Shown: piece after piece, positions 1-32,000 of the stretch
Position numbering within the stretch: position 1 is the first letter of the stretch
How the letters are laid out: each line of letters opens with the position of its first letter
NCBI RefSeq assembly: GCF_900289195.1
Contig: NZ_OMOH01000002.1
Location: forward strand, 345,982-377,981
DNA from: Propionibacterium ruminifibrarum
GTDB lineage: Bacteria; Actinomycetota; Actinomycetes; Propionibacteriales; Propionibacteriaceae
Length of the DNA: 32,000 nucleotides
Direction of reading: 5' to 3'
Made by a program: the position numbers and the translations under genes
The notes under the pieces: model-generated
Databases searched by the model: none
What the model was told of the DNA's origin: nothing
Seen by the model: only the letters and a program-made list of their open reading frames with translations

Positions 1-1545
1 ACCACCCTGGTGTGGGCGATGATCATCTACGGCTTCTTCGCCGCCGTCCTGCCGGTGTGGATGCTGCTCACCCCGCGGGACTACCTTTCCACCTTCATGA
101 AGGTCGGCACGATCGTCGTCCTGGCGCTAGGCATCATCCTCGTACGTCCCATCGTCGAGATGCCGGCCGTCACCGAGTTCGCCACCAACACCGCCGGTCC
201 GGTCTTCGCCGGCGGCATCTTCCCGTTCCTGTTCATCACGATCGCCTGCGGCGCCCTGTCCGGCATGCACGCCATGGTCTCCTCGGGCACCAGCCCCAAG
301 ATGATCCAGAAGGAGTCCCAGGCCCGCATGATCGGCTACGGCGGCATGCTCATGGAGTCCTTCGTGGCCGTCATGGCGATGGCCGCCGCCGTCAGCCTGA
401 ACCAGGGCATCTACTTCGGCATGAACACCTCGACGGCGACGGTCGACAACCTGGCAGGCAGCGCGGTCGTACAGGCGGCCGACAACCGTGAGGACATCAC
501 GGCGGAAGCCGTCCAGAATCTCGGGGTCTCCGACGTGTACGGCGGTCAGATCCGCGCCGCCTGGGACACCTGGGACGAGGACGGCAACACGGTCACCGTC
601 TACGACGGCGACGCCTACCGGGCGGTCGCCGAGGACGTCGGCGAGACCTCCATCGTCTCGCGCACCGGCGGCGCGCCGACCCTGGCCGTGGGCATGGCGC
701 ACATCCTGCACCAGGTCGGCGGGGGACGCACGATGATGGGCTTCTGGTACCACTTCGCGATCATGTTCGAGGCGCTGTTCATCCTGTCGGCGGTCGACGC
801 CGTCACCCGGGTGGCCCGCTTCCAGCTGTCGGACGCACTGGGCAATGTGATACCACGGTTCGCGGACCCGTCCTGGCGCATCGGCGCATGGATCTCCACC
901 GCTGTCGTGGTGGCCGCCTGGGGCTCGCTGCTCCTCATGGGCGTCACCGACCCACGCGGCGGCATCCAGACGCTCTACCCGCTGTTCGGCATCGCCAACC
1001 AGCTCATCGCCGCGGTCGCCCTGCTCGTGGTCACCGTCATGGTGGTGCGCAAGGGCTATGCCCGCTGGGCGTGGATACCGATCATCCCGCTGGTATTCGA
1101 CACGGTGGTGACCTTCACCGCCTCGTGGCAGAAGATCTTCTCCCACGATCCGGCCCTCGGCTACTGGCAGCAGTGGCGGGACGCGAGGAGCCTGCTCACC
1201 ACGCTCACCGATCCGGAGGAGATCGCCGTCGAACGGGCCATCGTGCGCAACACCTTCATCCAGGGGACGCTGTCGATCGTCTTCCTGGTGACGGTGGCCT
1301 TCGTCATGGTCTGCGGCATCATCCGCATCGTCCGGACGCTGCGCACCGGTGACACGACGACCTCGGAGGACCCGCGTCAGGAGTCGAACTTCTTCGCGCC
1401 CACCACGATGATCAGCACCGCGCTCGACAAGAAGTGCGTGGCCGAGTACGAGGTCGTCGGCGACCCGGCACTCATCCCCGGGTTGAAGCAGGCCGACCGC
1501 GCATCCCGGCAGACGGCCGGGACCGCGACGGAGACGGGCTCATGA
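1..1545 (+). CDS. cstA: Carbon starvation protein CstA (peptide/pyruvate transporter family), C-terminal ~514 aa; 5' end lies outside the window
   Basis: The frame is open from base 1. The product is a polytopic membrane protein with CstA-type blocks (GALSGMHAMVSSGTSPKMI, LYPLFGIANQLIAAVAL). It is followed by an ATGA-coupled YbdD-family small ORF, the canonical CstA partner. Confidence 0.9.
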   Translation, partial: TTLVWAMIIYGFFAAVLPVWMLLTPRDYLSTFMKVGTIVVLALGIILVRPIVEMPAVTEFATNTAGPVFAGGIFPFLFITIACGALSGMHAMVSSGTSPKMIQKESQARMIGYGGMLMESFVAVMAMAAAVSLNQGIYFGMNTSTATVDNLAGSAVVQAADNREDITAEAVQNLGVSDVYGGQIRAAWDTWDEDGNTVTVYDGDAYRAVAEDVGETSIVSRTGGAPTLAVGMAHILHQVGGGRTMMGFWYHFAIMFEALFILSAVDAVTRVARFQLSDALGNVIPRFADPSWRIGAWISTAVVVAAWGSLLLMGVTDPRGGIQTLYPLFGIANQLIAAVALLVVTVMVVRKGYARWAWIPIIPLVFDTVVTFTASWQKIFSHDPALGYWQQWRDARSLLTTLTDPEEIAVERAIVRNTFIQGTLSIVFLVTVAFVMVCGIIRIVRTLRTGDTTTSEDPRQESNFFAPTTMISTALDKKCVAEYEVVGDPALIPGLKQADRASRQTAGTATETGS

Positions 1546-1760
1546 GCCCCGGCCGTTCCGACCGACCGCTCGGCCGGGTCCATGCTGCCCTGCTCTCGGC
1601 GCGGACCCTGTGGCGCGACTTCACCGGGGAGTCCGCGTACGACCGGTACCTGCTGCGGCACAGTCTGGAGCATCCCGGTCATGAGCCGATGAGCGAACGC
1701 CAGTTCTGGCGGGCGCGCGTCGACTTCGACGAGGAGAACGTGTCCTCAGGCTGTTGCTGA
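1542..1760 (+). CDS. ybdD: YbdD/YjiX (DUF466) small protein, CstA-associated (seleno)protein family, 72 aa
   Basis: The ATG at 1542 overlaps the cstA stop (cATGA at 1541-1545). The sequence YDRYLLRHSLEHPGHEPMSERQFWRARVD and the C-terminal SGCC are typical of the family. The upstream part of the 108-aa track ORF overlaps cstA and was trimmed. Confidence 0.8.
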   Translation: MSPGRSDRPLGRVHAALLSARTLWRDFTGESAYDRYLLRHSLEHPGHEPMSERQFWRARVDFDEENVSSGCC

Positions 1761-1771
1761 GGGCCCGGCAC

Positions 1772-1810
1772 ACGGGGCGGCCCGAGTTCTGCCTGACCGG
1801 GCCGCCCCGT
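1772..1810. terminator. GC-rich hairpin between convergent ybdD and the GAP-family gene (putative bidirectional terminator)
   Basis: Perfect 13-bp stem: ACGGGGCGGCCCG (1772-1784) pairs with CGGGCCGCCCCGT (1798-1810), with a 13-nt loop. There is only a weak T tract (GTTCTG) downstream. Confidence 0.4.
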
Positions 1811-1861
1811 TCTGCGTGTGACGGAGCCCAGGCGTGGCGCATGCGCCCGGCGGCCCGCTGG

Positions 1862-2542
1862 TCAGTGCACGATCGCGAGTAGCACGAAGACGACGCCGAT
1901 GCCGAGCAGGACGGCGCCGGCGATCGGCCGGTGGTCGAGACGGGCGGCACGTTCGAAGAATGTCCTCACGGCATCCGCCACGCGCGGCATGCGCACCCAG
2001 GCGAGGACGGCGCCCAGGTAGGGGCCGACGAGGGCCGCCAGGAAGACGAGGTAGAGCAGGCCGGCGACGACGACGTCATGGGTGACCGAGGCGATGACAC
2101 GCCCCGTCACGTACATGGTCGCCGGCTCGCTGAGCCCGATGCCCGCGACCACGCCGAGACCGATCAGGTGCGACGGGGAACCGCCGTGGGAGGCCCTGGG
2201 CCGGCGCCTGCGCGGCAGGTTGACGCGCCAGTCGACGAGCTGAGCGGCCCCGGCGGCCAGGGCGAGCACTCCTGCGACCAGATCTACGCCACGGCGGATG
2301 AGCAGGGCCGAAGCCCTGGCCCTGAACAGGTCGGTGAGGCGGTCCGGGTCGACGAAGTGGAAGAGCACGAGCATGACGGTGGCGATCGCGGCGAGCCCCA
2401 CGCAGATCCAGGCGACGGACCGTCCCGGTCGCCTGGCCACGGTGAGCAGGTGCACGACGAGGGCATAGGTGGTCGGACTGAACCCCATGAGCAGCCCGAG
2501 GCCGATCATGGAGCCGGCGGCGGCCCACACGGCCCCCATCAC
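1862..2542 (-). CDS. Integral membrane protein, probably GAP/Sap (DUF2910-like) family, 226 aa
   Basis: About six hydrophobic segments with a basic central loop (NLPRRRRPRASHGG). The start ATG overlaps the truB stop (ATGA at 2542-2539). The family assignment rests on recalled resemblance only. Confidence 0.6.
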   Translation of the reverse strand: MMGAVWAAAGSMIGLGLLMGFSPTTYALVVHLLTVARRPGRSVAWICVGLAAIATVMLVLFHFVDPDRLTDLFRARASALLIRRGVDLVAGVLALAAGAAQLVDWRVNLPRRRRPRASHGGSPSHLIGLGVVAGIGLSEPATMYVTGRVIASVTHDVVVAGLLYLVFLAALVGPYLGAVLAWVRMPRVADAVRTFFERAARLDHRPIAGAVLLGIGVVFVLLAIVH

Positions 2543-3447
2543 TGCCCCTCCCCGCCGACCAGCACGGCCACGGCCCGTGACCGGCCCCGGCCGTCCGGGC
2601 GGTACAGGGCGACGAGTTCACCGGCCGGATCGACCAGGCCGGTCGGGTCGGCGGGTACCTCGACGGGGAGGAGGCCGCCGTGGACGACGATGGCGCGCTG
2701 CTCCTGGTCGATGTCGAGCACCGCGAGACTGCGGCGAGCGGCCTCGGCCATGGTCATCATCGGCGGAGCCGGTTCACCGGGGGCGGGCAGGTCGTGGGCG
2801 TCCTCGACGCGGTAGCCGTCGACCCGGGTGCGGCGCAGGGCGGTGAGATGGCCCCCGACGCCCAGTGCGGCACCGAGGTCGCGCGCGAGGGCCCTGACGT
2901 AGGTTCCCGATGAGCAGGTGACGACGACGTCGAGGTCGACCAGGCCATCCAGGTCATGCCTGCCGAGCACCGCGAACTCGCTGACGGTGACCGGGCGGGC
3001 GGCCAGTTCAACCCGTTCACCGGCACGCACCCGGGCGTAGGAGCGCCGCCCGTCGACCTTGATGGCCGAGACCGCGCTGGGCACCTGCATGATCGGGCCG
3101 CGCAGCGCGGCGACGGCCCCCTCGATCGCCGCGTCACTCAGCCGGGAGGCATCGGTCGTCTCGGTGACCTCGCCCTCGGCGTCATCGGTGACGGTCGTCT
3201 GCCCGAGCCGGATGGTGGCCGTGTAGGTCTTGTCCTTCAACGCCAGGTGACCGAGCAGGCGGGTGGCCCGGTTGACGCCGATGAGGAGCACACCGGTGGC
3301 CATCGGATCGAGGGTCCCGGCGTGACCGACGCGCCGCGTCGCGAACAGACGCCGGCAGCGCCCCACCACCTGGTGAGAGGTGAGGCCTGCCGGTTTGTCG
3401 ATGACGACCAGGCCGCTGGGCCCGGCCGGGGCGGTGCGTCTGCTCAC
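2539..3447 (-). CDS. truB: tRNA pseudouridine(55) synthase TruB
   Basis: Motifs [14 protein letters not shown] and [17 protein letters not shown] (catalytic Asp). The GTG start overlaps the rbfA stop (GTGA). It occupies the conserved position after rbfA. Confidence 0.93.
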
Positions 3448-3866
3448 TCGGTCTCGTCGTCGGCCCGGTAGGGGTCGGCCGATCCGGCGAACTCGGTGCC
3501 CTTGCGGGACTCCAGTTCCTCGTCGGCCTGCCGAACCCTGGCGAGCAGGTCCTCCATGTCCGCCGCGGCCTCGGTGGTCGCGTCGGGCACGAAGGTCAGC
3601 GTCGGGGCGAACCGCAGGCCCAGTCTCTTGCCGACGGTGGACCGCATCAGGCCCTTCGCCGATTCGAGCGCCGCGGCGGTGGCGGCCAGGTCGGACTGGT
3701 CCCCCATCACGGTGTAGAAGACGGTGGCCTCGCGGGCGTCACCGGTGAGACGCACGTCCGTGACGGTGACGAAACCCAGCCGCGGGTCCTTGACGCGCCT
3801 CTGCAGCATCTGGGCGACGACGACCTGGATCTGGTCCTCGAGTTTGGCGATCCGGGGGCTGGGCAT
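3444..3866 (-). CDS. rbfA: Ribosome-binding factor A (30S maturation), 140 aa
   Basis: Contains [50 protein letters not shown] chose the ATG at 3866, which shares its A with the infB TGA (TGATG). The longer 169-aa track ORF would overlap infB. Confidence 0.9.
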
Positions 3867-6730
3867 CACGCGTCCCTTTCCTTCTCGACCATCTCGTAGG
3901 TCTCGACCTGGTCCCCGATCTGGATGTCGGAGTAGCCAAGCGTGAGACCGCACTCGAAGCCCTCACGGACCTCTGTGACGTCGTCCTTCTCACGGCGCAG
4001 CGAGTTGATCGAGGTCTCGGCGAGGACGACGCCGTCGCGCACCAGGCGCGCCTTGGCGTTGCGCCTGATGAGACCGTCGAGCACCATGCACCCGGCGATG
4101 TTGCCGACCTTGGACGAGCGGAAGATCTCGCGGATCTCGGCGGTGCCGAGCGTCTTCTCCTCGTAGACGGGCTTGAGCATGCCCTTGAGGGCGGACTCGA
4201 TCTCGTCGATGGCGTCGTAGATGACCGTGTAGTAACGGACGTCGACGTTGTTCTGGTCGGCCATGCGCGCGGCCTGGACGGTCGGGCGCACGTTGAAGCC
4301 GATGATGACGGCGTGCGGCTCGGATGCGGCGGCCAGCGTGACATTCGTCTCGGTGATGGCGCCGACACCACGATCGATGACGCGCAGGTCGACCTCGTCG
4401 CCCACGTCGATCTGGCTGAGCGAGTCCTCCAGCGCCTCGACCGAGCCGGCCGAGTCGCCCTTGAGGATGAGCAGCAGCTCGTTGGTCTCGCCCTTCTCCA
4501 TCTGCTCGAACAGTTCGTCGAGCGTCCGGCGGCGGCTCGACGCCGCCTGCTGGGCCGCACGGATGCGGGCCTCGCGCTTCTCGGCGATCTGGCGGGCCAT
4601 CCGGTCGTCCTCGACGACCAGGAAGTTGTCGCCGGCTCCCGGAATGTTGGTCAGGCCCAGCACCTGGACGGGCGTCGAGGGGGACGCCTCGTCGACCTGT
4701 TCGCCATGGTCGTTGACCAGGGCCCGCACCCGGCCGTACGCGGACCCGGCGACGATCGAGTCGCCCTTGCGCAGGGTGCCGCGCTGGACGAGGGCGGTGG
4801 CGACGGGGCCACGGCCCTTGTCGAGGTGGGCCTCGATGGCGACGCCCTGAGCGGCCATGTCGGGATTCGCCCGCAGGTCCAGGGCCGCGTCGGCGGTCAG
4901 GATGATGGCCTGCAGCAGGTCGTCGAGCCCCTGGCCGGTGACGGCGGAGACGTCGACGAACATGGTGTCGCCGCCGTACTCCTCGGGCACCAGGTCGAAC
5001 TCGGTCAGCTGGCCACGCACCTTGGTGGGGTCGGCGCCGGGCTTGTCGATCTTGTTCACCGCGACGACGATCGGCACGTCGGCGGCCTTCGCGTGGTTGA
5101 GGGCCTCGATGGTCTGCGGCATGACACCGTCATCGGCCGCGACGACGAGCACCGCGATGTCGGTGGACTTCGCGCCGCGGGCACGCATGGCGGTGAAGGC
5201 CTCGTGACCCGGGGTGTCGATGAAGGTGATGCGGCGATCCTCGTCGTCGACCTCGGCCTGCACCTGGTAGGCGCCGATCGACTGGGTGATGCCGCCGGCC
5301 TCGCCCTCGACCACGTGGGTGTGACGCAGCGCGTCGAGCAGCTTGGTCTTGCCGTGGTCGACGTGACCCATGACGGTGACGACCGGGGGGCGCGGGGCGA
5401 GATCGGACTCGTCACCGGCGTCCTCACCGAACTCCAAGTCGAAGCTCTCGAGGAGCTCCCGGTCCTCGTCCTCGGGGGAGACCACGTCGATGGTGTAGTT
5501 CAGTTCGGCGCCGAGGACCTCGAGGGTCTCGTCCGGCACGGACTGGGTGGCGGTGATCATCTCGCCCAGGTTGAACAGGACCTGCACCAGGGCGGCCGGG
5601 TCCGCGCCGATCTTCTCGGCGAGATCGGTCAGCGAGGAGCCGCGGCGCAGCCGAATGGTTTCGCCGTTGCCCTGCCTGATGCGCACGCCGCCGATCGTCG
5701 GCGCCTGCATCTCGTCGAACTCTTGCCTGCGCTGCTTGCGGCTCTTGCGGCCACGACGGCTACCGCCGCCCCGTCCGAAGGCACCCTGGGTGCCCGAACC
5801 GCCACGGCCGCCGCGTCCACCGCGGCCGCCGCCGAGAGGCGCACCCATGCCGGGCCCGCCGCGGAAACCACCGCCGCGGCCGGGACCACTGCTGCCACGC
5901 CCGCGGCCGCCGCCACGGGCCGGGCGACTGCCGGCGGGAGCTAGCTGGGAGTTGTGTCGCTTGGGCATCATCGCCGGGTTGGGGCGAGGCATGCCGGAGG
6001 TGCCGCCGGGACGGGGCAGACCCCCCGTGGGCCCCGGGCGAGGTGCACGCGACCTGGCCCCCTCGGCGGGCCGGCCCTGCTGCCCCTGCCCCCGGCGCTG
6101 CTGCCCCATGCCCTGGGAGGAGCTGTACGGGTTGTTGCCGGGGCGCGGGGCACCGGTACGGCGGCCACGGCTGGTGGGCAGGCCGCCGGTGGCGCCCGGC
6201 CGGGAACCCGACGGACGGGGACCGGGGCGTGGCCCCGGACGTGCGGACGGTGCGCCGCCGGAACGCTGCTGGCTCGGCGCCGAGGGCCGCGGGCCCGGAG
6301 TGGGACGGCCGCCGGGTCGGGCCGGGGCGCCCGGACGCGGGGTCGGCGAGGAGACCGGGGCCGACTCGGCGGCCGGTGCCGGTGCCTTCGGGATCGGTGT
6401 CTGGCCGGGCTTGGGGGCGGCACCGGGCTTGGGCGCCCCCGGGGTCGCCGCGGGCTTCGCCGGACCGGGGCGCGCCGCAGGGGCGGACGAGCCAACCGTC
6501 GGCGCGGACGAACGCGAGGCCTTCGATGCCGGCGCGGGCTTGGCTGCGGGCGATGAATCGCCCCCGGCGCTCTCGGACTTGACCTTCTCGGTCACCCTGC
6601 GCACCACGGGGGCTTCAATGGTTGACGAAGCGGAACGAACGAACTCGCCCATGTCCTTCAGCTTCGCCAGAAGTTCTTTGCTTTCGAGTCCGAGCTCCTT
6701 GGCGAGCTCGTAGACGCGGACCTTGGCCAC
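3866..6730 (-). CDS. infB: Translation initiation factor IF-2 (954 aa) with a long Pro/Gly/Arg-rich N-terminal region
   Basis: [15 protein letters not shown]-terminus; G domain [32 protein letters not shown] start at 6730 preceded by GAAGGAG. Confidence 0.97.
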
Positions 6731-6970
6731 TACTCTCCTTCAGGTCCAGGCGTCTGCCGGGACCGGTTAGTTGTCGGTTGTGCTCATTGCTGCGTACTCA
6801 TCGAGTGGTCATGAGCGTTAGCCCACTTTCAGAAATCACCGGGACCACACCGCACCTCGCGGCACGACTGACCGCACGCCGGAATGACGCGCAAGGATCA
6901 GTTTACCCCGCAGCACCCCTCGGAGGCCAAACGGGGACGGGGTGGGTCGGCAGCCGGTTGCGCGGTCCGA

Positions 6971-7216
6971 CTACCCGAAGGGCGGTCGGTCTATCTGGTC
7001 GGGGCGGATCGGGGTTCGGAAGCTGCGGGCGAATCCCCCGCGCAGCGCACCGTCCCAGCAGCGTGGATCCGGATGCACCCAGGCCCCCCGCCCCGGGACA
7101 CGACGATCCTCGTCGAGCACCAGTCCGTGCCCGGTGCGCACATAGCGGCGCAGCGCACCCGGGTCATCGACGCGTCGGCAGCCGACACAGGTCCGCAGCG
7201 GACGTGATCTGCTCAC
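6971..7216 (-). CDS. ylxR: YlxR/RnpM family (DUF448) RNA-binding protein, ~81 aa; N-terminus uncertain
   Basis: Diagnostic PLRTCVGCRR ... GRGAWVHP motif. The GTG at 7216 gives a family-typical length. The upstream part of the 161-aa ORF runs into the tetR promoter/CDS and has poor codon bias. Confidence 0.75.
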   Translation of the reverse strand: MSRSRPLRTCVGCRRVDDPGALRRYVRTGHGLVLDEDRRVPGRGAWVHPDPRCWDGALRGGFARSFRTPIRPDQIDRPPFG

Positions 7217-7310
7217 GTGACCAGGGTACCGATCCCCGGTTCCGGCTCTGGCCGTCGGCCGCTGCGCGTGGCGACACCGAGGCCCTGCCGGGTGCCGCCC
7301 GGAGAAGTTG

Positions 7311-7370
7311 TCCAACAACCGTTGAACTACGCGGCGTCTTTCGTCCATACTGTTTTCAACAGTTGTTGAA
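7311..7370 (+). promoter_or_regulatory. Putative tetR/ABC promoter with two TetR-type operator sites
   Basis: Site 2 (7355-7370) is TTCAACA-GT-TGTTGAA, with perfect 7-bp inverted arms. Site 1 (7311-7326) is TCCAACAACCGTTGAA, and its reverse complement matches site 2 at 14/16 positions. Between them lie TTGAAC (7322-7327), an 18-nt spacer and CATACT (7346-7351). An AAGGAG SD at 7369-7374 precedes the ATG at 7380. Confidence 0.45.
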
Positions 7371-7379
7371 GGAGCTGTC

Positions 7380-8018
7380 ATGGCCGGCCCTACCGGCGAC
7401 CTCGCCGGCGCCCCTCGGCGCAGAGCAAAGTCCGAGGCGACCCGTGATGCGCTCATCGCCTCGGCCCGTGAGTTGTTCGCGGCCAGGGGCTACGCGGGCG
7501 CCTCGGTACGCGCCATCGCGCGCGGCGCCGGGGTCGACCCGTCCCTCATCAATCACTACTTCGGCGGCAAGGAGGGACTGTTCGGGCAGGCGATGCAGAT
7601 CCCGCTCGATCTGCAGGAGGTGCTGGCACGCTTCGACCGGGTCTGCTCGGCGGACGAGTTGCCCGAGCTCATCGCCAGGACCTACCTCGAGATCTGGGAG
7701 AGTCCCGAGACGGGGCCGCAGATGACGGCTCTCCTGCGACGCGCGCTCGACGACCCGGACCAGTTCAGCGCCCTGGTCGGTTTCCTCTTCTCGGCACTGG
7801 TCGAACCCGTCTCGGCCAGGCTGGGAGATCTCAGCGCCGAGCAGGCACGGCTGCGCCTCACCTTGGTGGCCAGTCACCTCATGGGCACGCTCATCGCACG
7901 GAAGATCCTGCACCTCGAACCGCTGGCGAGTCTGTCAGGTGACGCGCTCCTCGAGCTGATCGGCCCGACGATCCGGGCCGACCTGACGGCCCCCGAGAAC
8001 ACCCCCGAGGAGGACTGA
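7380..8018 (+). CDS. TetR/AcrR family transcriptional regulator
   Basis: N-terminal HTH region TRDALIASARELFAARGYAGASVRAIARGAGVDPSLINHYFGGKEGLF. It is followed 2 nt later by the ABC ATPase gene. Confidence 0.9.
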   Translation: MAGPTGDLAGAPRRRAKSEATRDALIASARELFAARGYAGASVRAIARGAGVDPSLINHYFGGKEGLFGQAMQIPLDLQEVLARFDRVCSADELPELIARTYLEIWESPETGPQMTALLRRALDDPDQFSALVGFLFSALVEPVSARLGDLSAEQARLRLTLVASHLMGTLIARKILHLEPLASLSGDALLELIGPTIRADLTAPENTPEED

Positions 8019-8020
8019 TC

Positions 8021-8944
8021 ATGGGAACGGACCCGGTGATCCTCACCCGTGGCCTGGTCAAACGGTTCGGCTCGTTCACCGCCCTCGACGGCCTCGACCT
8101 GGAGGTCGCGCCCGGCGAGGTGCACGGCTTCCTCGGTCCGAACGGTTCCGGCAAGTCCACCACCATCCGCATCCTGCTCGGCCTGCTGCGCGCCGGCGGC
8201 GGCCATGTCGAGCTGCTCGGCGGCGATCCGTGGCGCGACGCGGTCGCGCTGCACCGCCGGATCGCCTACGTGCCCGGGGACGTCTCGCTGTGGCCGGGCC
8301 TGTCCGGCGGTGAGGCCATCGACCTGCTGGGCAGCCTGCGGGGCGGACTGGACATGCGACGCCGGGCCGAGCTCATCGAGCGTTTCGAACTGGACCCCAC
8401 CAAACGCGGCCGGCAGTACTCCAAGGGCAACCGGCAGAAGGTTGCCATCGTCGCGGCTCTCGCCTCGGACGCGGAGCTGCTCATCCTGGACGAGCCGACG
8501 TCGGGGCTGGACCCGCTCATGGAGGCCGTCTTCCAGTCCGAGATCGCCGACGAGCGGGCGAGGGGCCGCACGGTGCTGCTGTCCAGCCACATCCTGTCCG
8601 AGGTCGAGGCGCTGGCGGACCGGGTGAGCATCATCCGCCGGGGCCGCGTCATCTCCTCGGGCACCCTGGCCGAGCTGCGCGGCAGCACCCGGACCCGCGT
8701 CCGCGTCCGCGTCGAGCGGCTCCCCGCCGAGCTGTCCGCCCTGCCGCTGGCGGATCCGCGAGTCGACGCGAGCGGCGTGCTGAACGCGTTGGTGGAACCG
8801 GACCGCATCGACGAGGCGATGGCCGCACTGTTGCCCCTCAAGATGTCGGAGCTGGAGGTCTCCCCCGCCTCCCTCGAGGACCTCTTCCTCCACCAGTACG
8901 AGGACGCCGCCGATGCCGCTGGGCACGAGGGAGGGGACGCGTGA
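8021..8944 (+). CDS. ABC transporter ATP-binding protein (ABC-2/DrrA-like exporter ATPase)
   Basis: Walker A GPNGSGKST, signature-like YSKGNRQK, Walker B LLILDEPTSGLD, H-loop SSHIL. Confidence 0.92.
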   Translation: MGTDPVILTRGLVKRFGSFTALDGLDLEVAPGEVHGFLGPNGSGKSTTIRILLGLLRAGGGHVELLGGDPWRDAVALHRRIAYVPGDVSLWPGLSGGEAIDLLGSLRGGLDMRRRAELIERFELDPTKRGRQYSKGNRQKVAIVAALASDAELLILDEPTSGLDPLMEAVFQSEIADERARGRTVLLSSHILSEVEALADRVSIIRRGRVISSGTLAELRGSTRTRVRVRVERLPAELSALPLADPRVDASGVLNALVEPDRIDEAMAALLPLKMSELEVSPASLEDLFLHQYEDAADAAGHEGGDA

Positions 8945-10578
8945 TGCCGGCCGTCGGGGCACGCCCGTCGCGGCCCGGTGGCGGGCGCCCCGCGCCCTGG
9001 TACACCGGAATCCGGCCGCTGCTCGTCGCAACCCTGCGCCAGGAGGCCAGGGCCACCATGGCCTGGATCGTGCTCGTCAGTGTCCTGTCGGCGAGCTCGA
9101 TCGCCGCCTACCGCTGGATCTTCCCCGATGCGGCGGACCGCGAGGCACTGGCCCTGACCATGTCCTCGAGCCCGGCCCTCGAACTGATCTTCGGGCCGGC
9201 CCGCGACCTCATGACGAATGACGGCTTCAACGCCTGGCGCGCCGGGATGCTCGGCGCCCTGCTGTCCGGGCTCATGACAATCCTGCTCGTCATCCGCACC
9301 TCACGCGCGGAGGAGGACTCCGGACGCGCCGAGCTCGTCGCCGCGGGCGTCATCAGCCGGCGGGCGCGGCTGGTCGTACCGGTCGTCGCGGCGGTCCTGG
9401 CCTCCGGTGCGCTCGGTGCGCTGTGCTTCCTCCTCACCTGGGCGTTCGGCGGCCAACCCACCCCGACGCTCGTCCTCTCGGCGAACTTCACCGCCTCGGC
9501 GCTGGTCTTCGGCGCGCTGGCCGCGCTCACCGCACAGCTCGGTTCCGAGGCGCACACCGCGAACTGGCTGGCGATCGGCCCGATGGGGGTGCTCTACGGG
9601 GCGCGCGGCTACCTCGATGCGAGCGACGCACCGGAGTGGACGCAGTGGCTGACCCCCTTCGGCTGGTTCGAGCGGACCGGGCCGGCCGCCGAGAACGATC
9701 CGCGGCCGCTGCTCGCCGCGCTCGGCCTGACGGTGGTGCTCCTCGCTGCCGCCCTGGTCGCGGCCGGCCGCCGGGATTTCGGTCTCGGCTTCGTTCCGCT
9801 TCGCGCCGGACGCGCGGCGGCCCCGCGGCTGGGCGTTTGGTTGTTCCCGTGGCGCCTGCACCGCGCCTCACTCGCCGGCTGGGGCCTCGCCTTCGCGCTG
9901 CTCGGCATCGTCATGGGCACGCTGAGCACCTCGGTCGGCTCCATCCTGGCCGACAACCCGGTGATCGCCGCTCGCATCGCCACCGGCGCGACGAGCACGG
10001 CCGAGCTCAGCACCGTCTTCATCGTGACGGTCCTCCAACTGATCGGCATCGTCGCCGCGATCATGGGCGCGCAGATCGTCCTGCGCGTCCACGCGGAGGA
10101 GCTGGAGCACCGACTCGAGCCGCTGCTGGCCGGCCCGCTGCACCGCGGCCGCTACCTGGCGGCCAACGTCATGGTGGCGCTCGTGGCGACCGGCTGCGCA
10201 CTGCTCATCGCCGGCTCCGGCATCGGGCTGGTGAACGCGGCGGACGGGACGGGCGTCGGGTTCGGCGAGGCGCTGTACCAGGGCGCCTGCACGATCCCCG
10301 CGGTATGGCTGCTCGTCGGACTCTCGACGGCGACCGTCGGCGCGTGCCCAGGGCTGCGCACGATCGGCTGGGGCGGCATCGTGGCGACCTTCGCCATCAC
10401 GTTGCTGGGGCCGACGTTCAACCTGCCGGAATGGGCGCTGTCGATCAGCCCGATGCACCACGTGCCGAACGTCATGGCGGACGACGTCGAGTGGACCGGA
10501 CTGGCCGTCGTGTCGGCCATCGCGCTCGTGCTCTGGGCGATCGGGTTCGCCGGGTTCGTGCGCAGGGACCTGTCCTGA
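8941..10578 (+). CDS. ABC exporter permease (large multi-span ABC-2-type membrane protein, ~545 aa)
   Basis: The GTG/ATG at 8941/8944 overlaps the ATPase stop (GTGATG). The protein is hydrophobic throughout, with about 12 predicted spans by eye. Confidence 0.8.
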   Translation: MMPAVGARPSRPGGGRPAPWYTGIRPLLVATLRQEARATMAWIVLVSVLSASSIAAYRWIFPDAADREALALTMSSSPALELIFGPARDLMTNDGFNAWRAGMLGALLSGLMTILLVIRTSRAEEDSGRAELVAAGVISRRARLVVPVVAAVLASGALGALCFLLTWAFGGQPTPTLVLSANFTASALVFGALAALTAQLGSEAHTANWLAIGPMGVLYGARGYLDASDAPEWTQWLTPFGWFERTGPAAENDPRPLLAALGLTVVLLAAALVAAGRRDFGLGFVPLRAGRAAAPRLGVWLFPWRLHRASLAGWGLAFALLGIVMGTLSTSVGSILADNPVIAARIATGATSTAELSTVFIVTVLQLIGIVAAIMGAQIVLRVHAEELEHRLEPLLAGPLHRGRYLAANVMVALVATGCALLIAGSGIGLVNAADGTGVGFGEALYQGACTIPAVWLLVGLSTATVGACPGLRTIGWGGIVATFAITLLGPTFNLPEWALSISPMHHVPNVMADDVEWTGLAVVSAIALVLWAIGFAGFVRRDLS

Positions 10579-10643
10579 TCCTCACGGCCCCGCCACTGCG
10601 GTGTCCGGGCACGGCGTGACGTGCGAATGAGGAACCCGGACAT

Positions 10644-10681
10644 AAAAGCGGCTGGGATCCCCACCCCCTGGGATCCCAGCC
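10644..10681 (-). terminator. Rho-independent terminator downstream of nusA (it also closes the convergent ABC operon)
   Basis: 12-bp stem: GGCTGGGATCCC (10650-10661) pairs with GGGATCCCAGCC (10670-10681), with an 8-nt loop. On the minus strand it is followed by GCTTTTATG (T tract from the A run at 10644-10647). Confidence 0.6.
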
Positions 10682-10767
10682 ATAGGTGTAAACGAGCGGG
10701 AGAGTGATTCACCCTCAACCGGTCGTTCACGACCCGCATATGAAGCTACCACACGAGAATGCCCGGG

Positions 10768-11760
10768 TCAACTTGGGGTTGTAGAGGGTGAGTTGGGGGT
10801 GATATCCGGTTTGATGTCGATCCTCCAGCCGGTGAGCCTGGCGGCGAGCCGGACGTTCTGCCCCTCCCTGCCGATCGCCAGGGAGAGCTGGTAGTCGGGC
10901 ACGACGACGCGTGCGGTCCGCGCGGCCTCGTCGATGATCTCCACGCCGACCGTCTTCGCGGGGCTCAGGGAGTTGCCGACGTACACGGCCGGGTCCTCGG
11001 ACCAGTCGATGATGTCGATCTTCTCGTCGTTCAGTTCACGCATGACGGCGCGCACTCGCTGCCCCATCGGGCCGATGCAGGCGCCCTTGGCGGAGACGTC
11101 GGCGTTGTGGGAGACGACCGCGATCTTGGAGCGGTGGCCGGCCTCGCGGGCCAGTCCCATGATCTCGACGACACCCTGCTCCACCTCGGGAACCTCGAGC
11201 TCGAAGAGCTTCTTGACGAGGTTGGGGTGGGTACGGCTGACCATCACCCGGGGACCGCGGGCCTCCATGCGGACACTCACGACGTAGACCCGCAGGCGTG
11301 TGCCGTGCTCGTACGTCTCGCCCGGGGCCTGCTCGGCCAGGGGCATGAGACCCTCGATCCCACCCAGGTCGACACGCACCGTCCGGTTGTCGCCGTCCTT
11401 CTGGACGACACCGGTGAGGATGTCGCCCTCGGAGGCACTGAACTTGCCGTACTTGCGCTCGTCCTCGGCCTCGCGCAGCCGCTGGAAGATCACCTGACGG
11501 GCCGTGGAGGCGGCGACCCGCCCGAAATCGGCGGGGGTGTCGTCGTACTCGCCGACGAGGTCGCCGTTCTCGTCGCGCTCGGGAACCATGACCGAGGCCT
11601 TGCCGGACCTGCGGTCGAGCACCACGCGCGCACCGGGCTTGGGGTTCTCGGTCTTGGTGTAGGCGTTGTAGAGCGCGTCCTCGATGGCGCTCACCAAGTA
11701 GTCGAGGGGGATGTCCTTCTCATTGCCGATGGCCTTCAGGGCCGACATGTCCACGTCCAT
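10768..11760 (-). CDS. nusA: Transcription termination/antitermination factor NusA (330 aa, short actinobacterial form)
   Basis: Contains [30 protein letters not shown], an S1 domain and two KH domains ([25 protein letters not shown]). I chose the ATG at 11760, preceded by GAGGAGG. The track start at 11775 lies inside that SD and overlaps rimP. Confidence 0.95.
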
Positions 11761-11761
11761 C

Positions 11762-12250
11762 TCAGGCCTCCTCATCCTTGGGGTTCATCTCAACCTGGAC
11801 GACGGCACGACGCACCTCGTCGAAACCGACGCGGCGCACCCGGCCGTCGACGTCCACGTCGGCACCGGTGTCGTCGACGGCCCGGATGCGGCCGACGAAT
11901 CGGTCACCGTCGACGGGGGTGATCCGGACCAGCCGGGAGAGGTTGCGGCGCCAGTGGGCCGGGCGTTCGAGCGGCGAGGACACCCCGCGGGAACCGACCT
12001 CGAGCGTGTACGGCGCATCACCGACGGCGTCGGACTCGTCGAGCGCCGCCGAGATGGCGCGCGTGGCCTCGGCGATGTCGTCGATGGTGGGGCCGCGGCC
12101 ATCCGGGCCGTCCCCATCGAGCGTGATCCGCAGGACGCTGCGCTTACCGGCTCTCACCACGGTGAGGTCATCCAATTCAAGTGCGTGCGCGGCCACGACG
12201 GGTTCGAGCACGGATACCAACGCTGATTCGTTCACGGGCCGGTCCTTCAT
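11762..12250 (-). CDS. rimP: Ribosome maturation factor RimP
   Basis: Contains VLEPVVAAHALELDDLTVVRAGKRSVLRITLDGD and YTLEVGSRGVSSPLERPAHW. It sits immediately upstream of nusA. The start is ambiguous: ATG 12250, GTG 12235 or TTG 12277. Confidence 0.88.
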   Translation of the reverse strand: MKDRPVNESALVSVLEPVVAAHALELDDLTVVRAGKRSVLRITLDGDGPDGRGPTIDDIAEATRAISAALDESDAVGDAPYTLEVGSRGVSSPLERPAHWRRNLSRLVRITPVDGDRFVGRIRAVDDTGADVDVDGRVRRVGFDEVRRAVVQVEMNPKDEEA

Positions 12251-12374
12251 CCTCTTGTCGTTCAGGTTGTGCCTCAAGCATAGGCGAGGGCGGCCCGTCG
12301 GCCGGGGACCACGGCACGCGGGCCGCCTCCCCCTCGGGCGCGGGCACGACCGCCGTGGTCCGCCGCACTAGGGT

Positions 12375-13394
12375 GTGGGCATGGTCACCCGCAGGATGAT
12401 TCTGGCCGTTCCGGTGCTGGGCGCCCTGGCGTCCTGCGCACCCTCCCCCGTCGTGACGTCCGGGTCCTCGGCGACGACGGGCACCCTGGCGCCCGACGAC
12501 CCCCGGTACGTCGCCGCCGCGGTGGAGACCGAGCTGGCCGCGCTCACGACGGCTCTGGCCGGCGCGGCGACGGACCCGGACGCGGGCCTGGCCCCATGGT
12601 GCCGGGGCGCGGCCGAGGCCCACGCCGCGCACGCACGGGTCCTGCTGCAGGCCGATCCACTGGGCGGCACCGGGTCCGACCGCTCCCCCGTGGCCGACCC
12701 CCCGTCGCCGAGCGCCACCGCGACGCCCGCCGGGTCGCAGTCCCTGGCCCGGGCCTACCGGGACGCGGCCGAATCCCACCGGGCGGCGGCGCTGGACGAG
12801 CAGGACCCGTCGATGCGCATGCTCTGGTGCTCGCTGGCCGTCTTCGCCGCTCGCGGAGCGGCGTGCGCCGATGCCTCGTCGTTCACTCCGGCCCCGGTCG
12901 CCGGACGTGCCGTTCCCGTGCACGTCGAGGCCGGTACCGCGCCCGAGGCCATGGCCGCGCTCGTCAGTCGCGTCGATGCCCTGCGTTACGGGCTGGAGAC
13001 GATGATCGGCCGTTCGGGGGGCGGCCGCGACGACATGTCGGCCCGCAGCGACCAGGCCGACGCGCTGCGGGTCGAGCTGGCCGGGCGGATCACAGCGGCC
13101 GGCGGGCAGGTGCCCGGCCCCGAGCTGGAGTACGAGCTGGACGGCGACCCCGACGACGCCGGCGCGCGTGACGGCATCTGGGCCCGTCTGGAGGACGATC
13201 TGCTGGCCGGCTGGGTGCGCCTGGCGGCCGCCACGACGGGGGCCTCCGGCTCGCCCTCGCCGGATTCCGGCCCCAGCGCGCAATCCTCCGCCGACCCGTA
13301 CGGGCTGGACGAGATCATCGAGCAGGCGACGCAGCAGGCCGCTCAGGCCCCCCTGCACGGGCTCGGCACCAGCACCTGGCCCGGCTGGGTGTGA
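12375..13394 (+). CDS. Ala-rich putative lipoprotein, possibly ferritin-like DUF4439 (same position as the Ala-rich proteins between rimP and proS in mycobacteria)
   Basis: Signal peptide plus lipobox (AVPVLGALAS-C). The start is GTG 12375 or ATG 12381. The domain assignment rests on recalled synteny and weak motif resemblance only. Confidence 0.6.
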   Translation: MGMVTRRMILAVPVLGALASCAPSPVVTSGSSATTGTLAPDDPRYVAAAVETELAALTTALAGAATDPDAGLAPWCRGAAEAHAAHARVLLQADPLGGTGSDRSPVADPPSPSATATPAGSQSLARAYRDAAESHRAAALDEQDPSMRMLWCSLAVFAARGAACADASSFTPAPVAGRAVPVHVEAGTAPEAMAALVSRVDALRYGLETMIGRSGGGRDDMSARSDQADALRVELAGRITAAGGQVPGPELEYELDGDPDDAGARDGIWARLEDDLLAGWVRLAAATTGASGSPSPDSGPSAQSSADPYGLDEIIEQATQQAAQAPLHGLGTSTWPGWV

Positions 13395-13397
13395 GGC

Positions 13398-15173
13398 TCA
13401 CTCGCCGCGCACGGCGGCGAGGACCTGGTCGACGACCTCGTCCACGCCGACCTCGCGACGCTCGCCGCTGGCGCGGTCGCGCAACTCGACGACGCCCTGG
13501 GCCAGACCACGGCCGACCACCACGATGGTGGGCATGCCGAGCAGTTCGGCGTCGTTGAACTTCACCCCGGGGCTGGCCTTGCGATCGTCGAGCAGGACGG
13601 GGACGCCGGCCCCGTCGAGCGCCTCGGCGATCTCGGCCGCCTTGGCGGCGATCTCCTCCCCCTTGCCAGTGGCGATCACCTGCACCTGGAACGGCGCGAC
13701 CTCGCGGGGCCAGCACAGGCCCTTGTCGTCGCAGCTGGACTCGACGATCATGGCGACGGCCCGGGTGACGCCGATGCCGTAGGAGCCCATGGTGACGGTG
13801 ACGAGCTTGCCGTTGCGGTCGAGCACCTGAAGCCCCAGGGCCTGGGCGTACTTGCGGCCGAGCTGGAAGATGTGGCCCATCTCGACGCCGCGGGCGAGGC
13901 TCAGCGGGCCGGAGCCGTCGGGGGCCGGGTCGCCTTCGCGGATCTCGGCGACGTCGCCCGTGCCGTCGCCGGTGAAGTCCCGGCCGGCGACGAGCCCGAT
14001 GACGTGCCGCTGATCCTCGTTGGCGCCGGTCACCCAGCTGGTGCCGGGCACGACGCGGGGGTCGAGCAGGTAGCGCACCCCGGCTGGGGCCTCGGCGCCG
14101 AGGAACTGGGCGCCCTCCCTGGCCGGGCCGATGTAGCCCTTGACGAGCTGGGGGAACCGTTCGAAGTCCTCGTCGGTGAAGTCGGTGACCTCGGCTGGGG
14201 CGAGGGCCGCCTCGAGGCGCCTGGTGTCGACGGCGCGGTCCCCCGGCAGGCCGATGACGACGGGCTCGCGGGCACCGTCCGGGGACTCGGTCATGAAGAC
14301 GACGTTCTTGAGGGTGTCCGCGGCGGTCCAGGCGCGGTCGGGGCGTGGGTAGCTGCTGTTGAGCAGGTCGACGAGGGTGTCGATGGTGGGAACCTCGGGC
14401 GTGTCGACGACCCGGGCGGGCGGGGCGTCGTCGTAGGGCAGCGGGTCGGGGGCCGGCACGGCGACGGCCTCGATGTTGGCCGCGTAGCCGCCGGGCGAGC
14501 GCACGAAGGTGTCCTCGCCATTGTCGGTGACGGCCAGGAACTCCTCCGACGCCGAGCCGCCCATGGCGCCGGCATTGGCCTTGACGATGACGTACTCGAA
14601 GCCGAGGCGGTCGAAGATCTTGATGTAGGCCTCGCGGTGCCTGGCGTAGCTGGCGTCCAGCCCCTCGTCGTCGACGTCGAAGGAGTAGGAGTCCTTCATG
14701 ACGAACTCGCGGCCGCGCAGCACGCCGGCGCGGGGGCGGGCCTCGTCGCGGTACTTGTTCTGGATCTGGTAGAGCGTGACCGGCAGGTCCTTGTAGGACG
14801 AGTAGAGGTCCTTGACCATGAGGGTGAACATCTCCTCATGGGTGGGGCCGAGCAGCATGTCGGCGCCCTTGCGGTCGACCAGCCGGAACAGATTGGGGCC
14901 GTACTCGGTCCACCGGCCGGAGTCCTCGTAGGGCTCGCGGGGCAGCAGGGCGGGCAGGCGGACCTCCTGGGCGCCCATGGCGTTCATCTCCTCGCGGACG
15001 ATGGCCTCGACGCGCGCCAGGACACGCAGGCCGAGCGGCAACCACGAGTAGATGCCGGGGGCGACGCGGCGGACGTAGCCGGCCCGGACGAGGAAGCGGT
15101 GGCTGGGGATCTCCGCGTCCGCGGGGTCGTCTCGCAGCGTGCGCACGAAGAGCGTGCTCATTCGGGTAATCAC
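13398..15173 (-). CDS. proS: Proline--tRNA ligase (bacterial type with editing domain)
   Basis: Contains [32 protein letters not shown] and class II motifs ([26 protein letters not shown]). Confidence 0.96.
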
Positions 15174-15285
15174 TGGAACTGGTGCCTTTCTCGAAGCCGT
15201 GCCGAGCCAATCCTAGTGCCGGGTCCGGCGCCGATCCGGTCCGGCCCGAACACGTCCGGAGGCCGAGGGCCTGGCCGTCGGAAGG

Positions 15286-16170
15286 CTAGTAGAGGATGGT
15301 GGCGAGTTCACCCGCCTGCCTGAAACCCACGTGGTCGTAGACCGCGCGCGCCGCGGTGTTGTAGTCGTTGACGTACAGCGAGACCACCGGGTACCGGCGT
15401 CGGGCCAGTTCGACGACGCGGGCCATGGCCGGTACCGCCAGACCCCTGCCCCGCAGCTCGGGGCTCACCCACACCCCCTGGATCTGGCAGGTGCCGCGGT
15501 GCACGGCGCCGATGTCGGACTTGAACCAGAACCGCCCCGCCGCCTCGTCGTAGGCGCCGAACGCGCGGCCGGTCCCGATGAGCTCGCGCACGTGGGCGGC
15601 GTAGCTGTTGGTGGCGTCGAGGGGGCTGGCGCCGACCTCCTCGGTGTACATCGACACGGCGGCGTCGAAGTAGGGCTCGAAACGGCCGGCGCCGACCTGC
15701 TCGACACGCCGGTCGCCGGGGACGGCCGGCGGGTGGTCGATGACCAGGAGCGGCTGGTGTGAGCGGACGGATCGGGCGCCGCGCCACGCCTCGCCCCAGC
15801 GGGAGACGAGGCGCTCGTGGAGGGCGGCGACGGCGGAAGACGGCCCCATGATGGCCTGGCTGGCGCGGCGCGGGCCCAGGCGGTCCGTGAAGGCGTCGAG
15901 GGCGGCGGGGTCGTCGCCGGCCAGGACGAGGTTGGCGCCGGCGTGGCAGGCCGCGACCAGACGGTCGCCACGGAAGTAGCCCCAGATGTGGCAGCCGAGG
16001 GCGGCCGGGGACAGGCCGGCCGTGTCGAGGCGTGAACTGATGAAGATGTTCTCGAGCGGGCGCTCGTCCAGCAGGGCGCGCAGCACGGGAAGATCCATCG
16101 GTTCGAGGACTCTGGCCCTGCCACGTTGCGGCGGGCGCGAGACCGGCCCGGACCGATGGAAGAAGGGCAT
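15286..16170 (-). CDS. GNAT family N-acetyltransferase with N-terminal DUF4081-like domain
   Basis: C-terminal acetyl-CoA motif VSPELRGRGLAVPAM ... YNTAARAVYDHVGF. The ATG at 16170 shares a base with the ispG stop. The same ispG-adjacent position is seen in other actinobacteria. Confidence 0.8.
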   Translation of the reverse strand: MPFFHRSGPVSRPPQRGRARVLEPMDLPVLRALLDERPLENIFISSRLDTAGLSPAALGCHIWGYFRGDRLVAACHAGANLVLAGDDPAALDAFTDRLGPRRASQAIMGPSSAVAALHERLVSRWGEAWRGARSVRSHQPLLVIDHPPAVPGDRRVEQVGAGRFEPYFDAAVSMYTEEVGASPLDATNSYAAHVRELIGTGRAFGAYDEAAGRFWFKSDIGAVHRGTCQIQGVWVSPELRGRGLAVPAMARVVELARRRYPVVSLYVNDYNTAARAVYDHVGFRQAGELATILY

Positions 16171-17312
16171 CAGACGAGGACCTGCGGCGTGCCCTGCTCG
16201 GGGAACTCCGCCGCCATCTCGTGCGCCATGGTGATGAGGGTCTCGACGATCTCGCTCTCGGGCACGGTCTTGATGACCTGGCCCTTGGCGATGATCTGGC
16301 CCTTGCCGTTGCCGGAGGCCACCCCCAGGTCGGCTTCGCGGGCCTCTCCGGGGCCGTTCACGACACAGCCCATGACGGCGACCCGGATCGGGACGGTCAT
16401 GTCCTTGAGGGCCTCGGTGACCTGATCGGCCAGGGTGTAGACGTCCACCTGGGCGCGGCCGCAGCTGGGACAGCTGACGATCTCGAACTGGCGGGGCCTC
16501 AGGTTGAGTGACTCGAGGATCTTGACGCCGACCTTGACCTCCTGGACAGGGTCGGCCGACAGGGAGACGCGGATGGTGTCGCCGATGCCCTCGGCGAGGA
16601 GCGCACCGAAGGCGACGGAGGACTTGATGGTGCCCTGGAAGGCCGGGCCGGCCTCGGTGACGCCCAGGTGCAGCGGGTAGTCGCAGGCGGCCGACAGGCG
16701 ACGATAGGCCTGGATCATGATGACCGGGTCGTGGTGCTTGACCGAGATGGCGAAGTCGCCGAAGCCGACGTCCTCGAAGAGGCGGGCCTCGTTGAGCGCC
16801 GACTGGACGAGCGCGCCGGCCGGGTCGGTCTTGTACATCTCCATGAGGCGCTTGTCGAGGGAGCCGGCGTTGATGCCGATGCGCAGGGCCGTGCCGTGGT
16901 CGGTGGCGGCCCTGGCGATCTCGGAGACCTTGTCGTCGAACTTCTTGATGTTGCCGGGGTTGACGCGCACGCCGGCGCAGCCGGCGTCGATGGCCGCGAA
17001 GACGTACTTCGGGTTGAAGTGGATGTCGGCGACGACCGGGATCTGGGACTTGGCGGCGATGGCGGCCAGCGCATCGGCGTCGTCCTGGCTCGGGACGGCG
17101 ACGCGGACGATGTCGCAGCCGGCCGCGGTCAGCTGGGCGATCTGCTGCAGCGTCGCGTCGACGTTGGCCGTGAGGGTGTTGGTCATCGACTGCACGGAGA
17201 CCGGGGCGTCACCGCCCATGGCGACCTTGCCGACGTGGATCGTGCGGGTCTTGCGCCGTACGGCGACGGTCGGCGCCGTCTCCGCCGCGTCAATGAGGAG
17301 GTTGTCAGCCAT
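16170..17312 (-). CDS. ispG: 4-hydroxy-3-methylbut-2-en-1-yl diphosphate synthase (flavodoxin) IspG/GcpE, 380 aa
   Basis: Contains [28 protein letters not shown] and the Fe-S cysteines VSCPSCGR ... [10 protein letters not shown] chose the start at ATG 17312 (MADNLL). The 61-codon upstream extension in the track ORF is Arg/Pro-rich and overlaps the helicase gene end. Confidence 0.95.
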
Positions 17313-17373
17313 GCCCTCAAGGGTAACCGGGCCTCGGGACGCACGGCGCCCGGTTGCCCTCACCTGCCGCGGG

Positions 17374-20106
17374 TCACCAGCGGGTACGCCGCACCCACGC
17401 CAGGGCCGAGTCCTCGCCCAGGGGCGATGTGCCGCGGACCGCCGCGAGCAGGCCGGCTCCGATCGCACGGCCGGTGTAGACGGCCGCTCCCCCACCGACG
17501 TGCTCGCCCCACGCGGCGGCGAACAGGTCGGCGTGGGCTCGCGAATCGGCCAGGACCGTCGGCACGGCGTGCCAGTTCTCGGCGAGCGAACCGGTCAGGC
17601 CCCGCACGGCCAGGGGGCCGCAGAGGCCCGGCCCCAGGCGCCAGCGGTTGATGAGATAGCGGGCATCGGCGCCGACCGGCCCGATGACCTCGGCCAGGGC
17701 CTGGACGAAGACCTCGGCCTGGCCCGGCCCCGCGTCGGACAGGCTGAATCGCAGCTCGCCGTCCGGGGCGACCTCGGTGGCCAGGGCGGCCGGGGCGTCC
17801 ACCAGGCCGGCGCCGCGCAGGGCGGCGAGGACGGTCTGCGCATAGTCGACCAGGCCCGGTTCGCGGCGGGCCCGCCGCCCCAGGCTCCAGGCCCGCCGGC
17901 CGGCGAGGGCGGCAGCGGCGCCGGACGCGGCCAGGGCGAGCGGCGTCGCCCCGGCGAGGAAGCAGAGCAGGCCGCCCACGGCGAGGGCGACGGCGCACGC
18001 GGCGCCGGCCCTGCCGGGCCTGGAACGCTCCCGGCCCGGCACGACGAGTCCGTGCCCGTCCCAGGCGAGGCGGTCGTCGGGGGCGACGGTGAGCACCGGT
18101 CCGCGATCCCGCCGGCCGGCGGCGGGGGTGATGCGCAGTTCGCTGCGTGGGAAGCCATCGGGGTCGACGCCGGCCCAGGCCCGCCGGATCCGGCCCGGGT
18201 GCTCGGCGCGGACCAGCGCAGCGGCATTGGCGGCGTCGAAGAGTTCGGCCGGCGGCGGGGCGTAGGGCGAGAAACGCGAGTCGAGATGGGCCACCTGGTC
18301 GACGATCTCGCCCGTCTCGTCGGGGGCGAACCAGCCGTCGTGCTTGCGCACCAGGCGTCGCCAGTCGCCGTCGCCCTGCAGGTGGTCCGGCGCGACGGCG
18401 CAGACCGACCAGTTGACGGCGACCTTGTCCGGGCGGCCCGGGTCGCGGCGCAGTGCCCGGCCGCGGGTCTGGACGACGGCGGTGCCGGTGGTGGCCGAGC
18501 CGAGGTCGACGACGCCGGTGATCGACGGCGCGTCCCAGCCCTCGCCGAGCAGCGCGCGGGTGCCGACGAGCACGCGGCAGGCGCCGGACTCGATCATGGC
18601 CGTGGCGGACCGCACCCAGGCCGGCGGCCCCCAGCCGGTGACCCGCAGGAGACCGTCGTCCAGGCGCTCGGCCCCCAGCCCGTCCCCGCTCCCGAGCCCG
18701 GCCGCGGTCTCGATGAGCCGGGCGGCGGCGCCGGCCGGGCCGGCGACGAGCCCGCCGGTGACGAGCAGTGGGTTGGCCGTCGACACGCGGGGGTCTGCCG
18801 CCAGCAGGGCGGCGACCCGTCGGGCCGACCCGGACTGCTCCGAGATGGCCCCGGCGACGTCGGCCGGCAGCGTCGCTGCCTCGGCGTGGTCGCAGAGCAC
18901 GAGCAGACGCGCCTGCGGATCGGCGGCCAGCGTCGCCGCGACGATCTCGACGGCGCCGCGGGCCTTGGCGTCGCTGCGCGCCAGGACGCGCTGCACGGCG
19001 GGGACGCCCGGGGTGATGCCGTGCCTGCCCAGCCGGTGGTCCAGGCCAGGCAGGAGCGCGCGCAACCGCTCGATGGTCGTCGCGTCCCGCGGGTCGTCGG
19101 AGCGGCGCAGGCAGTGCGCCCACCAGTCCTGGGCGATGGCCAGCCAGTCCTCCAGGCCCGGCGCGGCTCTCGTGGCCTCGCCCAGAACCGCCTGCGGGGG
19201 CATCGACAGGTGGCCTGCGTGGGCGAGGCGCAGGACGGCGTCGGCCAGGACGGGGTCCGTACGGCTCGTCGTGGACCAGTCCCGTGACAGGACGCCCCAA
19301 CGCTGCTCCGCCCACGCCAGCAGGCCGGTGGAGGCGATCGCGGGATCGGTCAGCCAGGCGATGAACTCGGCGGTTCGGGTGGCGCGCCCGGCGAGCCACT
19401 CGGTCTCCGTCTCGGTCGGGCGAGTGAGCCAGACCAGTTCGACGAAGGGCGCCAGCTCGCCGCGGGCCACCAGTGGCGGCACGGCCACCTGGGCGACCGG
19501 TTCGCCGATGACGGCCCGCATCTGCTCGGCCTCGGCCCTGCTCATCCGGGACGGTGGTGTGGCGGTCAGGCCGATCACCTCGGTGCGGCCGGCCCGGTCG
19601 AGCACGTGAGCCAGCAGTTCGCCCCACAGCGCGAGGAGGTGGTGGCACTCGTCGAGGACGATGGTGAAGGGCCCGCGCCGGGTCATCTCGGCCAGGACCC
19701 GTTCCCCGGCCGGGCTGAGCCGTGCCGGCGCGTCCTCGTCCCCGTCGTCGCCGCGGCCGACGAGGGCCTGGTAGGTGAGAACGGTCAGGTCCGTGGGCAG
19801 CGCGGCGTCGGTGGTGGCCCGCCGGCGGCCGGTGGCGGCGAACCGAGCGGCCTCACCCAGCCAGACCGAGCGGACGGCGGTGTTGGGCACGAGGACGAGC
19901 ACGGGCCGTCCCGAGGCGAGGGCGTGGGCCAGTCCGACGGCCGTCTTGCCCGCGCCGGGCGGCAGACTCACCCAGACCCTTTCCCGGCCCTGCTCCCGCG
20001 CCGCCGCCAGGGCCTCGAGGGCGGAGGCCTGGTGCTCCCGCCACGGCCATGGTGCGCCGGGCAGGGCGCCGGCCGGCCCCTCTTCTCGCCCGGGTCCGTC
20101 GGTCAT
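17374..20106 (-). CDS. SF2 (DEAD/DEAH, ResIII-like) helicase family protein with a hydrophobic hairpin and an unknown C-terminal domain (910 aa from ATG 20106; 929 aa if from 20163)
   Basis: Motif I LPPGAGKT, motif II VLDECHH, motif III GLTATP, motif [13 protein letters not shown]. The hydrophobic stretch [35 protein letters not shown] lies at 17899-18012. Starting at 20163 would overlap dxr by 41 nt. Confidence 0.8.
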
Positions 20107-20122
20107 GGTCGGGCTCTCGTCC

Positions 20123-21292
20123 TCAGCGGCACAGCTGGGCTGCGCGACGGCGCGCCCAGGCATCGGCCGCCAGGACCGCCTCGACGCTCAGCCCGTCGTC
20201 GCCCACGTGTCCGGAGGCGAGGTGCTCGTCGAGGACGCGGGCGATCGTGTCGGTGATGGCGAGGAAGCCCACCCGCCCCTCGCAGAAGGCGTCGACGCAG
20301 ATCTCGTTGGCCCCGTTGAGGACGGCCGGTGCGGTGCCGCCCGCCCGGCCCGCGCGGCGGGCCAGGTCGACGGCCGGGAAGGTCTGCGAGTCGAGCGGCT
20401 CGAAGGTCCAGGCGGTGGCCTGCGACCAGTCGCAGCCGGCGGCCGCGTCGGGCATGCGGTCGGGCCAGGTCAGCGCCAGCCCGATGGGCAGCCTCATGTC
20501 TGGAGGGGAGGCCTGCATGATCGTGGCGCCGTCGTAGAACTCGACCCCGGAGTGGACCACCGACTGCGGGTGGACGACGACGGTGATGTCGTCGGGGTCG
20601 ACGTCGTAGAGCAGGGCTGCCTCGAGCAGTTCGAGCCCCTTGTTGACGAGGGTGGCCGAGTTGATGGTGATGACGCGGCCCATGCGCCAGGTGGGATGGG
20701 CCAGGGCCTGCTCCGGCGTCACGTCGGCGAGCTGGGCGCGGGTCATGCCGCGGAAGGGACCGCCGGAGGCGGTGAGTACGAGCCGGCGCACCTCGCGGCC
20801 GCCTCCACCGCGCAGGCACTGGGCGAAGGCGGAGTGCTCGGAGTCCACGGCGACCAGCTGGCCGGGGCGGGCCCTGTCGGCGACCAGGTGGCCGCCGATG
20901 ACGAGGGACTCCTTGTTGGCCAGGGCCAGTGTCGTCCCCGCGTCCAGCGCGGCGAGGGTGGCCATGAGGCCGGCCGAGCCGGTGATGGCGTTGAGGACGA
21001 CGTCGGCGTTCATGGCCGCCAGTTCCTCGTTGGCCGCCGGCCCACAGACGAGGGCGGGCCGGTCCGTGCCACCGGCGGCCTCGAAGGCGGTCCAGAACTC
21101 GTCCTCGTGCCCTTCGGCGGCGATGCCGACCACCTGCGGTGCGAAGCGCGCCGCCTGCTCGGCGAGCCGGGCGACCTGGCCTCCGCCCGCGCTCAGCGCG
21201 ACGATGCGGAATCCGTCCCGCCTGGCGTCGACCACCTCGCAGGTCTGTGTTCCGATCGAACCGGTACTGCCCAGAAGCACAACATCTCGCAC
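20123..21292 (-). CDS. dxr: 1-deoxy-D-xylulose 5-phosphate reductoisomerase
   Basis: Contains VVLLGSTGSIGTQT (NADPH site), LANKESLV and VDSEHSA. The GTG at 21292 gives a family-typical N-terminus. The ATG at 21361 is the maximal alternative. Confidence 0.92.
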   Translation of the reverse strand: MRDVVLLGSTGSIGTQTCEVVDARRDGFRIVALSAGGGQVARLAEQAARFAPQVVGIAAEGHEDEFWTAFEAAGGTDRPALVCGPAANEELAAMNADVVLNAITGSAGLMATLAALDAGTTLALANKESLVIGGHLVADRARPGQLVAVDSEHSAFAQCLRGGGGREVRRLVLTASGGPFRGMTRAQLADVTPEQALAHPTWRMGRVITINSATLVNKGLELLEAALLYDVDPDDITVVVHPQSVVHSGVEFYDGATIMQASPPDMRLPIGLALTWPDRMPDAAAGCDWSQATAWTFEPLDSQTFPAVDLARRAGRAGGTAPAVLNGANEICVDAFCEGRVGFLAITDTIARVLDEHLASGHVGDDGLSVEAVLAADAWARRRAAQLCR

Positions 21293-21417
21293 CTGCGTGA
21301 TTATGGCCCCGATCCCCCGCTCGGCGGAAACCGGGCAGGACCGCGCGATGACAAGGGCCACCGGCTGGGAATTGACCCGGTTTCATGCACATATGCCCGC
21401 ATGGGCGGCCGGAGGGC

Positions 21418-22584
21418 TCAGTCGCGGCCTGCGCCGGCGCGGTGACCGGCGGTGCGGGCGGGCCTGCCGGGGGTCCGGCGGGAGACCGGGCCGCCGTCGA
21501 TCGTGGCGGCCAGCTGGCCGCAGGCGCCGTCGATCTCACGGCCGCGGGTGTCACGCACGGTCACCGGGATGCCGTGGTTCTGAAGGTGACGGACGAAGGC
21601 CTCCTCGTCCTCGCGCCGCGAGGCCGTCCACTTGGAGCCGGGCGTCGGGTTGAGGGGGATGAGGTTGACGTGCACCCAGCCCCAGTCGCCGCGCTCGGCC
21701 AGACGGCGCGCCAGCAGGTCGGCGCGCCAGGCCTGGTCGTTGATGTCCTTGATGAGGGCGTACTCGATCGAGACCCGGCGCCTGGTGACCCGGGCGTACT
21801 CCCAGGCGGCGTCGAGCACCTGGTCGATGTCGAAGTGCTGGTTGAGCGGCACGAGTTCGTCGCGCAGCTCGTCGTCGGGGGCGTGCAGGGAGACGGCCAG
21901 CGTCACCGGGATGCCCTCGTCGGTGAGCTGGCGCATGCGCGGCACCATGCCGACCGTCGAGACGGTGAGGCCGCGGGCCGAGATGCCCAGCCCGTCGGGG
22001 GCCGGGCGCGTGAGCTCCCTGACCGCGGCGAGGACCGAGGCGAAGTTCGCCATCGGCTCACCCATGCCCATGAAGACGACGTTGTTGATGCGCCCCGGCC
22101 CGCCGGGCACCCGGCCCTGGGCGAGCAGCCGAGCGCCGTGGAGGACCTGCGCGACGATCTCCGCGGCCGACAGGTTGCGCTGCAGGCCGCCCTGCCCGGT
22201 GGCGCAGAACGGGCACCCCATCGCGCAGCCGGCCTCTGAGCTGATGCAGATGGTGGTGCGGTGCGGGTAGCGCATGAGCACGGACTCGACGACGGATCCG
22301 TCGTGCAGACGCCAGGCGGTCTTGACCGTGGTGCCGTGGTCGGCGGTGAGTTCCTCGACCGGCTCTATGAGGCGGGGGAAGAAGGTCTCGGCGATCGGCC
22401 CGCGGGAGGCGGCCGACAGGTCCGTCCACTGGGCCGGGTCGTCCTCGAGGCGGGTGAACCAGTGGGTCGAGATCTGCTTGGCGGTGAAGGCCGGCAGGCC
22501 CATGGCCCGGACCGCGTCGACGCGCTCGGCGGGGGTGAGGTCCATCCAGTGCCTCGGCGGGCGCCGCCCGGGTCCCGTCGACAT
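21418..22584 (-). CDS. rlmN: 23S rRNA/tRNA (adenine-C2)-methyltransferase RlmN (radical SAM), 388 aa
   Basis: Radical-SAM cluster [17 protein letters not shown] plus the downstream RlmN blocks ([20 protein letters not shown]). The start is ATG 22584. The rest of the 654-aa track ORF overlaps cdsA out of frame. Confidence 0.92.
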
Positions 22585-22631
22585 GATCTGCTCGACGGTG
22601 AGGGTCGTGGCGGGCTCGTGGCTGCGTTGGT

Positions 22632-23507
22632 TCACACCACGAGAAGGTACATCACGAACCAAGCGGCCGGAGCGGCCAGGATGAGCGAGTCGAGGCGGTC
22701 CATCGCTCCCCCGTGCCCGGGCAGAACGTGCGACATGTCCTTGATGCCGGCGTCGCGTTTGATCGCCGATTCGACCAGGTCGCCCAGGGCGCCGACGGCG
22801 CCGACGACGACGCCCATCAGGGCGCCCACCCAGACGGGGGCGTGGAGGACGAGGCGGACGGAGAGGGCGCCGGCCACGAGGGCGGCGAGCAGGCCGCCGG
22901 TCAGGCCCTCCCAGCTCTTGGCGGGGCTGACCTTCGGAGCCATCTTGTGCCGGCCGAACATCACCCCGAAGGCGAAGGCCCCGGTGTCGCAGGCGATGAC
23001 GGCGATGAGGAAGCACAGCACACGGCCGGCGCCGTGGTCGTCGGCGAGCATGAGCGTGCAGGTGGAGCCGAGCAGCGGCAGGTAGCCGATGGTGAAGACG
23101 CTGGCGGCGGCGTCCTTGACGAACCCGTCCGTGCCCCTGGGGACACGAACCAGCAGCGCGGCGATCACCATGAGGGCGAGCATCCCGATGATCACTCCCA
23201 TCGCCCGCTCGCGCTCCCCCGCCGCGAACAGGGCGTAGGAGGCGAGGACGAGGATGGGGGTGCCGATGAGGATCGGCCACCGGGCCGGGTGGGCGCCGGT
23301 CCTCTCGAGGGCGTTGCACACCTCCCAGCAGCCGGCGGTCAGGGCGACCGCGATGAACAGGGCGAATCCCCAGTGCCACCACGCCAGGGTGACGATGACG
23401 ATCGCGCCGAGGACGACGCCGGTCGTGATGGCGACCGGCAGATTGCGGCCCGTCCGGTGTGAGTGGGCGGACCGGCCGCCGGCCGCCGTCGAATCCGTGG
23501 AGGTCAT
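22632..23507 (-). CDS. cdsA: Phosphatidate cytidylyltransferase CdsA
   Basis: Multi-span membrane protein with the C-terminal signature [28 protein letters not shown]. Confidence 0.9.
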
Positions 23508-23520
23508 GGTGCGGGTGCCC

Positions 23521-24078
23521 TCAGACGGACATCAGCTCCTTCTCCTTGGCCTTGAGCAGGTCGTCGATCTGGGCGACGTGCTTCTTCGTGGTGGCGTCGA
23601 GGTTCTTCTCGGCGCGCTTGGCCTCGTCCTCGCCGATCTCCTTGTCCTTGGCCTTCTTCTTGATGGCCTCGAGCGCGTGGTGACGGTGGCCGCGGATCGC
23701 GACGCGGGCCTCCTCCGCCTTGCTCCGCACGATCTTGGTGTACTCCTTGCGGCGCTCCTCGGTGAGCTCGGGCAGGACGCAGCGGATCGAGGTGCCGTCG
23801 CTGGCGGGATTGACCCCGAGATCGGAGTCGCGCACGGCCCGTTCGATGGCACCCAGCGCGCCCTTGTCGTAGGGCGTGATGAGCATGGTGCGGGGCTCGG
23901 GGGAGCTGAAGGAGGCCAGCTGCTGGAGCGGGGTCGGCGTGCCGTAGTAGTCGGCCTCGATCTTGTTGAACATGGCCGGGTTGGCCCGGCCGGTGCGTAC
24001 GGTGGCGAAATCCTCCCTGGCGAAGGCGATGGTGCCCTCCATCTTCTTCTCGGCGCCCTTGATGATGTCTGCCGTCAC
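23521..24078 (-). CDS. frr: Ribosome recycling factor
   Basis: 185 aa. Contains RTGRANPAMFNKIEADYYGTPTPLQQLAS, LPELTEERRKEY and the frr-typical C-terminal helix. Confidence 0.96.
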   Translation of the reverse strand: MTADIIKGAEKKMEGTIAFAREDFATVRTGRANPAMFNKIEADYYGTPTPLQQLASFSSPEPRTMLITPYDKGALGAIERAVRDSDLGVNPASDGTSIRCVLPELTEERRKEYTKIVRSKAEEARVAIRGHRHHALEAIKKKAKDKEIGEDEAKRAEKNLDATTKKHVAQIDDLLKAKEKELMSV

Positions 24079-24113
24079 GATGGTTCCTTTCGCAAGAGTG
24101 GTGCACCTGCCGA

Positions 24114-24872
24114 TCAGCAGTGCACGAGGGTGCCGATCTTCTCGCCGCGCACAGCCCGCATGATGTTGTCGGGGTCGTCGAGGTTGAAGAAGATCATGTT
24201 GAGATTGTTGTCGCGGGCGAGGCTGACGGCCGTCGCGTCGGCGACCTTGAGGTCCCGGGCGATGAACTCGTCGTAGCTGAGGTCGGAGAACATGGTGGCG
24301 TTCGGGTCGGTGCGCGGGTCGGCGTCGTAGACGCCGTCGACGCCGTTCTTGGCCATGAGGAGCACCTCGGCGCCGATCTCGAGGGCCCGCTGGGCGGCGA
24401 CCGTGTCCGTCGAGAAGTAGGGCATCCCGGAGCCGGCGCCGAAGATGACGATACGGCCCTTCTCCATGTGCCGTTCGGCGCGGCGGGGGATGTAGGACTC
24501 GGCGACCTGCCCCATGGTGATGGCGCTCTGCACGCGGGTGGGCACGCCCTCCTTCTCGCAGAAGTCCTGCAGGGCCAGCGAGTTCATGACGGTGCCGAGC
24601 ATGCCGATGTAGTCGGCGCGGTCGCGGTCCATGCCACCGGCCTGCAGTTCGGCCCCGCGGAAGTAGTTGCCGCCGCCGACGACGACCGAGATCTGCGTGC
24701 CGGCCCTCGTCACAGCGACGATCTGCTTGGCGATGGCGCGGACCGTGTGCGGGTCGACGCCGAGCTTCCCGTTTCCGAAGGCCTCGCCGGAGAGCTTGAG
24801 CAAGACACGGTGGAAGGGTTCGGGCACGTTGTCCTCCTGGTCAGTGATCGACGCGGTCACGGTGCTGTGCAC
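24114..24872 (-). CDS. pyrH: UMP kinase
   Basis: Contains [22 protein letters not shown] and [16 protein letters not shown]. Confidence 0.95.
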
Positions 24873-25112
24873 ACTCTACCGGGTGGGCGACGGCGCCGGG
24901 GCCCGCCGGAAGGGGCGGGCGGCCGGTCGGTGGGTTCACGGGCGGACCGCACCGGCCCAGGACGGCGGGAGCCCTTCCACCGTGGGCGACCGGCGCATCG
25001 CGGGGCGACCCACCGGCCCGGCCGCCGAACGCCTCGTCCGCGTCGGGGCAGGCCCGCCATGGGGCTTCTCGCCATCGGTCGTGGACCCGTCTGGCACGCG
25101 GCCCGGAACGCG

Positions 25113-25149
25113 CAGGGGCCCCACCCGGGTGTTCCGGATGGGGCCCCTG
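25113..25149 (-). terminator. GC hairpin downstream of tsf (putative terminator/attenuator before pyrH)
   Basis: Perfect 11-bp stem: CAGGGGCCCCA (25113-25123) pairs with TGGGGCCCCTG (25139-25149), with a 15-nt loop. There is no clear T tract. Confidence 0.4.
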
Positions 25150-25179
25150 CAGGCCGTCGGCGGACGGTTCTCGGTGGGC

Positions 25180-25992
25180 TCAGGCGGCCGCCGCGAAGCG
25201 CACGAAACGCGTCACCGTAACGCCGTGCTCGGCGGCCAGGGCGCCGACCGTCTTCTTGTCGTCGGCGACGCTGGCCTGCTCGAGCAGGCAGACGTCCTTG
25301 TAGAAGGCGTTGACGCGGCCCTCGACGATGCGCGGGATGATCTTCTCGGGCTTGCCCTCCTCCTTGGCGGTCTCCTCGGCGATGCGCTGCTCCTTGGCGA
25401 GCACGTCGGCGGGCACGTCCTCGCGGGCGAGGTACTGGGGGCTCATCGAGGCGATCTGCAGGGCGACCGAGTGGACGAATTCGGCGTCATCGCCCTCGTA
25501 GGAGACGACCACGCCGACCTGCGGGGGCAGGTCGGGGTTGCGCTTGTGCAGGTAGACGTCGATGGAGCCGGGGAGGTAGGCGGCGTCGGCCAGTTCGATC
25601 TTCTCGCCGATCTTGGCGGCGATCTCGGCCACGGCCTCGCTGACGGTCCGCCCGTCGGCGAGCGTGGCCTGCAGGGCGGCCTCCTTGCCGTCGGCCCCGG
25701 CGGCGTCGACGGCCTTCGCGATGGCCTCGCCGAGCTCGATGAACTCGGCGTTCTTGGCGACGAAGTCGGTCTCGGAGCCGAGGTGGATCAGGGCATTGCC
25801 GGAGGAGGCGACCAGGCCATTGGCGGCCTCGCGGTCGGCGCGCTTGGCGGCCTTGGCGGCGCCACTCACGCGCAGGATCTCGACGGCCTTCTCGAAGTCG
25901 CCGTCGGCCTCGGTGAGGGCCTTCTTGGCGTCCATCATGCCGGCGCCGGTGGCGTCGCGCAGCTTCTTCACATCAGCGGCTGTGATTGCCAT
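25180..25992 (-). CDS. tsf: Elongation factor Ts, 270 aa
   Basis: Contains [26 protein letters not shown] (UBA-like N-terminus) and [11 protein letters not shown]. Only the last 270 codons of the 1086-aa track ORF are genuine. Confidence 0.96.
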
Positions 25993-26021
25993 GTGGGTAT
26001 CCGTTCTCAGAAGTTCGTGGG

Positions 26022-26879
26022 TCACTCGGGATTGGGGGCCTCGGCCGCGGCCTCGGCGACCTCCGCGTTCAGCCGGCCGGCCTCGGGGTCGGTCTGTTCG
26101 GTCTGCTCGGCCTGGTCGCCGGACTCGAGGAGTTCCTTCTCCCACTCGGCCATGGGCTCGGCGGCGGCACCGGCCTGGGCCTGGGCGTCGGAGCGGGCCA
26201 GCAGGCCCTCGGCGCAGGCGTCGGCGATGATGCGCGTGAGCAGGGAGACCGAGCGGATGGCGTCGTCGTTGCCGGGGATCGGGTGGTCGACCTCGTCGGG
26301 ATCGCAGTTGGTGTCGAGGATGGCCACGACGGGGATGCGCAGCTTGCGGGCCTCGTCGATGGCCAGGTGCTCCTTCTTCGTGTCGACGATCCACACGGCC
26401 TGCGGGGTCCTGGCCATGTCGCGGATGCCGCCGAGGGACTTGGTCAGCTTCTCCTTCTCGCGGGAGAAGCCGAGCAGCTCCTTCTTGGTGAATCCGCCGG
26501 GCTGGACGGTCTCGAGGTCCATGGCCTCCAGTTCCTTGAGGCGGGCGATGCGCTTGCTGATGGTCTGGAAGTTGGTGAGCATGCCGCCGAGCCAGCGCTG
26601 GTTGACGAAGGGCATGCCGACGCGCAGCGCCTGCTCCTCGATCGACTCCTGGGCCTGCTTCTTCGTGCCGACGAAGAGAACCTGGCCGCCCTTGGCGACG
26701 GTCTCCTTGACGAAGGTGTAGGCGCTGTCGATGTAGGTCAGGGACTGGCGCAGGTCGATGATGTAGATGCCGTTGCGCTCGTTGAAGATGAAGCGCTTCA
26801 TCTTCGGGTTCCAGCGGCGGGTCTGGTGCCCGAAGTGGACACCGCTCTCCAGCAGCTGGCGTGTCGTGACGACGGCCAT
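26022..26879 (-). CDS. rpsB: 30S ribosomal protein S2 with acidic C-terminal extension, 285 aa
   Basis: Contains [27 protein letters not shown]. The ATG at 26879 is preceded by AAAGGAGA. The upstream 44 codons of the track ORF were rejected. Confidence 0.96.
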
Positions 26880-27423
26880 TGCCGTCTCCTTTCGTGGTTG
26901 TCGGACGCGGTTGCCCGCTTCCCCTGATGCGCTCGCCCCGGCACCTCGGGCCTGACGCCCTCGGACCACACCGGGAACCGCGGCCGCGTGGTCGCGACCG
27001 TTTCCGCGCATGCGAAGTCAGCCCGCCCGTGCGGACTGCGCCGATCAGTCTACGTTGCCCGGCGCACCGGGGGAAATCGGTGACCCGCCGAGGCGCCCAC
27101 CGGTTCCGCCCGGCGGCAGGACCCCCGCGTCGGGCCCGTGGTTCACCGCAGGACCAGGGCCCGGATGCTCCCTGGCACCGTGGGGCCGTGGTGCGGGCCC
27201 TCCCGGGTGCGGACGCGGACGGGGTGCGATCCTCCGCGCCGTCGAGGTGCGGGGCGAGCCCTCCCGCGCGAGCGGGAAACGGAACAACGCCCTGGACGGG
27301 CCGACGGCCCCGCGGAGTCGCCCCGGGCGCGGGCGGGGTTTCCCCCGGCTGCGTCCGGGTCGGAGTTCTCCACAGGCCGCGGCAGGGGCGTGCAACCGGG
27401 CCTGGCGCGCACACACTCCAGTC

Positions 27424-28494
27424 ATGACGAGCACACCTGGCACCTGGAACGACGACGCGCGTGCCGCCTGGCCCGGAGCGGCACGGCACGCCCACCGGCG
27501 GGCCGCGGTTTCGCGGGGGCGGTTCGCGCGCCTGGCCCGGGGCTTCCTCGTGCTGCTGCAGTGTCTCGTCGTGCTCGCCGCCGCCTCGGGCGGCACGGCC
27601 AGGGCCGACGGCACGCGCGTCATCCCGATCGACGGCCCGGTGCTGCGCGGCTTCGACCCGCCGGCCGAGAAGTGGCTGGCCGGTCACCGCGGTGTCGACC
27701 TGGGCGGCATCGACGGCGACGTCGTGCACGCGGCGGCCGACGGCACGGTCACCTTCGTCGGGACGATCGACGGCGTGCAGATGCTCACCGTCACCCACGC
27801 AGGTGGCCTGCGCACCACCTACCAGCCGGTGGCGGCCACCGTCGCCCGGGGCGACCGCGTCATGGCGGGCCAGCAGATCGGCACGCTGCTCACGGGGCAC
27901 TGCCCCGGGCAGGCCTGCCTGCACCTGGGGCTCAAGCGAGGCGACGAGTACCTCGACCCCCTCGCCTGGATCAACCGTGACAAGGGCACCGGCGACGTCA
28001 GCCTGCTGCCCTCGGACGCCGCGGTGCACCAGGTGCTGCCGTCGTGGTGGGTGGAGCGGCTTCGCCGGGCGGCCGCCGACTCGAACGCGAAGGCCCCGGG
28101 CTGGCCCGCCGACGGGCCCGTCACCTCGCCGTTCTCGAATCGGATCAACCCGATCCTCGGCACCTACGAGCTGCACGACGGGCTCGACATCGGCGCCTCG
28201 TGCGGTTCCCCGGTGCGAGCGGCCTGGTCGGGCACGGTCACCTACGCGGCGCCGATGCAGGGCTTCGGCAACCGGGTCGAGGTCGACCACGGCACGATGG
28301 AGGGCCGGCACCGCTCCAGCTCCTACAACCACCTCGCCGACGAGAGCATCGGCTTGGTGCGGGTGGGCGACCACGTCGAGGCCGGCCAGGTGATCGCCTA
28401 CGTCGGCACGACGGGCCTGTCCACCGGCTGCCACCTGCACTTCTCGGTCTACCTGGACGGCACGGCCGTCGATCCCGCGCCGTACCTGCCGTGA
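27424..28494 (+). CDS. Secreted/anchored peptidoglycan endopeptidase with two M23 (LytM) domains, 356 aa
   Basis: Signal/anchor [21 protein letters not shown]. Domain 1 has HRGVD but a degenerate second motif (CLHLG). Domain 2 is canonical (HDGLDIG ... GCHLHFSV). It is divergent from rpsB, as in other actinobacteria. Confidence 0.88.
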
Positions 28495-28500
28495 CCGGGC
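28490..28500. repeat. Left copy of the 11-bp direct repeat CGTGACCGGGC flanking the toxin/immunity cassette
   Basis: Exact match to 29292-29302. It contains the TGA stop of the M23 gene. Confidence 0.7.
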
Positions 28501-29031
28501 GTGCCGCCAGAACCCGGGCCCCGCCCGAAGAGACCCCGAGCGGGACGGGGCGCGCGTCCGCCTGCCGCCAAGACCGGCTCACCGTCCCGGCGGGGACCCG
28601 CCTCGAGCGGGGACGGCCCGGTGTACGTCACGTCCGACGGACACCGGCTGCCCTTCGGCCCGGCCGATGTGCAGGGTCTGGACGAGGCGAGGGAGCACGT
28701 CGTCGAGGGCAGTATCCGACGCAACGGCAGGCGCACCGGAGGCCACCTGTACACCACCGTCGAGGCCGAGATGAGAGAAGGCCAGATCGCCTTCCCGAAG
28801 GACTGGGACGCCGACCGCATCATGGCGGCGGCCCGGCAGGTGATCGACCGGCCCGAGAATGTGTTGTTTCAAGGCGAACACCGGATCGAGCTCAGCTCCA
28901 CGATTGGTGGGGTCAGGCTGGTCGTCCGCCTCCGCTTGCCGAAGAACGGCCCTGCTGTCGTCACCGTCTTCCCCACAAGGGGCGTCGGAGTGAAGAGGGT
29001 TCACAATGGCAGACTCCGAGACGTAGGCTGA
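28501..29031 (+). CDS. Bacterial EndoU-nuclease-like (EndoU_bacteria-type) toxin domain protein with Pro/Arg-rich N-terminal tail; start uncertain (GTG 28501 or GTG 28621)
   Basis: The pattern EHVVEG-x8-TGGH ... [24 protein letters not shown] ... [26 protein letters not shown] matches my recollection of the H..G...GGH / FP..W....I / ...TafP layout of polymorphic-toxin EndoU C-terminal domains. GC3 is lower than in neighbours (AAT GTG TTG TTT CAA; ACG ATT GGT; GTT CAC AAT GGC AGA). No HMM search was run. Confidence 0.6.
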
Positions 29032-29035
29032 CCAC

Positions 29036-29296
29036 ATGTCCACATCCGAGGAGCTACTCGCATTCGCCGACCGGGTCTTACCCGAACCGGCCAGCGAGGA
29101 TGTGCTCATCGTGCAGGACATCGCGATGAACGACGATGAGTCCATCGCCTATGGGGCTCTCGATCTTCTCGTGGCCGCCCGCGTCACGATCCCTGAGGAC
29201 CTGCTGCTGCGGGCCCTCGACGATTACTCGGACTCGTGGACCTTCGTCGAACTCGCCACCGAGGCGCTCGAGCGGCAGCGGCAGAACGTCGCGTGA
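29036..29296 (+). CDS. Small acidic protein, putative cognate immunity/antitoxin (86 aa)
   Basis: The ATG lies 4 nt after the toxin stop. The protein is strongly acidic (many D/E) and matches no family I recognise. The role is inferred from context only. Confidence 0.5.
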   Translation: MSTSEELLAFADRVLPEPASEDVLIVQDIAMNDDESIAYGALDLLVAARVTIPEDLLLRALDDYSDSWTFVELATEALERQRQNVA

Positions 29297-29302
29297 CCGG
29301 GC
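29292..29302. repeat. Right copy of the 11-bp direct repeat CGTGACCGGGC
   Basis: Exact match to 28490-28500. It contains the TGA stop of the putative immunity gene and abuts the xerC stop (TCA at 29303-29305). Confidence 0.7.
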
Positions 29303-30232
29303 TCAGGCCCGCGGATGCGCCTGGTTGTAGGCGGCCCGCAGCCGCTCGTCACTGATGTGCGTGTAGATCTGGGTGGTCGCCAGCGAGGCGTGCCCGAGCA
29401 TCTCCTGCACGCTGCGCAGATCGGCGCCGCCCTCCAGCAGATGGGTCGCCATCGCGTGACGCAGCCCGTGCGGCCCGATGTCAGGGGCCTGCGGGATGGC
29501 CCGTAGCGCGGCGTGCACGACGCGGCGTACCACGGCCGGGTCGATCCGCCCGCCCCGCACGCCGAGGAACATCGCGTGGCCCGAGGCCGGCCGCGCCCAC
29601 TGGCCGCGCTGGGCTAGCCAGGCGTCCACGGCCGTCAGGGCGGGGGCCCCGAGCGGCACGACACGTTCCTTGTTGCCCTTGCCGAGCACGCGCGCCGTGC
29701 CCGAGCCGGCGTCGATGTCGCCGACGTCGAGGCCGCACAGCTCGCCGACGCGGATGCCCGAGCCGTAGAGCACCTCGAGGATCGCCACGTCGCGGGCGCC
29801 CTTCGGCCCCTCGGACTCGGCGGCGGCTGCTGCGGCGGCGTCCATGAGTTCGCGGGCATCGGCCTGGGTGATCGTCTGCGGCAACGCGCGCCCGACCTTG
29901 GGCGACTTGAGGCCGCCGGCCACGTCGGTCGGCACGATCCGGTTGTCCTTGGCCCAGGCGAAGAAGCCGCGGGCGGCGCCGGCGCGCCGGGCGAGGGTGG
30001 CCGATGCCGCGCCGTCGGCCTGCTGGGCGGCCAGCCAGCGCCGCAGGTCGGGTAGACCGACCTCGGCCAGGTCGGTGCGCCCTCGCCCGGCGAGGAAGCC
30101 GAGCAGGTCTGTGACGTCGCCCAGGTAAGCGCGTACCGTGTGCTCCGAGTAGCCGCGCTGCAGGCTCAGGTAGTCTCCGTAGCGCGCCACGACGGCGCCC
30201 CACGGATGCTGGTCGGCTGACGGTGTGCCCAC
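29303..30232 (-). CDS. xerC: Site-specific tyrosine recombinase XerC
   Basis: N-terminal SAM-like domain (YLSLQRGYSEHTVRAYLGDV). Catalytic region has ARD..ILEVLYGSGIRVGEL, HGLRHAMATHLL and LGHASLATTQIYTH. XerC versus XerD was assigned from synteny near rpsB. Confidence 0.85.
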   Translation of the reverse strand: MGTPSADQHPWGAVVARYGDYLSLQRGYSEHTVRAYLGDVTDLLGFLAGRGRTDLAEVGLPDLRRWLAAQQADGAASATLARRAGAARGFFAWAKDNRIVPTDVAGGLKSPKVGRALPQTITQADARELMDAAAAAAAESEGPKGARDVAILEVLYGSGIRVGELCGLDVGDIDAGSGTARVLGKGNKERVVPLGAPALTAVDAWLAQRGQWARPASGHAMFLGVRGGRIDPAVVRRVVHAALRAIPQAPDIGPHGLRHAMATHLLEGGADLRSVQEMLGHASLATTQIYTHISDERLRAAYNQAHPRA

Positions 30233-30306
30233 GAGCGTGAGTATAGGTTTGGTCAGTGCGGCGTCACGCGGCGTCGACGCGCGAGGCCATCGACCAGGAG
30301 GACCAG

Positions 30307-30927
30307 ATGAAAAGCCCAGCAGAGTGGGCCACCACCGGACGAGTTCTACGGATCACCCGCTGGGACGAGCCGGTGATGAGTTCCAGGACCCGCCCGGTCA
30401 CCGAGTTCAGCGAAGAACTGCACCAGCTGGTCGCCGACATGTTCCGGACGATGGCCGCGGCCGACGGAGTGGGGCTGGCCTCCCCGCAGGTCGACTCCGA
30501 TCTGTCGCTGTTCGTCTTCAACTGCCCCGACGAGTCCGGCCGCCTCGTCTACGGCGTCGTCTGCAATCCCGTCGTCACCCTGCCCGAGGGCAAGGACCGT
30601 CGCCTGGTGAGCGAGCAGGAGGGCTGCCTGTCGTGGCCGGGCGCCTACCAGCAGCTGGCCCGCCCCGACTTCGCCGTCTGCGAGGGCCAGGACGAGAACG
30701 GCGACCCGGTGCGCATCGAGGGCACCGGGCTGCTGGCCCGCTGCCTGCAGCACGAGACCGACCACCTGCAGGGCACCGTCTTCGGCGACCGGCTCTCGAA
30801 GCGCTCGCGCCGCCGCCTCGACGAGGAGAAGGAACGCCTCGCCCCCCTCTACCCGGACGACTGGCCGATCCACCCCAAGCGCACCGCCGGTGAGGTCGAC
30901 GGGGCTGGAGGGTCCGACCAGGGCTAA
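30307..30927 (+). CDS. def: Peptide deformylase, 206 aa
   Basis: Motifs GVGLASPQV, EGCLSWPG and QHETDHLQG. The ATG at 30307 is preceded by CAGGAGGA. The track start at 30256 was rejected. Confidence 0.93.
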   Translation: MKSPAEWATTGRVLRITRWDEPVMSSRTRPVTEFSEELHQLVADMFRTMAAADGVGLASPQVDSDLSLFVFNCPDESGRLVYGVVCNPVVTLPEGKDRRLVSEQEGCLSWPGAYQQLARPDFAVCEGQDENGDPVRIEGTGLLARCLQHETDHLQGTVFGDRLSKRSRRRLDEEKERLAPLYPDDWPIHPKRTAGEVDGAGGSDQG

Positions 30928-31622
30928 GAAGACCCAGCAACCCAGCGGCAGACCGCGGTCACACGCTGCCGCACGACACGGGGAGCCGGTTCGGCCACGC
31001 CACCGTTGCGCCAGCTGATGCACCCCAAAGGCAGAAGTGCCCCTCACCAGGTTCCTCGAGGCCTCCTTCGTATTCGTACTCGTCAGCAACCCCAGACGCG
31101 GGAAGTCCTTCCAGCAAGACAGCTGTCAAACAACGAGCCATGACCCTCGCCCAGCCGTACCAGCCCGTATGCCAAGCAGGGCGCGATGCAGCTCGTCAGA
31201 TCCGGTGTGGCAGCAATAATATTCCTTGATCAGTTAAAGCCTCATTCTTTTATCGGCAAAGGAGCCAGGTTTGAAGAATGACAGAGACAACTCTGTCGAG
31301 TCACATAGAAATTGGTGCATTGTCTTTTCGGTAACTATGTTCGGCGGGTCTCAGCCGTGCATTCCAGGCACACCTTGTCGGCCGTGCAAACCCAAGCTGA
31401 CGCCCAACAAGTCTTTGACTTGAGTTTCAGCTTTGGTCATACCCTGAGTGATGACCTGTTCGTCGCGGTGTTTGCCGAGCGGACCTGGGAGTTCGAAACT
31501 TAGCCCCAGTGCGGGCGAGTTTCGTCGCGTTCTGGTTCCCCGCATCCCCGGTGAGCACCGACTACATCCTCACGTCCTGTCAATCGGTCAACCATCCCCG
31601 GATGGTTTTCCCATTGCGCTCA

Positions 31623-31642
31623 ACTATTCAACACTATTCAAC
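31623..31642. repeat. Perfect tandem duplication of a 10-bp unit (ACTATTCAAC x2) in the low-GC region
   Basis: Read directly: ACTATTCAAC at 31623-31632 and again at 31633-31642. Confidence 0.9.
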
Positions 31643-31852
31643 GATGATACCCATGTCGGCGCCACGAGGAGCGTATAGAATGACTTCTACTTTCATCCAC
31701 GTCAGCATGTAAAACTATACGTTTCTTCTATCTGATCAGATCAGCAATTCACCAGGGCAATCTCAACCTATATGTTCCAATCATATCCGAAATGACATAT
31801 CGAATCCACTAAAACCGATTTTACCCATAATGACCATGGCTTCATGGCTAGC

Positions 31853-32000
31853 TGTTGTGGCGCATGAGGTTGTTGACGGTGTGGAGGTGGCGTAGGGGGC
31901 AGGCCCTCGACAGGATGGAAGTCGCTGAACTACCCGTCCGACCAAGGAGCCTGCCCTTGAGTACTCACGCTAACGCACCATTGACCGTTGAAGGCCGACA
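31853..32000 (+). mobile_element. Left end of an IS481-family insertion sequence (continues beyond the window)
   Basis: GC content jumps at about 31853. The element would start TGTTGTGG..., immediately after GCTAGC (31847-31852), the NCTAGN target typical of IS481. About 100 bp downstream, AAGGAG precedes a TTG-initiated ORF with an IS481-type transposase N-terminus. Confidence 0.55.
31957..32000 (+). CDS. IS481-family transposase, first ~14 codons only (truncated by the window end)
   Basis: The TTG at 31957 gives (M)STHANAPLTVEGR, resembling the conserved H-x-N-A-x-LT-x-x-GR start of IS481-family transposases. An AAGGAG SD lies at 31944-31949. Confidence 0.5.
   Translation, partial: MSTHANAPLTVEGR

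Follow-up and report, generated by a model that had tools for sequence, protein, structure and literature searches.

The window, by which we mean the whole 32-kb stretch of DNA that was analysed, contains a two-gene cassette whose neighbours are rpsB, tsf, M23, xerC and def. To its left lies the M23 gene (27424–28494, plus strand; start uncertain, 27010 or 27424), which ends in the TGA at 28492–28494 and whose product matches Peptidase_M23 in two stretches (Pfam, E 2.6e-41), giving two M23 domains. To its right, and convergent with it, lies xerC (29303–30232, minus strand), which encodes a tyrosine recombinase with Phage_integrase and SAM-like domains (TIGR02224 XerC, E 2.6e-91). The M23 orthologues adjoin xerC in all Propionibacteriaceae loci examined. 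The cassette itself, on the plus strand, consists of a toxin gene (28501–29031) followed by an immunity gene (29036–29296). Scans for promoters and terminators gave nothing within the cassette, and Rfam and tRNA scans gave nothing in the window. Since the toxin ORF starts 6 nt past the M23 stop, co-transcription and translational coupling with M23 are probable.

What does the first gene of the cassette encode? Residues 41–176 of the 176-aa ORF (28621–29031) match the profile PF14436 (EndoU_bacteria) with an E value of 5.8e-10 and 40.1 bits, against a gathering cut-off of 25.3, over profile positions 3–128 of 129. This upholds the assignment of the ORF to the EndoU family of RNases made in the first-pass annotation, and the NCBI annotation of the product is likewise ‘EndoU domain-containing protein’. 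EndoU proteins are marked by a pair of conserved histidines near the N-terminus and by an aromatic/aliphatic-Pro motif on a C-terminal strand (PMC7297114). Both the histidines and a C-terminal aromatic-Pro motif are present across 32 family members, whose alignment conserves H, GGH, FP, W and P, the GGH being invariant. In the window the putative catalytic residues are His66 (28696–28698) and His82 of the GGH motif (28744–28746), with Phe-Pro at residues 157–158; within the clade the two histidines are invariant and F157-P158 (or H-P) is conserved. The Gly-Lys(-Thr) that commonly precedes FP in the wider family is replaced by Gly-Gln-Ile in the window clade, phage members included, and when aligned against the G-K-(T) position these proteins have an Arg three residues upstream of it. 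The AlphaFold2 (AF2) model of the toxin is weak (pLDDT 66, pTM 0.63), being poor over residues 21–50 and below 50 over the histidine region, and its best Foldseek match in the PDB, at E 0.047, is not significant. PDB sequences searched with 3- and 32-sequence profiles gave either no matches or spurious ones to beta-propeller repeats. We predict that the 176-aa product is a metal-independent EndoU-type endoribonuclease that uses His66 and His82.

Codons 1–40 of the toxin ORF (28501–28620, plus strand) form a Pro/Arg/Gly-rich leader of pI 12, in frame with M23, that resembles the basic linker of phage toxins (PRPKR in the phage protein P0125). Its substitutions are spread evenly across codon positions (15/13/16 and 7/6/4) and its ω is 0.65–1.9; by these measures the leader appears to evolve without constraint. 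Two gene callers start the toxin at the GTG at 28621, which yields 136 aa, and this short ORF was considered because codons 1–40 look unconstrained. It is the less likely product, since P. australiense has no start there while the start at 28501 is kept across the carriers of the cassette (GTG/ATG/GTG).

The second gene begins 4 nt after the toxin stop and encodes an acidic protein of 86 aa (19 D+E, 5 K+R, pI 4.05). The first-pass annotation had paired it with the toxin, and it indeed behaves as a cognate partner, co-varying with the toxin and having homologues that follow EndoU genes. Neither protein has a match in PADLOC, PHROGs or NCBIfam, and the 86-aa protein has none in Pfam. We predict that it binds and blocks the EndoU toxin. 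Both genes are intact, with neither frameshifts nor stops, in three species diverged by a dS of 0.2–0.37. The value of ω is 0.22–0.30 for toxin codons 41–117 and 0.07–0.19 for the immunity gene, and ω and dS of the cassette match those of the flanking M23 and xerC. By these ratios (0.07–0.30 overall) both genes are under purifying selection. The lower GC3 claimed earlier is also borne out: the two cassette genes have values of 0.825 and 0.828, and the 21 other ORFs of the window average 0.919 (sd 0.027, minimum 0.86). Low GC3 marks this pair of a toxin C-terminus (CT) and its immunity gene in the chromosome and in phage alike.

Where else are such toxins found? An exhaustive HMMER search recovered only 33 family representatives, and a second, word-indexed protein search with the profile added nothing to the three clusters already known. 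The best matches from outside the genus are the C-terminal domains of proteins of 312–456 aa. When the 10 longest of the 33 representatives were scanned, eight had a VG15 domain and one Phage_Mu_F. VG15 matches 442 actinophage records, many of them annotated as MuF-like minor capsid or injected head protein. One such protein, P0124, lies in a phage module of the order HNH, terminase, SPP1 portal, VG15-EndoU, 85-aa ORF, scaffold, capsid; more than 24 contigs with P0125 show this gene order too. In four loci (L091, L093, L095 and L097) EndoU is followed by a homologous small ORF: that of the phage contig L091 is 61% identical to the 86-aa ORF (E 4e-34), that of the phage locus L093 matches it at E 8e-11 and that of the free-standing pair L097 at E 1e-6. 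GenBank phages (tblastn) and IMG/VR yielded no close homologue of either gene. A close allele is carried by one phage contig only, L091, whose host is inferred just from its 71% GC and sequence identity.

The homology of the window toxin to P0124 begins at P0124 residue 245. This is also the point at which the phage proteins switch toxins: VG15 N-termini that are 77–78% identical lead into EndoU in L091 and into CdiA_C in L089 and L090, the switch following RYTDGV. The phage relatives therefore show a conserved N-terminal trafficking domain, alternative toxins and a fixed junction, by which polymorphic toxins are recognized. The earlier statement that no delivery domain is present holds for the window ORF, which has only its 40-aa leader, but not for its relatives, which carry the N-terminal VG15/MuF-like domain; this head-protein domain is a trafficking class outside the list then considered (LXG, WXG100, Rhs, CdiA, T6SS/T7SS). 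The 32-kb window has no VG15, Rhs, CdiA or LXG gene, and tblastn with the VG15 part of P0124 found nothing in it.

How old is the cassette at this site? It lies between the same two genes in P. australiense (L081–L085) and in an uncultured Propionibacterium metagenome-assembled genome (MAG; L001), and has been passed down in three or more species of Propionibacterium. In P. freudenreichii and in other genera of the Propionibacteriaceae the site is empty, and by comparison with these the cassette is an insertion, as first proposed. One lineage has other cargo there, and two, L108 and L110, have a deletion scar. We rejected L108 and L110 as the pre-insertion state because a remnant of the toxin's conserved Y-x3-D-G region, some 14 degenerate codons long, persists in them; the scar junction falls in a CGCCG microhomology. 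Having been lost in both, the cassette is dispensable. The 3' end of xerC is duplicated in these two lineages and in L088.

Do all carriers have the same toxin? Within the toxin gene, a first anchor (28747–28836, plus strand) is 90–100% identical in nucleotide sequence to phage contig L091, 30 nt being identical. A second anchor (29197–29256, plus strand), in the C-terminal half of the immunity gene, is 87–97% identical to L091, and its peptide, TIPEDLLLRALDEYSDSWTFVELA, is the same in chromosome and phage. Between the two lies a hypervariable block (28852–29181, plus strand) that comprises toxin residues ~118–176 and immunity residues ~1–49. When the window is compared with L001, the block is 40–67% identical in nucleotides and its flanks 90–97%, and dS in the block exceeds 1 as against 0.2–0.37 in the flanks. 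The window and P. australiense share one allele of the block (A) and L001 has another (B); phage L091 carries a third, 40–77% identical between anchors that are 87–100% identical. The C-terminal half of the toxin and the N-terminal half of the immunity protein change together, a pattern that, at the level of sequence, shows allele replacement of the two as a unit between anchors common to phage DNA.

What, then, is the cassette? With a probability of about 0.65, we conclude that 28501–29296 is an orphan toxin/immunity module, most likely derived from the toxin CT and immunity gene of a phage MuF-type (VG15) head protein. Comparison of the sequences shows homology, synteny and purifying selection on both genes. 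Of the two options left by the first-pass annotation, the evidence favours an orphan polymorphic-toxin CT/immunity module over a free-standing toxin–antitoxin or abortive-infection module. The proposed origin runs as follows. The source would be a phage toxin gene directly 3' of the portal gene, the product of which, by analogy with SPP1 gp7 and on the MuF-toxin hypothesis, is presumably packed in the capsid by means of its N-terminal domain and delivered to cells along with the DNA. The copy in the chromosome begins in the basic linker just ahead of the toxin domain, and for that reason lacks a packaging or delivery domain. Capture between M23 and xerC would have taken place in the ancestor of a Propionibacterium subclade, with vertical inheritance of the cassette thereafter. 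Parsimony favours a transfer from phage to chromosome.

Why might the pair have been kept? We infer that it is selected chiefly for protecting the cell from EndoU toxins that related phages bring in; its own toxin may prevent loss of the pair and act as a recombination partner for phage alleles. It is a tentative and somewhat doubtful extension of this idea that the chromosome has domesticated the tip of a phage head-protein toxin, together with its antidote, as a standing counter-measure, the immunity protein neutralizing EndoU that related phages inject or make. If true, the hypervariable block, exchanged with phage alleles via the two anchors, would record an arms race between host and phage; the principle of defence, ‘captured immunity to injected phage toxins’, would be one that current defence catalogues do not contain; and there would be a direct handle on what MuF toxins do during infection.

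Might the pair act instead upon its own cell? In a free-standing type II toxin–antitoxin or abortive-infection module, a labile acidic antitoxin would be lost on stress or phage infection, freeing EndoU to arrest the cell. We regard this as unlikely. It would suit the intactness of the two genes, the purifying selection on them and the toxin's own conserved start codon. It would also suit the second free-standing pair of EndoU and immunity homologue, which stands among non-phage genes in L097, and the report that the isolated toxin domain of another MuF toxin is more toxic than the full-length protein (PMC10083569). The small size of the family members, 22 of the 33 representatives being shorter than 250 aa, says less, for fragments may account for many of these (as with P0128, the C-terminal part of P0127). 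Against such a module stand the lack of a PADLOC model match for either protein, an 86-aa partner with neither a DNA-binding antitoxin domain nor a Pfam or NCBIfam match, and the order of toxin then immunity gene which, with the swapping of alleles, is typical of polymorphic toxin systems.

Could the cassette be a decaying remnant of a phage gene, with no present function? It has no delivery domain, deletions have removed it from L108 and L110, its leader evolves as if neutral, and an adjacent spacer has been deleted in the window lineage; all of these would be expected of a remnant. This is nevertheless improbable: the ω of the toxin core and of the immunity gene, given above, is comparable with that of M23 and xerC, and over the divergence of the three species neither gene has acquired a frameshift or a stop and both histidines have been kept.

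It is more improbable still that readthrough of the M23 stop (TGA-CCG-GGC) creates an M23-EndoU fusion, in which the secreted cell-wall hydrolase serves as the delivery domain of the RNase. Positions 28492 and 28501 are in the same frame, a relation that a 6-nt indel in the leader has not disturbed in any of the three carriers, and the M23 stop is UGA followed by C. UGA followed by C is a weak termination context. However, in-frame placement has a prior of one in three, the M23 stop stands at the ancestral C-terminus, as in P. freudenreichii, and the start codon at 28501 is conserved. A scan of the 10 longest family representatives, out of 33, showed no M23-EndoU fusion.

What do the ends of the cassette reveal about its arrival? 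To the first-pass annotation the locus looked like a clean insertion or target duplication, and the corresponding account is of a discrete mobile insertion with an 11-bp target-site duplication. The 11-mer CGTGACCGGGC does occur exactly twice in the window: the left copy (28490–28500) spans the M23 stop and the 6-nt gap that precedes the toxin start, and the right copy lies at 29292–29302. Each contains a TGA stop, at 28492–28494 for M23 and at 29294–29296 for the 86-aa ORF, and removal of one copy with the interval would leave TGA-CCGGGC-TCA between the M23 and xerC stops, all as had been stated. Pairs of 11-mers 300–1500 bp apart are frequent in DNA of such composition (71% GC), numbering 105 in the window against 52 ± 9 in dinucleotide shuffles. 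An 11-mer at both stop codons is non-trivial, since the chance that two pre-specified 30-nt intervals share one is only 7.8e-4.

All carriers, P. australiense (L081–L085) and the MAG L001 among them, have kept the left junction, CCGTGACCGGGC(G/A)TG, and so have L108 and L110 with their deletion scars. At the right end, P. australiense and L001 have CATGACCGTTC, which matches the repeat at 8 of 11 positions, and a homologous spacer of ~150 bp separates it from the xerC stop. This spacer is ancestral, because the window is nearer to P. australiense than to L001 (93% and 88% identity in xerC) and both of these possess it. Neither phage DNA downstream of the immunity gene, nor the intergenic region of P. 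freudenreichii, nor the flanks of L088 show similarity to this spacer. The perfect right-hand copy, also present in L092 of the same species as the window, is lineage-specific and, as judged from these alignments, came about when the window lineage lost ~150 bp by deletion. Of 22 nt compared with the left junction, 17 agree in this copy and about 10, counted by hand from the alignment, in the ancestral-type right end of P. australiense. Only the 6-bp TGACCG is common to both ends in all carriers. A target-site duplication, which this shared hexamer and the perfect 11-mer at both stop codons (per-site chance ~8e-4) might recommend, is the least probable account of all: one would expect the repeat on both sides of the insert in every carrier and once at empty sites, but the empty sites read TGA, 4–43 unrelated nt and then the xerC stop, the right copy is missing from P. 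australiense and L001, the insert has no transposase, integrase or terminal inverted repeat, and a cassette dS equal to that of the flanks implies old vertical inheritance. A short perfect direct repeat at the edges of an insert can therefore be secondary and is no proof of the mechanism of insertion.

With a phage-derived orphan module as the preferred reading, the site amounts to a natural experiment in which one junction exists in four states: with the cassette, empty, with a deletion scar (two lineages) and with other cargo (one lineage). Here purifying selection has preserved a chromosomal toxin domain and its immunity gene for as long as several species have existed, and the chromosomal copy bears signs of allele exchange with phage genes. 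This makes testable the effect of host-encoded immunity on infection by toxin-carrying phages, the toxin and immunity surfaces that set specificity, and the question of whether a toxin domain that has lost its delivery module can persist by serving addiction or defence.

How does the module compare with known systems? CdiA-CT(STECO31)/CdiI of E. coli (PDB 5HKQ), presented in PMC9086364 as an anticodon-loop tRNase, shares with it an EndoU-family toxin domain, two N-proximal catalytic histidines and a dedicated immunity protein. However, there is no detectable sequence similarity to 5HKQ, even with the 32-sequence profile. The window domain is far shorter (~135 aa), the immunity proteins are unrelated and the active-site Lys (K261 of 5HKQ) and Thr cannot be mapped onto it.

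A second comparison is with the orphan cdiA-CT/cdiI and rhs-CT/rhsI modules (Poole et al. 2011, as cited in PMC5576092). In these too a toxin CT and its cognate immunity gene are detached from the delivery domain, and conserved flanks permit recombination with full-length toxin genes. The classical examples lie in arrays just downstream of full-length cdiA or rhs, whereas the window module has no such neighbour at its housekeeping junction, its full-length partners being encoded by phages.

The closest relatives are the MuF polymorphic toxins of temperate phages, which include the MuF4-EndoU proteins of Actinobacteria (Jamet et al. 2017, PMC5576092). That paper provides the MuF toxin concept and lists EndoU among the MuF toxin domains; such phage toxins are widespread and their role is unresolved (PMC5576092, PMC10083569). 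The word ‘orphan’ is absent from PMC5576092, and a further literature search returned no account of MuF toxins in orphan form. P0124, P0125 and their like have a MuF-like/VG15 N-terminus, follow the portal gene, end in a variable toxin (EndoU or CdiA_C) and are followed by a small immunity ORF; the window genes are homologous to their CT and immunity parts. Unlike them, the window copy has its own start codon in place of a MuF/VG15 domain and lies outside any prophage, between core genes, where it has been inherited vertically across species. It is a derivative of the MuF toxins and not a member, having no MuF domain and no place after a portal gene.

What is encoded between the M23 peptidase gene and xerC? 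The window is actinobacterial DNA of 71% GC, and its nearest public relative is Propionibacterium australiense (XerC 93%, RpsB 97% identical), followed by the uncultured Propionibacterium MAG L001 (XerC 86–88%). Its genes run in the order rpsB (−), M23 peptidase (+), a 176-aa ORF (28501–29031, +), an acidic 86-aa ORF (29036–29296, +), xerC (−) and def (+). Over nearly its full length the 176-aa ORF matches the Pfam profile EndoU_bacteria (E 5.8e-10; 40.1 bits against a gathering threshold of 25.3), and NCBI already annotates its gene as an EndoU domain-containing protein. The 86-aa protein (pI 4.05, against 11.2 for the basic toxin) has homologues encoded behind EndoU genes, including those of phages. 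The toxin and immunity pair proposed in the first-pass annotation is thus borne out, as is its A/T-richer third-position composition: GC3 is 0.83 in the cassette versus 0.92 ± 0.03 in the 21 other ORFs of the window, some 3.5 s.d. lower.

Where does this pair come from? Word-indexed searches of 5.8 billion proteins returned nothing beyond three Propionibacterium clusters; when 1.84 billion representatives were searched exhaustively with HMMER, 33 relatives of the EndoU ORF were recovered. The best match outside the genus, the phage protein P0124 (E 1.7e-60), and ten others are 312–474 aa long, with the EndoU domain C-terminal. Among the ten long relatives scanned, the N-terminal domain was Pfam VG15 in eight and Phage_Mu_F in one, so that the earlier statement that no delivery domain is present does not hold for the family. 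The gene for P0124 is part of a phage module (71% GC) comprising HNH, terminase, SPP1-type portal, VG15–EndoU, an 85-aa ORF 4 nt downstream, scaffold and major capsid, a layout shared by the related P0125 in more than 24 contigs. Actinophage records matching the VG15 domain number 442 and include P. freudenreichii phages; annotations as a MuF-like minor capsid protein or as a head protein that is injected are common, and some are fused to ADP-ribosyltransferases. The phage 85-aa ORF is 61% identical to the 86-aa ORF (E 4e-34), and weaker immunity homologues stand behind EndoU at two further loci, L093 (E 8e-11) and L097 (E 1e-6).

Homology between chromosome and phage begins at P0124 residue 245 (window 28597), immediately after RYTDGV. 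At this same boundary two IMG/VR phages, whose N-termini are 77–78% identical, change to a CdiA_C toxin domain. Since the homology starts where the phages switch between EndoU and CdiA_C, we identify the cassette, on its sequence, as the exchangeable C-terminal toxin domain (CT) plus immunity unit of a phage VG15 toxin, in keeping with the orphan polymorphic-toxin module first suggested. In the phage contig with a close allele (L091, 6436–7132) GC3 is 0.75 in the EndoU-CT and 0.72 in the immunity gene, versus 0.91–0.98 in the VG15 part and other phage genes. The unit is compositionally foreign to the phage too, as expected of a horizontally shuffled module. Another pair stands free in an unrelated organism of lower GC (L097, 467–1157; GCA_977043125.1, 55% GC), where the genes for a 138-aa EndoU from the same subfamily and an 87-aa immunity homologue precede ordinary genes of metabolism and regulation; orphan copies may thus recur.

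Between the window and L001, nucleotide identity falls from 90–97% to 40–67% over 28852–29181, with sharp edges and dS >1. This block spans toxin residues ~118–176 and immunity residues ~1–49, and phage L091 carries a third allele of it; the flanking segments, 28747–28836 and 29197–29256, are 87–100% identical between phage and chromosome. A divergent block between conserved anchors suggests that alleles have been replaced repeatedly through those anchors by homologous recombination, and it predicts a specificity interface formed by the toxin C-half and the immunity N-half. Apart from this pattern, the leader is divergent in P. australiense.

Is the pair maintained? Toxin codons 41–117 have ω of 0.22–0.30, with changes biased to third positions; ω is 0.07–0.19 for the immunity gene and 0.13–0.32 for M23 and xerC. 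Codons 1–40 evolve neutrally (ω 0.65–1.9), yet all three carriers have a start codon at the position of 28501 (GTG/ATG/GTG), with no alternative to it in P. australiense. We interpret this leader as a basic, disordered linker that came from the phage protein (cf. PRPKR in P0125). Also conserved are the features that characterize prokaryotic EndoU/RNase A-like toxins (PMC7297114): two histidines, H66 and H82 (the latter in GGH), and a C-terminal Phe/His-Pro motif. In an alignment of 32 EndoU domains (window residues 92–96), the G-K-(T) motif of the wider family is replaced by G-Q-I in the cassette's clade, phage copies included. Gln-type sequences (REGQIAFP) have Arg three residues upstream, where Lys-type sequences have Val or Phe (VEGKIAFP, FEGKIAFP); the basic residue before the FP motif may have relocated. 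The AF2 toxin model is weak (pLDDT 66, poor around the histidines), and with this query there was no significant Foldseek match; nor was there a PDB-sequence match.

The module would encode a predicted EndoU-type RNase held in check by an acidic immunity protein that binds it tightly. Lacking the head-protein domain it could be neither packaged nor delivered, and its retained value would most plausibly lie in the immunity gene, as a guard against EndoU toxins that related phages bring in or express; the toxin linked to it would serve as addiction partner and recombination substrate. An autonomous toxin–antitoxin or abortive-infection role is unlikely, though the foremost of the alternatives. 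That the pair is a functionless remnant is disfavoured by the ω values and highly improbable. A readthrough fusion could be imagined because the M23 and toxin ORFs are in frame across a single TGA; the ancestral M23 stop, the conserved toxin start and the lack of any M23–EndoU fusion among the ten longest relatives scanned make it very doubtful indeed.

What, then, of the 11-bp repeat? CGTGACCGGGC occurs in the window only at 28490 and 29292, each copy containing a TGA stop, as first described. The window holds 105 11-mer pairs 300–1500 bp apart versus 52 ± 9 in dinucleotide shuffles, and an 11-mer common to two specified 30-nt stretches has a frequency of only 7.8e-4. Five P. australiense assemblies and L001 carry both genes at the identical junction. 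All retain CCGTGACCGGGC(G/A)TG as the left junction; at the right end they have CATGACCGTTC, and ~150 bp of spacer DNA, homologous among these carriers, then extends to the xerC stop. As the window groups with P. australiense, the spacer is ancestral and was deleted in the window lineage, which includes the same-species locus L092 (99% identical). The deletion was accompanied by a substitution cluster at the immunity gene 3′ end, which makes the right junction match the left at 17/22 positions; only TGACCG is shared by both ends in all carriers. Since other carriers have the spacer in place of the right copy, we judge from these junctions that the repeat is real but secondary and no target-site duplication; the clean target duplication of the first-pass annotation, a mobile insertion so bounded, is the least credible reading of all. 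Separately, a 28-nt direct repeat (75%) links the M23 zinc-site region (28422–28449, TGCHLHFSV) to the EndoU GGH region (28734–28761, TGGHLYTTV); in P. australiense the match covers 16 nt at 94%. Two His motifs probably resemble each other here by coincidence.

Cassette-free junctions do exist, in support of a foreign insert: other Propionibacteriaceae genera (L002, L004, L009) have 4–11 nt between the convergent M23 and xerC stops, and P. freudenreichii has a 43-nt gap. In a Propionibacterium lineage about as distant as L001 (L088, Logan SRR33694709 contig; identity to the window 82% in M23 and 86% in XerC), the site is occupied by 2.3 kb of other cargo (1757–4062), with genes for a CMD-family protein, a MerR regulator and an α/β-hydrolase. 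Insertions recur at this junction. A metagenome scan queried with the left-junction sequence yielded two more lineages, L108 (9416–9721) and L110 (12724–13005), which keep the M23 stop, start codon and ~140-nt leader and lack the EndoU domain and immunity gene. The leader joins directly onto the spacer end and xerC, with the breakpoint in CGCCG microhomology. Because some 14 degenerate codons of the toxin's conserved Y-x3-D-G segment survive, we read these loci as deletion scars and reject a pre-insertion state; they show the cassette to be dispensable. Toxin-core dS (0.23–0.33) is the same as that of M23 and xerC (0.20–0.37), which fits one ancient acquisition followed by vertical inheritance.

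In these three lineages the xerC 3′ end, stop codon included, is duplicated beside itself. L088 (3928–4074) has three 25-nt copies with a 61-nt period; L108 (9380–9790, minus strand; offsets 236–264 and 366–394) and L110 (12690–13070, minus strand; offsets 208–236 and 338–366) each have two ~29-nt copies ~130 nt apart. Such copies may reflect an attachment site, or slippage that recurred at the end of xerC. Window and L092 are 99% identical over 25126–30981, where the match ends; 30982–32000 is low-GC (0.42–0.58) without long ORFs, and a possible ORF starting at TTG 31958 (LSTHANAPLTVEGR...) looks like an IS481-type transposase N-terminus. The DNA downstream of def differs between strains: L092 (6048–6530) has the polymorphic-toxin immunity gene Imm6 (PF14434, E 1.3e-15) with no toxin alongside, and two P. 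australiense strains have two different CRISPR-Cas gene sets (L081, 9046–12537; L083, 8675–11546).

How does the cassette compare with known systems? MuF polymorphic toxins are defined by a place directly after the portal gene and by cargo domains such as EndoU (Jamet et al., PMC5576092), and the phage relatives of the cassette are alike in both. None of the three elements, EndoU toxins, MuF toxins or orphan modules, is itself new; the novelty lies in their combination, in which the CT/immunity unit of a MuF toxin is fixed at a junction of core chromosomal genes, is under selection and apparently swaps alleles with phages.
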